64,000 nt of DNA from Blastocatellia bacterium (GCA_035315885.1 DATFXM010000058.1:10317-74316), one strand, 5' to 3'. Positions 1 through 64,000 are shown, numbered from the stretch's first letter. Translations and numbers: made by a program. Notes: generated from the letters alone by a model not told the origin.

Positions 1-113
1 CTCGGGTTTCGGGTTTCGGGTTCGTTAGATTCAGTATGACTCTATCTCACATTAGGCGTCTTTCGAGTCTCCATCTAATGAACCCTAAACCCTAAACCCG
101 AAACCCTAAACCG
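1..113. repeat. Family-T element. It has a (GGGTTTC)n arm at 4-24, a ~50-nt spacer, and a (CCCTAAA/CCCGAAA)n arm at 83-112. The left arm may be cut by the window edge.
   Basis: GGGTTTCGGGTTTCGGGTTCGTTAGAT (4-30) is the near reverse complement of ATCTAATGAACCCTAAACCCTAAACCCGAAACCC (74-106). Confidence 0.8.
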
Positions 114-247
114 TTTTCCAGCCATTCGTGGTAAAAATCATATTGCGCACCGGGTGGCCGGCACATATTATGTGCGCCTCACTCGGCGAGATCGTGTGGC
201 TCGCCCAGTTCAACAAACAAAAAAACAAAATAACAGGAGCAGATTCG

Positions 248-637
248 ATGAAGAAACTTTTTGTTCTTCTGTCCGTTTTGACGCTGGTGGTTGTTGCCGG
301 CGCCCAGAACAAAAACACTTCGGTCAAGTCCAAAGCCGCCAAAACCGCCACAGACTGTGCCGGGGTTGACGACTCGAAGCTCACCGCGGACGTCAAAGAG
401 AGGCTGTCGAATACGCCGTCTCTCAAGGATTTCAAAATTGATGTTTCAGTGAGCGGCGCGGTCGTGACCCTCACCGGTTCGGTGAAGACTGGACTGAACA
501 AGGGCCTCGCGTCTTCTCAAACCAAGCGTGTCCCATGCGTAAAGAAAGTGGAGAACAAGCTGACAGTGGAGGCTAAGCCTGAAGGCAACAGCAACCGCAA
601 GCCCAAGTCAAAGAAGACTCCGAATAAGAACGCGTAG
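248..637 (+). CDS. Secreted BON-domain protein
   Basis: ORF 128..637 trimmed to ATG 248, which follows AGGAG. Signal peptide MKKLFVLLSVLTLVVVAGA. BON-like segment LTADVKERLSNTPSLKDFKIDVSVSGAVVTLTGSV. Confidence 0.75.
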   Translation: MKKLFVLLSVLTLVVVAGAQNKNTSVKSKAAKTATDCAGVDDSKLTADVKERLSNTPSLKDFKIDVSVSGAVVTLTGSVKTGLNKGLASSQTKRVPCVKKVENKLTVEAKPEGNSNRKPKSKKTPNKNA

Positions 638-643
638 TTTCTA

Positions 644-735
644 ACTTCGTAGTCCCGCTTTGAGCCGAAGCCCATGATGAAGACCCAGTCTCATTCAATC
701 CTGAATGTCTTCCGGCTGAAGGCGGGACTACGAAC
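644..735. repeat. Imperfect 27-nt inverted repeat between convergent genes, possibly a bidirectional terminator-like hairpin. It is not heptamer-based.
   Basis: ACTTCGTAGTCCCGCTTTGAGCCGAAG (644-670) pairs with CTTCCGGCTGAAGGCGGGACTACGAAC (709-735). It lies between the BON stop (635-637) and the DUF885 stop (740-742). There is no T-run. Confidence 0.5.
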
Positions 736-739
736 ACTT

Positions 740-2572
740 TCACTCGAGCAGTTTCCCTTTGTCACCAGGCATGAGCATCTGCCGCTGAATCCAGAGCGGA
801 GCGTAGCCGTTGGACAACAGCCTGTTGTGAAAGTCCTCAAGCGAAAAGTTGTCGCCCTGGTAGTGCTGATAATCGCTGCGCATCTTTAGAATCGCAAGTT
901 TGCCTACAGAGTAAACGAGATAAAGCGGGTCGAACGTACCGCGGCTCGCTTCGATCTTCGCAGGCGTCTCACCCATATAACCGTTATCGATGAAAAACCG
1001 CGTTGCCTGCTGCACAGTCATGCCGGCGGTGTGCAGCCGGATTCCGCACTCGAACCTGCACAATCGAAGGAGCGCGTCGGCAAGCTGGCCAAGACGCAGC
1101 TTCGGATCGCCGTCGCCAAATCCTTCGTCAAGCATCATCTGCTCGGTGTAATGAGCCCATCCCTCGACAAAACTGCCGGGCAAGAACGCGACCGTCCGCC
1201 TGACAACCGACTCGACGCGGTTCAGATATTCTCCTTGCACGAAATGACCGGGATACGCTTCGTGTATCGACGTTGTCCAAAGCTGCGCATCGTTGACTGA
1301 GGCGAGATACTCTTGCTTCTGTTTGTCAGTCCATGACGGGTCGACGTCGGTGATCATATACCTCGACGGCAGAGGCCGAGTCTCGAACGGCCCGGGCGTC
1401 CACATACTTGCTGTCGACCAGCGCATGAAATCCGGCGACTGGGACACCTCAACGTGAACGTCACGAGGCAGCCCGACAATGTGTTTGTCCTGAATGAACT
1501 GAAGCAGTCGCTCGAGCCTGTTTCGCGCCTCGCGGACCAGCGTCCCCGGACTGGGATGTTCCTTCTGCACCTCGGCCCAAACCGTCGCCGCGCTTTTGTT
1601 AGGATCAATCAAAGCAGCGGTGTGCCTGAACTCCGTCTGAGTCTTCGCAAGCTCGCGGTCGGCGATCTTCAGCAAGGCGGAGACCGGCATATCGATGCCT
1701 TCCTCGTACCTGAGTCGGGCTTCGTAGTTGTGCAGGCCGATGGCGAAGCTCGGCGTCGGATCAGGCTTGATCTGCTCCAGCAGTTTGATGTGCTTCTCTA
1801 TTGCCTCGGACGCTACGCGAGTCGACTTACTGAAATCTTTCTTGAGAGCTGGATTGGCCACCGACTTGAACGCGGTGGGCAATTCTTTCTGGATGAAGCT
1901 CAACATGCCTCGGTTGTTCTCGATCGCGACTCGCAACAGAGTTGCATCCGGTCTGTGAACGTTTGCACGAGCGTCTTCCAGGAATCGAGGGATCTGCTTT
2001 TCCTTCGATATGAGATGCTTGAGCCGAACCTCTGCAGGCGCGTACTCAAAGATGACCAGCGGCAACAACGCCGTAGACAAAACTTCAGTGTACATTGCCG
2101 GATTTCGCTCAAAGGCTTTGATCTGCTCGAGCTCCAGAAGCCTTGAGGACACGTTCGATGAAATGATCTGGTAGTCGAACAGATCTGACAGGCCGAGCTC
2201 CAGCCTGGGAATTTTGGCAATCTTGGATTGAAAATGCCTTATCGCTGCCACTTCCTCCGCGATCGCCAGCGGGCTGAAGTCTTCGAGCTTATCGTCCCAG
2301 GCATGCACTCCGCTGGACAAAGCGAGGGATGGATGACGACTGTGCAGATCGTCAATGTACTCCCTGACCAGTGAAGGAAACGTTGCAGCCGCCATCTCGC
2401 TTTTTGTCTCGCCTTCCTGCCCTTTCCTCTTTACCAATGCGAGCGCCGAACAAACACTTGTCGCCATCAGTACTGCCGCGATCACGCTTTTACCGATGAC
2501 CAGACACGAACCATCCAGTCGAGACCTCACCTTTATTTTCAATCCGCCTTTCCTATTTCTTGACGTCTTCAA
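740..2572 (-). CDS. DUF885 family protein (metallopeptidase-like)
   Basis: 610-aa ORF. Motifs HEAYPGHFVQ and EGWAHYTEQMM are typical of DUF885. N-terminal hydrophobic segment. The start codon is uncertain (20-nt overlap with proC). Confidence 0.8.
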   Translation of the reverse strand: MKTSRNRKGGLKIKVRSRLDGSCLVIGKSVIAAVLMATSVCSALALVKRKGQEGETKSEMAAATFPSLVREYIDDLHSRHPSLALSSGVHAWDDKLEDFSPLAIAEEVAAIRHFQSKIAKIPRLELGLSDLFDYQIISSNVSSRLLELEQIKAFERNPAMYTEVLSTALLPLVIFEYAPAEVRLKHLISKEKQIPRFLEDARANVHRPDATLLRVAIENNRGMLSFIQKELPTAFKSVANPALKKDFSKSTRVASEAIEKHIKLLEQIKPDPTPSFAIGLHNYEARLRYEEGIDMPVSALLKIADRELAKTQTEFRHTAALIDPNKSAATVWAEVQKEHPSPGTLVREARNRLERLLQFIQDKHIVGLPRDVHVEVSQSPDFMRWSTASMWTPGPFETRPLPSRYMITDVDPSWTDKQKQEYLASVNDAQLWTTSIHEAYPGHFVQGEYLNRVESVVRRTVAFLPGSFVEGWAHYTEQMMLDEGFGDGDPKLRLGQLADALLRLCRFECGIRLHTAGMTVQQATRFFIDNGYMGETPAKIEASRGTFDPLYLVYSVGKLAILKMRSDYQHYQGDNFSLEDFHNRLLSNGYAPLWIQRQMLMPGDKGKLLE

Positions 2573-3377
2573 CCAGTTCCCTGGCGCGTTGAGTCGCCTT
2601 CACAACCGCTTTTATCAATGTGACTCGTAGACCGCCTTCTTCAAGCTCGAGTATACCGTCGATGGTGCAGCCGGCCGGCGTCGTTACCATGTCCTTGAGC
2701 TTCGCAGGGTGCTCCGCCGTTTCGAGCACCATGGAACCTGCGCCTACAACTGTTTGTGCCGCGAGCTCGGTCGCAACGTCTCTTGGAAGTCCGACTTTGA
2801 CTCCCGCTTCCGCGAGGGACTCGATCACTATGTAGATGAAGGCGGGTCCGCTTGCTGAGAGCCCGGTGATCGCATCCATGTGCTTTTCGTCAGCGACGAC
2901 AGTCCGTCCGACTGAATCGAAGATGAACTTCGCCAGAGACACGTCTGCGGCGGTCGCGTATTTTCCGGGAGCGATTCCGGTCATGCCTTTGTTGAGCTGA
3001 CTCGGAGTATTCGGCATAGCGCGAATGACCGGAACTGCTGCTGACAGATGACTCTCAATGACGCCGGTACTAACCGAGGCCGCAACCGATATCAGAAGCT
3101 GCGAAGGTCTAAGGGACTCGCCAATCTCATTGAGCACCGCGGGAACGGTTTGCGGCTTGACGCTCAGAATGACAACGTCCGCCTGTGCTGAGGCGTCGCG
3201 ATTCGAGAGCGTCCCCTCGATTCCGAAACGATCGCGAATATAGTCCAGACGGATCTGATGACCTGCTGTGACGCGAATGCTACCGGGCTCGGTCACTCCA
3301 GCTTGCAGCAAGCCTTTGATCAAGGTCTCGCCGAGTTTCCCCGCTCCCAGGACCGCGAGTCTCTTCTCTCCGAGCAT
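2553..3377 (-). CDS. proC: Pyrroline-5-carboxylate reductase
   Basis: Rossmann motif LAVLGAGKLGETL; P5CR-like RAMPNTP and TTPAGCTI segments. The start was moved from 3437 to ATG 3375-3377, which is preceded by AAGGAG. Confidence 0.9.
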   Translation of the reverse strand: MLGEKRLAVLGAGKLGETLIKGLLQAGVTEPGSIRVTAGHQIRLDYIRDRFGIEGTLSNRDASAQADVVILSVKPQTVPAVLNEIGESLRPSQLLISVAASVSTGVIESHLSAAVPVIRAMPNTPSQLNKGMTGIAPGKYATAADVSLAKFIFDSVGRTVVADEKHMDAITGLSASGPAFIYIVIESLAEAGVKVGLPRDVATELAAQTVVGAGSMVLETAEHPAKLKDMVTTPAGCTIDGILELEEGGLRVTLIKAVVKATQRARELVEDVKK

Positions 3378-3477
3378 TTTGTGACTCCTTAGTTCTTCAA
3401 ATTGCTTCGTCCCATTGTCATCGAAGGTCTCGAGCAATGTTTATAGCTGGTTTCGACGATCCAACGCAAAGATGCAG

Positions 3478-3682
3478 GGCGGAAGGTCGGAGATGAGGGG
3501 ATGAGGAGAAGGGCGAAGGGGCCAAGGGGGCGACCCGGAGACGCGGGGAGGAGGGACGCGGGGACGTGGAGAGGAGGAGGTGGCATTATGCTCGGAGACG
3601 GCGAGAAATGCAGACATCGAAGAGGTCTGCTCCGTGTCGCCCCTTCGCCCCTTTGCACCTTCCCCTCATCTCACTTTCCGCC
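3478..3682. repeat. Family-E element. It is a ~45-nt imperfect inverted repeat (GATGAGGR units plus a GGCGAAGGGGC core) with a ~115-nt spacer, in the divergent proC/cysK region.
   Basis: GGCGGAAGGTCGGAGATGAGGGGATGAGGAGAAGGGCGAAGGGGC (3478-3522) pairs with GCCCCTTCGCCCCTTTGCACCTTCCCCTCATCTCACTTTCCGCC (3639-3682). Confidence 0.75.
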
Positions 3683-3750
3683 GCTTTGCGCACCTCTGCT
3701 TAATCCTGCTAGGCTACGCATTCAAATAAACCTGTCACCGGGACATTCAC

Positions 3751-4695
3751 TTGCTAAACCGACCAAAGATCTGCAACGACATTCTCGAAACGATTGGACA
3801 CACACCGCTGGTACGCCTCAATCGGCTTCCCCGCGCGGGCTCCGCCGAGGTTCTGGTCAAACTCGAGTCCTTCAACCCAATGAGGAGCGTCAAGGACCGC
3901 ATCGGGTTCTCCATGATCGATGCCGCCGAACGCGAAGGCAAGATTGCGCCCGGCAAGACGACAATCATCGAGCCTACGTCCGGAAACACCGGCATCGGCT
4001 TGGCGATGGCCGCCGCGGCCAAGGGCTACCGAATGATTCTGACGATGCCTGATTCAATGAGCGTCGAACGCATCAGAGTTCTGCAGGCGTTAGGCGCTGA
4101 AATCGTACTCACTCCCGAGAAACTACAGATGAAGGGCGCGATAGCAAGAGCCGAAGAGCTGCTCCTGGAGATTCCCGACAGCTTCATGCCGCAGCAGTTC
4201 GACAATCCAGCCAATCCTTCAATTCATCGCGAGACTACCGCTGTAGAAATAATCGACGACACCGATGCGCAGCTTGATGCCTTCGTAGCAGGTGTCGGCA
4301 CAGGTGGAACGATCACAGGAGTGGGTGAGACGCTCAAAGAGCGGCTGCGGGACGTCAGGATCATCGCAGTCGAGCCCAAAGATTCCGCAGTGCTGTCGGG
4401 TGGACCACCCGCACCCCATCTCATCCAGGGCATCGGCGCCGGATTCATACCTTCAGTCCTCAACATGGAAATAATCGATCGCATCATTCCCGTCGAGTAT
4501 CAGGATGCGAAGGACACTGCGCGCCGTCTGGCGCGCGAGGAAGGAATCCTTTGCGGCATCTCGTCGGGAGCTGTCTGTTGGGCGGCCTTGAAAGTGGCCA
4601 CCGAGATGACTACCGGGCAGCGAGTCGTCGCAGTGCTGCCCGACCTCGGGGAGAGATATTTGACAACCGATCTGTACGCATTCGACGCGGAATAA
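3751..4695 (+). CDS. cysK: Cysteine synthase A (O-acetylserine sulfhydrylase)
   Basis: IGHTPLVRLNRL, PLP-lysine motif SVKDRIG, and TSGNTGIGLA. TTG start as in the track; the exact start is uncertain. Confidence 0.9.
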   Translation: MLNRPKICNDILETIGHTPLVRLNRLPRAGSAEVLVKLESFNPMRSVKDRIGFSMIDAAEREGKIAPGKTTIIEPTSGNTGIGLAMAAAAKGYRMILTMPDSMSVERIRVLQALGAEIVLTPEKLQMKGAIARAEELLLEIPDSFMPQQFDNPANPSIHRETTAVEIIDDTDAQLDAFVAGVGTGGTITGVGETLKERLRDVRIIAVEPKDSAVLSGGPPAPHLIQGIGAGFIPSVLNMEIIDRIIPVEYQDAKDTARRLAREEGILCGISSGAVCWAALKVATEMTTGQRVVAVLPDLGERYLTTDLYAFDAE

Positions 4696-4713
4696 TGCAA
4701 GGAGCCAACGAAA

Positions 4714-5241
4714 ATGACTGACCTTCGCTTTCCGATCGGCAAGGCTCAACTCGAGCGCGACCTGACCGGCGCAAGGCGCCGCGAGTTGATCGACCAGATT
4801 GCGGCGGCGCCTGAAAACTTGAGAAAGGCAGTCCTCGGTTTGAAAGAAGAGCAGCTTGATACCGAGTACAGACCCGGCGGCTGGACGGTGCGGCAGGTTG
4901 TTCATCACGTGCCCGACAGTCATTTGAACTCGTACATCCGATTCAAGCTGGCGCTGACCGAAGACGAGCCTACAATCAAGCCTTACGACGAGGCGGCCTG
5001 GGCTGAGCTTCTAGAGGCTCGAACCGCACCCCCGGAAATATCACTCGGGTTGCTTGATGCGCTGCACCAACGATGGGTTCTTCTGCTGCGGGAGATGAGT
5101 TCGGGCGACTATCAACGAACCCTCAGGCATCCGGAGATCGGACAGCTCTCACTCAACGAAGTGCTCTGTATCTATGCGTGGCATGGTCGTCATCACACCG
5201 CGCACATCACCGCACTCCGCGACCGGATGGGCTGGAACTAG
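4714..5241 (+). CDS. DinB/YfiT-family metal-dependent (thiol) transferase-like protein
   Basis: 175 aa. His triad context HHVPDSHLNSY ... AWHGRHHTAHI is typical of YfiT/DinB. AAGGAG precedes ATG 4714. Confidence 0.75.
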   Translation: MTDLRFPIGKAQLERDLTGARRRELIDQIAAAPENLRKAVLGLKEEQLDTEYRPGGWTVRQVVHHVPDSHLNSYIRFKLALTEDEPTIKPYDEAAWAELLEARTAPPEISLGLLDALHQRWVLLLREMSSGDYQRTLRHPEIGQLSLNEVLCIYAWHGRHHTAHITALRDRMGWN

Positions 5242-5259
5242 CCGACACTCAATTGAATT

Positions 5260-6774
5260 ATGCAAAGAACTGCTCGCGTCTGCGCGGTGATCACCGAAGA
5301 GACGACCGCCGGTGCGCTGCGAGCACTTCAGGAGTCGGCGCGTGTAGCGGATCTCGCGGAGATTCGACTGGACTACCTGCGTGACTTCGATTTTGGCGAG
5401 CCGCGGAATCTGTCTGTGTTCCTCGAACGCCAGCCGCTTCCGGTGATCATCACCTGCCGGGATGTGGATGAGGGCGGACACCAAGCGCTGGACAACGACC
5501 TGCGCCTTCGGCTGCTTGCGGAAGCCAGCCGAACCGCGGACTACTCCGACGTTGAAGCCGTCCACTACGCTCGGCTCATTGAGCTCGGCGCCGATACCTC
5601 GCGGCTGATTGTCTCTTATCACAATTTCAAAGAAACCCCTGCCGACCTCGATTCAATTTATGATCGACTAGTGTCGTTCCCGGCGGCAATCCACAAAATC
5701 GCCACGTTGGCGCAACACGCCAGCGACTGCTTAGCACATTTCAAGCTTCTGGAAAGAGCTCAGCGGGAGCGTCGAGATCTCATTGCGATTGCGATGGGAC
5801 ATCGCGGGATAATCTCGCGACTACTGGGGCCGAGTCGAGGAAGTTTTCTGACTTACGGCTCTTTCGGTCGAGAAAAGGAAAGCGCGGCGGGCCAGCTCAC
5901 TTGCCGGGAGATGACCAGGAGATATCGCATTCGCGATCTCTCAACTAAGACTAGAATGGTAGGAATCATCGGCCGTCCGGTTGCTCATTCGGCGTCTCCA
6001 GCGATGCATAACGCGGCGTTCGCTGAAACCGGCCTTGATTTCGTCTACGTGCCTTTTGAGGTCGACGACGTGAATGAGTTTGTTCGGCGAATGATTCTCG
6101 TGTCGACTACGGAGTCTGGTCTCGACTTTCGAGGCCTGAGCGTCACGATTCCGCACAAGTCCGCGATATTGAATTTGGTCGATGAGCTGGACCCCATAGC
6201 TAGCGCGGTGGGCGCAGTGAACACGCTGGTGATAGATCATGGAAAACTCCATGGGTACAACACCGACGTGCGCGGCATGCTGGCACCGCTTGCTGAAGTG
6301 CTGTCAATCGAAGATCACAGCTTTGCGGTTATCGGTGCGGGCGGTGCAGCACGAGCGGTTATCTGCGGATTAAAGTCTCGCGGCGCGCGTGTTGAGGTCT
6401 TTGCGCGTGACCCAGCGAGGGCAAGCGGGATCGCCGGCGATTTCGACGTCAAGATCAAGCGTCTCGATGATCTGCATAAGAGCGAGGCTACTGTACTGAT
6501 CAACGCGACTCCGGTCGGAATGCATGGACACAGCGAGGGAGTGAGCCCCGTATCTCCTGACGTATTTGAGGGACGAATTGCCGCCTATGACCTGATATAC
6601 AATCCGGCCGAGACTCAGTTCCTGAAGGACGCCCGCGAGCGTGGTTGTCTCACGCTCAGCGGCATGGAAATGCTGGTGACTCAGGCTGCCGCGCAGTTCG
6701 AGCTCTGGACCGGAAGGAGCGCTCCGGTTGAAGCGATGCGCAAGGCATGCCTTGAGTATCTCGCTGAAAGCTGA
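5260..6774 (+). CDS. aroDE: Bifunctional type I 3-dehydroquinate dehydratase / shikimate 5-dehydrogenase
   Basis: The N-terminal ~230 aa are AroD-like (RVCAVITEET..LAEIRLDYL..IVSYHNF). The C-terminal part is AroE-like (GIIGRPVAHSASPAMHNAAF, SVTIPHK, GAVNT, GYNTD, GAGGAARA). Confidence 0.85.
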   Translation: MQRTARVCAVITEETTAGALRALQESARVADLAEIRLDYLRDFDFGEPRNLSVFLERQPLPVIITCRDVDEGGHQALDNDLRLRLLAEASRTADYSDVEAVHYARLIELGADTSRLIVSYHNFKETPADLDSIYDRLVSFPAAIHKIATLAQHASDCLAHFKLLERAQRERRDLIAIAMGHRGIISRLLGPSRGSFLTYGSFGREKESAAGQLTCREMTRRYRIRDLSTKTRMVGIIGRPVAHSASPAMHNAAFAETGLDFVYVPFEVDDVNEFVRRMILVSTTESGLDFRGLSVTIPHKSAILNLVDELDPIASAVGAVNTLVIDHGKLHGYNTDVRGMLAPLAEVLSIEDHSFAVIGAGGAARAVICGLKSRGARVEVFARDPARASGIAGDFDVKIKRLDDLHKSEATVLINATPVGMHGHSEGVSPVSPDVFEGRIAAYDLIYNPAETQFLKDARERGCLTLSGMEMLVTQAAAQFELWTGRSAPVEAMRKACLEYLAES

Positions 6775-6935
6775 CCTTCGCCTGGATGATGAAGTTGCTT
6801 AGGATTCTCGTTGTGGATGAGACGAATTAATCAAAGTTTGCTGTCAAGAACCAACCGACAGCCCGTCTCGAAGAGGTTCTTATCTCCGCTCACTCGGGCA
6901 AGCGACCAACGTCATCCGACCCGCTCACAAAGCTC

Positions 6936-7595
6936 ATGCCGTCGAAACAAACCGTCAGCGCAGATTCAAAAGGTGAGTTCACAATCAACTCCCTGACTGC
7001 AGGTCTCTACCGGATCGACACCAACTTGCGGGGCGAGGACCTGTTCGTGCGGTCTATATCGCTTGAGCCTTCGGCGTCCGGTTCAAAAGGCTTCGATATC
7101 GCCTGGGCCGGGATCTCACTCAAAGTGGGTGAACAGGTCAAAGGTGTGATCGTCACGCTGTCGCAGGGAGCTGCAACGGTGAAGGGTCGCCTGGTGGTAG
7201 ACGAAAAACAGAAGCCTCCTGTAAACAAGATGCGCGTCTATCTCGTGCCCTCTGAAAAGGACACGGCGGACGATGTCCTTCGATATGCCGAGGCCGGTGT
7301 CGAAGGTGATGGCTCATTTGTAATGACGCACCTCGCGCCGGGCCAATACTGGATTCTTGTGCGGGAGGTTGTCGAACAGGACCGCTCAGGGAAGGAGCAT
7401 GCGCCGCTGGCCTGGGAGTCCGGCGGAAGGATGAGTCTGCGGTTCGAAGGCGAGGCGTTGAAAAAGACTCTGGACCTGGCACCATGTCAGCGCTTGTCGG
7501 ACTACGCGGTCACGTACGTTCCTTTGACCGCTCCATCCAAGCCGGCAAAACAACCACCAAAGAAACCATCGAGCACATCGAGTCAACCTCGGTGA
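6936..7595 (+). CDS. Hypothetical protein with carboxypeptidase-regulatory-like beta-sandwich repeats, possibly 5'-truncated or a pseudogene
   Basis: GEFTINSLTAGLYRI and GSFVMTHLAPGQYWI resemble CarboxypepD_reg repeats. There is no signal peptide at ATG 6936. The frame stays open upstream to an in-frame TAA at 6828-6830. Confidence 0.45.
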   Translation: MPSKQTVSADSKGEFTINSLTAGLYRIDTNLRGEDLFVRSISLEPSASGSKGFDIAWAGISLKVGEQVKGVIVTLSQGAATVKGRLVVDEKQKPPVNKMRVYLVPSEKDTADDVLRYAEAGVEGDGSFVMTHLAPGQYWILVREVVEQDRSGKEHAPLAWESGGRMSLRFEGEALKKTLDLAPCQRLSDYAVTYVPLTAPSKPAKQPPKKPSSTSSQPR

Positions 7596-7675
7596 TGTTG
7601 TAGAGTACGCCCTCCCTAGCTCGCCAACTGAAACACAGTGGACTTTTCGGATTTAAGACTGATTGGAGGATTCGC

Positions 7676-8152
7676 ATGGGCGCTGAAAAGGGTGAACTGG
7701 CCCCGGACTTCGAGCTGCCGAGCCATCTGGGGCAGAAGGTAAAGCTGTCCAGCTATCAAGGAAAGAAAAACGTATTGCTTGCATTTTATCCGTTGGCGTG
7801 GACTGGTGTCTGAACGATGCAGATGCCCTCGTACGAGGCTGACCTTGGCCGATTCGAGAGGCATGAAACCCAGGTACTGGGTATCTCAGTCGATTCAGTT
7901 CCCTGCAATGCCGCGTGGGCCAAGAGCCTCGGCGGTCTTTCGTACGACCTCCTGTCAGATTTCGAACCGAAGGGTGGCGTAGCGAGGATGTATGGGGTGT
8001 ACCGCGAGGAAGGCTACAGCGAGCGAGCCCTCTTTCTGATCGACAAGTCAGGCAAGATCGTCTACAAGGACGTTCACGAAATTGGAGACAAACCCGACAA
8101 CGAGGTGATTCTCAGTTTGCTGGAGACCTTGACTGAGGGGAAGAGGAGATGA
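7676..8152 (+). CDS. AhpE-like 1-Cys peroxiredoxin with in-frame UGA (7811-7813) at the peroxidatic position; candidate selenoprotein, otherwise a nonsense pseudogene
   Basis: ATG 7676 follows GGAGGA. The 45 codons MGAEKGELAPDFELPSHLGQKVKLSSYQGKKNVLLAFYPLAWTGV are followed by TGA, then continue in the same frame as track ORF 7817..8152 (TMQMPSYEADL...LLSDFEPKGGVARMYGV...). P-LAW-T-GV-[TGA] fits the Prx PxxxTxxC motif. Confidence 0.7.
7811..7813 (+). other. In-frame TGA; candidate selenocysteine codon
   Basis: Same frame as ATG 7676 and as ORF 7817..8152. It occupies the Cys slot of PxxxTxxC. Confidence 0.55.
7823..7864 (+). promoter_or_regulatory. Candidate bacterial SECIS-like stem-loop, 10 nt downstream of the UGA
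   Basis: AUGCC-CUCG (7823-7831) can pair with CGAG-A-GGCAU (7855-7864), giving 9 bp with one bulged A. An inner GGCU/GGCC helix has a 6-nt apical loop. Folded by eye only. Confidence 0.3.
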
Positions 8153-8255
8153 GGAGATGAGGAGAAGCGGCGAAGGGACGGGGAGAGACGCAGTGAACCA
8201 AAGGACCTTTCTCGGGTTCGCCTCTTCGCCTCATCTCCTCATCCCCTCATCTCCC
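8143..8255. repeat. Family-E element. (GAGGAGAT)3 plus a GGCGAAGGG arm, a spacer, and a (CCTCATCY)3 arm, between convergent genes.
   Basis: GAGGAGATGAGGAGATGAGGAGAAGCGGCGAAGGG (8143-8177) pairs with CGCCTCTTCGCCTCATCTCCTCATCCCCTCATCTCCC (8219-8255). The Prx TGA (8150-8152) spans the junction of units 1 and 2. The TlpA-like stop (8255-8257) abuts the other arm. Confidence 0.85.
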
Positions 8256-9265
8256 TATTCCTTTCCCAGTTTGCCTAGCAGGTCTCCGATCTTGCTCGAG
8301 AGTCTGGGACCCCTGAGTCCCGTAGCCTTAACGACGCCGTCCTGATCGATCAACACCGCATAGGGGATCGCACGTACCCCATAGAGTCTGGCAATCTTGT
8401 TATTCCATCCTCCGCCGTCGAAGAACTGAGGCCAGGTGATTCCCTGCTCTTTCATATAAGACTTGAAGGCGCGCTCGTCGCGGTCCAGATTCACTCCAAT
8501 CATCACGAATTGTTTGCCGTTGTACTTGCTCCAGATCTTTTTCACGTCGGGCATCTCCGCGCGGCAGGGCCCGCACCACGAAGCCCAAAAATCGAGCACC
8601 ACGACCTTGCCCTTGAAGGCCTCCAGCGACAGGTTCTGACCGTCGAACGACTTCACTTCGAACACCGGCGCCGACGGCTCTCCGGTGTTGCGCGGATTCG
8701 CGAGAATACCTCTGACCTCGCTCGCCTCCGGAGCGTTCGGTTGTTTTTCTAGGAAGGTCTTGAACGCCGCCTTACCCTCTTCGGCTTTGCCGACCTTGAT
8801 CAGCGCGTGACCCAGGTTGTAGTAGGCCTGGGCTATACTCCCCTGACTCATATCGATGGCGCGTCGAAATTCGCTGACTGCCTCGTCGTACACCTTCTTG
8901 TCACTCATCAGAAACAGTGCGACGCCCAAACCGTTATGCAAGCCGGCCTCGTTTGAGGCTTTCAACGCGATTCCCTCTCTGAATGCGCCGGCGGCTTCTT
9001 TAAATTTTTGAGCCTGCAAATAGCTGGAGCCGATCATCTCGAAACATTCAGGGCAGGTTCCCTTTCTCAGCTTGATGGCATTTCTGAATGAGCTTACTGC
9101 TTCGTCGAATCGAGCCGAATGCATTAGTTCGAGTCCGTGGAGAAACGCGGCCTGCGATTCATCTCCGTTCTCCATTGCCGGATTTCGAAACACTTCCTGG
9201 CCGTTCACAGAAGAACCGATTACGACCAGCGACAGAATCACAAGTCTGGCGACCATGAGCCTCAT
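8255..9265 (-). CDS. Secreted TPR-repeat / TlpA-like thiol:disulfide oxidoreductase fusion
   Basis: Signal peptide MRLMVARLVILSLVVIGSSVNG. TPR-like repeats in the N-terminal half. Thioredoxin fold with FWASWCGPCRAEMP (CxxC). Confidence 0.85.
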   Translation of the reverse strand: MRLMVARLVILSLVVIGSSVNGQEVFRNPAMENGDESQAAFLHGLELMHSARFDEAVSSFRNAIKLRKGTCPECFEMIGSSYLQAQKFKEAAGAFREGIALKASNEAGLHNGLGVALFLMSDKKVYDEAVSEFRRAIDMSQGSIAQAYYNLGHALIKVGKAEEGKAAFKTFLEKQPNAPEASEVRGILANPRNTGEPSAPVFEVKSFDGQNLSLEAFKGKVVVLDFWASWCGPCRAEMPDVKKIWSKYNGKQFVMIGVNLDRDERAFKSYMKEQGITWPQFFDGGGWNNKIARLYGVRAIPYAVLIDQDGVVKATGLRGPRLSSKIGDLLGKLGKE

Positions 9266-9319
9266 ACCAAACTCCTTCTGCGTTATTAAGCGCTTCCAGT
9301 GTCCGCTAAGTCGGGTCCT

Positions 9320-9979
9320 CTAAGTATGCCCGAGCTTCAGCTCGATTCGGCCGGCCTTATCGCCGCCCAGGCCCTTGACTACAAGAAGCAACTCGCCCAG
9401 ATCGGCCAGGTCTGCAGGAAAACGAAAGAAGATCAGTCCGTGGCGAGCATCACCCGGGCTGATCTGCTTTTGCTGATCAATTGCATAGGAAGCGAAATCG
9501 GCCAGTGATTGTTTGTAACCCGCCACATTATACGCGGAAACGCCGTAGTAAGAAATCAAACGTTTGTAAGCCTTGCTGGATTGGGCCTCACTGAGTGCCC
9601 GGCCACTGGACGTAGACAACTCAAAGCGGGCTCTCCGGATATCCAGCGGCGTGTCGGCGCGGTTTTCGATTTCAACCCTCACGGCCAACAGTCCGGCAAG
9701 GAGCAGGTTCGCATCAAACGTATCGAGGAGCGCGGCTTCATCGATGATTGCCACTGCACGTACGGCGATTCTCGGCGACTCGTATTTGGATTCCGGTTCT
9801 GCCGCTGGAAACTTGATGTTGGTTTTGACATTGAAAGGCCGGCCACAGCCGGCGGACAGCAAAATGGCTAGCGCAATGAAGATGACGAGCACAATACGCG
9901 CGGTTTTTTTTCGGATCGTGTCTGGCACGGTCGTGATGCTATTAAAGGGGCGAAATCGTGTCAACTTGCTAGGGTCCAA
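9320..9979 (-). CDS. Hypothetical lipoprotein
   Basis: 219-aa ORF with a lipobox-like LLSAGC after a hydrophobic segment. I recognise no family. Confidence 0.55.
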   Translation of the reverse strand: MDPSKLTRFRPFNSITTVPDTIRKKTARIVLVIFIALAILLSAGCGRPFNVKTNIKFPAAEPESKYESPRIAVRAVAIIDEAALLDTFDANLLLAGLLAVRVEIENRADTPLDIRRARFELSTSSGRALSEAQSSKAYKRLISYYGVSAYNVAGYKQSLADFASYAIDQQKQISPGDARHGLIFFRFPADLADLGELLLVVKGLGGDKAGRIELKLGHT

Positions 9980-10033
9980 ACGCGTATGCTAACGTCACTA
10001 TTTTCGCTTCAGCAGGGGTTTTCAGGCTGAGGA

Positions 10034-10197
10034 GGGTTGGGGTTTAGGGTTTCGAGTTTAGGGTTTCGAGTTGGAGTTTTGAGGACTACGCGGACCCTAA
10101 GTTGAAACCATTCGAAACGGGAAAGTGTCGTTCAGGTTTTTCGGTTAGACCCGGGATCGAAGGCGATCTCGAGAAAGAGCGAACCCTAAACCCCCTC
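10034..10197. repeat. Family-T element in a divergent intergenic region. The G-rich arm is 10034-10084 and the C-rich arm is 10180-10197.
   Basis: GGGTTGGGGTTTAGGGTTTCGAGTTTAGGGTTTCGAG pairs with CGAACCCTAAACCCCCTC. There are four G-tracts within 10034-10063. Confidence 0.8.
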
Positions 10198-10208
10198 GTA
10201 GAGGGCCT

Positions 10209-10730
10209 ATGATTCGATCTTATAAAGGTGTGCAGCCGCAGATTGCGAAAACGGCGTTCATTGCCGAAAACGCGTCGATAATCGGCGACGTGCATATCGG
10301 CGAGCACTCGAGCATCTGGTACAACTGCGTGCTGCGTGGCGATTGCTACTACATTCGCGTAGGCGAGTACTCGAATATTCAGGACGGCACGATCATTCAC
10401 GTGACTAACGGCAGGTTTCCGACAATCATCGGCAACAAAGTAACCGTAGGTCACGGCGTCGTGCTTCACGGCTGCACTGTCAAAGACCGTGCGCTTATCG
10501 GCATAGGTTCAATTGTTCTCGACGAAGTTGTGATCGGCGAGGAGTCTTTTATTGCCGCCGGATCGCTCGTTACACCCGGAACGATCATTCCGCCGCGCTC
10601 GCTGGTCATGGGTTCTCCCGCAAAGGTCAGGCGCCCGGTCACCGATCAGGAGATCGCTCGGATCGATCAGCACTGGGAGCACTACATAGAGTACAAAAAC
10701 CATTACCTGTCCGAAGGTAGTACGCAGTAG
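10209..10730 (+). CDS. Gamma-carbonic-anhydrase-like / hexapeptide-repeat (LbH) protein, YrdA/PaaY-like
   Basis: The N-terminus AFIAENASIIGDVHIGEHSSIWYNCVLRGD and the hexapeptide repeats are characteristic of the family. Confidence 0.85.
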   Translation: MIRSYKGVQPQIAKTAFIAENASIIGDVHIGEHSSIWYNCVLRGDCYYIRVGEYSNIQDGTIIHVTNGRFPTIIGNKVTVGHGVVLHGCTVKDRALIGIGSIVLDEVVIGEESFIAAGSLVTPGTIIPPRSLVMGSPAKVRRPVTDQEIARIDQHWEHYIEYKNHYLSEGSTQ

Positions 10731-10869
10731 GCGGTAGGCAGTTGGGCAGTCGAACTTGGGACGAACGCCAAAGCGGTTTTAGATCCCGCTATTGAAGAAG
10801 AGTTTGATTACTTAGGGTGCAGAGCTGCACAGTGCCTACTGCTTGCCGCCTGCTGCATACTACCTACTG
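10724..10869. repeat. Family-Q element. GCAGTAG-type arm at 10724-10752, spacer, CCTACTG-type arm at 10835-10869.
   Basis: GCAGTAG GCGGTAG GCAGTTG, then CCTACTG CTTGCCG CCTGCTG CATACTA CCTACTG. The stop TAG (10728-10730) of the preceding gene is the last 3 nt of the first unit. Confidence 0.85.
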
Positions 10870-10878
10870 TTAGAGCAG

Positions 10879-12144
10879 ATGATTTCAAGAGTTCGAGGCA
10901 CACAGGACATCGTACCCGCGCGTTTCACCGACAAAGTGGACGCTCAAATCGAGCTGTGGCTACTGGTCGAGCAAACCGCACGAGAGGCGTTCAGACGATA
11001 CGGGTTTGCGGAAATCCGAACCCCGATCATCGAACATACAGAGCTGTTCGATCGAGGTGTTGGAACCGAGACCGATGTCAATAAAGAGATGTACACTTTC
11101 GAAGATGGTGGAGAGTCGGTTTCGTTGCGTCCCGAGTCTACGGCGTCCGCGGTGCGAGCCTACAACGATCAGGGCATGTTCAATCATCCGGGGCTGATCA
11201 AGCTCTTCTACATCGGTCCGCAGTTTCGTCGCGAGCGCCCGCAAAAGGGCCGCTATCGCCAGTTTGGACAAATCGGCGTAGAAGTTCTCGGCCAAAGCGA
11301 TGATCCGGCTATCGAAGCCGAAGTCATTCAGATGCTCGACTGGTATCTGAAAGAGCTCCAGATCACTGACGTCAAGTTGCTCATCAACTCGATCGGCGAT
11401 GAAAAATGCCGACCAGGATACATCGCTACCTTGCGGGAGGCGATCAGTCAGCGACTCGATCGGTTGTGCTCAAATTGTCGCGGGCGATATGAAACAAACC
11501 CGCTCCGGGTTCTCGATTGCAAAGTCGAATCGTGCCAGCCGGTGTTGAACGAGCTGCCTACAATAACCGGGATGTTGTGTGACGAATGCGAGGCACACTT
11601 TTCGTCATTCAAGTCCCTGCTTGCTGAATCGGGAATTGAGTACGAGATCGTGCCGCGACTGGTTCGCGGACTGGACTATTACAAACGCACCACTTTCGAG
11701 CTGATCGGAAGCCGGCTGGGTGCGCAGAACACGATAGTAGGCGGCGGTCGCTATGATGGGCTCTCAGAGCTGATCGGTGGTCGCCCTGCCAAAGGGTTCG
11801 GCTTTGCGTTTGGAATCGAGAGGATGGTGATGAGTCTCCCGCCCGATGCGCTAGCGGGCGTCAAGGTTCGCCCTGACTTGTTCATTGCGTACATCGGTGA
11901 CGAGGCTCGCTTGCATTCCTTCAGGCTCGCGGCGAGGCTCCGCGCTGCGGGACGAAGCGTGGTCGTAGACATCGAGGGTAAGAAACTCAAGAAAGCCCTG
12001 GCGGTGGCTGACAGCGTCGGCTCTAGGTATTCTGTGATCGTGGGCGAAGACGAGATCAAGACCGGCAAATACACCTTGAGGAATATGACTACCGGGGAAC
12101 AAAGGAGCGTTGCGGAGGAGGAGATTTTGAGTTCTGAGTTCTGA
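10879..12144 (+). CDS. hisS: Histidine--tRNA ligase
   Basis: Class II aaRS motifs (RGTQDI, FRYERPQ-like FRRERPQKGRYRQF, GGGRYDGL). The start was moved to ATG 10879, because track start 10843 lies inside the repeat arm. Confidence 0.92.
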   Translation: MISRVRGTQDIVPARFTDKVDAQIELWLLVEQTAREAFRRYGFAEIRTPIIEHTELFDRGVGTETDVNKEMYTFEDGGESVSLRPESTASAVRAYNDQGMFNHPGLIKLFYIGPQFRRERPQKGRYRQFGQIGVEVLGQSDDPAIEAEVIQMLDWYLKELQITDVKLLINSIGDEKCRPGYIATLREAISQRLDRLCSNCRGRYETNPLRVLDCKVESCQPVLNELPTITGMLCDECEAHFSSFKSLLAESGIEYEIVPRLVRGLDYYKRTTFELIGSRLGAQNTIVGGGRYDGLSELIGGRPAKGFGFAFGIERMVMSLPPDALAGVKVRPDLFIAYIGDEARLHSFRLAARLRAAGRSVVVDIEGKKLKKALAVADSVGSRYSVIVGEDEIKTGKYTLRNMTTGEQRSVAEEEILSSEF

Positions 12145-12314
12145 GTCTTGCTTATTCTTGCTGTGGCATTGCTGGCGCTCCTTAGCGGACCGCGGCGGCG
12201 AAAACTCAACACTCTGAAGTCGGACCTTTAAACTCGATCAGATCTCAGATCTCAAATCTCAAATCTAAAAACTCAGGACTCAGGACTCAGAACTCAGAAC
12301 TCAGAACTCAGAAC
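12131..12314. repeat. Family-S element filling the hisS-aspS spacer. (GTTCTGA)2 at 12131-12144, an ~90-nt spacer, and 11 tandem TCARRWC units at 12238-12314.
   Basis: Units TCAGATC x3, TCAAATC x2, TAAAAAC, TCAGGAC x2, TCAGAAC x3, read directly. The hisS TGA (12142-12144) is the end of the second GTTCTGA. Confidence 0.9.
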
Positions 12315-12318
12315 TACC

Positions 12319-14094
12319 ATGCTGGACTCACTTGGAACACTGAAGCGCACTCACTATTGCGGCGAGCTTCGTCCGGAGCACGCCGGTGAAAACGTAAGAC
12401 TGATGGGATGGGTCCATCGACGGCGAGACTTTGGCCCCCTTACGTTCATCGATCTTCGCGATCGCGAGGGCATCGTTCAAATCGTCTTCGACGAGGACAA
12501 GAATGCTGACGCACACCGGCGCGCCAAGGAGTTGCGCAGCGAGTACGTTGTTGCGGTGATCGGCAAAGTGGTTATGCGCGACCAGGACAAGGTCAACCAG
12601 AATCTCAAGACCGGGCGAGTCGAGATAAAAGCGAAGGAGCTTTACATCCTCAACGAGGCAAGGACGCCGCCGTTCGAGCTCGACGCGAATCGCGCGAGTG
12701 AAGACGTGCGGCTCAAGTATAGATATCTCGACCTTAGACGAGACAAGATGCAGTACAACATTCGGTTGCGGCATCGAGCGGCATTGGCGGTGCGGCGCTA
12801 CATGGACGATCAAGGATTTGTCGAAATTGAAACGCCGATGCTGATTCGCACGACTCCGGAAGGAGCGCGTGACTATATCGTGCCGAGCCGGTTGACGCCC
12901 GGATACTTCTACGCGCTCCCGCAGTCTCCGCAGATCTTCAAGCAGCTTCTGATGGTCGCCGGTTATGACAAGTACGTTCAGATCGCGCACTGCTTCCGCG
13001 ACGAGGACCTTCGCGCGGATCGACAGCCGGAGTTCACTCAAATTGATATCGAGATGAGCTTCATCAGGCCCGAAGACTTGTTCAAGGTCATCGAGCCGCT
13101 GATGGTCGAGCTATGCAAGCTGATTGAAGTGAAAGTGGACATTCCCTTCCCCAGGATAACCTATGCGGAAGCAATGCGACGATACGGTTGCGACAAGCCG
13201 GATACAAGGTTCGGGATGGAGTTCAATGACCTCTCGAGCCATCTCGATGGTACCGACTTCACGCCATACAAATCCGCGCTCGAGTCCGGAGGGCAGGTAA
13301 AGGCGATAAACGTCAAGCAGGGCTCCAAGTATTCTCGTAAGAACTACGATGAGCTGACCGAGGTTGCCAGGCGATTTGGGGCGACCGGCATGGCATGGAT
13401 CAGGACCTCCGAGTCGGGCGAAATCAGCTCGGCCCTTTCCAAGTCGCTCGGCGACGATAAGGTCGCAGAGCTTTGCCGAGCCGCCAATTCGGAGCCGGGA
13501 GACTGTCTGCTCATCGTGGCGGGGAAACCGTCCATAGTCGCGGCTTCGCTGAATGCGTTGCGGCTCGAAGTAGCCGAACGCGAAAGTCTGATTGACCAGC
13601 AGAAGTTCAATTTTCTCTGGGTCACCGAATTCCCGATGTTCGAATACAACGAGCAAGCGGACCGCTTTGAAGCAATGCATCATCCGTTTACCAGCCCGCG
13701 TGATGAAGATCTCGGCAGACTCGAGAGCGATCCAGGCTCGGTAATCGCGAAGGCTTACGACCTGGTGTTGAACGGGGTGGAGCTGGGGAGCGGCTCTATC
13801 CGAATCCACTCCCGGGAACTCCAGCGTCGCGTGTTCAGCGCGATCGGCCTGTCGGACGAAGAAGCGCGAGCAAAGTTCGGTTTCCTGTTGGACGCGCTCG
13901 AATACGGCACTCCGCCACATGGCGGAATTGCGTTCGGATTCGATCGGCTCATAATGCTGCTGGCGCGAGAGAAATCCATCCGCGAGGTGATTGCGTTTCC
14001 AAAGACCAATACCGCGACCGACTTGATGACTGAGGCCCCCGGTCCGGCATCGAAAGATCAGCTTAGCGATCTGCGTATTCAAATAGTTGACTGA
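12319..14094 (+). CDS. aspS: Aspartate--tRNA ligase
   Basis: 591 aa. OB-fold N-terminus, FRDEDLRADRQPEFTQID, GGIAFGFDRL. Confidence 0.95.
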   Translation: MLDSLGTLKRTHYCGELRPEHAGENVRLMGWVHRRRDFGPLTFIDLRDREGIVQIVFDEDKNADAHRRAKELRSEYVVAVIGKVVMRDQDKVNQNLKTGRVEIKAKELYILNEARTPPFELDANRASEDVRLKYRYLDLRRDKMQYNIRLRHRAALAVRRYMDDQGFVEIETPMLIRTTPEGARDYIVPSRLTPGYFYALPQSPQIFKQLLMVAGYDKYVQIAHCFRDEDLRADRQPEFTQIDIEMSFIRPEDLFKVIEPLMVELCKLIEVKVDIPFPRITYAEAMRRYGCDKPDTRFGMEFNDLSSHLDGTDFTPYKSALESGGQVKAINVKQGSKYSRKNYDELTEVARRFGATGMAWIRTSESGEISSALSKSLGDDKVAELCRAANSEPGDCLLIVAGKPSIVAASLNALRLEVAERESLIDQQKFNFLWVTEFPMFEYNEQADRFEAMHHPFTSPRDEDLGRLESDPGSVIAKAYDLVLNGVELGSGSIRIHSRELQRRVFSAIGLSDEEARAKFGFLLDALEYGTPPHGGIAFGFDRLIMLLAREKSIREVIAFPKTNTATDLMTEAPGPASKDQLSDLRIQIVD

Positions 14095-14123
14095 TCGCTG
14101 TCGCGCCACCGAAAGGCTGCTCT

Positions 14124-16178
14124 ATGAAAAGTTCCCGCTTGGGGCGCTTCGCCGCTGCCCTCCTGTCTGTTGCACTCACGTCTCTGATCGCGTTAGCGGG
14201 CGCAACATCCGGCACCGTCCGCAACCACAATTCTGAACCGCAGGGCCAGGCTGTTCTCGAGACCGGAAAGTTTCGCCTGCACAAGTTCGAGCAGCCAATC
14301 GGCGAAGAGGTTTATGAAGTCTCTCGCGACGGCGACTCCCTGGTCACACACAGCTCGTTTGCTTTTACCGACCGAGGCACGCGTGTTCCGCTCGAAGCCA
14401 CTCTCAGAACCCGACAGGATCTGTCTCCCGAGCGCTTCGAGATCAAAGGGCAAACTTCGCGTCTCTCTCAAATCGACACCACAATCGAGATCACCGGACG
14501 AAAGGCGAGCATTCGCGAGCAGAACAAGAATCGCGAGGCGGAAACAGGAGATCGCTTTTTCACTATCGCAGGTTACGCACCTGCCGCGATTCAAATGCAG
14601 ATGGTTCGTTACTGGCAGAGTCACGGAGGCTCCGGCTCCCTCTCGACTCTGCCCGGAGGGCAGGTTGGAATCGAGTTCAGAGGTCGCGACAAGATACAGG
14701 CCGAAGGCAAGCCGGTTGAGCTTGATCGGTACATCGTTACCGGCGTGATCTGGGGCCGCGAGTCGCTGTGGTTCGATTCAAACAAACAACTCATCGCAGA
14801 GGTTGCGCTGGACGCCGAGTTCGATCACTTCGAAGCGATACGCGAGGGTTACGAATCGGCGCTTTCTTCATTCGTGTCGAAAGCGGCGGAAGACGGAATG
14901 GCGGTTCTGGCCGAAATGGCGCGGCGAATAAGCCCGGCTCGCAAAGGCGCGCTTGCGATTGTGGGCGCGACACTTGTTGACGGTACCGGCCGGCCACCGA
15001 TCAACGATTCGGTGATCGTAATCGAAAACGACCGCATCATTTCTGCCGGACCTAGAAAGAGTGTGAAAGTGCCGGCCGGCGCGCGGGTCATAGATGCGAA
15101 AGGAAAAACCGTACTGCCGGGCCTCTGGGAGATGCACGCGCACTTCGAACAGGTCGAATGGGGACCGATCTACCTTGCTGCCGGAGTCACGACCTGCCGG
15201 GATGTCGGTAACGAATTCGAGTTTATCACTTCGGTACGGGACGCAATCCAGGCGGGCCGAGGTCTTGGGCCGAGGATGTTGCTTGCGGGGATCGTTGACG
15301 GTGACGGTCCATCGGCGCTCGGAGTCATTCGCGCCAATACTCCGGAGCAGGCGCGAGAAGTCGTCAACCGTTACAAGAAAGCTGGGTTCGCTCAGATAAA
15401 GATCTACAGTTCGGTCAAGCCGGAGATATTGAGAGCGATTTGCGAAGAAGCTCATCGGCTGGGAATGACGGTGACCGGGCACATTCCCCAAGGAATGAAC
15501 GCGATTCAGGGCGTCGAAGCCGGGATGGATCAGATCAATCACATTCAGTACATTCCACCGGTTATGTTGCCAAAGGAGAGGAAGCCCGGTGTGCCGGCCA
15601 CCGTAGATCTCGAATCGACGGAAGCCAAACAGTCGATTGCATTCTTCAAGGAGCACGGCACGGTCCTCGATCCGACTATGGCATTGATGGAGATTCTCAC
15701 TCACTCAAGTGCCGACCCGGTTTCGAGCTTCGAGCCAGGTATTCAAAAGGTCGCACCGGAGCTCTCTACACAACTGCAGAACACCGGCGTACCCGCTGGT
15801 GCCGCGGCACGCGCAAAAGCGACGTTCGATCAGTGGATGAACGTGCTCGCAGCACTTCACAAAGCGGGCGTCCCGATCATTACCGGCACAGATCAAGCAG
15901 TCCCGGGACACAGCCTGCATCGCGAAATCGAGTTGTACGTCAAGGCGGGGTTCACGCCCATGGAAGCCATCCAGGCCTCGACGATAGTGCCCGCCAGAGT
16001 GATGAAATTGGACAAAGAGACGGGCACCGTTGAAGCAGGTAAGCGGGCAGACTTGATCATACTGGACGCGAATCCACTTCAGTCCATTAGCAACATTAGA
16101 ACGGCAAGGTTTGTTGTGGCGGCGGGCAAGCTCTACAACTGCGCAGAACTCTGGAAGAGCGTCGGGTTCACGCCTTAG
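14124..16178 (+). CDS. Secreted amidohydrolase-family protein
   Basis: Signal peptide. LPGLWEMHAHF metal-binding motif. The C-terminal GTD..PG.SLHREIEL and KRADLIILDANPL are typical of the amidohydrolase superfamily. Confidence 0.8.
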   Translation: MKSSRLGRFAAALLSVALTSLIALAGATSGTVRNHNSEPQGQAVLETGKFRLHKFEQPIGEEVYEVSRDGDSLVTHSSFAFTDRGTRVPLEATLRTRQDLSPERFEIKGQTSRLSQIDTTIEITGRKASIREQNKNREAETGDRFFTIAGYAPAAIQMQMVRYWQSHGGSGSLSTLPGGQVGIEFRGRDKIQAEGKPVELDRYIVTGVIWGRESLWFDSNKQLIAEVALDAEFDHFEAIREGYESALSSFVSKAAEDGMAVLAEMARRISPARKGALAIVGATLVDGTGRPPINDSVIVIENDRIISAGPRKSVKVPAGARVIDAKGKTVLPGLWEMHAHFEQVEWGPIYLAAGVTTCRDVGNEFEFITSVRDAIQAGRGLGPRMLLAGIVDGDGPSALGVIRANTPEQAREVVNRYKKAGFAQIKIYSSVKPEILRAICEEAHRLGMTVTGHIPQGMNAIQGVEAGMDQINHIQYIPPVMLPKERKPGVPATVDLESTEAKQSIAFFKEHGTVLDPTMALMEILTHSSADPVSSFEPGIQKVAPELSTQLQNTGVPAGAAARAKATFDQWMNVLAALHKAGVPIITGTDQAVPGHSLHREIELYVKAGFTPMEAIQASTIVPARVMKLDKETGTVEAGKRADLIILDANPLQSISNIRTARFVVAAGKLYNCAELWKSVGFTP

Positions 16179-16196
16179 ACCCTTCGAAACAACCAA

Positions 16197-16244
16197 ATCT
16201 GAGTTCTGAATTCTGAGTTCTGAGCAGTAGCGCCTCTGAGTTCC
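16197..16244. repeat. One-armed family-S array that ends in a family-Q unit
   Basis: ATCTGA GTTCTGA ATTCTGA GTTCTGA GCAGTAG CGCCTCTGAGTTCC, between convergent stops (16176-16178 and 16268-16270). I saw no clear reverse-complement arm. Confidence 0.7.
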
Positions 16245-16267
16245 AAAAACGAACGGGATTGGCAGGC

Positions 16268-16999
16268 TCACTCGCGGCGCTTGCCGGCGACCAAAGCGGT
16301 TCGCGCGGGCAACAACGGATGGTCGCCATAGCGCTTGATTCGTCGCACCGTGAACCCGATACTCCGTAGCTCTGCGGCAATTTCATTGGCCCGATAGAGT
16401 TGCTGCACGTGTAGTTCTTCCGAGCGCCGGTAAGCGCGGCCCGATCTCCTGAACGTGACTATTCTGCGAGTCAGGATGCCGTCCTCTTCGCACTTCTCTG
16501 TCATCACTGCCCAGCCGTCGCCTTCGAGGTGAGACTTGACCTTTGTGCCCAAGGCCACTTGTCCGTGCTCGGCGATGTCGAAGAGAAAGATTCCGCCAGG
16601 TTTGAGCGCTTCGAACACTCTTTTGAAAAGTCGAGAAAGCGAGTGGCTATTCTTCCGGCCATCGGCCACGTAGTTGACGCACTCTCCAATCGACGTGACC
16701 GCTACACACGGCGGCAGCTCGGCATCAAATAAAGAACCCACCTTGAAACGGGCTGCTGGAGCGTTCTTTCTGGCAAGGTTGATCATCGCCGGAGAGATGT
16801 CTAAACCCAACACGGAATATCCGGAGTTGCATAGCCGGCCGGCAAGCGCTCCGCTGCCACATCCGAGATCGACTACGAGTCCCTCGTCGATGCCTCTTTG
16901 CCTCAGGATGCGCGCAACTTCGGCGGCGGCGGCCACTGAAATGCCGCCAAACCCGCGGTCGTGTATGAACGCCAAGTCTTTCTTGTACGAATCACGCAT
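16268..16999 (-). CDS. Class I SAM-dependent methyltransferase
   Basis: Motif I VVDLGCGSGALAGRL, and LKPGGIFLFD. Confidence 0.8.
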   Translation of the reverse strand: MRDSYKKDLAFIHDRGFGGISVAAAAEVARILRQRGIDEGLVVDLGCGSGALAGRLCNSGYSVLGLDISPAMINLARKNAPAARFKVGSLFDAELPPCVAVTSIGECVNYVADGRKNSHSLSRLFKRVFEALKPGGIFLFDIAEHGQVALGTKVKSHLEGDGWAVMTEKCEEDGILTRRIVTFRRSGRAYRRSEELHVQQLYRANEIAAELRSIGFTVRRIKRYGDHPLLPARTALVAGKRRE

Positions 17000-17102
17000 G
17001 ACCAGCCTCAGCTACGCTCCCATTACAACGCCGGCCTCAGTCGACAAGCAAACCGGGGCAGCGACTTTTGATGAGGTTCGATGAGATGTAAGCTTAGTAC
17101 GT

Positions 17103-17765
17103 ATGCGCAAACATTTTGACATCGTTACTTTTGATTGTTACGGAACTCTGATTGATTGGGAAAGCGGCATATTCAACGCCTTTCAGACCGGGATCCCGGG
17201 AGCAAAGCTGGAGCGAGCTACGTTGATCGAGGCTTACCATCAGATTGAGCCTAAGTTGGAAACCGGCGAATACATTCCGTATCGCGACGTGCTGGACCGC
17301 GCGGCTGCGCTGGTTGCATCGCGACTCGGACTCGAGATCCCGAAGGGAGACCAACGGTTTTTGTCCGCGAGCATCGGTTCCTGGCCACCCTTCCCGGACA
17401 CGAATCCGGCGCTGCTGAGGCTCGCGACTACCTTTCAGCTCGGAATCCTGTCTAATGTCGATGACGATTTGCTGCGGTACACGCTTCGCCATCTGAAGGT
17501 GATATTTAACCCGATAGTGACTGCCAAGCAGGTCCATTCCTACAAGCCCGCGCACGCTCACTTTCGGCAAGCACGTCGTCGCACTACCCCAAAGCGACTG
17601 CTTCACGCTGCCCAGAGTTATTATCACGATGTCGTGCCTGCCAAAAGGCTGGAGATCCCCGTTGTCTGGGTCAATCGAAAAGGAGAAAAGGCCCCCAGGA
17701 CCGGGCCTCTGCCGGATTTGGAAGTGAAAAATCTCGAGGAGCTGGCGGATCTGCTCGGCGTGTAG
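17103..17765 (+). CDS. HAD-superfamily hydrolase (haloacid dehalogenase type II-like)
   Basis: Motif I VTFDCYGTLIDW, and SNVDDD. Confidence 0.75.
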   Translation: MRKHFDIVTFDCYGTLIDWESGIFNAFQTGIPGAKLERATLIEAYHQIEPKLETGEYIPYRDVLDRAAALVASRLGLEIPKGDQRFLSASIGSWPPFPDTNPALLRLATTFQLGILSNVDDDLLRYTLRHLKVIFNPIVTAKQVHSYKPAHAHFRQARRRTTPKRLLHAAQSYYHDVVPAKRLEIPVVWVNRKGEKAPRTGPLPDLEVKNLEELADLLGV

Positions 17766-17771
17766 CGACAG

Positions 17772-18248
17772 CTACTGCTGAGCGGCCTTGATGGCCTGTA
17801 TCACTTCGTCGTCACTGGGTCTGAAGATCGGGAACACCGATTTGCGATAACGGATTACTCCGTCGCGATCGATGACCACCACTGCTCTCTGTGCCATGCC
17901 GAGCAACGACTTCACCTTTAGAAGCCTTATCACTTCGCCCCGCTCGTCGGCCAGAAGCCGCTGCGGCAAGCCGTGATGCTCCGCGAATCCCTTGTGCGAC
18001 TCAACCGTGTCCACCGATACAGCCACAACTTCGGCTCCAGTAGCCTGGTAGTCGGCCCAGCGATCGCGCATGCTGCACATCTGTTTGGTGCAAACAGCGG
18101 TCTCGTCCTTCGGATAAAAGACGAGCGCTACTACTTTGCCGCGGTGATCTGACAGCCTCCACGTTTTTCCACTTTCGTCTTTGAGCTCGAAGTCCGGAGC
18201 TAACTCTCCCGGTTCGGTACCTATTGACCGTCCGCTGGCAGCGCTCAT
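17772..18248 (-). CDS. bcp: Peroxiredoxin, Bcp type
   Basis: APDFELKD.., FYPKDETAVCTKQMC (PxxxTxxC with a resolving Cys 5 residues later). The start was moved to ATG 18246-18248, which follows GGAGG. Confidence 0.85.
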   Translation of the reverse strand: MSAASGRSIGTEPGELAPDFELKDESGKTWRLSDHRGKVVALVFYPKDETAVCTKQMCSMRDRWADYQATGAEVVAVSVDTVESHKGFAEHHGLPQRLLADERGEVIRLLKVKSLLGMAQRAVVVIDRDGVIRYRKSVFPIFRPSDDEVIQAIKAAQQ

Positions 18249-18325
18249 TTGTCGTGACCTCCACGCGGCGTATTTCTCACGCGGCATTCTGCTGCCGCAC
18301 CACACAGAAATCAAGCGCGCCGGCC

Positions 18326-19633
18326 TTATTTGGGCGGCGCAATCGCAGAGTACTTTTTCAATATTCGTACGGTCTCGTCGATCGGAAGCGCCTGAACCGT
18401 TCGGCCACGGCCCGTCACCGTCGTAGCGCGAAACAGCGAATTGTAAACCGCTTCTTCCGTAGCCTCGATAACCGCAAGAAAAAGGGGTGAGACCGCATCG
18501 TTTGAAAGAACCTTTGTCTCTCGAGTACTGGCTGTCGATCGGCCGCTGCTTTGGATTCGAAGCTCAGCCGCGGTGGAGAACGCGATAGCATAGTCGCCAC
18601 TGCCATTGCTCGCTGCTGAGCCGGTGCGCCCCAATCCGAGCATTGCCCTCGCGGCGAGCCGCTGCAGGTTTCTATGGTCAATCGGAGCGTCGGTGGCTAT
18701 GACAACGATCACCGAACCGTCCGCCCGATCATCAATCGCCCTGGTCCGTTCTGAGCCCGGCTGCGGGGATGAATCGCGTCCAGTCAGCTCATCTTTCAAG
18801 TAGTACTTGCCCAACTCACGACCTACGGGTGCGCCCGCAATGGTCAAGACTCCTCCGTAGTTCGTCTGGACCAGAACTCCGACTGTGTATCCTCCAAGCG
18901 ATGCGGGGAGTTTGCGCGAGGCCGTCCCGATGCCTCCCTTGAAGCCAAACGCGACCGTTCCTGTTCCGGCTCCGACGCTGCCTTCCTCGACTGGTCCTCC
19001 CTTGGCCGACTTGATCGCGTTTATCACGTCTTCGCGAGTGATGTGGCGGCCGCGGATGTCATTCAGAAACCCGTCGTTGGTTTCGCCTACCAGGGCATTG
19101 ATCGATTGCACGTCCTCATTTCCAGGTAAGCCGAGTATGTAGTCTAGAACCGCATCGGCTACTCGCGGAACGCTGAGAGTTGATGTCAGCAACACCGGGG
19201 TCTCGATCTCGCCCAGCTCGTTGACCTGTGTAGAGCCAGCCAGCTTTCCAAAGGCGTTGCCGATGTACACCGCGCCGGCTACTTTTTCGCGAAACAGGTT
19301 ACCGCCGTGCGGAAGTATTGCCGTAACGCCGGTGCGAATATCGTCACCCCTGATTATGGTGGTTTGGCCGACGCGGACTCCGGCTACATCGGTGATCGCG
19401 TTCAGTTGACCCGTCGGTAAGACGCCGCAGTTAATTCCCAGATCGCGTGCTCTGGGCCGCGGCTCGGCGGAGCCGCGATCACTTCCTTTCTGGAGAGGAG
19501 CCTCTGGCTGAGCCATCTTTTCCCTCGCGGAGACAAACGTAATCGGCTGCAAGCAAAGCACAAGAATCAAAAGAGATGAGCGCACTGTACCTCGAAAATA
19601 ACTGATGATTTTTGATTTAGCATGATTTATCAT
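18326..19633 (-). CDS. P1/S58 (DmpA-type) aminopeptidase family protein, secreted
   Basis: NAITDVAGVRVGQTT, GVTAILP, GTASR-type self-cleavage region. N-terminal hydrophobic signal. Confidence 0.75.
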   Translation of the reverse strand: MINHAKSKIISYFRGTVRSSLLILVLCLQPITFVSAREKMAQPEAPLQKGSDRGSAEPRPRARDLGINCGVLPTGQLNAITDVAGVRVGQTTIIRGDDIRTGVTAILPHGGNLFREKVAGAVYIGNAFGKLAGSTQVNELGEIETPVLLTSTLSVPRVADAVLDYILGLPGNEDVQSINALVGETNDGFLNDIRGRHITREDVINAIKSAKGGPVEEGSVGAGTGTVAFGFKGGIGTASRKLPASLGGYTVGVLVQTNYGGVLTIAGAPVGRELGKYYLKDELTGRDSSPQPGSERTRAIDDRADGSVIVVIATDAPIDHRNLQRLAARAMLGLGRTGSAASNGSGDYAIAFSTAAELRIQSSGRSTASTRETKVLSNDAVSPLFLAVIEATEEAVYNSLFRATTVTGRGRTVQALPIDETVRILKKYSAIAPPK

Positions 19634-19754
19634 CTCGAGGCTGTCGTTTCAACTAATCCCCCTCAACGTGCTCCCCGGCATATGCTCCCAGATAACTTGG
19701 ACTGAAATCGCGTGAGGATCTGTTTGACTCACGACCGCCAGGACCGGAGGCAGG

Positions 19755-21668
19755 ATGCTCCAGTATGCGCTTGACGAGAGTGCCCAGGAGGCACTGGTCA
19801 CAGAAGGCGTTCTTACCAACGAACAGTTAAGCAAGGCCCGCGATATACACGGTCGTTTGGGCACGCACACGTCGCTGTGCGACGTGCTGGTCGAAATGCA
19901 CATGATCAGCAGGCCGCGCCTTGAAGAATTCGTCAAACGGCACCGGCCCAGACCGAGCCTCAGCGACATCCTCATTTCAAGGCGTCTGGTAACCGAGCAC
20001 GACGTCCTCGCCGCTCGCGAGGTCCAGCGAAAGAGCGCGCCAAGGTCAAAACGAATCGGCGAAACGCTCGTCGAGATGGGGCTCATCGAAGAACGCCACG
20101 TGATCGAGGCGCTCGCCGAAGAGTTCTCTCTCAAGATCTTTGATCCGGACATAACAGAAATCGATGTGGATCTGGTGCGCAAGATCTCTCTCAAATATTT
20201 GAGACGCCAGGTTGCGCTTCCGATCAAGCTCGACGCCGCGCAGCTCCATCTTCTGGTGGCTGACCCGACGATGACTCCATTCTTCGAGGAAATCGAACGG
20301 CTTTTTGCTTGCAGATTGAGGCTCTCGCTCGCCACCTCCGCTACCATTCAACAAAAGCTCGATTTGGTGGATGCCTTGTTGCAGGGCAAAGACGCGGGCA
20401 TCGGCGACTATCAGAAGGTCAAGTACCATTCGCTCGAATCTCAAACGCTGGCGCAAGCTGAAGACCGTATTATCAACGCAGTCGATCAGTTTATCAGGTC
20501 AGCGATCGAGGAAGGCGCATCGGACGTACACCTCGAGCCGATGGCTAACAAACTGCGAGTGCGCTACAGGATTGACGGCGTGCTGGTTCACAAGATGGAT
20601 TTTCCCCGGGACTACACGCCACGCATCGTGTCGCGCATAAAGATTCTGGCGGACGCCGACGTCGCCGAACGCCGAAAGCATCAGGATGGCCGAATCTTCG
20701 TCAAAACCGACAAACAGGAGATCGACATTCGAGTCTCCTTCTACGCGACGGTTTTTGGGGAGAACGTCGTACTGAGAATTCTAAATAAGGCCTCGCTGAT
20801 CAGTCTGCAGGAGCTGGGCTTCGCTCCAAACATCCTGCGGCTTTACAGTGAGGATGTTCTTGCGACGCCTTCGGGCATAACCCTGATCACCGGCCCGACC
20901 GGTTCCGGGAAAACAACTACGCTCTACAGCTCGATCGATCACTGCAACGACCCTACGGTCAAGATCATCACCTGCGAAGACCCGGTTGAATATGTAATCG
21001 ACGGGATCTCGCAATGCTCGATCAATGAGAAGATCGGTCTTACGTTTCACGAGACGCTGAGATCTATAGTCAGGCAAGATCCGGACATCATAGTGATTGG
21101 CGAGATTCGCGATCGGTTCTCGGCTGACGTAGCAGTTCAGTCCGCGCTGACCGGGCACAAGGTGTTCGCGACGTTCCACACCGAGGATTCGGTAGGGGCG
21201 CTCGTGCGGCTGATTAATATGGAAATTGAAACCTCGCTGATTGCGTCTACGATCGGGGCAGTCCTGGCGCAGCGGCTCGTTAGAAAAGTGTGCTCGAACT
21301 GTCGAGTCGAGGACCAGCCCGACGATCGAGTGCTGCGCCGGTTCAGGCTTCAGCGTGAGCAGCTCAAGGGGTTTCAGCTCTTCCGTGGCAAGGGATGTTC
21401 GGCTTGCAACTTTACCGGCTATCGGGGACGGCTTGGAATCTATGAGCTGCTGGTGCCCAACGGCGAGATTCGAGACGCAATCCTCCAGAAGCGCACGATG
21501 CAGGAAATCAGACAGATGAGTCTGGATAGCGCCAATCTCTGCACAATGCAGGAGGATGGCATGGTAAAGGCCCTGCGCGGGACCACGACTCTTGACGAGG
21601 TCCTCGAGAACGCGCCGCGGGTATTCCACCAGCGGTCACTGGAAACTCTGTTGTCTATAGCAGGATGA
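19755..21668 (+). CDS. GspE/PilB-family secretion ATPase with N-terminal MshEN/T2SSE_N-type domains
   Basis: Walker A GPTGSGKTTTLY, ITCEDPVEY, Asp/His boxes, GEIRD, and a C-terminal CxxC..CxxC tetracysteine. Confidence 0.88.
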   Translation: MLQYALDESAQEALVTEGVLTNEQLSKARDIHGRLGTHTSLCDVLVEMHMISRPRLEEFVKRHRPRPSLSDILISRRLVTEHDVLAAREVQRKSAPRSKRIGETLVEMGLIEERHVIEALAEEFSLKIFDPDITEIDVDLVRKISLKYLRRQVALPIKLDAAQLHLLVADPTMTPFFEEIERLFACRLRLSLATSATIQQKLDLVDALLQGKDAGIGDYQKVKYHSLESQTLAQAEDRIINAVDQFIRSAIEEGASDVHLEPMANKLRVRYRIDGVLVHKMDFPRDYTPRIVSRIKILADADVAERRKHQDGRIFVKTDKQEIDIRVSFYATVFGENVVLRILNKASLISLQELGFAPNILRLYSEDVLATPSGITLITGPTGSGKTTTLYSSIDHCNDPTVKIITCEDPVEYVIDGISQCSINEKIGLTFHETLRSIVRQDPDIIVIGEIRDRFSADVAVQSALTGHKVFATFHTEDSVGALVRLINMEIETSLIASTIGAVLAQRLVRKVCSNCRVEDQPDDRVLRRFRLQREQLKGFQLFRGKGCSACNFTGYRGRLGIYELLVPNGEIRDAILQKRTMQEIRQMSLDSANLCTMQEDGMVKALRGTTTLDEVLENAPRVFHQRSLETLLSIAG

Positions 21669-21674
21669 GAGGAA

Positions 21675-21751
21675 GTTCTGAGTAGGGAAAAGAGAGTTCG
21701 GAGTACTGAGTTCTGACTAGGTAAGCAGACTCAGGACTCAGGACTCAGAAC
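21675..21751. repeat. Family-S element between convergent genes
   Basis: GTTCTGA...GTTCGGA GTACTGA GTTCTGA (21675-21716) and TCAGGAC TCAGGAC TCAGAAC (21731-21751). The last unit overlaps the stop (21751-53) of the minus-strand gene. Confidence 0.85.
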
Positions 21752-23427
21752 TACCTATGTCGTCCGTGCCTGCGAGACGAAGCGCGTTCTCGATAGTGGC
21801 CGGCACGGCGACCCGACCCGCGGACCTGTTTCGGTATCTTTACCGTCTGTCCCTTCCGCAGCTCGCCGCTTGACGACATTCGATTCACTCGGGCCAGCTC
21901 CCGAGCTGAGATCCCATACCGCTTTGCCAGACTCGCAATCGTATCGCCGCGGCGAACGGTGTATGACGCGAGTTGTACTCGATAGGCTGAACGATATCCT
22001 TCAGCGACATCGTCGGCCGGCAGAATGATTCGCCGGCCCATGCGCTTCTCCTCGGGAAGCGTGGCGTAGGCGACCTCAAACTGCTTCTTCATCCCTTTCG
22101 GAATCTTGATCGTGTACCGAGCACCTGGCGGGCTGGCTCCGCGCCGCAGCTCGGGATTCAAATCCTGAATGACCTCATAAGGCACACCCAGAAGGTCGCC
22201 AACGACTTTCAAATCGGTCTGCGAAGGAAGATCGAACGTCTCGAAATTCAGCGCCGGATCAGAGCTCACGTCAAATCCGTAGCGCTTCTGGTTCTTGCTT
22301 ATGATCATTATCGAAAGGATGATCGGAACGTAGTTTCGAGTCTCCTGCGGCAATAGGCCGCGTCGATAAAGCTCCCAGAAGTCTGCGTAGCCGCACCGAG
22401 CCACCGCGCTATCTACGCGGTTCTCACCTGAATTGTAGGCGGCCATTGCCAGAAGCCAGTCACCAGCAAAGTGCTCATTCAACCAGTGGAGGTACCGGGC
22501 AGCGGCGCGCGTCGATTTCTCCGGCTGTGAGCGGTCATCTATCCACGTCGTCTGCGCCAGACCGTACCGCTGGCCAGTTGATGGTATGAACTGCCAGATA
22601 CCTTTCGCCGCTGCTCGAGACAAAGCGGCCGGCTTCCAAACCGATTCAGCCTGCGCAAGCCACATCAAGTCTTGCGGGACCTTCTCTTCCTTGAAGATCT
22701 TCTCCACCATCTGCCGGTACCGGCCCGAGCGCTGCAGTCCCACTTCCATGGTGGAGCGGCCGCGCCCAGCTACAAAGTAATTCAGAAACTGAAACACCGG
22801 CGGCGCGACCGTGAAATCAAAATCGTACTTGCCGAAGATTTTGATGCCTTCCGGAGTAACGGTGGCCAGCTCTTCTTCCTTTATTTGCGACAGCTCATCA
22901 AGCACCGACGGCTCAGAGATCTCCGGTCGCAGCGCGTCTTCGTGCTTGTCGTCGGCCAGAGCTTCGTACTTATGAATTCGTTCGATCAGCCGGTGGTAGT
23001 AGATCTCGAGCTTTGCGTCGGCACGCAGATTCGCGCCGGACTGCAGGATAACGTCGAGCGCGTCATCGAACAGCTTGCGTGCGATCTCAGGCAAGCCTTT
23101 GCTCATGGCTTCTTCGCCGCGCTTAAAGGTATCTTCAGCGCGGTCGATTATCTTCTGAGAATCCACAGGCTGCTTCAATCCAGTTTCCGGAGCCGCTTTT
23201 GGAGGATTTGTCAGCGCCTGATTTGCAGGTGACGCGTTGATTCCTGGCGGGTTTGTAGCCGGAGTCGCCGGCGATGCATTGGCTTTACTTGTCGAGGCCT
23301 GCTCAGCTTCAGTGCCTGGAAGCTTTTGCTGGCCGGCCAGTACGGTGGCCGGGCATATGCCACCTAGAAGCAGGGTCGATGTCAATGTAGTGACCGCACA
23401 CCTGCCCCACAATCTGTCAATCTTCAT
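21751..23427 (-). CDS. Lytic transglycosylase (SLT domain) with C-terminal LysM, MltD-like
   Basis: Signal peptide. AESVWKP..KGIWQFIPSTG and AAYNSGENRV (SLT). YTVRRGDTIASLAKRYGIS (LysM). Confidence 0.88.
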   Translation of the reverse strand: MKIDRLWGRCAVTTLTSTLLLGGICPATVLAGQQKLPGTEAEQASTSKANASPATPATNPPGINASPANQALTNPPKAAPETGLKQPVDSQKIIDRAEDTFKRGEEAMSKGLPEIARKLFDDALDVILQSGANLRADAKLEIYYHRLIERIHKYEALADDKHEDALRPEISEPSVLDELSQIKEEELATVTPEGIKIFGKYDFDFTVAPPVFQFLNYFVAGRGRSTMEVGLQRSGRYRQMVEKIFKEEKVPQDLMWLAQAESVWKPAALSRAAAKGIWQFIPSTGQRYGLAQTTWIDDRSQPEKSTRAAARYLHWLNEHFAGDWLLAMAAYNSGENRVDSAVARCGYADFWELYRRGLLPQETRNYVPIILSIMIISKNQKRYGFDVSSDPALNFETFDLPSQTDLKVVGDLLGVPYEVIQDLNPELRRGASPPGARYTIKIPKGMKKQFEVAYATLPEEKRMGRRIILPADDVAEGYRSAYRVQLASYTVRRGDTIASLAKRYGISARELARVNRMSSSGELRKGQTVKIPKQVRGSGRRAGHYRERASSRRHGRHR

Positions 23428-23643
23428 CCTGTTCTCTATCCTTCTGGATTAAGGCTGTGCTGATACACTAGCTCCAAATCCCCTAAGCTTGAGTTCGCGC
23501 TAACCGCGGGACCGGCGGGCAAGGGGGCCTATGTCCAACGGCCGACTTCTGCGCACTCCCTTAATCAATTTGGTACCTTATAACACGCAAATACGGAGGG
23601 GTCAATAAAATAGCCGGTCGCAACAAATTTGAAAGAACTTTAC

Positions 23644-26030
23644 TCAGGCTCCTATCGCGGTCTTCAACGCCTGCCGCACCGAATCTATGAACACGAAACT
23701 GACGTCCTTGAGCAACTCCTTAGGGACCTCCTCGAGATCCCGCCGGTTCTGTTGAGGCAGCAGAATTGTAGTCACCCTGGCCCTACGCGCCGCCAAAACC
23801 TTCTCCTTGATCCCGCCAACGGGCAAAACGTTCCCTCGCAGCGTGATCTCACCGGTCATCGCCACCGACCGTTTCACTCGCTTTCCCGATAGTGCCGAAA
23901 CCAGCGCGGTCGCCAGGGTCACTCCCGCAGACGGGCCGTCCTTCGGAATCGAGCCCTCCGGGACGTGAATGTGGATGTCGTACTTGTTGAACTTGTCCGG
24001 GTCGATCCCCAGTTCTTCGGCTCGCGCTTTCGCCCACGAGAAAGCGGCCTGCGCCGACTCCTTCATAACATCGCCGAGCTGGCCGGTCAGCATCAGCCCG
24101 CCCTTTCCTGAAGTCAGGAGCGCCTCAATGAACAGCACGTCGCCTCCTGCCGGCGTCCAAGCCAAACCGGTCGCGACTCCAACCTGATCTTTCTTCAGGA
24201 CCTCGTCCGGGTGAATTCTGGGGACTCCGAGAAAGTCGTGAAGCTTGTCCGGAGCTATTCGAACCTGCGAGCCGTCTCCTTCCGCGACTCTTCGCGCGAC
24301 TTTGCGGCAGATGCTGGCAATCTCGCGTTCGAATTGCCGGAGTCCGGATTCGTGGGTGTATTGCTGAATGATTCCCCTCAGGGCGGTGCGGTTAATCGAT
24401 AGCTGTTTGCCGGTTATCCCGTGATTCTCGAGCTGCCGCGGGATGATGTGCCGCCGCGCTATCTCAACCTTCTCTTCTTCGGTATAACCCGCAAGGCGGA
24501 TAACCTCCATTCGGTCCCGCAGCGCCGGATGAATCGTGTCGAGCACATTGGCGGTCGTCATGAACATCACGTTTGAGAGATCGAAAGGAACTCCGAGATA
24601 GTTGTCGCGAAACGAGAAGTTCTGTTCGGGGTCCAACACCTCGAGGAGCGCTGAAGAGGGATCGCCCCTGAAATCAGCTCCTACCTTGTCAATCTCGTCC
24701 AGCATTATCAAAGGGTTGTTTGTTCCGGCCTGTTGTATCGACTGGACGATGCGGCCGGGCATCGCGCCGATGTAAGTACGGCGATGGCCTCGAATCTCCG
24801 CCTCGTCGTGAAGGCCACCGAGACTGAGCCGCTGGAACTTTCGGTTCAGCGCTCTGGCGATCGACCTTCCGAGGCTGGTCTTGCCGACTCCGGGAGGCCC
24901 GACCAGACAGAGGATTGGACCTTTGACTTTGTCTTTGAGCTTGCGGACAGCGAGCGATTCGATGATTCGCTCTTTGACCTTCTCGAGGCCGTAGTGATCT
25001 TCGTCCAGGATTGTTTGAGCCCGTTTGAGATCGAGATTCTCTTCAGACGATTTCGACCAGGGCAGCGCAACCATGACGTCGAGGTAGTTGCGAAGCGTCG
25101 CCGCTTCGGCGGCGTCGGGATGCATCCGCTCGAGCTTTTTGATCTGCCGGTCTACTTCTTCTTCCACCGGCTGAGGCATCCCGGCTTGTATCATCTTTTC
25201 GCGATACTGAGCTATTTCTTCGGCGAGCTCGTTGCCTTCCCCCAGTTCCGACTGGATCGCCTTTAGCTGTTGCCTGAGGTAGAACTCGCGCTGGGTGCGG
25301 TCGATTTCGCCCTTTGCCTGGGTGTTTATCTCCTGTTGCACCAGCAGCACGTTTATCTCTCGGGCAAGGAGCTCGTTGACGCGATGAAGGCGTTCTACGG
25401 GCTTCAGCTTTTCGAGCACGCTCTGGGCGTCCGATACCTTCAACTCGAGATTTGAGGCGGAGACGTCCGCAAGGCGGCCCGGGTCGTCCAGGTTGGCAAC
25501 AATTGCCATTACTTCCGAGGAAATGTTCTTGCCCAGCGTGATGGCCCGCTCGAGAGATGCGCGCACGTTGCGCATGAGGGCTTCGACCTCCAACTCGTCG
25601 GCGTCCGGCTCCGGATCCTGAATCTGATCGATGTGAGCGACCAGGTGGGGCATGTGTTCTTCGTAGCGGGTGACTCGAGCGCGGCTGAGGCCCTGAACCA
25701 GTATCCTGATCCGACCGTCGGGCATCTTCAGCATTCGCATTATGGCTGCCGCGGTCCCGTAGTTATAGAGGTCGGCGCCGCCGGGCTCTTCTTTTTCGAG
25801 GTCGCGCTGAGCGATCAACATGATCATGCGGCTCTCGGCCAGAGCCTGCTCTACGGCGCGGATGGACCGCTCTCGCTGCACGAACAGCGGGACGATCATG
25901 TATGGGAAAATGACGATGTCCCGAAGCGGGAGGACCGGCAGCGCGTCGGGAACCTTTACCTGACCGCTGCTGGTATCGATCTGGACTTCCTGCGTTTCCA
26001 GCATTGACGACATGTCTGTCGTGATTGAAC

Positions 26031-26034
<4 letters not shown>
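23644..26034 (-). CDS. lon: ATP-dependent protease Lon
   Basis: 796 aa. LON N-domain, Walker [10 protein letters not shown], proteolytic PKDGPSAG. Confidence 0.96.
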
Positions 26035-26495
<461 letters not shown>

Positions 26496-26535
26496 ATCTA
26501 AGGCCTCGGGTGAATGATTTGGATCGAGCGCGAGA

Positions 26536-27747
26536 TCAACCTCGCGCCGCGAACGCTTCTTCGGCTTCCTGCTCGGGTACTGCCTGCCCTGCTGAACCCT
26601 TGTCCGTGTCCTCGTCCACCTGGCGCTCGCCGAGCAACTTGAGGCGGTCAAGCGACAGGCCCTCCTTCGCCAGATAGTAAAGACCGAAGAACGTGGCGGG
26701 AGCAAAAATCAAGAGATGGAGGGTTATTGCTATCGATGCCGATTTGTTCTGTTCAATGCCGAGAAACGACAGCGCCGCCGCGGTCGCAGTATGAAACGGC
26801 CCCGTCGCTCCGCCCGGGGTAGGAATGACCGAGCCGAGCATCGACAGGCCCATGAGGAAAACCGCTCCAGTAAAAGGCACGGCCTCATAGGGCACTCCGA
26901 ACGCTCGCACAACAAGCAGGTGCGCCAGCGAAACCATCAACCAAAGCAGCACCGTGTAACCGACGGTGATCGTCAGCGATCGCGCATCGTGCAGCACCGC
27001 TAGACCCTCGGAAATGTGCCGCAACAAACTCAACAGGCCGCGCGCGATCGAGGTGGGCAGCCGGTTGAGTCTCGTCTCCAAAAACGCGAGCGCACCTTCG
27101 CGTTTCGTCCTGAACGCAGACAAACCGTAGATCCCCGCCGCAGCAACAAGCAGCAGCATGACACCGGTAACCTTGATCCAGCCGAAGACCCTCATCGCGT
27201 CGGCATCGTGCGCCACGTACTCGAAGAAGATCAGATTCACCGCAAAAAAGACTACGACCATGACCATGTCGAACACGCGCTCGATCATGACTGTGGCGTA
27301 GCTGGCCGATGGATGTACGCGGGACTTCACAGACAGGGCAGCCGGTCTGACGATCATCTCAGCGGCTCGCCCCATCACGAACAATGCTGAGAACCCCATC
27401 ATCGTGGCCCTGAACAGCGCGAGCAGCGGGGGCCGCGCCATGGGCTCCAGGAATACTCTCCATCTGAGCACGCGCACCCAGTAGGTTCCGACGAGGAGCG
27501 CGACTGCCAGCGCGAGTTGTTGCCAGTTAGCCTTTTTGACTTCTCCGGCCACGTCTCGCCAGTTGAGCTTGTGTACGAACCAGTAGACAAAAATGGCTCC
27601 CACCAGCAGGCTGAGGATGGACTTTAGTCGGGTGTTCACAGCGTCGGGAAAAAACCTCGTGCTATACTTCGCCAGGGCTGCCGCGGCGACTGTTTTGAGC
27701 GCGACCGTGCGCCCGTTGTATTCATCATCATTGCGGGACCAGTGCAC
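26536..27747 (-). CDS. Multi-pass membrane protein, lysyl-PG-synthase-TM/flippase-like (UPF0104)
   Basis: About 8 hydrophobic helices. The RVLRWRVFL motif region is typical of UPF0104. Acidic C-terminal tail. Confidence 0.6.
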
Positions 27748-27918
27748 TATCGACTGTATCGAGCGGGGATTCTAGCACAAAATGTGGACCACTCGCACGG
27801 CCGTCTGGTCCCGAGGGGACCAGGCCACGGGAACATTTTTCGTCACTATCTCGTTAAGCGATTTTGATGATGTGCGTGGATAAGGCGTGGGAATAAGGAG
27901 CTTGCGAGAAGGCGACAC

Positions 27919-28506
27919 GTGGGAGCAAGACTTGCGTTGACATCGAGCGATGCTGAAATCGTTCAGCGTTGTTTGGAGGGTGACCAGCAGGCGTGGTCGG
28001 AGATCGTCCGCAATTTTTCGCGGAGGATCTACAATCTGGCTTACCGGTTCACATCGAGTCACGGCGCTGCCGAAGATCTCACCCAGGAGGTCTTCATCAG
28101 AGTCTATCGCTCGTTGAATCAGTATGACGCCTCGCTCGGCGATCTTTCGAACTGGTTGATGCGGTTGGCGCGTAACCTGGTGATCGACGATTACCGGAAG
28201 CGGCAACGCACTCCGACTTCGGCAGGCGATGACCTGGCGGAGCACGAGTACCACCTTCCCTCATCGAACGATAGCCCTCAACGGTCCCTTGAACGCCAGG
28301 AGCGCCGCCTTCAAGTACTGGCGGCGATAAACAAGCTGTCTCCAGACCTGCGCGAATGCGTCATCCTTCGCGATATCGAGGAGTTGACGTACCAGGAGAT
28401 AGTCGACCTTCTTCAGATACCGGAAGGTACCGTGAAGAGCAGAATCAACCGCGGCCGTATTGAACTGGCTAAGGTGCTGCGCAGGATGAAGGTTAATCCA
28501 GATTAA
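27919..28506 (+). CDS. ECF-type RNA polymerase sigma factor
   Basis: Region 2 AEDLTQEVFIRVY, and a region 4 helix-turn-helix LTYQEIVDLLQIPEGTVKSRINRGR. Confidence 0.88.
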   Translation: MGARLALTSSDAEIVQRCLEGDQQAWSEIVRNFSRRIYNLAYRFTSSHGAAEDLTQEVFIRVYRSLNQYDASLGDLSNWLMRLARNLVIDDYRKRQRTPTSAGDDLAEHEYHLPSSNDSPQRSLERQERRLQVLAAINKLSPDLRECVILRDIEELTYQEIVDLLQIPEGTVKSRINRGRIELAKVLRRMKVNPD

Positions 28507-28651
28507 ATCCGTCTCATTCAGAGCGGACATTCCACCGCATCACATTGAGGGTTTTGAAAGTTGCAGTTTGGCGTGTACCCGCCAGGGCGGAACACGCGGT
28601 ATGAGTTATAGAGATGGCAGATTCAGAAACAAAGGATAAAAGTACGATACT

Positions 28652-29494
28652 ATGAAGTGCGGTCTATTCGAATCACTTATAAGCGATTACTTCGAAGGTT
28701 CTTTGAATCGGCGGCAGTCGGCTTCGTTTCTCGCACACTCGCTTACTTGTCGAGCCTGCAGAGCGTTGATGGACGAGGTCAAGGCGGTCATTTCCGACTG
28801 CCGAACGTCCTCTGCTTCCGAAGCTCTGCCGGAAGGACTGACCCACAGCCTGTCCGCGATTCCCGTGCTGCACGCGCCGTTCGAATGCGAAGCCTTCGAG
28901 GAATTGATAACCGAGTTTCTTGACGGCTTCGTGCCGGCGGGTGTCTATCACAAGTTCGAAGAACATGCCGCAAGCTGCGAGGCATGCTCGTCGATTCTCA
29001 CCGAAGTTGTATATGCGGTGGCCGCCTGTCACGGAGTTCACATCTACGAGCATTTTGATCCATCTAAGGAACTGATGGATCGCCTGGAAGCGATCGCACC
29101 ACCGTCACGAACAAAAGCCAGAATCAGGTTTGCCGCCAGCGCCCGGGCGCTTGTGGCACGACTCACGCCGCTGTCCACGCCGGGTCCGATGCAGAGCCTC
29201 TCGATGGGTCTCGCGCTACTTGGGCTCACCGTGGCGTTTGTGCTGGTCGGCTTCTCCGACGACGGAACTCTGGGAGGTGTTTATCGACAGGCAAATGTCA
29301 AAGCGGACGAACTCTACAATCGGGGATCTCGTGCCTATTCGCAGGCCGACCGAATTGTAGCCGAGATCAAGGAAGCAAAGTCCGATCTGGGTCAGCTTTG
29401 GAACGCGATGGGAGGTGAAACCGACTCCGAGGTCCGCAAAGACCCTGCGCCAAAGCGCGACGAGCTGGACCGGACCGACGAGAGAAGCAAGTGA
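28652..29494 (+). CDS. Anti-sigma factor with two tandem zf-HC2-like modules and one TM helix
   Basis: C..F..LISDYFEGSL..H..C..C (aa 3-37) is repeated as CEAFEELITEFLDGFV..H..C..C (aa ~79-112). TM helix LSMGLALLGLTVAFVLVGF. Confidence 0.75.
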   Translation: MKCGLFESLISDYFEGSLNRRQSASFLAHSLTCRACRALMDEVKAVISDCRTSSASEALPEGLTHSLSAIPVLHAPFECEAFEELITEFLDGFVPAGVYHKFEEHAASCEACSSILTEVVYAVAACHGVHIYEHFDPSKELMDRLEAIAPPSRTKARIRFAASARALVARLTPLSTPGPMQSLSMGLALLGLTVAFVLVGFSDDGTLGGVYRQANVKADELYNRGSRAYSQADRIVAEIKEAKSDLGQLWNAMGGETDSEVRKDPAPKRDELDRTDERSK

Positions 29495-29580
29495 AGGTCG
29501 CGATCCTTTGAACCCGGGCCACGCTGCATCCGTTTAGTTATGTGTAAGGCGCGAAAAGGAGCTGTAACGATACGGCGAGT

Positions 29581-30282
29581 ATGTACTGTTCATATCACTC
29601 TTCTACCAGGGCAAAGATTCAGTGTTCGAGTTGCGGGCGCTGGTTGTGCGTAGCTTGCGATCACCGAATCAAGGGGTACGCATACTGCCAGGATTGCATC
29701 GTGCTGGGGGTTCAACAGCTCTCAGGCCATGGATATCGTTCAACCGGTTCCTCCAAAGCGCCGATGGCTGCTCTGCTTGGTCTGATACCGGGGCTGGGTG
29801 CGGTGTACAACCGTCAGAACCTTAAAGCGGTTGTACACTTCTGCGCGGTTGTCGGCACTTTTCAGTTGACGCATCTTCATGTGCTTTCGGGTGTATTCGC
29901 TCTGGCGGGTGTGGCTCTCTACATCTGCACGATCCTTGATGCGTACCGGACTGCTCAAGCAATAGCGTCCGGCGAGAGCCCGCGAGCTAACGAAGAAAAG
30001 TTCAAGCGCTCGGTAGTCAAAATAGCTCCATTGGTCGGACTCGTCCTTCTGATAACCGGCATCCTGGCGGTAGTTCAAATGATTCATCCTTTCCCGCTGA
30101 TCGCGATGGCCAGGCTCCTTCCAGTCGCGCTGATACTGCTGGGAGGCTTCCTCCTGACTCGCTACTTCAAGAGGTCGCGCGAGCAATACGACTCTGAAGG
30201 CGGTGCCCCTTACATACTGGCGCAACATTCGTTTGGCCAAAAGTCGGGATCTCGGGTGAAGCTCGCCGAGAAGCGGCGATGA
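29581..30282 (+). CDS. B-box-type zinc-ribbon membrane protein
   Basis: The N-terminus C..H....A...C..CGR.LC..C.........YC..C is followed by about 4 TM helices (GLIPGLGAVYNRQN). Confidence 0.7.
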   Translation: MYCSYHSSTRAKIQCSSCGRWLCVACDHRIKGYAYCQDCIVLGVQQLSGHGYRSTGSSKAPMAALLGLIPGLGAVYNRQNLKAVVHFCAVVGTFQLTHLHVLSGVFALAGVALYICTILDAYRTAQAIASGESPRANEEKFKRSVVKIAPLVGLVLLITGILAVVQMIHPFPLIAMARLLPVALILLGGFLLTRYFKRSREQYDSEGGAPYILAQHSFGQKSGSRVKLAEKRR

Positions 30283-30301
30283 GCGATGCGCCAAACCTGA
30301 G

Positions 30302-32023
30302 ATGAGCGCACGACGCAAAACTGGAAGAGGAACGCTGCTGCTCGGACTGCTGCTGGTGGCGGCGGGAACGCTCTTCTTTATAGCCCCGGGCTCGTCTGTC
30401 GCCGGCTGGGTGATGCGTCTATGGCCGGTCTTCCTGGTTTGCGCAGGCGTCGCGCGCATTATGGGTTTCGCGGTCGAGAGGAAACCCAAGTCTCCCATCG
30501 GCGGGATGCTCCTGATCTTCGTCGGCGTTTTGTTCCTGGCGAGCAGGTTTGATCACGGCCTCAATGCGCTGCAGATCTATGGGAGATACTGGATTCTGCT
30601 CCTCGTGGTGTTCGGAGTCGTGGAGATTACGCGCCACTATTCCCATCGGCAAACGTTCGGCCCTCCGCCGCGCCTGTTCAGCGTAGGACGCATCCTGGTA
30701 TTGCTGCTGATCGTCGGATCAGGTCTGGTGGCCGGAAGGATTTCGAGAAATCCATCGGTGCTTTCTGCTCTTCACCTCTCCGGGTTTTCGAGAGGCCTGA
30801 GGGACTCGGTCCTCGGCGAAAGCTACAGTTTTACGGACAGCGCCCCGCTGACGTCGCTGGCGTCCGGAAAGAAAATCGTTGTCGAAAACAACTACGGCAG
30901 TTTGCGCGTCAACGGTGTCAACGGGCCTTTTCGCGCGTCGCTTGCGAAAAAGGTGAGCTCGTGGAGCCCCGAAGACGCGCAGCAGACTGCTGACAAAATC
31001 AAACTTCTGATTCGCGAAACCGCAGAGCAAGTCTATATCAGCACAAACCGGGACGAGATCCAGGGGCAGTTCACCACGGATATTCAGTTGGATCTGCCAG
31101 CTTCATCCCCGCTGTCGATAAACAATTCCTACGGATCGGTTACCGTCAGCAACCTGGAATCCAACGTTTCACTGCAAGCAAGCTATGGCGATGCGCGGTT
31201 GGATCATCTCAGCGGCAACGTTACCGCGCAGCTCAACTCGGCGGACATCGCTGCGTCCAGGATTGGCGGCAACCTGGAAGCCACCGGATTCAAGCACGCC
31301 ACAGTGTCCGATGTAGACGGATCAATAAGATTGTTCGGCAAGAACGGAGCGGTCGATCTGCGACAGGTCGACGGCGCGGTTCACGTCGAGGCGCCTCTTT
31401 CGAGAATAGCAGCGCAGGATTTGGGCTCGCCCTCCGAGATTCGAACCGAGCACGGCTCGGTAGAAATAACGCGAAGTTCAGACTTAACGATCGACGCTCC
31501 GGACTCGGAGGTGAGGCTGTCTGAGATCGAGGGCGACGTGAAGGTGAGCTCATCGAGAAAAGACATCAGGGCATCGTCTGTTTCAGGCGACCTGCAAGTG
31601 GAAGCGGAGCAGGCATCGGTTTACGCGGATGACATAACCGGCGAATCGGTGATCCAGACGTCTCGCGGCGAAGTGAATCTCCGGGGTTTTCATCAGGGGG
31701 CTCGCATCACAACGAGCTACCGGACCGTCACGCTTGTGCCTGCGGGAATCCCTGCCGGGGACATCGACGTGAGCAACCAGCGCGGAGATATAAAGCTGAC
31801 GATTCCCGCGAACAGCCGGTTCACCGTGGACGCGCAGAGTCAAAGCGGACTTGTGAAATCGGTCGGCTTTGGAAGTATCAACGCAAGGGGCGACAGTCTC
31901 AATGCGGTCGTCGGTTTGGATGGGCCAACTATTAAGCTCAGAACTTCGTACAAGAATATAGTGATTCAGGCAGCAGGCGCGGGTCAGGTTGCAGCCACCG
32001 CTTTCGTCAATGAAAACCGTTGA
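30302..32023 (+). CDS. Membrane-anchored DUF4097-type beta-repeat protein (LiaF/LiaG-like putative adhesin)
   Basis: About 5 N-terminal TM helices. The C-terminal half has repeated SYGS/DV..SNL..NV / G.V.L motifs. Confidence 0.65.
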   Translation: MSARRKTGRGTLLLGLLLVAAGTLFFIAPGSSVAGWVMRLWPVFLVCAGVARIMGFAVERKPKSPIGGMLLIFVGVLFLASRFDHGLNALQIYGRYWILLLVVFGVVEITRHYSHRQTFGPPPRLFSVGRILVLLLIVGSGLVAGRISRNPSVLSALHLSGFSRGLRDSVLGESYSFTDSAPLTSLASGKKIVVENNYGSLRVNGVNGPFRASLAKKVSSWSPEDAQQTADKIKLLIRETAEQVYISTNRDEIQGQFTTDIQLDLPASSPLSINNSYGSVTVSNLESNVSLQASYGDARLDHLSGNVTAQLNSADIAASRIGGNLEATGFKHATVSDVDGSIRLFGKNGAVDLRQVDGAVHVEAPLSRIAAQDLGSPSEIRTEHGSVEITRSSDLTIDAPDSEVRLSEIEGDVKVSSSRKDIRASSVSGDLQVEAEQASVYADDITGESVIQTSRGEVNLRGFHQGARITTSYRTVTLVPAGIPAGDIDVSNQRGDIKLTIPANSRFTVDAQSQSGLVKSVGFGSINARGDSLNAVVGLDGPTIKLRTSYKNIVIQAAGAGQVAATAFVNENR

Positions 32024-32066
32024 GCGGCCGGCAACCGCCACCACTGAGTTTTGAAAGGAGTGTGTT

Positions 32067-32258
32067 ATGGGTTTTCTCAGGTTTGTGCTCGGCATCGTGG
32101 CCTTCATCATCGCAGTCAAGCTGCTGGCGATTCTGCTGGCAGTCATCGGCTTTGCATTGAAGATTGTGTGGCTGGCGGTGGTGGTTGGGATCATTGTGCT
32201 AGTTGCGTGGGGCATCTATAAGCTGTTGACCCCGGATAGAGCTTCCGAGCAAGTCTGA
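32067..32258 (+). CDS. Small two-helix membrane protein
   Basis: 63 aa, almost entirely hydrophobic. AAGGAG lies 8 nt upstream of ATG 32067. Confidence 0.6.
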   Translation: MGFLRFVLGIVAFIIAVKLLAILLAVIGFALKIVWLAVVVGIIVLVAWGIYKLLTPDRASEQV

Positions 32259-32668
32259 TCCTGACGTCGGTTCGCGCTGGTCTCGACGCGGAGCCCGTGG
32301 CATCCAAGGCACGAGGCGTTTTCCCTGGGCCCCTCTCCTCCTGGCGTCTCCTTAGCCTTGGAGGCCCGGACTCCGCGTCAAAAAAACTTGCGAGCCCTGA
32401 CCTCCCCACTCCGGCCGTCTTGGCCGCGCCTTTGGCAACCATCGTAGAGCGCTTCAACTCTGATGTATTGCAAATTTCATAAATCTGTCTTCTAGCTGTA
32501 TGGAAGTATTGCCCCGTCACAGTTCGTTGTGATAGCCTCCCGCTTCGGTTTGGGCAGTAGCATCCCCTCACGGGCACAGTATAAGCATTACAAACAGTGA
32601 GCTTATCCGAAGTGTTGCCGTCTAAAATCGGGAACTGGGCCGAGTTTTCCGGTCCCAGGAGATGCTAG

Positions 32669-33526
32669 ATGAAAAAAAATGAGAAGGTGTTCACCTTTCT
32701 GGTAGCGCCAGGTTCGACGTCGAGAATCAAGCAATTCAGCATTCCTAAAAGAGCAGTGTATGGCGGCCTACTCCTCCTGATCGTTTTCTTTGCGGCTGGA
32801 TTCTATGCAGTAACGCGTGTGGCACAAACTGAGGCACTCAATCTCAGATACGCCGCCATCAAAGCCGAAAACGCCAAGCTAAAACAATCCAACGACGCCT
32901 ATGAGACTTCTTACGCCCGTCTTAAAGGACAAATCAGCTACGTCGAGGATATGTCGAAAGAGCTGTCTCGGCAGGCGAAGATGGAGCACCGGTCCGACAT
33001 CGACCAGCAGGTCGGAATGGGCGGTCCCGAGACGGTTGCTGCGTTAGACAGAGCCGCAAACCACCTCGAACGCGAAGTACGTCAACTGAATGACAAGTAC
33101 CGCTCGGACTTGTTGAGGCTTTCTTCGGTGCCGGGAACGCTGCCGGTCAAAGGCTACATCACCGACGGCTTTGGTCTGAGACGAAACCCGTTTAACGGAG
33201 AAGGTCGTGAGACTCATGAAGGAGTGGATATCGCAGTCGAATTTGGCACCCCGGTTCAGGCGACCGCGGATGGCTTTGTGATTCACGCGGGGCCCTACTC
33301 CGGTTACGGCAATCTTGTAGTCGTCTATCACACCAACGGAATCACCACCAGGTACGGTCATCTATCTCGAATCACCGTGGAAGCGGGACAGAGAGTCAAG
33401 CGAGGCGATCAGGTTGGACACGCCGGCAGTACCGGAAGGTCTACTGGTCCGCACGTTCACTACGAAATAAGAGAGAACGACCAGCCGGTCGATCCGATGA
33501 AATATGTCGGCCAGGCCCAGCCCTGA
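32669..33526 (+). CDS. M23-family metallopeptidase with coiled-coil N-terminal region
   Basis: TM/signal anchor. HEGVDIA, GYGNLVVV.H, GSTGRSTGPHVHYEI. Confidence 0.9.
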   Translation: MKKNEKVFTFLVAPGSTSRIKQFSIPKRAVYGGLLLLIVFFAAGFYAVTRVAQTEALNLRYAAIKAENAKLKQSNDAYETSYARLKGQISYVEDMSKELSRQAKMEHRSDIDQQVGMGGPETVAALDRAANHLEREVRQLNDKYRSDLLRLSSVPGTLPVKGYITDGFGLRRNPFNGEGRETHEGVDIAVEFGTPVQATADGFVIHAGPYSGYGNLVVVYHTNGITTRYGHLSRITVEAGQRVKRGDQVGHAGSTGRSTGPHVHYEIRENDQPVDPMKYVGQAQP

Positions 33527-33535
33527 ATTCCAGCT

Positions 33536-33886
33536 TCAGTTAAAGATATCCAGCAGGTCATCTACGACGTCAACTAGAGGCGAGCTCGGCGGAGTTTCGA
33601 CCGTTGAGCCCCCTCCTGCGCGAGGAACGGATTCAGGGTGATGAGGGTTGCTGACCTCGGTTACTCGGTGAAGATCCTGCTCGCGGGCTTTTATGAAATC
33701 CTCAGGGAGTCTGCGGCCGCAGTAGTTACAGGCAGGGCTTGCAAGCGCTAACAGCCTTCGATGGCAGTAAGGACAATCCCGAAAGTCCTGATCGGCGCTG
33801 CTGTCCGGATCGAACGGCGCGCCGCAGTTGGGACACTTGGTGTCGCCCTCGGCGATTGGACTTTTGCAGTAGGAACACGCCGGCAT
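33536..33886 (-). CDS. Zinc-ribbon domain protein
   Basis: 116 aa. CSYC..(n)..CPNC and CPYC..(n)..CNYC pairs. Confidence 0.55.
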   Translation of the reverse strand: MPACSYCKSPIAEGDTKCPNCGAPFDPDSSADQDFRDCPYCHRRLLALASPACNYCGRRLPEDFIKAREQDLHRVTEVSNPHHPESVPRAGGGSTVETPPSSPLVDVVDDLLDIFN

Positions 33887-34205
33887 TGATCTTAGCGCTT
33901 AGTGAGAATCTGATTTTTTTGGCGGCGGCAGCGTGAAGCTGGGAGGGGCAAACAGCGCAAAAATATCTTAGTCCCCACGCTGGCACAACAGTTTTCTGGA
34001 TTCGGGTTGATTTTGACTTATTGAGTTGGCGCTGTCCCCGCAATACCCAATTATGTGAGTCGGTTTCCCGCCAAGACCGCATCAAAGGTTCCGGAGCTTT
34101 GTGCTCTTTGCGTGAAACCCGACTTACCTATTCGCACATAGCGGGTCAGCACCAACTCATTCAGCAACGCGCAACCAAACTGAGACACCGCCGTCACCCC
34201 GTTGC

Positions 34206-34233
34206 TTGACACTGAATTTCTACGGACTATAAG
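34206..34233 (+). promoter_or_regulatory. Putative sigma-70-type promoter of the nuo operon
   Basis: TTGACA (34206-34211), a 16-nt spacer, then TATAAG (34228-34233), about 65 nt upstream of the nuoA ATG. Confidence 0.35.
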
Positions 34234-34298
34234 ATGCCTAGTCTTTGCTGTTGATTAAAAGCGCGACCTTGCCTTGCTTTTTCTGTCGCGGCCGAGAT

Positions 34299-34682
34299 AT
34301 GAGCAACTACCTTCCAGTTCTTCTCGTGTTCGTAATATCGATCCTGGTGGCCGGTGCGATCCTGATCCTTTCGAGGTTTGTGGGCAAGGGCCGTCCAAAT
34401 CCCGACAAGCTGGCGCCCTATGAATGCGGGGTCGAGCCGGTGGGCAACGCCCGAGAGCGACAGTCGGTGAAATTCTACATGGTGGCAATGGTGTTTCTGT
34501 TGTTCGACATTGAAGCCGTGTTTCTTCTGCCCTGGGCGGTGGTGTTCCGAGGCGTTCTGAAATCGGATGTTTATAGCCCGCTTAAATACATCTTCTACGG
34601 CGAAATGATGGTATTCGTCGTGGTGCTGTTTGTAGGCCTGATCTACGTCTGGCGCAAAGGCATACTAGAGTGGAATCGATGA
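34299..34682 (+). CDS. nuoA: NADH-quinone oxidoreductase subunit A
   Basis: PYECG..P.G.A...FSVKFY-type motif (APYECGVEPVGNARERQSVKFYMVAMVFLLFDIE). The start was moved to ATG 34299. Confidence 0.9.
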   Translation: MSNYLPVLLVFVISILVAGAILILSRFVGKGRPNPDKLAPYECGVEPVGNARERQSVKFYMVAMVFLLFDIEAVFLLPWAVVFRGVLKSDVYSPLKYIFYGEMMVFVVVLFVGLIYVWRKGILEWNR

Positions 34683-34741
34683 GTCTCGCTTCCTGATCTC
34701 AAGACCACAACCAATTCTTACGACAGCTCCGCTGACAGGTT

Positions 34742-35758
34742 ATGACAGCCCTGCTCCTCGAGTGGACCATCAAAATAGCCGTTCTTCTCGGCGTGTTGAT
34801 GACAGCCGTGGCCTACCTCACGCTGCTTGAGCGTAAGTTCATGAGCTGGATTCAACTGCGCGTTGGTCCCGACCGCGTAGGTTACTGGGGTCTGCTTCAG
34901 CCGGTCGCCGACGGAATCAAGATGATCTTCAAGGAAGACATCATTCCGCTGGAAGCAAACCGCGCAGTCTATCTCGCCGCACCGGCAATCGCGCTTATCG
35001 CGGCGCTCATGTCGATGATCGTGATCCCGTACGGCAGCCAGGTGAACGTCTTCGGGCGTGTGATCGATCTCCACGTGACCCGGATGAATGTCGGAGTTCT
35101 CTACGTTCTCGCGCTGACCTCGCTGGGCGTGTACGGTTTCGTGCTCGCCGGGTGGGCATCCAACAACAAGTACTCATTGCTGGGCGGTCTCCGATCAAGC
35201 GCCCAGATGATCAGCTACGAGCTTGCGTTCGGGCTGTCGATGGTTTCGGTGCTGCTGTACACCGGCACGCTGGATCTGGCGTCAATCGCCGAAGGTCAGA
35301 GCGGGTGGTACGGGCTCAAGTGGAATATAGTCCAGTTCCCTCTGATGTTCGTGTTTGTGGTCTTCTACATAGCGGCGCTTGCCGAAACAAATAGAACTCC
35401 GTTCGACCTGCCGGAGGCCGACTCAGAACTCGTTGCCGGATATCATACCGAGTACTCGTCGATGAAATTCGTGATGTTCCAGGTCGCCGAGTATCTGAAT
35501 TTGATCACTTCGTCGTCGATCGCCACGACTCTGTTTCTAGGCGGCTGGAACGGGCCGTTCGTAGATCGATTCCCTCTGCTCGGACTTGTATATTTCGGAG
35601 TGAAGGTGCTCGCGTTGATTTTGCTTGCGATGTGGATTCGCTACACGGTACCGCGGTTTCGATACGATCAACTGATGCGGTTTGGGTGGAAGGTGCTGCT
35701 GCCGATTGCGATCATCAACATAGTCATCACCGCGACCATCCTGTTGTTGAGGTCATAG
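34742..35758 (+). CDS. nuoH: NADH-quinone oxidoreductase subunit H
   Basis: LLERKFMSWIQLRVGPDRVG, AETNRTPFDLPEADSELVAGYHTEYS. Confidence 0.95.
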   Translation: MTALLLEWTIKIAVLLGVLMTAVAYLTLLERKFMSWIQLRVGPDRVGYWGLLQPVADGIKMIFKEDIIPLEANRAVYLAAPAIALIAALMSMIVIPYGSQVNVFGRVIDLHVTRMNVGVLYVLALTSLGVYGFVLAGWASNNKYSLLGGLRSSAQMISYELAFGLSMVSVLLYTGTLDLASIAEGQSGWYGLKWNIVQFPLMFVFVVFYIAALAETNRTPFDLPEADSELVAGYHTEYSSMKFVMFQVAEYLNLITSSSIATTLFLGGWNGPFVDRFPLLGLVYFGVKVLALILLAMWIRYTVPRFRYDQLMRFGWKVLLPIAIINIVITATILLLRS

Positions 35759-35762
35759 AGCG

Positions 35763-36281
35763 ATGCGTGGAGAGACAATCCTCTTTGTTGTTTTCGCGGT
35801 GCTCGCGCTTGTGACGGCATTGAACGTGCTGGTGCAGCGCAATCCGCTCTACAGTGCACTGTCGCTGATTGGAACGCTCGCATCATTGTCCGCTGTTTAC
35901 ATGACACTGCGAGCGCAGTTCATTGCGGCTGTGCAAATCGTAGTCTACGCCGGCGCGATCATGGTTCTGTTCGTGTTTGTGATCATGCTGCTGAACGTCC
36001 CCAAGGATCAGCCGCAGGTCGAGAAGCAGAAAGGCTTGAGGTACCTTGCGATCCCCTTCGCGGGTTTGTTGATTGCCGAGACTTTTACGGTGCTGCAACG
36101 GCTGCCCGCGAGGTCGATGCCGCCGCTGCCGGCCTCGGGTGGGGATCAAGCCGTAGGCACTACGTGGAGCATCGGTACCGCGTTGTTTACCGACTACCTG
36201 TTGCCATTTGAAGTTACATCGGTGCTGATTCTGATGGCGGTGGTGGGCGCAATGGTGCTTGCCCGGCGGGAGAACGATTAA
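35763..36281 (+). CDS. nuoJ: NADH-quinone oxidoreductase subunit J
   Basis: [31 protein letters not shown]. Confidence 0.9.
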
Positions 36282-36285
36282 TTTT

Positions 36286-36588
36286 ATGGCTCCTCTCACC
36301 TGGTATTTGGGACTCTCGGCCCTATTGTTCACCATCGGGGCAGTCGGTGTATTCATCAAGCGCAACGCGATCACCATCTTCCTGTGCATAGAGCTGATGC
36401 TCAACGCGGTAAACCTGGCGCTCGTCTCATTGTCTTCGTTCTTTGGCGATATCGGCGGCCAATTGTTTGTCTTCATCGTTATGACAGTAGCGGCGGCCGA
36501 GGCCGCGGTGGGGCTGGCAATCATAATCTCGATCTACAGGAATCGCGAATCGCTCAACGTAGACGAAGTGGACAACCTCAAGTTGTAG
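36286..36588 (+). CDS. nuoK: NADH-quinone oxidoreductase subunit K
   Basis: 100 aa. [24 protein letters not shown]. The start was moved to ATG 36286. Confidence 0.9.
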
Positions 36589-36607
36589 ACTGGGAAGGAA
36601 CCTCGAA

Positions 36608-38632
36608 TTGTTTGAATATCCGTTAGCCATCGTGGTCTTTTCGCCGCTGCTTGGCGCGGCGGTGCTTGGACTTTTTGGCAAGCGAATGAGTGAGAAGCTC
36701 ATCGGATCCATCGCCTGTCTGACGGTGGCGGTCTCGACAGTTTTCGCCTTCTACGCCTTCTTCGAACATCGGGCCGGGTTGGAAGCCGGCCAAAAATTTC
36801 ACGAGTACCTTTTCACCTGGATCAGCGTGGGCAGCTTTCGTGCGGATTTTGCGTTCGTACTCGATTCGTTATCTGGAATCTACATCTTGTTTGTCACGTT
36901 CGTCGCGTTTTGGATTCACGTTTTTGCTACCGGGTACATGCGAGGCGAAGATGGCTACTGGCGGTTCTTCGCTTACCTGAACCTGTTCATGTTCTCGATG
37001 CTGACGCTGGTGGTCGCGGACAATTTCCTTCTGATGTTCGTAGGCTGGGAAGGCGTCGGTCTCTGCTCGTATCTGCTGATCGGGTATTACTTCACAAAGG
37101 ACTTTGCAAACGACGCCGCCAAGAAAGCGTTCATCATGAATCGCGTTGGCGACTTCGGATTCCTGCTTGGAGTGATGCTCCTGTTCTGGAAGGCGGGCTC
37201 GATCTTTTACTTTGACGATCCGGCCAGAGGAATTCACGGCGCCTTCAACTGGGCGATGGCGCAGGTCGGCGATCCCCTCTCTTTCGCGTCGATCTTTGCG
37301 GGAGGAATCTCGACAATCGCAGTCCTGTTGTTCGTCGGCGCAACCGGGAAGAGCGCGCAGATTCCGCTCTTTGTCTGGCTGCCGGACGCGATGGCCGGAC
37401 CGACGCCGGTCAGCGCGCTGATACACGCGGCGACCATGGTGACTGCCGGAGTCTACATGGTCTCGCGCGCAAGCTCGATCTATGTTAAAGCGCCGGCAGC
37501 GATGTTGATCGTGGCGATCATCGGTGCCGGCACCGCACTGTTCGCAGCAACGATAGGCATCGCGCAGTGGGACATAAAGAAGGTTCTGGCTTATTCCACG
37601 ATTTCGCAGCTCGGTTACATGTTCCTTGCTTGCGGAGTCGGAGCATTTACCGCGGGCATCTTTCACGTTTTCACTCACGCCTTTTTCAAAGCGCTTCTGT
37701 TTCTCGGGTCTGGTTCGGTGATCGTAGGCATGCATCATGAGCAGGACATGCACCGGATGGGAGGGCTGAAGAAGTACATGCCGATTACCTACCGCACGAT
37801 GTTGGTGGGGATGCTTGCGATATCGGGATTCCCACTGTTTTCGGGCTTCTTCAGCAAGGACGCGATTCTCTACAACACCTTTGCAACCGGAATCCTCCCG
37901 GCCCCGTGGCCTCTACTTCTCTGGGCTGTCGGACTGCTGACTGCGCTTTTGACCGCGATCTACATGACTCGTCTTATCGTGCTGACATTCTTTGGCGATG
38001 AGCGCTTCGCCGAGCATTCGCACGACGCACACGATCACGGTGGAGGCAAGCCGCATGAGTCACCCCCTTCCATGGTTGTCCCGCTGGTGGTTCTTGCGGT
38101 GGGCGCCGCTCTCGTCGGATTCCTGGGGGTGCCCGACGCGTTTTGGAAAGGGGCAAACCTGAACTATTTTGAACGCCTTGTCGCGCCGTCGATCTCCACC
38201 GCTCGAGAATCGTTCGTGCTGACCGATACTATCCATGCAAGTGCAGGTGCAGCCGAGCATAGTTCGGAAGCAGGTGAAGAGATCGCCCTCGCAGTCGTGT
38301 CCTCGGTGGTTGCGATCGCGGGCCTCGCGCTCGGCTGGTTCTGGTTCAATCGCAAGCCGCTCTGGCAACCGCCTCGCCTCCTCGAGAACAAATACTATGT
38401 CGACGAAGTCTACGACGAAACAGTCATTCAGCCGGTTAAGCAGGGGTCGACCCGCCTGCTCTGGAAGACGATAGATGTCGGACTGATCGATGGCGCGGTA
38501 AACGGAGCCGCGGCGCTCGCAAGCAGACTCGGTGGAGGAATGAGATACATCCAATCGGGCCTCGCAAGAAGTTACGTGGCGCTGGTAGTCCTTGGAGCTC
38601 TCGTGCTGATCGCGTACTTCGTAATCAAGTGA
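36608..38632 (+). CDS. nuoL: NADH-quinone oxidoreductase subunit L
   Basis: 674 aa. FVGWEGVGLCSYLLIGY, GKSAQIPLFVWLPDAMAGPTPVSALIHAATMVTAGVY. Confidence 0.95.
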   Translation: MFEYPLAIVVFSPLLGAAVLGLFGKRMSEKLIGSIACLTVAVSTVFAFYAFFEHRAGLEAGQKFHEYLFTWISVGSFRADFAFVLDSLSGIYILFVTFVAFWIHVFATGYMRGEDGYWRFFAYLNLFMFSMLTLVVADNFLLMFVGWEGVGLCSYLLIGYYFTKDFANDAAKKAFIMNRVGDFGFLLGVMLLFWKAGSIFYFDDPARGIHGAFNWAMAQVGDPLSFASIFAGGISTIAVLLFVGATGKSAQIPLFVWLPDAMAGPTPVSALIHAATMVTAGVYMVSRASSIYVKAPAAMLIVAIIGAGTALFAATIGIAQWDIKKVLAYSTISQLGYMFLACGVGAFTAGIFHVFTHAFFKALLFLGSGSVIVGMHHEQDMHRMGGLKKYMPITYRTMLVGMLAISGFPLFSGFFSKDAILYNTFATGILPAPWPLLLWAVGLLTALLTAIYMTRLIVLTFFGDERFAEHSHDAHDHGGGKPHESPPSMVVPLVVLAVGAALVGFLGVPDAFWKGANLNYFERLVAPSISTARESFVLTDTIHASAGAAEHSSEAGEEIALAVVSSVVAIAGLALGWFWFNRKPLWQPPRLLENKYYVDEVYDETVIQPVKQGSTRLLWKTIDVGLIDGAVNGAAALASRLGGGMRYIQSGLARSYVALVVLGALVLIAYFVIK

Positions 38633-38650
38633 AGTGACCAGAACTCACGA

Positions 38651-40219
38651 ATGGATAATTACCTGCTCACGATAGTCACACTCCTGCCGCTCGCGGGAAT
38701 CCCTCTGTTGCTTGTGGCGGGAAAGAGCGAAACGACCTGGAAGTGGATCGCCTTGATTGTTTCCGTCGCGACCTTCCTGATATCGCTGCTTTTGCCGATA
38801 AACTTCAATTCGGCGGGTGGTCTTCAGTTTCAGGCCGACGCGCCCTGGATCAGCGCCTTCAACCTGGGCGTTCGCTATCACGTAGGTGTCGATGGGCTCA
38901 GTATCTGGCTTGTCCTGTTGACTACATTTCTGGTTCCGCTTGCTCTGATTTCCTCCTGGAATTCGATTCATCGACGGCTTCGAGAGTTTCTGATCGCAAT
39001 GCTCGCGCTCGAGACCGGCATGATCGGCGTCTTCGTAGCGATGGACCTGTTCTTGTTCTACATCTTCTGGGAAGTGATGCTTGTGCCGATGTACTTCCTT
39101 ATTGGCGTATGGGGAGGCGAGCGCAGGATCTACGCAGCGATAAAGTTCGTCATCTACACGATGATCGGTTCATTGCTGATGCTCGCGGGAATAATCGCTC
39201 TGTACTATTTGAATGGGCAGGCGACTGGCGGCAGATTCACATTCGACATTCCAACTATCACCGAGAACGTAAAGACCGGGGCGCTCCTGATAAGTCCGAC
39301 CAGCCAGAGCCTGTTGTTCTGGGCGTTCGCACTAGCCTTTCTCATCAAGGTGCCGCTGTTCCCGTTTCATACCTGGCTGCCTGACGCACACGTCGAGGCT
39401 CCGACAGCCGGCTCGGTGATCCTGGCCGGTGTCCTGCTGAAGATGGGAACCTACGGCTTGATGAGGTTCAACCTCCCTCTGTTTCCCGTTGCCGCGCACG
39501 AATGGTCGGTACTTATCTGTTCGCTGGCGGTAGTAGGAGTCATCTACGGCGCACTCGTAGCAATGGTTCAGCCGGATCTCAAGAAGCTAGTCGCTTACTC
39601 ATCGGTCAGTCATCTTGGACTCGTAGTGCTTGGCATATTCTCGTTCACCGATCAGGGCATGCAGGGCGCGATTTACCAGATGCTGAATCACGGTGTCTCA
39701 ACCGGCGCGCTGTTCTTAATCGTCGGAATGATCTATGACCGGCGGCACACAAGACTGATCTCCGAGTTCGGCGGGTTGGCACGGGTGATGCCAGCCTACT
39801 CCACTCTCTTTCTGGTCGTCGTTTTGTCTTCAATTGCGCTCCCGTTGCTAAACGGGTTCGTAGGCGAGTTCCTGATTCTCGTAGGAACGTTTACTTCTCC
39901 GGTTTTGCCCCACGCTCGTCTGTTCGCTTCTCTTGCGTCTATCGGCATGATCCTGTCGTCGGTTTACATGCTGTGGATGTACCAGCGAGTGATCCTCGGC
40001 GAGATGAAGAACGCTGAGAACGAACGGTTGGCGGATCTGAACAACAGAGAGAAGCTGGTCCTCGTCCCGATTTGTCTGCTGATTCTCTGGATGGGCGTCT
40101 ATCCCGCGGTGTTCCTTTCCCGAAGCGAACAAATGGTCAGAGCATTGAGAGGCAGAGTGACGTCGGCCGTCGAACGACCAGCGAATGTCACAGCAAACAA
40201 CGGAATCGAATTGCGCTGA
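38651..40219 (+). CDS. nuoM: NADH-quinone oxidoreductase subunit M
   Basis: 522 aa. FYIFWEVMLVPMYFLIG.WGG, KVPLFPFHTWLPDAHVEAPTAGSVILAGVLLKMG. Confidence 0.95.
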   Translation: MDNYLLTIVTLLPLAGIPLLLVAGKSETTWKWIALIVSVATFLISLLLPINFNSAGGLQFQADAPWISAFNLGVRYHVGVDGLSIWLVLLTTFLVPLALISSWNSIHRRLREFLIAMLALETGMIGVFVAMDLFLFYIFWEVMLVPMYFLIGVWGGERRIYAAIKFVIYTMIGSLLMLAGIIALYYLNGQATGGRFTFDIPTITENVKTGALLISPTSQSLLFWAFALAFLIKVPLFPFHTWLPDAHVEAPTAGSVILAGVLLKMGTYGLMRFNLPLFPVAAHEWSVLICSLAVVGVIYGALVAMVQPDLKKLVAYSSVSHLGLVVLGIFSFTDQGMQGAIYQMLNHGVSTGALFLIVGMIYDRRHTRLISEFGGLARVMPAYSTLFLVVVLSSIALPLLNGFVGEFLILVGTFTSPVLPHARLFASLASIGMILSSVYMLWMYQRVILGEMKNAENERLADLNNREKLVLVPICLLILWMGVYPAVFLSRSEQMVRALRGRVTSAVERPANVTANNGIELR

Positions 40220-41736
40220 TGGAACCGAATCAAATTGGAATCAATTATCAGGCGATATTGCCCGAGACCATAACCGGAGGAGTAGCGATCATCATCATGA
40301 TGATCGATGCGCTCTCGAGACGCATCGAACGCCGTGTTGCCGGAGGTCTATCGCTGCTGGGGCTGGCCGGGGCGGCGGTATCGGTGGCGACGATGTGGGG
40401 TCGCAACGCCGAACCTTCCTTTCGCGGAATGATTGTGACCGACCAGTTCAGGTTGTTCTTTGCTCTGATATTTCTGGTGGTCAGCTTTCTGATCGTCCTG
40501 ATTTCGATTCGCTGGATTCAGGAAGAGCAGCTTCCTACGGGTGAGTATTTCGCGCTGCTGATGTTTGCAACGACCGGCATGCTTTTCATGTCGGCAGCAA
40601 ACGATTTGGTGATGATTTTTCTCGGGCTCGAGATTACTTCGATCTCGACGTACGTGCTGTGCGGCTATCGCCGAACGGATTTGAGGTCCAACGAATCGGC
40701 GATGAAATACTTTATCCTGGGATCGTTCTCGACCGCTTTCCTGTTGTACGGAATGGCGTTTGTGTACGGCGCGAGCTTTCAGGCAGGAGCGCGGCCTGCT
40801 GCTACCACCAACCTGCAGTTGCTGAAGGAGCGAATCTCGTCTGGAGCCCTGTTTTCTCCAGAGATGCTGTTTGCCGGCGCGGCGATGATGATCGTGGGTT
40901 TTGGATTCAAGGTGGCCACCGCGCCGTTTCATGTCTGGTCGCCGGATGTCTACGAGGGCGCTCCGACGCCTGTCACTGCGTTTCTCTCGACCGGCTCCAA
41001 GGCCGCGGCGTTTGCTGCATTCTGCAGAGTCTTCATACTGACGCTGGCGGCGGCGCCGATCGCTGAAAGCGCGTTGATGCATTCGATTCACTCGGTGTGG
41101 GTGAATGCTTTGCAAGTAATGGCCATCCTCACGATGACTCTCGGAAATCTCGTGGCGATCGTTCAAGGCAACATCAAACGGATGCTGGCCTACTCTTCGA
41201 TCGCGCACGCCGGTTACGCGCTTGTGGGCATGGTTGCGTCCGATTGGAAGGCTGTAGCCTTTTACCTGCTCAGTTACGTAGTCATCAACATCGGCGCGTT
41301 TGCGATCATCGAGGTTTTTGCTCAAAGAGGCGACAAGCGGACCGAGATTTCCGATTATGCCGGCATAGGCTTTCAGTCGCTCGGGCTGGCCACCGCTTTG
41401 TCCCTGTTCTTGCTCAGCCTCGCCGGAATTCCGCTCACCGCCGGATTCATGGCCAAGCTGATAGTTTTCAAATCCGCCTGGGGCTCCGGCTTCCACGTCT
41501 TGGTGGTGATAGCCGTCATCAACAGCGCCATCTCGTGGTACTACTACCTGCGCGTTATTGTGGCAATGTTCTTTGCGGATCAGCAGCCCGAGTTCAAAGC
41601 TCCGACGCTCAACAGGTCCTTTGCCGCGGCGCTGGTGTTGACCATCATCGCAACTCTGTATTTGGGAATCCTCCCCGGTAGAGTTCTCGACACGCTGGAT
41701 CGTGCGACCGACCAGATCAGCCGGGCTAGAAAATGA
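40219..41736 (+). CDS. nuoN: NADH-quinone oxidoreductase subunit N
   Basis: The start is at ATG 40219, overlapping the nuoM TGA (TGATG). FLGLEITSISTYVL, FKVATAPFHVWSPDVYEGAPTPVTAF. Confidence 0.92.
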   Translation: MEPNQIGINYQAILPETITGGVAIIIMMIDALSRRIERRVAGGLSLLGLAGAAVSVATMWGRNAEPSFRGMIVTDQFRLFFALIFLVVSFLIVLISIRWIQEEQLPTGEYFALLMFATTGMLFMSAANDLVMIFLGLEITSISTYVLCGYRRTDLRSNESAMKYFILGSFSTAFLLYGMAFVYGASFQAGARPAATTNLQLLKERISSGALFSPEMLFAGAAMMIVGFGFKVATAPFHVWSPDVYEGAPTPVTAFLSTGSKAAAFAAFCRVFILTLAAAPIAESALMHSIHSVWVNALQVMAILTMTLGNLVAIVQGNIKRMLAYSSIAHAGYALVGMVASDWKAVAFYLLSYVVINIGAFAIIEVFAQRGDKRTEISDYAGIGFQSLGLATALSLFLLSLAGIPLTAGFMAKLIVFKSAWGSGFHVLVVIAVINSAISWYYYLRVIVAMFFADQQPEFKAPTLNRSFAAALVLTIIATLYLGILPGRVLDTLDRATDQISRARK

Positions 41737-41758
41737 CCGCGAAACGCCGGCTGTGAAG

Positions 41759-42304
41759 ATGGAAACTGGTCGAAAGAGGTCTAAACCCGCTGAGAATCGT
41801 TCTGTATCCTCCTCGGCTACCCAATCTGCCGACAACGTAGCGTCTGAGATCCTCAGACAACTCAACGATCAATCAATCGGCGCGATATACCGCGACAAAG
41901 TCCGTTCCCAGCGCACGCGTCGTTACGAGCTGCGGATCCCAAGGAACTCTCCAACGATCGACATAATGCACACTCTGTTGGGGATCGAGTTGAAAGTTGG
42001 AAAAGTCCGAATGCTGTGCCCCGATCTTGCTACGGCTCGATACCTTTCGGTGTTTGCCCGAATAGGTTGCGAGGAAGTGGCCATCCCCTATGACATAACA
42101 CAGATCTCATGGATCGCCGATGAGCTCGAATCGAGCTGGCACCGAATGATGCTGCTCGTGGAGCACTTCACCAGAGGTCGAACCGCTCGCCTCCGTTCGC
42201 TGGTTCGCCGCAAGTTGCTGACCCAGGTCAAAGAGAGCGTTCTTGCCGCCGGAGCCGGCTCGAAATTCCCTCATTTCAGCCAGCCGGCCCGCCGCCAACG
42301 ATAA
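41759..42304 (+). CDS. Hypothetical protein directly downstream of nuoN
   Basis: About 181-aa ORF, basic, with no TM segment and no motif I recognise. The start is ambiguous (41702 GTG or 41759 ATG). Confidence 0.45.
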   Translation: METGRKRSKPAENRSVSSSATQSADNVASEILRQLNDQSIGAIYRDKVRSQRTRRYELRIPRNSPTIDIMHTLLGIELKVGKVRMLCPDLATARYLSVFARIGCEEVAIPYDITQISWIADELESSWHRMMLLVEHFTRGRTARLRSLVRRKLLTQVKESVLAAGAGSKFPHFSQPARRQR

Positions 42305-42564
42305 AGCTTTTTTTGAGCGCGCGGCACGGGCAAGAAAAGCCCCACAAACCGTTTTTTTAGCTCTATATGCGCGCGGGGAAAACTATTGACTGGACCTGGC
42401 CCCTATCTTACCATCGAGCAACCTCGATAGAAGAAGATCGACAGAGCGTCCCCACTGATATCTGCATTCTCCCCGACTGCCCCTCCGGCTGATTCTGTTC
42501 AATCACTGCGCGGCCGCATACTCCATATGCATCGACGGCTCTGCGCTTCCGGGAGCACTCGAGA

Positions 42565-45500
42565 ATGGCTCGACCAATCCGTAGACTACCTCTGTTCTTT
42601 TTATTGATCACCGCTGTTTTTCTCGCGGGCCGCTCGCCGGCTCGCTCCGACTCGACGCCGGTTCACCCCAGGCAAAAATTCGATTCCACCTATCGAAGCA
42701 GAACATCCAAGCACAAAGTGATCGTCTACGCGGAGGAGTCCGGGCTGCGCGACGCGCTTCTAGAGTCGGGAGGCCAGCTCGTCGAAGACTACGGCGCGTT
42801 CGCCTTGATGAACGCACCGCAAGCCGCGGCTGAACAGGTAAGAGCCCAATCAAGGGCCGGGTCGGGCATACGCGACGACATGAACATGGTGCTGCTCAAA
42901 GCGCGACAGTTCGATACTACGACCGATCGTCTGATGTCTTCTTCATCAATCGGACCCCTCGAAAAAGCAGACAGGCAGCTCTACCTGGTGCAGATGATCG
43001 GACCGATAAAAAAGAAATGGAGAAACGCAGTAGAAGCCAACTCTGAAGTGATCGGGTACATCCCGAATAACACGCTTCTGGTTCGCGCTTCGGCAACCGG
43101 CATCGAACAGATAAGCAGGCTCGCGGCTGAAGACAACAGTTTCGTTCAGTGGACCGGCCTTTACTTTCCGGAATACAAGATCGCGCCCGAAATCTCAATG
43201 CGTTCGGACGAAGATATTCTCGCGACCATTGAGATCGCCGTCAGCGATCCGAACGACGCAGAGGTCGATCGAGCGCTCTCGATTGGAGACGCAACGCCTA
43301 TCGGTGGGCGGGCGAGCGTCGGCGGAATTTCCGATGTACGAGTCAGCATCCGTACCAGCAGGTTGCCTGACCTCGCGCGGCTCTCAAACGTCCTGTGGGT
43401 CGAGCCGTGGACGCCGCCGCAACTACTCGACGAAAAACAGGACCAGATCCTTGCGGGAAACTACAGCGGGAGTACGGTCTCGACTGCAGGCTACGTGAAC
43501 TGGTTGCAATCGAAAGGTCTCGCAACAACGCCTGACTTTGTCGTCGATGTGGCCGACAGCGGGATCGATCAGGGCGATCTCGATCCTCAAGTCATTCACA
43601 AAGACTTTTTGAACGCCGCCGAGGTGAACCGCGTAGTCTATGCCCGGTTCGTCGGCCAGCTAAATGTTCCCCAGGCTTCCGCCGAAGACATAAGCGGTCA
43701 CGGAACACTCAATGCCTCGATCGTGGGCGGCTTTAACACCAAGACTGGATTTCCTTTCGTAGACGGGGACAACTTTCACTATGGCCTGGGAGCGCATCCC
43801 TTCGTGAAACTCGGAGCCAGCAGAATATTCGCGCCCCAGTTTACAAATCCGGACCTTCAGGAGCTGGTCTCTAATGCTTACCGCGACGGCGCTCGCATCA
43901 CCAGCAATAGCTGGGGCGCGTACAACAACTCCTACAATTCCGATTGCAGAATCTACGACGCGCTGGTGCGCGATGCGCAGCCCGCAATAGATGGCCTACA
44001 GCCGATCAACATTATCTTTTCCTCCGGTAACAAAGGCGCCGGAGGCCATCTGTCTGTACCAGGCAACGCGAAGAACGTAATCGACGTTGGAGCTACAGAG
44101 GGCTTGCGGCCCGGAACTGACGGTTGCGCAATCGACAGCACCGGCGCCGATAACGTCAACCAACTAGCGGTGTTCTCCTCAGGAGGTCCGACCGATGACG
44201 GACGCAAGAAACCCGATATCGTCGCGCCCGGAACTCATATTCAAGGGGTTCAATCGCAGTCGACGAGCTTCGATGCAAGCGGTGTATGCGGACCGATGAA
44301 CACACCTGCAGGCCAGACCCTTTACACGTGGTCTTCTGGAACAAGTCATTCGGCACCGGCGGTTGCCGGCGCCGCGGCACTGGTTCGACAGTACTTTCAA
44401 CAATCGACGGGCCACCCACCGAGCCCGGCAATGACCAAGGCGTTACTGCTGAATTCAACCACGTACGTTTCGGGAAGCGGCGGAGGCGATAGCCTCCCCG
44501 GTGACCAGCAGGGTTGGGGACTACTCAATGTCGGCAAGACGCTCGACGGAACACCTCGCATGCTGATCGATCAGGACCGTACGCTAAGCGATGCCGGCGG
44601 CAGCGTAACAATTCAGGGTTCCGTTTCCGATCCATCCAAACCGTTCCGAGTTACGCTCGGCTGGACGGATGCACCAGGAAACCCGCCGGCTCTCGGGCCA
44701 GCCATCAACGACTTGGATCTCCGGGTACAGATCGGGGGAAAGACCTACCTTGGTAACAACTTCGGCGGAGAGTTCTCTGTTGAAAATGGATCGGCCGACC
44801 ACCTCAACAACGTCGAGTCAGTCTGGTTGCCGGCGGGGGTGACGGGCAACTTCACCATCACCGTAGTAGCGGTGAATATCGCGGCTGACGGCGTCCCTCT
44901 CAACTCCGATTCTACGGATCAAGACTTTGCCCTAGTTGTTTACAACGCGTCGTCATCGACAGGAGGAGGCGGCGGAGGCGGTGGCCCCGTAGACAATCCG
45001 CCGTCGGTTACCCTGCGATTCCCCGCAGGCGGCGAGACGATCATGGTCGGAAGCACTGCGCACATCACGTGGGATGCAGCCGATGATAAAGGCATCCAGA
45101 CTCAGGTGGTGGAGTTCGCTGCCGATGGCTTTACATTCAACACAATTGCGGAGCTGGGCGGAAGCGCACGCAGCTTCGACTGGCACGTACCCGCTCTGCC
45201 TAGCCATCTGGCCCGGATCAAAGTCACGGTCCTCGATGGCGTTAACTTGCCGGTGAGTTCCACGAACGCAATACCATTCACCGTCGAGCAGGGTCCTCCC
45301 GATCTCATACCGCCGTCAGTCACCTTGCTTGAGCCGAATAGCGACTCGATTGTCGGCGGGGGCAACACGATGATCATCAAATGGAGGGAGTCGGATAACG
45401 TCGGCGTGATCGAGCGGCGGATAGAGCTCTCTACAGACAGCGGGGAGTCGTGGCAGTTGATACTTACACTGCATGCGCCAAGCAGCGGTCAGCAGCAGGT

Positions 45501-45933
45501 GTACAACTGGCAGGTGCCGGGCGAGCTTTCAACACAGCGAGGCAAGCTGCGGCTCACTGTGTTTGATGGTGCGGGGAACTCGGCATCAGCGATATCGACG
45601 GGCAAGTTCGAGGTCTGGGCGATGCCGGTCATCACCAGGGTTCAGTACGACTTTGGGGTCAGCGGCGGGAAGGATCAGCTTGAGGTTACCGGGCGGAACT
45701 TCCGAATCGGTGATTCGGTCATCATGGTAAATGATCGTGACTTAGGCAAGATCCGGTTCCAGGACCGTTTCAATACGGGCAACGGAACGTGCAGTCGATT
45801 CTTCAGCGTGGACAAGAAGCTTTCAAAGAAGCTGCCGGCGAAGACTGACGTAAACATTAGAGTGCGCACCAACACCACAGAGCAGATCTCAGCGGGGTTC
45901 AGCTTCAAACGGGACAGACCACCGGGGCAGTAG
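42565..45933 (+). CDS. Secreted S8 (subtilisin-like) serine peptidase with C-terminal Ig-like repeat domains
   Basis: Signal peptide. Catalytic triad contexts VADSGID, SGHGTLNAS, SGTSHSAPAVAGAAAL. G9 linker. Two repeated ~100-aa modules (..ITWDA.DDKGI.. and ..IKWRESDNVGV..). Confidence 0.9.
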   Translation: MARPIRRLPLFFLLITAVFLAGRSPARSDSTPVHPRQKFDSTYRSRTSKHKVIVYAEESGLRDALLESGGQLVEDYGAFALMNAPQAAAEQVRAQSRAGSGIRDDMNMVLLKARQFDTTTDRLMSSSSIGPLEKADRQLYLVQMIGPIKKKWRNAVEANSEVIGYIPNNTLLVRASATGIEQISRLAAEDNSFVQWTGLYFPEYKIAPEISMRSDEDILATIEIAVSDPNDAEVDRALSIGDATPIGGRASVGGISDVRVSIRTSRLPDLARLSNVLWVEPWTPPQLLDEKQDQILAGNYSGSTVSTAGYVNWLQSKGLATTPDFVVDVADSGIDQGDLDPQVIHKDFLNAAEVNRVVYARFVGQLNVPQASAEDISGHGTLNASIVGGFNTKTGFPFVDGDNFHYGLGAHPFVKLGASRIFAPQFTNPDLQELVSNAYRDGARITSNSWGAYNNSYNSDCRIYDALVRDAQPAIDGLQPINIIFSSGNKGAGGHLSVPGNAKNVIDVGATEGLRPGTDGCAIDSTGADNVNQLAVFSSGGPTDDGRKKPDIVAPGTHIQGVQSQSTSFDASGVCGPMNTPAGQTLYTWSSGTSHSAPAVAGAAALVRQYFQQSTGHPPSPAMTKALLLNSTTYVSGSGGGDSLPGDQQGWGLLNVGKTLDGTPRMLIDQDRTLSDAGGSVTIQGSVSDPSKPFRVTLGWTDAPGNPPALGPAINDLDLRVQIGGKTYLGNNFGGEFSVENGSADHLNNVESVWLPAGVTGNFTITVVAVNIAADGVPLNSDSTDQDFALVVYNASSSTGGGGGGGGPVDNPPSVTLRFPAGGETIMVGSTAHITWDAADDKGIQTQVVEFAADGFTFNTIAELGGSARSFDWHVPALPSHLARIKVTVLDGVNLPVSSTNAIPFTVEQGPPDLIPPSVTLLEPNSDSIVGGGNTMIIKWRESDNVGVIERRIELSTDSGESWQLILTLHAPSSGQQQVYNWQVPGELSTQRGKLRLTVFDGAGNSASAISTGKFEVWAMPVITRVQYDFGVSGGKDQLEVTGRNFRIGDSVIMVNDRDLGKIRFQDRFNTGNGTCSRFFSVDKKLSKKLPAKTDVNIRVRTNTTEQISAGFSFKRDRPPGQ

Positions 45934-46136
45934 AGTTCTGAGTTCTGAGTCTGAGTTCTGAGACAATCCCAGAAGGGTTGCGTCGTATAGCCCAGGGTTG
46001 CCGTCCGCGGCTACCCTGCGGTACGTCGCATAATAATCGTCGCAACCCTGAAGGGTTGCGACACCATTCGAAAGCACATTCCGTCGAGGATCACGTTACC
46101 TCTCGATGGCCAAACTCAGCGCTCAGCACTCATCAC
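45934..46136. repeat. Family-S element whose spacer carries a GGGTTGCG-type REP-like module
   Basis: (GTTCTGA)x4-like arm at 45935-45961, immediately after the TAG at 45931-33. REP module at 45967-46062 (GGGTTGCGTCG..CCCAGGGTTGCCGTCCGCGGCTACCCTG..GTCGCAACCCTGAAGGGTTGCGAC). ACTCAGC GCTCAGC ACTCATC arm at 46114-46134, abutting the stop at 46137-39 of the minus-strand gene. Confidence 0.85.
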
Positions 46137-48182
46137 TTACTGCGCTGCAGCACGATACTTCTTCAATCTGTCCTCGATTGAATTTACCAGATCCTTATCG
46201 CCGGCCTCCGAAGCCAATTTCAGGGCTTCTTCGCCCGTCCTGATCGCATCGGTATACATCTTCTTCATAGCTAGTACCGCTGAGATAGCCTCAAGCGACA
46301 ACCCATCATGATCCCCCGTCAACTCCAGCGCACGCCCGGCAAATTGATCGGCCTCGTGAATTACGTCCGGGGGAACTCCGGAGACTACCAATTCAGTCGA
46401 GGTCTTGCTCGACGGGAGATCCCACTTTGAAAGCAGCGCAAGAGCGAGTCTACTAAATCCCGCCGCCCACTCTCGATCGACGGAGATAGCTCTACGATAA
46501 GCATCGATCGCATCATCGAGCCGTCCAAGCCGCTCATAGACAACGCCAAGGCCACAATAAGCCGGCGCATGACTGGGATCGAACCGCACCGCCAGGAGAA
46601 AATGATCTATTGCTTCGCTGTTGCGTCCCTCCGCCGCATGCACTTTGCCAAGATCGTAATGCGGAAAAGCGTATGTGGGTCGCAGCCGCAGTGCCTCCTC
46701 CAGTTCCGCCTTCCCTTCCTCGACTCGCCCAAGTCTGACGAGCGCTTCCCCAACATTACAGTGGGCACTCGCTGACTTAGGATCGTAACTCACCGCCAAC
46801 TGGAAATGCTCGAGCGCGTCCTCGTACGCTCCACGATCCGCGAGTTGAGCGCCGAGGTTTGTGTGACCTCGTGAATTCTCCGGCCGCTTCTTCACAACAT
46901 CGGCCCACATATTCAGAGGACTCTCGTAGTCGATATTTCGTCGCAGCGTCAGATAGCAGCACGACCCGACCACCAATGTGACCATAACCAGCGCCGCCAA
47001 CCGACCGCCTCTCTCCCTCGTTTGCACAACAGCGGTGAGACCTGCGTAGGCACCCAGCACAACAAGCACCACTACGCTGGCGAGCGGCAGATACATCCTG
47101 TGCTCGTAAGCAAGATCGGAGAACGGCATGAAACTCGAAGTCAGCCCCAGAATTCCGAAGAACCAAACTCCGACAAACGCGACCGCCAGTCTCTTCACTA
47201 ACGCGACGATCGTGGCTAGCCCGATTCCACCTACGATTATTGCTGAGGGCAGAACGTCCGAAAGACCGGAGGCCGGCGGCCACGCATAATCCAAACACAG
47301 ACCATCGGGCCAGAACGCCAGGCGCAAGTAATGCGTTATTACTGGAAGCTCCGAGACGAAGTAATGCAATGGGCTGATGCTTCGCACGCCGAAACCGGCG
47401 GTCAGGTTGAGCGGCGCCGCAACAATCGTGGCCGCCAGAATCAGCCACGTACTCGCGAGTCCAACATAGAACACCCAACGCCGCTGTAAGGCTTCCTTCC
47501 AGGAAGGAGAAACAAACCAGACATCGTAGAACAACACCATCATTGGCGCAGTAAGCATTACTTGCTTGCAAAGCATTCCGGCGCTGCACGCCGCAATCGA
47601 CATCGCAAACCAGCGAGTTTGAGTCCGCGACTCGAATCCTCTGATCGCGCAATAGATGGTTACTAGATACATCAAGCCCATCAGAGACTCGCAGCGCTGG
47701 CTGATGTAGGTCACTGCCTGGGTCTGAAGCGGATGAACCGTCCAGATGAGTGCGACTACCGCTGCCAACTGCGTTGCCGCGCCGCCAAATCTTTCCCTCA
47801 ATCCAGGTTGGAGGAGAGTTCGGCGAAGTATTCCAAACAGGCTCAGACCGGCGAGCAAATGTATAGTGATGTTCAGAAGATGGTAACTCCAGACATTGAG
47901 CTCGCTGATGGCGTAATTGAAAGCGTAGGTAAGGCCTATGAGTGGCCTCGACAAATTTTGGCGAGCGAACATTGCGGGCCACGGTGGCCACAGTTGGCGA
48001 ATCGAGAGATTGCTGACGATGTCCAGATCGTCAAAGATGAACGGCCCGTTCAGGCTGTTCGAGTAAGCCAGCAGTCCCGCGGCTACGATAACCACGGCTG
48101 CCACCGTTACTGAGACTTGCTGCGTTGGAGTTGGTGAAGATTCGGTTGAAGCTGAGTGAGCCTCACTGATTTGCGCAGTCAC
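46137..48182 (-). CDS. TMTC-like integral membrane protein with C-terminal TPR repeats (GT-C / DUF1736-type putative glycosyltransferase)
   Basis: 681 aa. About 10 TM helices in the N-terminal 400 aa, then several TPR units (AHCNVGEALVRLGRVEEG.., AYCGLGVVYERLGRLDDA..). Confidence 0.75.
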   Translation of the reverse strand: MTAQISEAHSASTESSPTPTQQVSVTVAAVVIVAAGLLAYSNSLNGPFIFDDLDIVSNLSIRQLWPPWPAMFARQNLSRPLIGLTYAFNYAISELNVWSYHLLNITIHLLAGLSLFGILRRTLLQPGLRERFGGAATQLAAVVALIWTVHPLQTQAVTYISQRCESLMGLMYLVTIYCAIRGFESRTQTRWFAMSIAACSAGMLCKQVMLTAPMMVLFYDVWFVSPSWKEALQRRWVFYVGLASTWLILAATIVAAPLNLTAGFGVRSISPLHYFVSELPVITHYLRLAFWPDGLCLDYAWPPASGLSDVLPSAIIVGGIGLATIVALVKRLAVAFVGVWFFGILGLTSSFMPFSDLAYEHRMYLPLASVVVLVVLGAYAGLTAVVQTRERGGRLAALVMVTLVVGSCCYLTLRRNIDYESPLNMWADVVKKRPENSRGHTNLGAQLADRGAYEDALEHFQLAVSYDPKSASAHCNVGEALVRLGRVEEGKAELEEALRLRPTYAFPHYDLGKVHAAEGRNSEAIDHFLLAVRFDPSHAPAYCGLGVVYERLGRLDDAIDAYRRAISVDREWAAGFSRLALALLSKWDLPSSKTSTELVVSGVPPDVIHEADQFAGRALELTGDHDGLSLEAISAVLAMKKMYTDAIRTGEEALKLASEAGDKDLVNSIEDRLKKYRAAAQ

Positions 48183-48224
48183 GGGGCAAGTTTAGGCGCA
48201 ACACGCACCTGCCGCAAGGAAGTG

Positions 48225-48525
48225 CTGAGTTCAACCCCGAAGGGGTTGCGTCGTCCAGCCCAGCGTTGCCGTCCGCGGCTACCCTGGGTAGAGGCCACCG
48301 CACCCGACGCAACCCTGTAGGGGTTGCGTCTTGAACCGCAAAGCACCGATTCGTGAAGGCGACACCACCACCCCTCAAAGAGTTGCGTATGGATTTGGAA
48401 CCGCCGTTTCGCAGGTCGTTGACGCAACCCTTACAGGGTTGCGTCGGATGCGGTGCCTTTACCCAGGGTAGCCGCGGACGGCAACCCTGGGCTGGACGAC
48501 GCAACCCCTTCGGGGTTGAACTCAG
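48225..48525. repeat. MITE-like palindromic element: ~62-nt terminal inverted repeats of the GGGTTGCG/CCCAGGGTAGCCGCGGACGGCAACCCTGGG module around a ~180-nt core
   Basis: Left end 48229-48290 (GTTCAACCCCGAAGGGGTTGCGTCGTCCAGCCCAGCGTTGCCGTCCGCGGCTACCCTGGGTA) is the reverse complement of 48460-48521 apart from one mismatch. The same module occurs at 45967-46062. Confidence 0.8.
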
Positions 48526-48630
48526 GACTCAGGACTCAGCACTCAGGACTCAGGACTCAGCACTCAGCACACAGCACTCAGCACACAGCACTCAGCACTC
48601 AGGACTCAGCACTCAGCACTCAGCACTCAG
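48520..48630. repeat. 16 tandem heptamers, ACTCAGG/ACTCAGC/ACACAGC (family-S reverse arm)
   Basis: Counted directly, 16 units with no spacers. They read CTGAGTx, carrying TGA, on the minus strand. The array starts 2 nt after the stop (48633-35) of the minus-strand gene. Confidence 0.92.
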
Positions 48631-48632
48631 TC

Positions 48633-49166
48633 TCATTCGCAATGTGTTACCCGAGTCTTAATCTTGAATGTAGTCTGTTCGGGGTCGATTACCCTGTCGG
48701 TAAGGATGATGTGAAACGGTTGGGTGATTACCAACATCACCGGACACGAGTCCTCGGGAATCACCTCCCGAACAACTATCTTGACCTTTTTCCCTGACCG
48801 GACTGCTCTTTGAATCGAAACGTCATACCCTGACGAAGGCTGATTGCCCTGGTAAACCGCAACGATGCTGTGTTGCGAAAAATCGACCTCCGGCGCCGGC
48901 GGAATCGGAAAGGTGTTCGACATCGTAGCCTTCCAAAGCGACTGCCAGGCATCGTTATCATTTATCACATAGGTCGCCGCCTGCGAGTGTCCGCAGGTGA
49001 AATGCTTTAGCACGGTTCCAAACGTGATTACTCGCGCCGAGACAGGCTCTTCCGCTTCCTGCGCGCTTGCTCGATTCCCTTCCGACGGGCGGCCACGCAC
49101 ATCGCCGACGGTCGAAGCGATTAACAACAACGAAAAGAGATACACAACGCTCTTGGGGGCAGGCAC
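48633..49166 (-). CDS. Secreted PrcB_C-like domain protein
   Basis: Signal peptide. IVAVYQGNQPSSGYDVSIQ...KVKIVVREVIP...ITQPFHIILT matches my recollection of the PrcB C-terminal domain pattern. Confidence 0.5.
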   Translation of the reverse strand: MPAPKSVVYLFSLLLIASTVGDVRGRPSEGNRASAQEAEEPVSARVITFGTVLKHFTCGHSQAATYVINDNDAWQSLWKATMSNTFPIPPAPEVDFSQHSIVAVYQGNQPSSGYDVSIQRAVRSGKKVKIVVREVIPEDSCPVMLVITQPFHIILTDRVIDPEQTTFKIKTRVTHCE

Positions 49167-49269
49167 GTTGATCCTCCTTTCATATCTGAAATGTCAAAGA
49201 CCCGCAAAACTCCACCAGATCCGCAATTAGATCTCGCCCGCTCGACCTCAATGCGGTCCGCTCAATATC

Positions 49270-50670
49270 CTAATAGATCACCGTCACAGAAGCGCCTCGG
49301 AAGTAGTGGCTGAGTATATCCTCGTAGCCGTAGCCCTCTTCCGCCATCACTGCCGCACCTATCTGGCATAAGCCGACTCCGTGACCCCAGCCCGCACCCC
49401 AAAGCACAAACGCCTTCGGATATTCAGACCCTGGGTGATCCTCGACGTCTATGACAAACGCCGAGCTATAAAGGTGGGACCTTGAAAACGCCCTCCGAAT
49501 CTCCAGCTCCTTTCCAATAACCAGCGTCCTCCGCTCGCCTCGGATGCGAAGCATGACTATTCTTCCCGACTTGCCTCGTTGAACGGGTTCAATCCGCGAG
49601 ATACGACCGAAATCCACGTCGATCTTTTCGCGGAGCAAGTCGGAGAGCTCAGTGTTCGAATAGGCCACTCGCCATCGATAAAAGTCCGACGTTTCCTGGT
49701 CGAACCCAGGCAGGATGCGACTCAACAATTCCCGCGAGCTGGCGTTACAAAAGGCGGGCGGAGAACTTCTAATCCACCTGTTCGAATTCTCCGGCTCCTC
49801 AAGCGGCAAGTCGAAGCCTTTGGGGCTTGACCCTCGGCCATCGTAGACGCTTACCAGATACGGCACGTGCTTGTCTTCCCACGCCGCCCGAAACTCTTCG
49901 GTCATTCCCCCGCAGCTCTTCGAATATCGCGCATCGCAGATCTCTCCGCCGCAGGTCAACACCAGGCCGCGAGTGTCCCCCACCGCTCTGAACGCTTCAC
50001 TTGATAGCGCCTTGGAAATGCCCTGATATCGTTGACAGTGATCGTCCGCGCAAACGTCGAAGCCGTCGTGCGACTGGCGGTCGTACCACCGGACTCTTTC
50101 ATGCCCATCATTGGTTCCGCCAAGAGAGCCGGAATCGCCGAGGCTGGGGCGGGCCGACATCTGCGACAACAACCAGCTCCTGGAAACAATCGAGTGCGCA
50201 CGCAGCAGTTCGGATGGGGACAATGCGCTCATCTCGGAAGAGATCACGCTCACCAGGTAGTCTTCGAGCGGGAGCTCGTTTACTACCCGAAGCTGCTCGC
50301 CTGCAGCGCGCAGCGAGATCGCGCCCTGAAACACTTGCGCTTCGCGGCGCTGCCAATGAAACTCGATTCCGATCGTAACGTCTTGAACGGTGACGCGACT
50401 CACCGCAAAGTCGACCGGCGTAAGAGTCAGCGATAAGGCCTCACCAACCTCACGATAAACTCGAAAGGCGGCCGAGGTGGCGATGCCTGGCACAGGCAGT
50501 TCCGACGCTCTGGTAATTGAAACCAGACCTGACAACTGTCGGGCCTCATACTCGCCTGTCACGAGCGTTGTGCCGTCCTCCGCTCGATATGATCCAATAA
50601 GCGAGAAACGCACGATCGGTGCGGTCAACAAACCAACTCGGATCACCGGTTCTCGCTCGAACGAATTCAC
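49270..50670 (-). CDS. SpoIID/LytB-domain protein
   Basis: HDGFDVCADDHCQRYQG, YSKSCGGMTE, GHGVGLCQIGA. GTG start overlapping the upstream stop (GTGA). No N-terminal signal or TM segment is visible. Confidence 0.85.
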   Translation of the reverse strand: MNSFEREPVIRVGLLTAPIVRFSLIGSYRAEDGTTLVTGEYEARQLSGLVSITRASELPVPGIATSAAFRVYREVGEALSLTLTPVDFAVSRVTVQDVTIGIEFHWQRREAQVFQGAISLRAAGEQLRVVNELPLEDYLVSVISSEMSALSPSELLRAHSIVSRSWLLSQMSARPSLGDSGSLGGTNDGHERVRWYDRQSHDGFDVCADDHCQRYQGISKALSSEAFRAVGDTRGLVLTCGGEICDARYSKSCGGMTEEFRAAWEDKHVPYLVSVYDGRGSSPKGFDLPLEEPENSNRWIRSSPPAFCNASSRELLSRILPGFDQETSDFYRWRVAYSNTELSDLLREKIDVDFGRISRIEPVQRGKSGRIVMLRIRGERRTLVIGKELEIRRAFSRSHLYSSAFVIDVEDHPGSEYPKAFVLWGAGWGHGVGLCQIGAAVMAEEGYGYEDILSHYFRGASVTVIY

Positions 50671-51704
50671 CAGAGCAACTCCTCCGACGAAGTCATCCAG
50701 TCGAGCATCTGGTTGATCGCCTCTTCGTCAAAGCTGACTTCACGATAGATCAAGCTCATAGTTGCGTCGTCGAGCTTCTCGAAATGGCTCCGCTCCGGAA
50801 CTACCACGACTCCCGCCATGTCGATCGCGCCCGGACTGATGGTCAGCTTCTCGGCTCCCTCATTGTAGTAAACAGACGGCCGGTGAGCTGCCCTGGGAAA
50901 GAGATACACGGTCCACAACCTGTTCGAATACACCGTGACGATGTTCATCATTGGTTCGACGCTGCTTGACAGGCGTCCCAGCTCGTCGAGCACTCGGTAG
51001 ATCCACTGCTCGAGCTCATCGAGATTGCCTCCGCGAAACACGACCACCGTTCTACCGCAGCGGCCCAACGTAAAGAGCTCAAATGTATTCGAAGCAGTCT
51101 CCTCGCAGGTTGAGCAATCTTCTGAAAGCGCGGGCTCTTCGTCGAACAAATGTTCCGCGATGGGCAGCAAGCTGCTCGAACACGCTTGGAAGTGAAGATG
51201 GTCCGGCGCGGACGCGCCGCACTGCGGGCCGTTGTATAACGCGAAGAACTCGGAGCCGAGGTCACGCGCCAGCTCCAGTAGAGTTCGGGCGTTTCCTTTG
51301 ATCTCCTGTGCCCCGTGTTGTCGATCAACGATCGAGAGATGATTTGCAAGAATCGGATATGGATTGCAGAGCACAACGAGATCGCGCCATGCAATGCCTT
51401 TCTCTTCCGGCGGCAGGTTTGAATCGCAAAGAAAACATGGACGCGCGGCTACCGAGCTCTGGTCTACGGCGGCCGCAGTGCTGCGAATGCGACCGGGATT
51501 GTACTGAGCCACGACTTCGGCTTCCGCCACGGACAGGCCTTTCGTCTCGATGGCGGTGAACGCCTTATAACCCTCGCGCATCAGCGGCCAGTGCTCTCGC
51601 TGATGAAGCACCAAGGCCTTCACGCGCTGAGAAAATGTAGCTTCGCTGCTCTCCAAATACCCGGCGAGTTCAGATTCCTGGATAAATCTGTCTTCCCAAG
51701 TCAT
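50667..51704 (-). CDS. DUF4922-like HIT/GalT-superfamily nucleotidyl-transferase/phosphorylase-like protein
   Basis: RPCFLCDSNLPPEE, NPYPILANHLSIV, GASAPDHLHFQAC (HxHxQ-type motif). ATGA overlap with the GT2 stop. Confidence 0.65.
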   Translation of the reverse strand: MTWEDRFIQESELAGYLESSEATFSQRVKALVLHQREHWPLMREGYKAFTAIETKGLSVAEAEVVAQYNPGRIRSTAAAVDQSSVAARPCFLCDSNLPPEEKGIAWRDLVVLCNPYPILANHLSIVDRQHGAQEIKGNARTLLELARDLGSEFFALYNGPQCGASAPDHLHFQACSSSLLPIAEHLFDEEPALSEDCSTCEETASNTFELFTLGRCGRTVVVFRGGNLDELEQWIYRVLDELGRLSSSVEPMMNIVTVYSNRLWTVYLFPRAAHRPSVYYNEGAEKLTISPGAIDMAGVVVVPERSHFEKLDDATMSLIYREVSFDEEAINQMLDWMTSSEELLW

Positions 51705-53179
51705 CGACTGTTCATCCTCTTTCGCGCGACAATCTCAAGACTCCGCAGATAGTCTTTGTAAGAGTCGTAGCGGTTTGCAGTCGCAATCGGCAGCGACGCG
51801 TCGGAATTCCCTTCCCACCTCCGCGCAAAGTAAATCGAATCGTAGATGCGGCCGATCTCGTACTCGCGGCTAATCCTCAATGCCGCGGCGTAATCCTCGC
51901 CGTAACTCGTGTTTGGCAATCCGCCCAGACCCCTCAACAGCACTGCGTCGAACGCTCGAGGAGCACCGAGTCCATTTATCCGCAACGCATTGTTCCGGCC
52001 GTTGTCGCGCGTCCATTCACGATGGTCGATGAGACCCGGCGGAATCGGCTTCAGATCGAAGTCGACGATTGTATAAGATCCGATAACCATGCCGTAGTCG
52101 CCTTCCTGAAACCTCGCCACCATTCGCGCTAACGTTCCACTTCCGGCGTAAAGATCATCGGAGTCCAACTGAACAGCATATCGGCCGCAATGTGGACTGA
52201 ACAGCGCTTCGTTCCAGCATCCGCCTATGCAGAGGTCGCGCCGCTCCGGTCGCAGATGAATCAGTCGAGAGTTCGATTGAGCTATCCCCGACAGGATCTC
52301 GGTTGTGCGGTCAGTCGAATGGTTGTCGACTACGATGACGTTGAAATCAAAGTCCGCATCCTGTGAGAGCGCGCTTTCAACTGCATCTGTGATCGTGCGC
52401 TCGCGGTTGCGCACCGGGATGATCACGCTCGCTCTCACTGTTTCGGAGTCGCGCAAAGCAGCATTCGGACTCTTGAATTGAGGCTCGAGAAAAGCACCGA
52501 TCCTCTTCAAGTGCTCGGTGACTATCTGCTCCATTTCGATCTGATACTCGCGTTGTCGCGGATCGACGTAGTCGAACTGTTTCTCACCAGATGATCGCAG
52601 GTCCATCGGCACGCGCGTGTACAGGAATTCGGGTATCCGGCTTATCCGAAAATCGATAGATAACTTGAGGCGCAGGTCGTAAAGAGCCCCCCAGCGAAGT
52701 TGCTGCGGCAACTCCCCATGTCTTGAAAGAGCAGCCTTGATTGCAGACGTCGAGAAAAGACAAAGCGATCCGAAGTCGAAACTATCGCGACAGCTCCCAA
52801 ACTGGAAGTCAATCAACGGATGATCCGAGATCCCCTCGGCGGACTCTTCCCTGAAATCGGAGTAGACCATCCCGGTCTCTGGATCATCGGCAATCGCGGT
52901 CAGTCTCTCCAGCATTCTCGAGCCGGGCCTGACCCAATCCGAAGCGCGGACCCAAAGAAGATAGTCTGAATCGAGGTTGGCAATGACTTGGTTCAGTCCG
53001 GTTGCCGTGGCTGCGGTGTCTTCGATGCGCACGACCTTTTGTGACCGCTCTTCTGGAAGTGACTCGGAGTCTCCGCACAAAAAGATCCTGTCGACCATAG
53101 GGCTCGCAGCAAACTCCTCGACGAGTGCGCCCGTTTGTTCGTTTGCCGCGCTTGTTAAGGTCACGCTGACGGTTGGCAT
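51701..53179 (-). CDS. Two-module family 2 glycosyltransferase
   Basis: The C-terminal half is canonical GT-A (SVIIPVRNRE..VIVVDNHSTDRT..QLDSDDLY). The N-terminal ~230 aa is a degenerate GT-A-like module. Confidence 0.8.
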   Translation of the reverse strand: MPTVSVTLTSAANEQTGALVEEFAASPMVDRIFLCGDSESLPEERSQKVVRIEDTAATATGLNQVIANLDSDYLLWVRASDWVRPGSRMLERLTAIADDPETGMVYSDFREESAEGISDHPLIDFQFGSCRDSFDFGSLCLFSTSAIKAALSRHGELPQQLRWGALYDLRLKLSIDFRISRIPEFLYTRVPMDLRSSGEKQFDYVDPRQREYQIEMEQIVTEHLKRIGAFLEPQFKSPNAALRDSETVRASVIIPVRNRERTITDAVESALSQDADFDFNVIVVDNHSTDRTTEILSGIAQSNSRLIHLRPERRDLCIGGCWNEALFSPHCGRYAVQLDSDDLYAGSGTLARMVARFQEGDYGMVIGSYTIVDFDLKPIPPGLIDHREWTRDNGRNNALRINGLGAPRAFDAVLLRGLGGLPNTSYGEDYAAALRISREYEIGRIYDSIYFARRWEGNSDASLPIATANRYDSYKDYLRSLEIVARKRMNSR

Positions 53180-53874
53180 ACCGGCCTGAGCACCATTACA
53201 CCGGACATCCGGTGTCGCTTAAGAAACGCTTCCAGCTCTTCATCGATAACAGTTCGAGCGGTTCGGCTCGCATGGCGCAGCAAGAGACGAGTCCCGCAGA
53301 TTGCGAGCCCGACGTGAAACGCGTCCAGGTTTTTCCTTGTAGAAGCGAAGACCAGAATATCGCCCGTGCGGATAATGGATGAGCTCTGAACAACCCATCG
53401 CTTGGGGAAGCTGCGGAAGGTCACGGTCCGCGGCTTCACTCCAGGCACAATATTCAAATGCCGGCGGTGCTTGCGCGCCGCGGCGCCCAGGGTTAAATCA
53501 CGCACAAAGCCTGCCGCCTGATTTTGGCGAGCCCAACCGACCATGTAGTGATTTCGCTTTGTCCAGGACATCTGGCCGTCCTGATACCTTATTCGTTTGA
53601 GCACACTGACGAAGTCTTTCATGTTTCGCGATTGAGAAGCGGCAAGGACAGTTTCGATGAAAGTCACACAATCAAATCCCCGGGCCGAGACGCTAAGCTT
53701 CTCATTTTGATCGGGACCACCGCCTAGCGGGTTGTCCAGATACGGCCGGCCCAGAAAATAACCCGACACTCCTTCGAGCTTCGAGCTCAAATCCTTGTTC
53801 CCAAAAGCGCTCGATATCGCCGCTTCGATATCGGCTTTGTCCCTTCGAGCAACTGAGTCGCGTTGTGTTGTCAA
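53161..53874 (-). CDS. DUF1460 (N-acetylmuramoyl-L-alanine-amidase-like) protein
   Basis: GRPYLDNPLGGG, FDCVTFIETVLA, IRYQDG, RNHYMVGWARQN, GDILVF, FHVGLA, LRHAS. No signal peptide. Confidence 0.7.
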   Translation of the reverse strand: MTTQRDSVARRDKADIEAAISSAFGNKDLSSKLEGVSGYFLGRPYLDNPLGGGPDQNEKLSVSARGFDCVTFIETVLAASQSRNMKDFVSVLKRIRYQDGQMSWTKRNHYMVGWARQNQAAGFVRDLTLGAAARKHRRHLNIVPGVKPRTVTFRSFPKRWVVQSSSIIRTGDILVFASTRKNLDAFHVGLAICGTRLLLRHASRTARTVIDEELEAFLKRHRMSGVMVLRPVCQPSA

Positions 53875-54124
53875 GATCGTCTCGACGAAAGCTGACTAAA
53901 GCGATTGTCCCCAAGGTTCGTTGCAGATCCAAGCCCGCGAAATAGACTTGAGGTAGCCCTCACCCCTCAACGCCTAATTAACTTAGACTGAACGCGGCGC
54001 GCCATTATAGCAAAAGGCCAGCGCACCACCGAGTTGCCGACCCGGCTCGCGTACTCTATTCTCTTCTGGTTTCATTGAAGCGCACGCGAACCAAACTGGA
54101 AGCTGTGCGAGAAAGCGAGAGCGA

Positions 54125-54349
54125 ATGATAATTCCATTCAGCGAGATTCGATCGTTGATTCCATATTACATCTTTAACGAGTTCGGCCAACTGACTGGGC
54201 AGTATGTTCACTACGACGAAATCATATGTGAGCGAGAGGGCGGCAGGGTCCGCATCTGGCTTAACAAGGAATCGCATGAGGCTCGCGATCCAGAGCGTCT
54301 GATATGCGATTATTCCGAAGACGATTTGAAAGGGCTGCCGAGGCAGTAG
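54125..54349 (+). CDS. Small hypothetical protein (74 aa)
   Basis: Non-repetitive ORF. Its TAG (54347-54349) is the end of the first GCAGTAG unit, the same arrangement as at other bona fide genes. No homology recognised. Confidence 0.35.
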   Translation: MIIPFSEIRSLIPYYIFNEFGQLTGQYVHYDEIICEREGGRVRIWLNKESHEARDPERLICDYSEDDLKGLPRQ

Positions 54350-54467
54350 GCAGTATGCAGTAGACAGTAAGCAGTAGGCAGTAGGCAGTAATACGCGACT
54401 CACTGTTTTGTTAGCAAAGGTCAAAATCGATAGAGCAACCTGCCTACTGCACACTGCCTACTGCCTA
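54343..54467. repeat. Family-Q element. Seven GCAGTAG-type units (54343-54391), spacer, CTGCCTA-type arm (54440-54467).
   Basis: GCAGTAG GCAGTAT GCAGTAG ACAGTAA GCAGTAG GCAGTAG GCAGTAA ... CTGCCTA CTGCACA CTGCCTA CTGCCTA. It is followed by AAGGAG and ATG 54484. Confidence 0.9.
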
Positions 54468-54483
54468 CTTTCAAGGAGAAGAA

Positions 54484-55599
54484 ATGAGAATCGAGACGTT
54501 CCAGATGGAGCGAATGCAGTCAACCTGGGAGAACCTGGTTCGGTACAATCTGTCCGAGAGCGGCGTCCATCCCCTCAGCCTCGCGGAACTAGTCGGTGAA
54601 GGTCAGGACCGCGCCGCGCTGCTCGCCACCGAGCTGGGATACGGACAATCAAACGGCACTGCGGAGCTTCGCCAGGCGATTGCCGCTTTGTATCCCCCCG
54701 CCGACGAGCAGAACGTACTCGTAACCACCGGAACCGCCGAAGCAAATTTTCTAGTGAGCTGGCTGTTGACCGATCCCGGCGACGAAGTCGTAATGATGTT
54801 GCCCAACTACATGCAGCTCTGGGGTCTGTTCAGGGGTTTCGGAGGAGAGATCAGACCGCTGCCTTTGGTTGAAGAGCTGAAGTGGGCTCCGGATCTGGAC
54901 CAACTCGAGCGCGTCGTCTCAGACAAGACCAAAGTGATCGCCGTCTGCAATCCCAACAACCCGACCGGTGCAATCCTCACCGAAGTCGAAATGAAGCGAC
55001 TCGTTTCAATTGCGTCTCGAGTAGGCGCCTGGCTTCTCGCCGACGAAGTGTACCGGGGCGCGGAGCTCAAACGCGATCTGACCCCAAGCTTCTGGGGTAT
55101 GTACGACAAACTGATCGTAACGAGTGGGCTATCGAAGGCCTACGGTCTGCCGGGCTTGAGAATCGGCTGGATTGTTTCAACCAGCGAGCTGATCGCCCGC
55201 GCCTGGTCGTATCACGACTACACCACTATCGGACCCGGCCCGGGCAACGATCTGCTCACGCGCATCGCACTACGGCCGGAGACGCGTCGAAAGCTGCTTG
55301 ACCGGACTCGCAGTATCCTGAACAAGAATTTTCCAGTCATACGCGATTGGGTAAAGAGTCACGGGGAGACCTTTTCACTTATACAGCCGGAGGCTGGCGC
55401 CATCGCCTACTTGAAATACCGGCTGGGCGTCGGCTCTCTCGAGTTTGTAGAACGCCTCCGCAAAGAAAAGGACGTTCTGATTGTCCCTGGCGAGCACTTC
55501 GCTATGGGCAAGTACCTGCGAGTCGGCTTCGGTTCGAATGCGGCTTACTTGCGAGAGGGCCTCGAACTCATCAGCGAGTTCATCCACGATCTTGGATGA
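54484..55599 (+). CDS. Class I/II PLP-dependent aminotransferase
   Basis: CNPNNPTG, and SGLSKAYGLPGLRIGW (PLP lysine context). Confidence 0.85.
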   Translation: MRIETFQMERMQSTWENLVRYNLSESGVHPLSLAELVGEGQDRAALLATELGYGQSNGTAELRQAIAALYPPADEQNVLVTTGTAEANFLVSWLLTDPGDEVVMMLPNYMQLWGLFRGFGGEIRPLPLVEELKWAPDLDQLERVVSDKTKVIAVCNPNNPTGAILTEVEMKRLVSIASRVGAWLLADEVYRGAELKRDLTPSFWGMYDKLIVTSGLSKAYGLPGLRIGWIVSTSELIARAWSYHDYTTIGPGPGNDLLTRIALRPETRRKLLDRTRSILNKNFPVIRDWVKSHGETFSLIQPEAGAIAYLKYRLGVGSLEFVERLRKEKDVLIVPGEHFAMGKYLRVGFGSNAAYLREGLELISEFIHDLG

Positions 55600-55636
55600 G
55601 GACGCTAGCAGCCGAAGAACAACGACCTGACCCGAC

Positions 55637-56662
55637 ATGAAGCTTAGACTTGCCTTTGCAGGACTCGGCAACGTCGCGCGCGAACTGGCGCGGATACTGG
55701 AGGAGCGCAGGTTAGAGCTTGGCCGAAGATCGATCGAGCTGACGACTACCGCTATCGCTACCGCTAATCACGGATGCGTAACCTGTGACCGCGGCATTGA
55801 ACTGATCGATGCGGCGCGCCTTGTTGAGCGGGGCGGCTCTCTGAGCGAACTGCCCGGTGTTGTCTCGCACTCGGAACCGTTTCAATTGATCGAACGCTGC
55901 AACGCCGACGTTCTATTTGAAACCAGCCCTTTAAACGCTACTGACGGCGAACCCGCCATTTCATACATCCGCGGAGCCCTTGCGCGAAGAATGCATGTCG
56001 TAACCGCAAACAAGGGTCCGGTGGCGTTTGCTCACAAAGAGCTGCGCGCTCTCGCGTCGCGGTTCGGCGTGGTCTTCAGATTCGAGTCCGCGGTGATGGA
56101 CGGTGCACCGGTGTTCAATCTCGTCGACGACTGCCTTCCGGGAGTCGAGGTCATCGGTTTTGAAGGCATACTCAACAGCACCACCAACCTGATTTTGTCG
56201 TCGATGGAGTCGGGTTTGGACTTCGGCGAGGCGCTCGAGAAAGCTCAACAATTGGGAGTCGCGGAAGCAAATCCGGACTTCGATATTGATGGATTGGATG
56301 CAACAATGAAGACCGTAGCGCTGGCGAATGTACTTATGGGCTCGAACCTCAAGCCGGCCGACGTCAGCACAACCGGAATCAGAGGGATCAATTCCGCCCA
56401 ACTCGCCGACGCCCATCGTGAAGGGTTTGCGATACGTTTGATCGCACGCTCCACGAGGACTGCCGGTGGCGTAGAGGCTTTGGTAGCGCCCGAACGAGTG
56501 GGGTTGAACACGCTTTTCGGAACAGCCACCGGTACTTCGAACGTGCTGCTTCTCCAGACTGACTTGATGGGAGAGCTTGCACTTTTTGAAAAGGATCCGG
56601 GCCTCCGCCAAACTGCTTACGGATTGTTCTCGGATCTGTTAAGAATTGCGGCTAGCTGTTAA
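55637..56662 (+). CDS. Homoserine-dehydrogenase-family protein
   Basis: N-terminal GLGNVA Rossmann fold. VVTANKGPVA, ESAVMDGAPV, GILNSTTN, AEANPDFDIDGLD. Confidence 0.75.
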   Translation: MKLRLAFAGLGNVARELARILEERRLELGRRSIELTTTAIATANHGCVTCDRGIELIDAARLVERGGSLSELPGVVSHSEPFQLIERCNADVLFETSPLNATDGEPAISYIRGALARRMHVVTANKGPVAFAHKELRALASRFGVVFRFESAVMDGAPVFNLVDDCLPGVEVIGFEGILNSTTNLILSSMESGLDFGEALEKAQQLGVAEANPDFDIDGLDATMKTVALANVLMGSNLKPADVSTTGIRGINSAQLADAHREGFAIRLIARSTRTAGGVEALVAPERVGLNTLFGTATGTSNVLLLQTDLMGELALFEKDPGLRQTAYGLFSDLLRIAASC

Positions 56663-56695
56663 GAGTTTGGAGCGCCACCGAACCAGGAAGCGACT

Positions 56696-57397
56696 ATGAA
56701 AACCTGGGAACTCGCCGGACAGCTTCTGATGTCGCTGGTGTTCGGTACGATCATTGGCATCGAGCGACAGTGGCACCACAAGACGGCCGGCATAAAAACC
56801 AATACGCTGGTGGCAGTAGGCTCGACCGCATTCGGGCTGATTTCTATCCATGGATTTGGCCAAACCAGCAATACGACACAAATCGCAGCCGGCGTTGTGA
56901 CCGGTATCGGCTTCATCGGAGCCGGCGTGATTATGCGCCGCGCGGGCAACGTTCAGGGGATTAACACGGCGGCGACGCTGTGGGCGACGGGGAGCATGGG
57001 GCTCGCGATCGGAGGGGGCTATTATGTCCTGGCGCCACTGCTGCTGATCACCATTCTGACTATTCAGTTTGCGCTGGGGTGGGTAGCTAGTGCGGTTGAT
57101 CGCCGCTCAAAAATGATCAACCCCCTCCTGGATTACCGCCTGAAAGTCACATTCGACGCGGCATCCGTCAATGAAGTGCGATCAATCTGGAGAGATTTAT
57201 CTGTGCGGGACGGTGTTCTGGTGACTGGGTATTCCGAGTCGTTGTTTGACGAAGGTACCTGCAGTCTTGAGGCGTCGTTTCAGGTGACCGATGCTCTGGT
57301 TCAAGAACCTACAATCCTGGCTCAGCGACTGGCTACACTCGTGGGCGTCAAGTCAGCGAGCGTATTCCGCGCTCCACCGGCTGAAAGGGAGTTCTGA
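56696..57397 (+). CDS. MgtC/SapB-family membrane protein
   Basis: GTIIGIERQWHHKTAGIKTNTLV, GVVTGIGFIGAG, with a soluble C-terminal domain. Confidence 0.85.
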   Translation: MKTWELAGQLLMSLVFGTIIGIERQWHHKTAGIKTNTLVAVGSTAFGLISIHGFGQTSNTTQIAAGVVTGIGFIGAGVIMRRAGNVQGINTAATLWATGSMGLAIGGGYYVLAPLLLITILTIQFALGWVASAVDRRSKMINPLLDYRLKVTFDAASVNEVRSIWRDLSVRDGVLVTGYSESLFDEGTCSLEASFQVTDALVQEPTILAQRLATLVGVKSASVFRAPPAEREF

Positions 57398-57410
57398 GAA
57401 CTCAGAACTT
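57389..57410. repeat. Minimal family-S palindrome containing both convergent stop codons
   Basis: AGTTCTGA (57390-97), a GAAC loop, and TCAGAACT (57402-09) form a perfect 8-bp stem. The MgtC-like TGA is at 57395-97, and the aldehyde-DH stop (TCA on the + strand) is at 57402-04. Confidence 0.9.
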
Positions 57411-59159
57411 AGAAAACACTTCGCGTTCTTCGCCAAGCTCTCGCGCAGACGGAGTGATTATCGTCTTTGAGCTAATGCGGATCTTCTGTTTCGCGGCGAT
57501 CGCCGTCTTTACATCCTCTTCGCAGACAAAATCGTAAACCCGCCCGTTCGCGAAGCCATTCGAGGCTCCCGCTACATTCGAGGGCTCATTGTGAGCCGGA
57601 CGCGGTTCGGCCGGAGTTGAACCGCTATGAGGCGGTGATGCCGCAGCGGCGCTCGACGATTCTGAAACGAGCTCCCGTACCGTCTGCTGTTGGTGCTGAT
57701 GCACCTGGCGCTCTGCGAGGAAACGGTCCACTAGCGCGGTGATTGCCGCCCTGTTTACACGCCCTCCGGTTTCTGCCGCCACTTGCACGCGCTCAACCGC
57801 CGCAGCCTGGTTGACCGGTTTGGTCTCGAATGCGATGCGTTTTACGTCGACGAGGTGCCGCGGAGAGATATTGTCAGAAGTGACGTTTCCTCCCCACGAG
57901 CCGCAACCCAGAGTCATAGACGGCTCGAGCTCGGTCGTGAATCCAATCGCACCCAGCGTGGACGGGCTGTTAACTACAACCCTCGACGCCGGCATCAACA
58001 GCCCGAATTCTTTTGCGGCCTCCCGGCTCTGAGTGTGAATCGAAGCCGTGTGCCCCATTCCTCCGTACCTCAGAATCTGTGCGCATCGCTCCGCACCCTC
58101 ACCCAGTCCATCGACAACATAGTAGGCCAGTATCGGCGACAGCTTCTCCATCGAGAGAGGGTGGTCCCGGCCGACGCCGGTCAACTGACATATCATCGCT
58201 CGAGTACCGTCCGGCAGAGTGATGCCGGCCATCCCAGCGATTATGCTCGCGCTCTTTCCAACTATTTTGGGGTTCAGAGTGTTAGTGCCGGTTGCCACCA
58301 CCTTTGTAAGAGCTGCCTGCTGCTCTTCATTTAAGAAGTAAGCACCTTCAGCGGCGAGTCGTTCGCGTACCTGCGCATCAAGCTGCCGGTCAACCACAAT
58401 CGCCTGCTCCGAAGAACAAATGGTTCCGTTGTCGAAGCACTTGCCTGTGAGAATGTCCTTTACGGCCTTCTGCACATTGGCTGTACGTTCGATCATTGCC
58501 GGCACGTTGCCAGGGCCAACTCCAAAAGCGGGTTTCCCCGAGGAATATGCCGCGCGAACCAGACCGATTCCGCCGGTTGCGAGAATCAAGGCGGTTCGTT
58601 TGTGCTTCATCAACTCCTGGGTTCCCTCGATGGTTGCGATAGTCATCGACCCGATTGATCCGGCTGGCAAACCCGCAGCTTCCCCCGCCTCGCGCATCAC
58701 ACGCGCTGTTTCGTTGATGCAGTTTGCGGCGGCCGGATGCGGGCTCAGCACCACGGCATCGCCGGCCTTTATCGCAATCAGTATTTTGAATATTGCGGTC
58801 GAAGTCGGATTAGTTGAGGGAATGATGGCTGCGACGACGCCGCGCGGCGAGGCTACATCAACCACATTTTCCGTTTCGCGAAGAATGCCTACGGTGCGAA
58901 TGGGTTTAATAAAGTTGTATATCTGTTCTGCGGAGAATCGATTTTTTGTTGCTTTATCGGCTGAGTTGCCGTAGCCGGTTTCGAGGTGGGCAATCTCTCC
59001 AAGCCTGAAAGCCTGCTCGGAGGCGACTCGCGCCATCGCGCCAACGATCTCGTCGATCTTTTCCTGAGAGAACGTCGCAAGGGTCTTCTGTGCCTGGTAG
59101 GCGCGCTCCACCAGTTCACGAGCCTGTTCGATCGACTGAGCGTCCTTGTCACTGCTCAT
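57402..59159 (-). CDS. Acylating (CoA-dependent) aldehyde dehydrogenase, EutE/PduP-like, with a ~130-aa C-terminal extension
   Basis: [17 protein letters not shown], catalytic Cys context [11 protein letters not shown]. Tail: an Ala/Ser/Pro-rich linker, then [38 protein letters not shown]. Confidence 0.85.
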
Positions 59160-59168
59160 AAGAACTAA

Positions 59169-59263
59169 GTTCTGACTTCTGAGTCCTGAGTTCTGAGTAG
59201 TGAAATTCTCGAGTTCCGCTTTGCCTGCAAGCGCACTAAGAACTCAGGACTCAGAACTAGAAC
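59169..59263. repeat. Family-S element between the BMC shell gene and the aldehyde dehydrogenase gene
   Basis: GTTCTGA CTTCTGA GTCCTGA GTTCTGA GTAGTGA (59169-59203), and TAAGAAC TCAGGAC TCAGAAC TAGAACT (59237-59263), which abuts the shell-gene stop at 59264-66. Confidence 0.9.
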
Positions 59264-59653
59264 TTACTTAACTCGCTCTTTGCTTGGCTGCAGGGGACGC
59301 TTGCCGTCCTCAGGATTGCCGGCTCCCAGTTGGCCTCGCGCGCTGCCAGATGCAATCTGGTAATTCGCACTGACGATACCGCTGGATTCGAGGACCTGCT
59401 CCAGTTCGCGGTGAGGGCGAGGAATCACGTGCACGCTCACGAGTTCTCCAACCCGGCGCGCGGCGGCTGCGCCTGCATCGGTAGCAGCTTTCACCGCGCC
59501 TACGTCACCCCTCACAAGGACCGTCACGTAGCCTGCACCAATATACTCACGCCCGACGAGCACCACATTGGCGGCCTTCACCATCGCGTCAGCCGCCTCC
59601 ACTGCGCCAACGAACCCCTTAGTCTCTATCATGCCCAGGGCTTCCATGTTCAT
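59264..59653 (-). CDS. Bacterial microcompartment shell protein, BMC-H (PduA/EutM/CcmK fold) with C-terminal tail
   Basis: [30 protein letters not shown]......[21 protein letters not shown] is the canonical BMC (PF00936-type) sequence. Confidence 0.92.
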
Positions 59654-59821
59654 TTATGCCTAACCTCCAGATTGGTCGCGCTCACCCAACACAGCGATTG
59701 TCAGTTCAGCGCGTTTACGAGGCGAATTATCTTAGGTGACTACTGTAAGCGCCAAACTAACAAAAGGCTTCTAGCGAGTCAAGCATGGGGTCTGCACAAC
59801 ATTGACGCAAAGAATCGCGAA

Positions 59822-59950
59822 GACGGTTTCGGGTTTACGGTTCAGGGTTTAGGGTTCGTCAGATAAAAGACTCGGATTGGCAGCAATGCTCGACAAAAGA
59901 CTACTGAATCAAACGAACCCGAAACCGTAAACCCAAAACCCTAAACCGTC
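59822..59950. repeat. Family-T element in the divergent BMC/rodZ region
   Basis: GACGGTTTCGGGTTTACGGTTCAGGGTTTAGGGTTCGTC (59822-59860) pairs with AACGAACCCGAAACCGTAAACCCAAAACCCTAAACCGTC (59912-59950). Confidence 0.85.
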
Positions 59951-60108
59951 TTTGCGGGTCCACTGGCTATGTGCTGCGCAAAACGTTGATGCGGCAATGC
60001 TTGACACCGCCGCGGTCTGACCTTAACATCTCGAACTTGAGCGGGGCCATCCTTTCTACCCCCACGATGAGTGTACTTAATGCAGTCAATGAGAGGTGAG
60101 TTCGGCTG

Positions 60109-61206
60109 ATGCCGACACTTGGTGAAGAGCTCAAACGACTGCGCGAACAGCGCGGCATTTCGCTTGCCGAAATCTCCGAAGCGACTCGAATAGGCACGCG
60201 CTTTTTGAAGGCCATCGAGACCGATAATTTCTCTGTCTTGCCGGGAGGCATCTTCACTCGGTCGTTCATTCGGACGTTTGCAAAGCAAGTCGGAATGGAT
60301 GAAGAACAGGCCATCCTGAAGTATCAGCAGCAAGCCGCCGGAGTCACTCTCGAAGCAGTCCCGTCAATAGAATCAAGCAAGCAGTCAGAAGCGCCGGAAC
60401 AACCTTCCCACCCGGTGAAACCGGCACCGCCAGTTGCTCCGTCCGCCTCGAAGGCTGCCCGCGAGAAGCGTTCTACAGGAGAGAAACAGACACCCAAAAT
60501 AGCGCCCAAACCGGTTGAGGAACCCAAGACGAAAGCCGCTCGACAAGCCAGTGAACCGGGCAAGCCGCGAGCGTACCGTTCTTCGAGCTCAACCAAGCCT
60601 TCGAGCTCAAGCAAGCCGCCCCAGGTGTTCGTTAATCAGAGTGGGCCTCCGAGGAGCTGGTCGCGGACGGTTATAGCTGCCGCAATTCTGCTGTTCGTTG
60701 GCGCCGCCGTTTACACGTTGGTCAAGCAGCTCAACAGAGCGACCTTCGACTCGAAGGGCACTACGACAGTCGTGGAATCCGCATCGAAAAACGCGGGGAC
60801 ATCCCAGAGCCCGAAGCCCGATGTGACTCGGTCCGTTTCTCAAGCCGATAAGTCGTCTAGCACTGCGGCGCCATCAACTACGAAAGTGGAGCCACAGCCG
60901 TCGCCTCAACCCTCATCAGCAAGCAGCTCGGGGGATGACAAGCTCGTGGTGAAGCTTATGGCCTCCAGCGGTGATAGCTGGATCAGGTATCAGGTTGACG
61001 ATTCAAGTCCGATGACGATGACGTTGCGACAAGGGCAGACGCAGGAAATCCCGCCGGCATTGAACCAAATCAAGTTGAACTACGGAGACCGAATGGTATT
61101 GAAGCTCACTATAAACAATCGTGAAGCGACGTTTCCGGCGGATACACCGAAATTCGGCTCACAGATTGTTATCTCTCGAGATAATTTGAAGTCATTCTTT
61201 CAGTAG
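60109..61206 (+). CDS. rodZ: RodZ-like cytoskeleton protein (HTH, TM, DUF4115)
   Basis: N-terminal HTH LGEELKRLREQRGISLAEISEATRIGTRFLKAIE. Pro/Ser/Lys-rich linker, one TM helix, and a C-terminal domain DSWIRYQVD.. Confidence 0.8.
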   Translation: MPTLGEELKRLREQRGISLAEISEATRIGTRFLKAIETDNFSVLPGGIFTRSFIRTFAKQVGMDEEQAILKYQQQAAGVTLEAVPSIESSKQSEAPEQPSHPVKPAPPVAPSASKAAREKRSTGEKQTPKIAPKPVEEPKTKAARQASEPGKPRAYRSSSSTKPSSSSKPPQVFVNQSGPPRSWSRTVIAAAILLFVGAAVYTLVKQLNRATFDSKGTTTVVESASKNAGTSQSPKPDVTRSVSQADKSSSTAAPSTTKVEPQPSPQPSSASSSGDDKLVVKLMASSGDSWIRYQVDDSSPMTMTLRQGQTQEIPPALNQIKLNYGDRMVLKLTINNREATFPADTPKFGSQIVISRDNLKSFFQ

Positions 61207-61234
61207 GCAGTAGGCAGTATGCAGTCTGCAGTAG
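61200..61234. repeat. Family-Q array (5 units) between convergent genes
   Basis: TCAGTAG GCAGTAG GCAGTAT GCAGTCT GCAGTAG. The rodZ TAG (61204-06) is inside the first unit. Confidence 0.85.
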
Positions 61235-61254
61235 CTGCTGCGCGTGCTCGGGGT

Positions 61255-61749
61255 TCAAAGATTTCTGACCATCAGATATCCGTCGTCGCCGCTTGTGTAG
61301 TAGCGTGGCATGCGGCGAATGATCTTGTAGCCGAGTCCCAGATACAATTTCTGAGCAACCTCGTTTGTCGTCCTGACCTCGAGCCTCACGCTTTTTATGG
61401 AGCGGCGCAGAAAACCTTGTTCGACCTCGTGCATAAGGGTGCGGCCGAGACCACGGCGCCGGTGGGTAGGTGAGACGCCGAGTGCTACGACGTGTCCGGT
61501 CTCGTCAGGTTCGATCATTCCGATGACGAAGGCAAGCATTTCGTGGTCAGGTGAAACCGCCTTGTAGCACACTGACTGCGCGTGAGAGAGAAGGTAGCGA
61601 ATCGTTTCTCGGTCGTACGCTTCCCCGTCGGAGAAGCAGCGCTGGTCAAGTCGCCAGCACTCGTTGAGATCGCCGTGTCCCATCTCGAGGACGATAGGCT
61701 CCATGAATGCAGGTTGATTGGTCCTGTCCTTACGACGTTTTGGCCACAT
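61255..61749 (-). CDS. GNAT-family N-acetyltransferase (RimI-like)
   Basis: Acetyl-CoA motif VALGVSPTHRRRGLGRTLM. 164 aa. Confidence 0.8.
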   Translation of the reverse strand: MWPKRRKDRTNQPAFMEPIVLEMGHGDLNECWRLDQRCFSDGEAYDRETIRYLLSHAQSVCYKAVSPDHEMLAFVIGMIEPDETGHVVALGVSPTHRRRGLGRTLMHEVEQGFLRRSIKSVRLEVRTTNEVAQKLYLGLGYKIIRRMPRYYTSGDDGYLMVRNL

Positions 61750-61835
61750 GCATCGAACCAGCTTATGGTCAGATCTACGTGCATATTATACGTCACCGCG
61801 TAGAAGATTACAGAGAAGAAAGTGAAACGCAGATT

Positions 61836-61976
61836 CGGTTTCGGGTTTCGGGTTTAGGGTTTTGGGTTTGCTTTATTCAGCATCCTCATTACGCGGTTTG
61901 CCCATCGATCCAAATCGTTAACCATAGCAATCCCCGCCACCCGAACCCGAAACTCGAAACCCTAAACCCGAAACCG
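61836..61976. repeat. Family-T element in a divergent region. It contains a canonical G-quadruplex motif.
   Basis: CGGTTTCGGGTTTCGGGTTTAGGGTTTTGGGTTTG (61836-61870) pairs with CCCGAACCCGAAACTCGAAACCCTAAACCCGAAACCG (61940-61976). GGGN4GGGN4GGGN4GGG lies at 61843-61866. Confidence 0.88.
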
Positions 61977-62062
61977 TATACCCGGATCGCTTGTAAGCCT
62001 TCACATTTTTCTTTTAATATCTGCGCTTTCTAAAGTTGGTTATTTCAGGACAAGGAGCATAG

Positions 62063-63247
62063 ATGCTTATAGCAAAGCGCGTCGCTGTGCTCGCGACTCT
62101 ACTGACGGCGTTCTCGGGTATTGCCGGCTGCAACAACTCGCGGTCTACCTCGAATCAGACAAGGCAGGCAGATGGACAATCCACCAAAAGCGCCAAATGG
62201 ATTGCCCAGTATCGATCTCCCCTTACAACAGGACTGACCGGACCAAATCTCACCTCCTACTTCTACAGCGGAATATCAGTAGTAAATCAGAACGTGGTGT
62301 TTGTCTGTGGCGACATGCCCGCCGGCAAGAACAGCGACGAACGAATCGGCGTCGTCCTCAAGACCGTCGACGGCGGTCAGAAGTGGTCTGAAAGCACGAT
62401 GCATGCGCCCGGCATGTCCATCACCACCCTCAACGGGATTCATTTTATCAACGAAAATATGGGCTGGCTCGTAGGCGCCGAAGGGTCCGAAGACTCTCGA
62501 AGCGGAGTTGTTCTCAAAACAACCGATGGCGGAACCAGCTGGTCCGCCGCGCGCCTCGTCGGAAAACAGATTCCAACCACAGTTCTTTTCACCGACGAGA
62601 ACACCGGCTTCATAGGCGGCGCGACTCCGCCGCCCGGTGAGGATGTGGGCGAAGGAGGGCCAAGCGCGATACTCGGAACAACCGACGGCGGCAAAACCTG
62701 GCAGCCTCAGATAAATCTCTCAATATCGATGTACGACCTGTACTTTCTGGACAAGATGAACGGATGGGCCTCCGGTTCCAAAGGCAGCATCTACCATACA
62801 AACGATGGGGGAAGAACCTGGAACTCGCAGCGCACGGAAATTGAGACCGGCGAGTCCATCGTCGTCCCCGGCACCGAAGGCTCGAAACTGTTTCGTGTGT
62901 TGGGCGTTCAGTTCACTGATCCCGACCACGGCTTTGCCGCGGCGGCCGCCGAGGAAGAAGACGCAGGCAGGCTTCTGGCGACGACAAACGGTGGTGTGTC
63001 CTGGACCAGACAATGGGTGAAGCCCGACTCTGGGATCCGAGATACTTTCTTTCTGAATCGAGATGAAGGATGGGCAGTAACCGAGCGAGGTTCTTTTGTC
63101 TATCACACGGTTGATGGCGGCCGAACCTGGCTCAGCGAGCAGGAGGTGTTCGAACAGGAGTGTACGCTTGTTCGGATTGGCGCGGCAGACGCGTCACACG
63201 TTTGGGCTGTAGGTGCCAGCGCTGTTTTTTTTCGGGTTAGCGATTGA
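62063..63247 (+). CDS. Lipoprotein with BNR/Asp-box repeats (Ycf48-like beta-propeller)
   Basis: Lipobox FSGIAGC. Six S/T-x-D-G-G-x-T/S-W motifs (TVDGGQKW, TTDGGTSW, TTDGGKTW, TNDGGRTW, TTNGGVSW, TVDGGRTW). Confidence 0.85.
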   Translation: MLIAKRVAVLATLLTAFSGIAGCNNSRSTSNQTRQADGQSTKSAKWIAQYRSPLTTGLTGPNLTSYFYSGISVVNQNVVFVCGDMPAGKNSDERIGVVLKTVDGGQKWSESTMHAPGMSITTLNGIHFINENMGWLVGAEGSEDSRSGVVLKTTDGGTSWSAARLVGKQIPTTVLFTDENTGFIGGATPPPGEDVGEGGPSAILGTTDGGKTWQPQINLSISMYDLYFLDKMNGWASGSKGSIYHTNDGGRTWNSQRTEIETGESIVVPGTEGSKLFRVLGVQFTDPDHGFAAAAAEEEDAGRLLATTNGGVSWTRQWVKPDSGIRDTFFLNRDEGWAVTERGSFVYHTVDGGRTWLSEQEVFEQECTLVRIGAADASHVWAVGASAVFFRVSD

Positions 63248-63267
63248 GCTCCGCAGAGGAGGTGTCT

Positions 63268-64000
63268 GTGCGCTTTCGACGAGAACCTCGGCTACGGTTT
63301 CTTGCACTACTGGTGGTCTGTTCTGCTGGACTGGTCTCGGAGGGCGAGGCCTATGCCCCACAAAAGAAGGGCAAGGCGGTAAGAGATCAACCATCAAGGC
63401 CGGCAAGTGTCGCACCGACGCCTCGAGAGGTGATCGGGTTTACTCCCGGAGACGATCGTAAGCTTGCGTCCTGGGCTCAGACCGTCGACTACTTCAGCAA
63501 GCTGGCGAAGGCAAGCGATCGGGTCTCGCTCGACGTGCTGGGCAAGACCACTCTGGGAAGACCCTTTGTGGTGGCGACGATCTCTTCCCCTTCAAACCTG
63601 TCCCGGCTGTCATACTTCAAAGAAATTCAGCGCAAGCTCGCCGACCCGCGAACCATCGGTTCGGATGATTCAAAGGCCGAGTCGCTGATCGCCGACGGCC
63701 GCACGATCGTTCTGATCACCTGCGGTATTCACTCTACAGAAGTCGGTGGGCCGCTCGCGTCAATGAACATCGCCTATAAGCTCGCGTCCGATGATTCGCC
63801 CGAGACTCGCGAGATTCTGGATCGTTGCATAATCCTGCTGGTTCCCTCGTTGAATCCAGACGGCGTGGACATCGTAAAAACATGGTACGACAAGACCCTG
63901 AATACCCAAGCCGAAGGCACCAGCCCGCCCGAGCTATATCACCACTATACCGGCCACGATAACAATCGTGACTGGTACGCGTTCACTCAAGTAGAGACTC
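63268..64000 (+). CDS. M14-family zinc carboxypeptidase, 3'-partial (runs off the window)
   Basis: Not in the ORF track, because it has no stop. GTG 63268 follows GGAGG. Signal peptide RFLALLVVCSAGLVSEGEAYA. Zinc motif context ITCGIHSTEVGG, then LVPSLNPDG..HHYTGHDNNRDW. Confidence 0.75.
   Translation, partial: MRFRREPRLRFLALLVVCSAGLVSEGEAYAPQKKGKAVRDQPSRPASVAPTPREVIGFTPGDDRKLASWAQTVDYFSKLAKASDRVSLDVLGKTTLGRPFVVATISSPSNLSRLSYFKEIQRKLADPRTIGSDDSKAESLIADGRTIVLITCGIHSTEVGGPLASMNIAYKLASDDSPETREILDRCIILLVPSLNPDGVDIVKTWYDKTLNTQAEGTSPPELYHHYTGHDNNRDWYAFTQVET

Follow-up and report, generated by a model that had tools for sequence, protein, structure and literature searches.

A minus-strand four-gene cassette (positions 49270-53874), found in the 64,000-nucleotide stretch of Blastocatellia bacterium DNA that we analysed (hereafter the window), probably serves to salvage or catabolise imported peptidoglycan fragments in the cytoplasm with non-canonical enzymes, although the exact chemistry is inferred. 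We base this reading on the domains and motifs of the four proteins, their lack of export signals, a conserved linkage accompanied by gene fusions, and neighbours for muropeptide import and MurNAc catabolism in other genomes. The module is widespread but biochemically uncharacterised; its GT2, DUF4922 and SpoIID-like members all lack biochemical and genetic data, which counts against the reading.

Four overlapping genes on one strand

The first gene (53161-53874, minus strand; TTG start) encodes an AmiA-like protein of 237 aa from the NlpC/P60-type cysteine amidase family formerly called DUF1460. Its ORF cannot be extended upstream, as an in-frame TAG lies at 53898-53896, 21 nt before the TTG. 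It is followed on the same strand by a two-module GT2 gene (51701-53179; 492 aa, ATG at 53179), a DUF4922 gene (50667-51704; 345 aa) of the GDPGP1-type HIT nucleotidyl-transfer family in the GalT branch, and a SpoIID/LytB-domain gene (49270-50670; 466 aa, GTG start). Read directly from the DNA, the AmiA-like stop and GT2 start overlap by 19 nt (53161-53179), the GT2 stop and DUF4922 start by 4 nt in ATGA (51701-51704), and the DUF4922 stop and SpoIID-like start by 4 nt in GTGA (50667-50670). A preliminary description of this DNA had reported these three junctions and the motifs FDCVTFIETVLA, HVGLA, LRHAS and HLHFQ, all of which are present. Its proposal of a single operon finds support in conserved synteny, in the overlaps at the junctions and in naturally fused genes; a fixed stoichiometry of the four products remains an inference from the overlaps and has not been demonstrated.

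Domain and structure analysis of the four proteins

In a Pfam search, the AmiA-like protein matched PF07313 across profile positions 2-200 of 202 (E value 2e-37; 129 bits, where the Pfam gathering score is 27). It aligned with the Bacteroides uniformis AmiA structures 4h4j, 4q5k and 4q68 with modest similarity (E value 4e-14), and alignment to 4h4j indicated that the catalytic Cys (FDCVTF versus VDCTTL), the His (FHVGLA versus AHMGIA) and the second His (LRHAS versus LVHAS) are kept. These PDB entries are said to come from work on B. uniformis AmiA, a DUF1460 protein, by Xu et al. in 2014. B. uniformis AmiA specifically cleaves GlcNAc-1,6-anhydroMurNAc-peptide (cited in PMC4600125), an activity known for this family member only. 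Given this activity, the function of DUF1460 is no longer unknown, and the substrate measured for the B. uniformis enzyme suits the context of the cassette. AmiA of B. uniformis and B. thetaiotaomicron is described as periplasmic (PMC4600125), whereas the window protein has no signal, and the same is true of 19 among 20 orthologs.

The C-terminal module of the GT2 protein (51701-52459, residues 241-492) is the predicted catalytic GT-A module. It matched PF00535 at residues 251-388 (Pfam E value 8e-24, 84.9 bits against a threshold of 23.3) and is 57-77% identical across phyla by tblastn. Its DSDD motif (D339-S-D-D342) is invariant in alignments of 39 and 22 sequences and aligns to the DXD (DSDD) of K4CP. 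The N-terminal module (52460-53179, residues 1-240) appears to be a diverged GT-A-like domain: it had no Pfam match above threshold, with only faint GT2 similarity (E value 0.05-0.15), and the position equivalent to DSDD reads RASDW and is not conserved, leaving no second functional DXD site. The earlier suggestion of two GT2 modules nonetheless holds up, since profile comparison of the two modules with hhalign gave a probability of 69% (E value 4e-5), and the AlphaFold model (pLDDT 86.5), in which the N-terminal module adopts a beta/alpha fold, matched tandem GT-A enzymes best in Foldseek (2z86, E value 2e-20; 8vh8, E value 4e-13), aligning both halves with K4CP over 545 columns. The model also matched the GT2 structures TarP, TarS, SpsA and 6p61 (TMt 0.88). 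As judged from sequence and model, then, this is a tandem GT-A protein with one intact and one degenerate module. The best structural matches over both halves are the K4CP chondroitin polymerase and the PmHS2 heparosan synthase, from which the cassette protein differs in keeping the DXD solely in its C-terminal module, in being about 100 residues shorter and in showing no hint of polymer export. A bifunctional tandem GT-A polymerase is ruled out by the lack of a DXD in the N-terminal module.

The DUF4922 protein matched PF16269 (Pfam E value 7e-50, 169 bits against a threshold of 23.6), and PF26216 (GDPGP1_C) is recorded for P0001, which is 98% identical to it, and for most homologs. Within H169-L-H171-F-Q173, an alignment of 57 sequences shows no change at H169, H171 or Q173; H122 is also invariant, and C90 and C93 are nearly so (>=90%). 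The DUF4922 domain is also found in animal GDPGP1, a GDP-D-glucose phosphorylase (PMC7041677). The VTC2/GGP and GDPGP1 GDP-hexose phosphorylases share with the window protein the DUF4922 and GDPGP1_C domains and an identical HLHFQ nucleotidyl-histidine motif; however, those enzymes are eukaryotic and act in ascorbate synthesis or NDP-sugar quality control, whereas the bacterial clade is tied to GT2 and cell-wall recycling genes. Sequence places the window protein in the GDP-hexose phosphorylase family; the family reaction (GDP-hexose + Pi -> hexose-1-P + GDP) is only presumed for it, as sequence does not reveal which nucleotide or sugar it uses.

The SpoIID-like protein matched TIGR02669 (SpoIID_LytB; E value 1e-51, 176 bits against a threshold of 83.3) and PF08486 (SpoIID; E value 1e-21), and its AF2 model matched only the SpoIID structures 5i1t (E value 6e-13) and 4rwr in Foldseek. 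E146, in SSEMS, is invariant in 36 sequences and aligns to E101 of Clostridioides difficile SpoIID (5txu), which is the catalytic glutamate of that enzyme (PMC6221140). H201, C207, H211 and C212 are invariant, with spacing near-identical by inspection to the C. difficile Zn motif (H134, C140, H145, C146); HMMER did not cleanly align this segment and the model has low confidence there. The cassette resembles the SpoIIP-SpoIID engulfment pair of Bacillus and Clostridioides, in which an amidase is paired with a SpoIID lytic transglycosylase that works on peptide-free glycan, in its domain pairing, in the conserved catalytic Glu and, tentatively and by inspection alone, in a putative Zn motif. It differs in that the engulfment SpoIID is membrane-anchored, extracytoplasmic and partnered with SpoIIM, whereas the cassette protein has no anchor and carries an additional N-terminal beta domain (approximately residues 1-120); the cassette amidase is NlpC/P60-like and thus of another family than SpoIIP, and it comes from a non-sporulating host.

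Conservation, fusions and genomic neighborhood

A DUF4922 protein is encoded by at least 593 species genomes. In 61 of 66 assessable loci across seven phyla GT2 is the gene directly upstream of DUF4922, the SpoIID-like gene comes next after DUF4922 in 28 of the 66, and an AmiA-like gene was found in 18 loci. Overlapping or fused junctions predominate by nearest-start estimates: the GT2/DUF4922 junction is a 4-nt overlap in 16 of 59 loci and an in-frame fusion in 5, and the DUF4922/SpoIID-like junction is a 4-nt overlap in 13 of 27 and a fusion in 1. Natural fusions join GT2 to DUF4922 (P0187, P0215, P0151), DUF4922 to SpoIID (P0249) and GNAT to DUF4922, the last pointing to an amino-sugar substrate. 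The linkage of the cassette is therefore not due to chance, and the gene-neighbourhood survey called for at the outset found it kept across the seven phyla; apart from one MAG labelled Heliomicrobium, the full four-gene set stays largely within Acidobacteriota. GT2 and DUF4922 form the universal core, and the SpoIID-like protein and amidase are frequent yet variable partners; since the latter two are absent from about half of the loci, they are not obligatory beside the core pair.

Recurrent neighbours in other genomes included an AmpG-family muropeptide permease in 21 loci (TIGR00901, E value 1e-42), MurQ in 11 loci (NF003915, E value 6e-112), NamZ, an M15 (M15_4) peptidase, D-Glu catabolism genes and BadF-type sugar kinases. 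We further found GH3, an AmgK-like kinase, a D-lactate-dehydrogenase-like FAD oxidase, a DgcN-like and MR/MLE pair and a phosphohexomutase. Within the 64-kb window there were no homologs of AmpG, MurQ, NagZ, NamZ, MurT/K or a kinase, a point against the salvage reading, whose recycling context is consequently borrowed from other phyla.

A locus of this type is already on record for Tannerella forsythia, where Tanf_08345-08385 forms a single GppX-regulated transcript that allows the organism to grow on muropeptides (PMC5388701). Its genes are given in the order 'xanthan lyase'-gtf-gtf-lytB-ampG-ybbC(namZ1)-murT-murK-murQ (Ruscitto et al. 2017, PMC5388701; NamZ preprint 10.1101/2021.12.02.470905). 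Bacteroidales loci in our survey read Golvesin_C protein-GT2-DUF4922-SpoIID-(GH9/CE4)-AmpG, and NamZ, MurQ and a BadF kinase lie close by; the leading protein is a different, exported one with sub-threshold Amidase_3 matches. The GT2-DUF4922-SpoIID order is common to the window and the Bacteroidales loci L083 and L084 and fits gtf-gtf-lytB, and the window trio is 35-60% identical to the Bacteroidales proteins (tblastn). We infer that the trio may correspond to the Tannerella gtf-gtf-lytB genes, an equivalence that rests on synteny and not on the Tanf sequences. The window differs in that an AmiA-like gene takes the first position, where those loci have the exported Golvesin_C/Amidase_3-like protein, and in having no AmpG, NamZ or MurTKQ nearby. 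The Tannerella homologs are still listed as 'function unknown' in the literature, in keeping with the initial remark that no characterised function is known for this combination.

Predicted cellular location

To look for export signals, we applied a Kyte-Doolittle hydropathy scan to the longest possible ORFs, a crude measure that is not equivalent to SignalP-type prediction. None of the four window proteins had an N-terminal hydrophobic segment (maximum 15-residue hydropathy of 0.25-1.67 within the first 60 residues). Such a segment was likewise found in 0 of 36 SpoIID-like, 0 of 74 DUF4922, 1 of 68 GT2 and 1 of 20 AmiA-like orthologs by the same scan, compared with 10 of 13 exported GH9-CE4 proteins used as a control. 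The AmiA-like ortholog at L007 has a lipoprotein signal. The preliminary description had seen no export signal in the four N-termini, which agrees with these scans. Together with P0249, in which SpoIID is fused to a nucleotide-dependent HIT enzyme, the missing signal peptides indicate that the cassette is located in the cytoplasm, and with the recycling-gene neighbours they support the earlier proposal of cytoplasmic glycan or muropeptide processing over periplasmic hydrolysis.

Proposed pathway and competing explanations

We propose that the substrate would be imported GlcNAc-(1,6-anhydro)MurNAc with or without its stem peptide. The AmiA-like protein would strip the stem peptide from GlcNAc-anhMurNAc-peptide in the cytoplasm, as AmpD does, although this activity is inferred. 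Hypothetically, the near-obligate GT2 and DUF4922 pair would then act on the disaccharide by a glycosyl transfer linked to an NDP-sugar. In the version we prefer, an inverting GT2 would run in reverse (glycoside + NDP -> NDP-HexNAc) and a GDPGP1-type HIT enzyme would convert NDP-HexNAc + Pi to HexNAc-1-P + NDP, so that on balance the beta-1,4 bond would be phosphorolysed without ATP and NDP would be catalytic. The SpoIID-like protein might make or break the MurNAc glycosidic or 1,6-anhydro bond on peptide-free sugars, which would provide the missing step of anhMurNAc processing where AnmK is absent, as in T. forsythia. Two points of chemistry stand against this scheme. Leloir GT2 enzymes are normally synthetic, and to reverse them on an ordinary beta-1,4 bond would be thermodynamically uphill without tight coupling; the substrate that characterised SpoIID requires is polymeric denuded glycan, whereas AmpG is known to import disaccharides.

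The proposed substrates are those of canonical AmpG/AmpD/NagZ/AnmK/MurQ recycling (with its AmgK/MurU bypass), namely AmpG-imported GlcNAc-anhMurNAc-peptides, and the logic is the same: the peptide is removed, the disaccharide is split and the 1,6-anhydro bond is dealt with. However, no cassette protein is homologous to AmpD (Amidase_2), NagZ (GH3) or AnmK, and the chemistry would be that of a cysteine amidase, a Leloir-GT/HIT phosphorylase and a lytic-transglycosylase fold. In its most specific form, GT2 and DUF4922 would be a new two-enzyme glycoside phosphorylase, with a reversed Leloir GT working on catalytic NDP and the HIT protein releasing HexNAc-1-phosphate, beside a SpoIID-fold enzyme that opens or transfers the 1,6-anhydroMurNAc bond and a cytoplasmic cysteine amidase. 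We regard this full combination as speculative and rather improbable. If true, it would be an ATP-sparing recycling route replacing AmpD, NagZ and AnmK in Acidobacteriota, Bacteroidota, Planctomycetota, Ignavibacteriota and Syntrophales. A simple 'NagZ replacement' interpretation is weakened by L013 and L049, two loci in which the GT2-DUF4922 pair has a GH3 next to it that is apparently cytoplasmic.

The cassette could instead be biosynthetic, with DUF4922 making an NDP-sugar from a sugar-1-phosphate as a GalT/MurU/GlmU analogue, GT2 building a glycoconjugate or feeding wall synthesis from salvaged amino sugars, and the SpoIID-like and AmiA-like proteins supplying building blocks. This respects the usual direction of GT2 catalysis and the K4CP- and PmHS2-like tandem GT-A architecture, and would suit the AmgK-like anomeric kinase that 6 Syntrophales loci carry close to the pair. 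T. forsythia lacks glmU (PMC5790795) and so needs another route to UDP-GlcNAc, and its operon was earlier described as 'glycosylation-related' (PMC5388701). We still consider synthesis unlikely: the missing N-terminal DXD excludes a bifunctional polymerase, neither TM segments nor export partners are present for a product, the surrounding genes are catabolic (MurQ, the D-lactate-dehydrogenase-like oxidase, D-Glu catabolism), and the DUF4922 members characterised so far are phosphorylases that destroy NDP-sugars (PMC7041677). The salvage of imported fragments also fits T. forsythia, an organism without AnmK whose AmpG takes up GlcNAc-MurNAc and GlcNAc-anhMurNAc (PMC7670621) and which is missing glmS, murA and murB as well as glmU (PMC5790795).

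Hydrolysis of the sacculus by the amidase and SpoIID-like protein after non-classical export, with GT2 and the HIT protein merely co-transcribed, seems very unlikely. Characterised SpoIID and B. uniformis AmiA do all work outside the cytoplasm (PMC6221140, PMC4600125), and the L007 ortholog fits such a placement; the SpoIID-like orthologs nevertheless had no hydrophobic N-terminus even in the longest possible ORF, one is fused to a nucleotide-dependent DUF4922 domain, and different phyla retain the 4-nt overlaps with genes for cytoplasmic enzymes. The notion that four unrelated genes with no common pathway happen to be adjacent could appeal to flanking genes that vary among genomes and to a complete set found largely in one phylum, but it is effectively refuted by synteny and fusions, with GT2 and DUF4922 adjacent in nearly all assessable loci and three kinds of natural fusion accompanying the conserved overlapping junctions.

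Gene order, protein families and catalytic residues

The cassette consists of four consecutive minus-strand ORFs, encoding an AmiA-like protein (window positions 53874-53161, 237 aa, TTG start), a GT2 protein (53179-51701, 492 aa, ATG start), a DUF4922 protein (51704-50667, 345 aa, ATG start) and a SpoIID-like protein (50670-49270, 466 aa, GTG start). ORF listing and direct reading of the junctions confirmed the coordinates in the preliminary description: 19 nt run from the GT2 ATG to the AmiA-like stop, and the next two junctions are ATGA (GT2/DUF4922) and GTGA (DUF4922/SpoIID-like). A promoter scan of 48.5-54.6 kb found neither a sigma-70-like promoter nor a terminator-like site after the SpoIID-like gene, though such a scan is uninformative for this phylum.

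The domain calls in that description were upheld, as all four proteins gave firm profile matches. The AmiA-like protein matched PF07313 (formerly DUF1460; E = 2e-37), and the Cys, His and His positions were conserved when it was aligned to the solved B. uniformis AmiA (4h4j). The GT2 protein matched Glycos_transf_2 at residues 251-388 (E = 8e-24), with an invariant D339-S-D-D342 that aligns with the DXD of chondroitin polymerase. The top structural matches of its AlphaFold model (pLDDT 86.5, pTM 0.87) were tandem GT-A enzymes: K4CP (2e-20, both halves), PmHS2 and LH3. Its N-module (residues 1-240) and C-module (residues 241-492) were related by profile-profile comparison (E = 4e-5), and the DSDD-equivalent position was not conserved in the N-module. 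We read the protein as one putatively active and one degenerate GT-A domain, with activity inferred from motif and model. Two other assignments were rejected: a bifunctional polymerase, because the N-module lacks a DXD motif, and a sugar nucleotidyltransferase N-module, because a relaxed Pfam scan of 41 N-modules gave only faint GT2 matches and one faint NTP_transf_3 match.

The DUF4922 protein matched the profile of that name (E = 7e-50), with H169-L-H171-F-Q173 and H122 invariant and C90 and C93 nearly so (at least 90% of sequences). It had no match among PDB sequences at E <= 1; the animal GDP-D-glucose phosphorylase GDPGP1 has the same domain (PMC7041677). The SpoIID-like protein matched PF08486 (E = 1e-21) and TIGR02669 (E = 1e-51) and was 46-51% identical to Bacteroidales orthologs. 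Its E146 aligned with E101 of C. difficile SpoIID, which is catalytic (PMC6221140), and its invariant H201, C207, H211 and C212 resemble the C. difficile Zn site by inspection, in a segment that did not align cleanly. SpoIID structures were the sole structural matches to its model (pTM 0.77), and an extra N-terminal beta domain in that model had no structural match. All four proteins look catalytically competent, with activity inferred from sequence alone.

Conservation of the linkage across phyla

In a survey of one genome per species, at least 593 genomes carried a DUF4922 protein, and we analysed the 80 best loci, which came from Acidobacteriota, Planctomycetota, Bacteroidota, Ignavibacteriota, Syntrophales and other "delta" lineages, Verrucomicrobiota and Fibrobacterota. 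The preliminary description had proposed such a neighbourhood survey, and the linkage proved to be conserved across phyla. The two-module GT2 gene lay directly upstream of DUF4922 in 61 of 66 assessable loci, and GT2 C-modules were 57-77% identical between phyla. The SpoIID-like gene was present in 34 loci and was the next gene in 28 of the 66. The AmiA-like gene was found in 18 loci; Acidobacteriota have it upstream, on the strand of the other genes, and Syntrophales have it downstream, on the complementary strand. The window's DUF4922 and GT2 proteins were at most 66% identical to their closest relatives, which came from Blastocatellia/Acidobacteriota MAGs and make an acidobacterial host probable. 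A relative at 56% identity had the same four genes between wholly different flanks. Among 59 GT2-to-DUF4922 junctions there were 5 in-frame fusions and 27 overlaps, and among 27 DUF4922-to-SpoIID junctions 1 fusion and 15 overlaps; these counts assume, for each downstream gene, the start codon closest to the preceding stop, a choice that biases them toward small gaps.

Cellular location and natural fusions

Without a dedicated signal predictor, we searched each ORF in its longest possible form for hydrophobic segments at the N-terminus and found none in the four window proteins. Such segments were present in 0/74 DUF4922, 1/68 GT2 and 1/20 AmiA-like orthologs, compared with 10/13 exported GH9-CE4 control proteins, in keeping with the earlier claim that the cassette lacks export signals. 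A single AmiA-like ortholog, in a cassette-type locus on the Acidobacteriota chromosome OY969418.1 (L007:5600-6475), carries a textbook lipoprotein signal (MKKLVAYLLALLIPIVPGC); at least one lineage therefore exports the cassette amidase but not its partners.

Natural fusions independently support a cytoplasmic location. Among representatives of the DUF4922 family, P0187, P0215 and P0151 are GT2-DUF4922 fusions, P0249 is a DUF4922-SpoIID fusion, and P0154, P0158, P0192 and P0220 have a GNAT acetyltransferase fused N-terminally to DUF4922. Long DUF4922 ORFs (477-501 aa) at loci L050, L065 and L059 may be GNAT fusions too, though their extra residues are unannotated. The GNAT fusions hint at an amino-sugar substrate, possibly one requiring re-N-acetylation.

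Genomic neighborhood

All ORFs adjoining the loci were clustered without presupposed families, and recurrent clusters were then annotated. These included AmpG-family muropeptide permeases (21 loci), an exported GH9 + CE4 deacetylase (13 loci), MurQ etherases (11 loci), cytoplasmic M15_4 peptidases encoded immediately downstream of DUF4922 in Syntrophales (8 loci) and AmgK-like kinases (6 loci). BadF-type sugar kinases, mostly exported GH3 enzymes, a phosphohexomutase, NamZ and a D-lactate-dehydrogenase-like FAD oxidase also recurred, as did, in Planctomycetota, a DUF1611 and MR/MLE pair resembling DgcN/DgcA of D-glutamate catabolism. In two planctomycete loci (L013:3407-4486 and L048:1-715), DgcN-like DUF1611 and MR/MLE racemase-family genes adjoin GT2-DUF4922 and AmpG. 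This suggests that D-glutamate or dipeptide catabolism is tied to muropeptide import in planctomycetes. Searching the 64-kb window by tblastn with representatives found no AmpG, MurQ, kinase, GH3, M15 or GH9 homologs.

Relation to the Tannerella forsythia operon

The Bacteroidales loci share their gene order with Tanf_08345-08385 of T. forsythia, so this locus type is already on record and is not categorically new; the enzyme combination is nonetheless non-canonical and its enzymology unassigned. The T. forsythia operon ("xanthan lyase", gtf, gtf, lytB, ampG, ybbC/namZ1, murT, murK, murQ) is a single GppX-activated transcript that supports growth on muropeptides (PMC5388701). A 2021 preprint (10.1101/2021.12.02.470905) describes Tanf_08345, 08350 and 08355 as genes of unknown function and LytB as a putative lytic transglycosylase. 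AmpG of T. forsythia imports GlcNAc-MurNAc and GlcNAc-anhMurNAc, and the organism grows on the latter without AnmK, by an anhMurNAc route "to be explored" (PMC7670621); it also lacks glmS, glmU, murA and murB (PMC5790795). Full-text literature searches found no bacterial DUF4922 study, no later characterisation of these operon genes, and nothing relevant on an AnmK-independent anhMurNAc route or on what homologs of GDP-L-galactose phosphorylase do in bacteria.

In every Bacteroidales locus examined, the position of Tanf_08355 (the second gtf) is held by a DUF4922 HIT-family gene. By synteny, Tanf_08355 is probably a DUF4922 HIT enzyme and its published annotation as a glycosyltransferase wrong, though the Tannerella sequence itself was not compared; no Tannerella homolog was among the best 120 matches to a Bacteroidales SpoIID-like query, all of which were closer relatives. 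The Bacteroidales operon starts with an exported protein of ~1000 aa with Golvesin_C and also fn3 domains (L083:4536-7556 and L084:4673-7531), two orthologs of which gave sub-threshold Amidase_3 matches (25.4 and 22 bits; cut-off 27). This protein, whose T. forsythia counterpart is annotated "xanthan lyase", is probably no lyase but a muramoyl-L-alanine amidase. A non-homologous amidase therefore probably occupies the position of the AmiA-like gene in Bacteroidales.

A possible role in peptidoglycan-fragment salvage

To our knowledge, the AmpG/AmpD/NagZ/AnmK route of Gammaproteobacteria is the sole peptidoglycan-recycling pathway that is well worked out. Large phyla, gut and oral Bacteroidota among them, take up muropeptides via AmpG, and their cytoplasmic steps are incomplete. 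The cassette is a conserved, apparently cytoplasmic unit with intact catalytic motifs and predicted activities, and it travels with genes for muropeptide import and MurNAc catabolism; we therefore consider it probable that it is a peptidoglycan-fragment salvage module, and propose it as the best candidate for the missing steps. Linkage, fusions, absent export signals and recycling neighbours likewise support the earlier interpretation of cytoplasmic muropeptide processing by a conserved unit.

The division of labour among the enzymes is an inference. The AmiA-like protein would be an AmpD analogue; B. uniformis AmiA cleaves GlcNAc-1,6-anhMurNAc-peptide, as cited in PMC4600125. GT2 and DUF4922 would jointly cleave the GlcNAc-(anh)MurNAc bond in an NDP-linked and possibly phosphorolytic reaction, which would account for their near-obligate pairing and fusions; the GNAT fusions and the nearby mutase fit amino-sugar-1-phosphate chemistry. 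The SpoIID-like protein may act on the MurNAc/1,6-anhydro bond of peptide-free sugars. We know of no assay in bacteria, in this context, for three of the four enzyme types.

This reading has weak points: the window has no recycling genes near the cassette, and the presence of the SpoIID-like and amidase genes varies between loci. Two further weak points are that reverse glycosyltransferase chemistry is energetically costly and that SpoIID is known to prefer a polymeric substrate. The main rival is a biosynthetic role for GT2 and DUF4922, which we think unlikely. Periplasmic action, despite the one lipoprotein amidase, seems to us highly improbable, as SpoIID fused to a nucleotide-dependent enzyme (P0249) is hard to reconcile with it and 0/36 SpoIID-like orthologs have a hydrophobic N-terminus. 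Chance adjacency, for which the variable outer genes leave nominal room, is scarcely credible beside the pairing and fusions seen across phyla. Resolving the enzymology of the cassette could uncover new chemistry of glycosyl transfer, account for the consumption in microbiomes of released muropeptides, which act as immune signals, and offer targets in MurNAc-auxotrophic pathogens.

Other features near the cassette

A secreted protein of the dentilisin PrcB family (PrcB_C, E = 1e-11) is encoded at 48633-49166 on the minus strand, 103 nt downstream of the SpoIID-like gene, with no terminator-like site between. On the plus strand, 42565-45933 encodes a 1122-aa protein with subtilisin-like motifs (GHGT..., SGTSHSAP). 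The two are possibly a protease-partner pair, one not kept beside the cassette in other genomes. Four arrays of 7-nt tandem repeats, each with a different unit, were found in the window: TCAGAAC x11 (12238-12315), ACTCAGC x16 (48520-48630), AGGCAGT x7 (54341-54390) and CTGCCTA x4 (54440-54469). The last three bracket the cassette region, and long ORFs across the arrays (e.g., 48353-48661 and 54056-54454) are probably repeat artefacts. In other genomes, ORF cluster 3 lay within 8 kb of the cassette at 16 loci from several phyla, its members varying widely in length; at one of these loci (L035:12240-13499), a response-regulator receiver domain (REC, E = 2e-30) is fused to an LpxC deacetylase domain (E = 5e-71).
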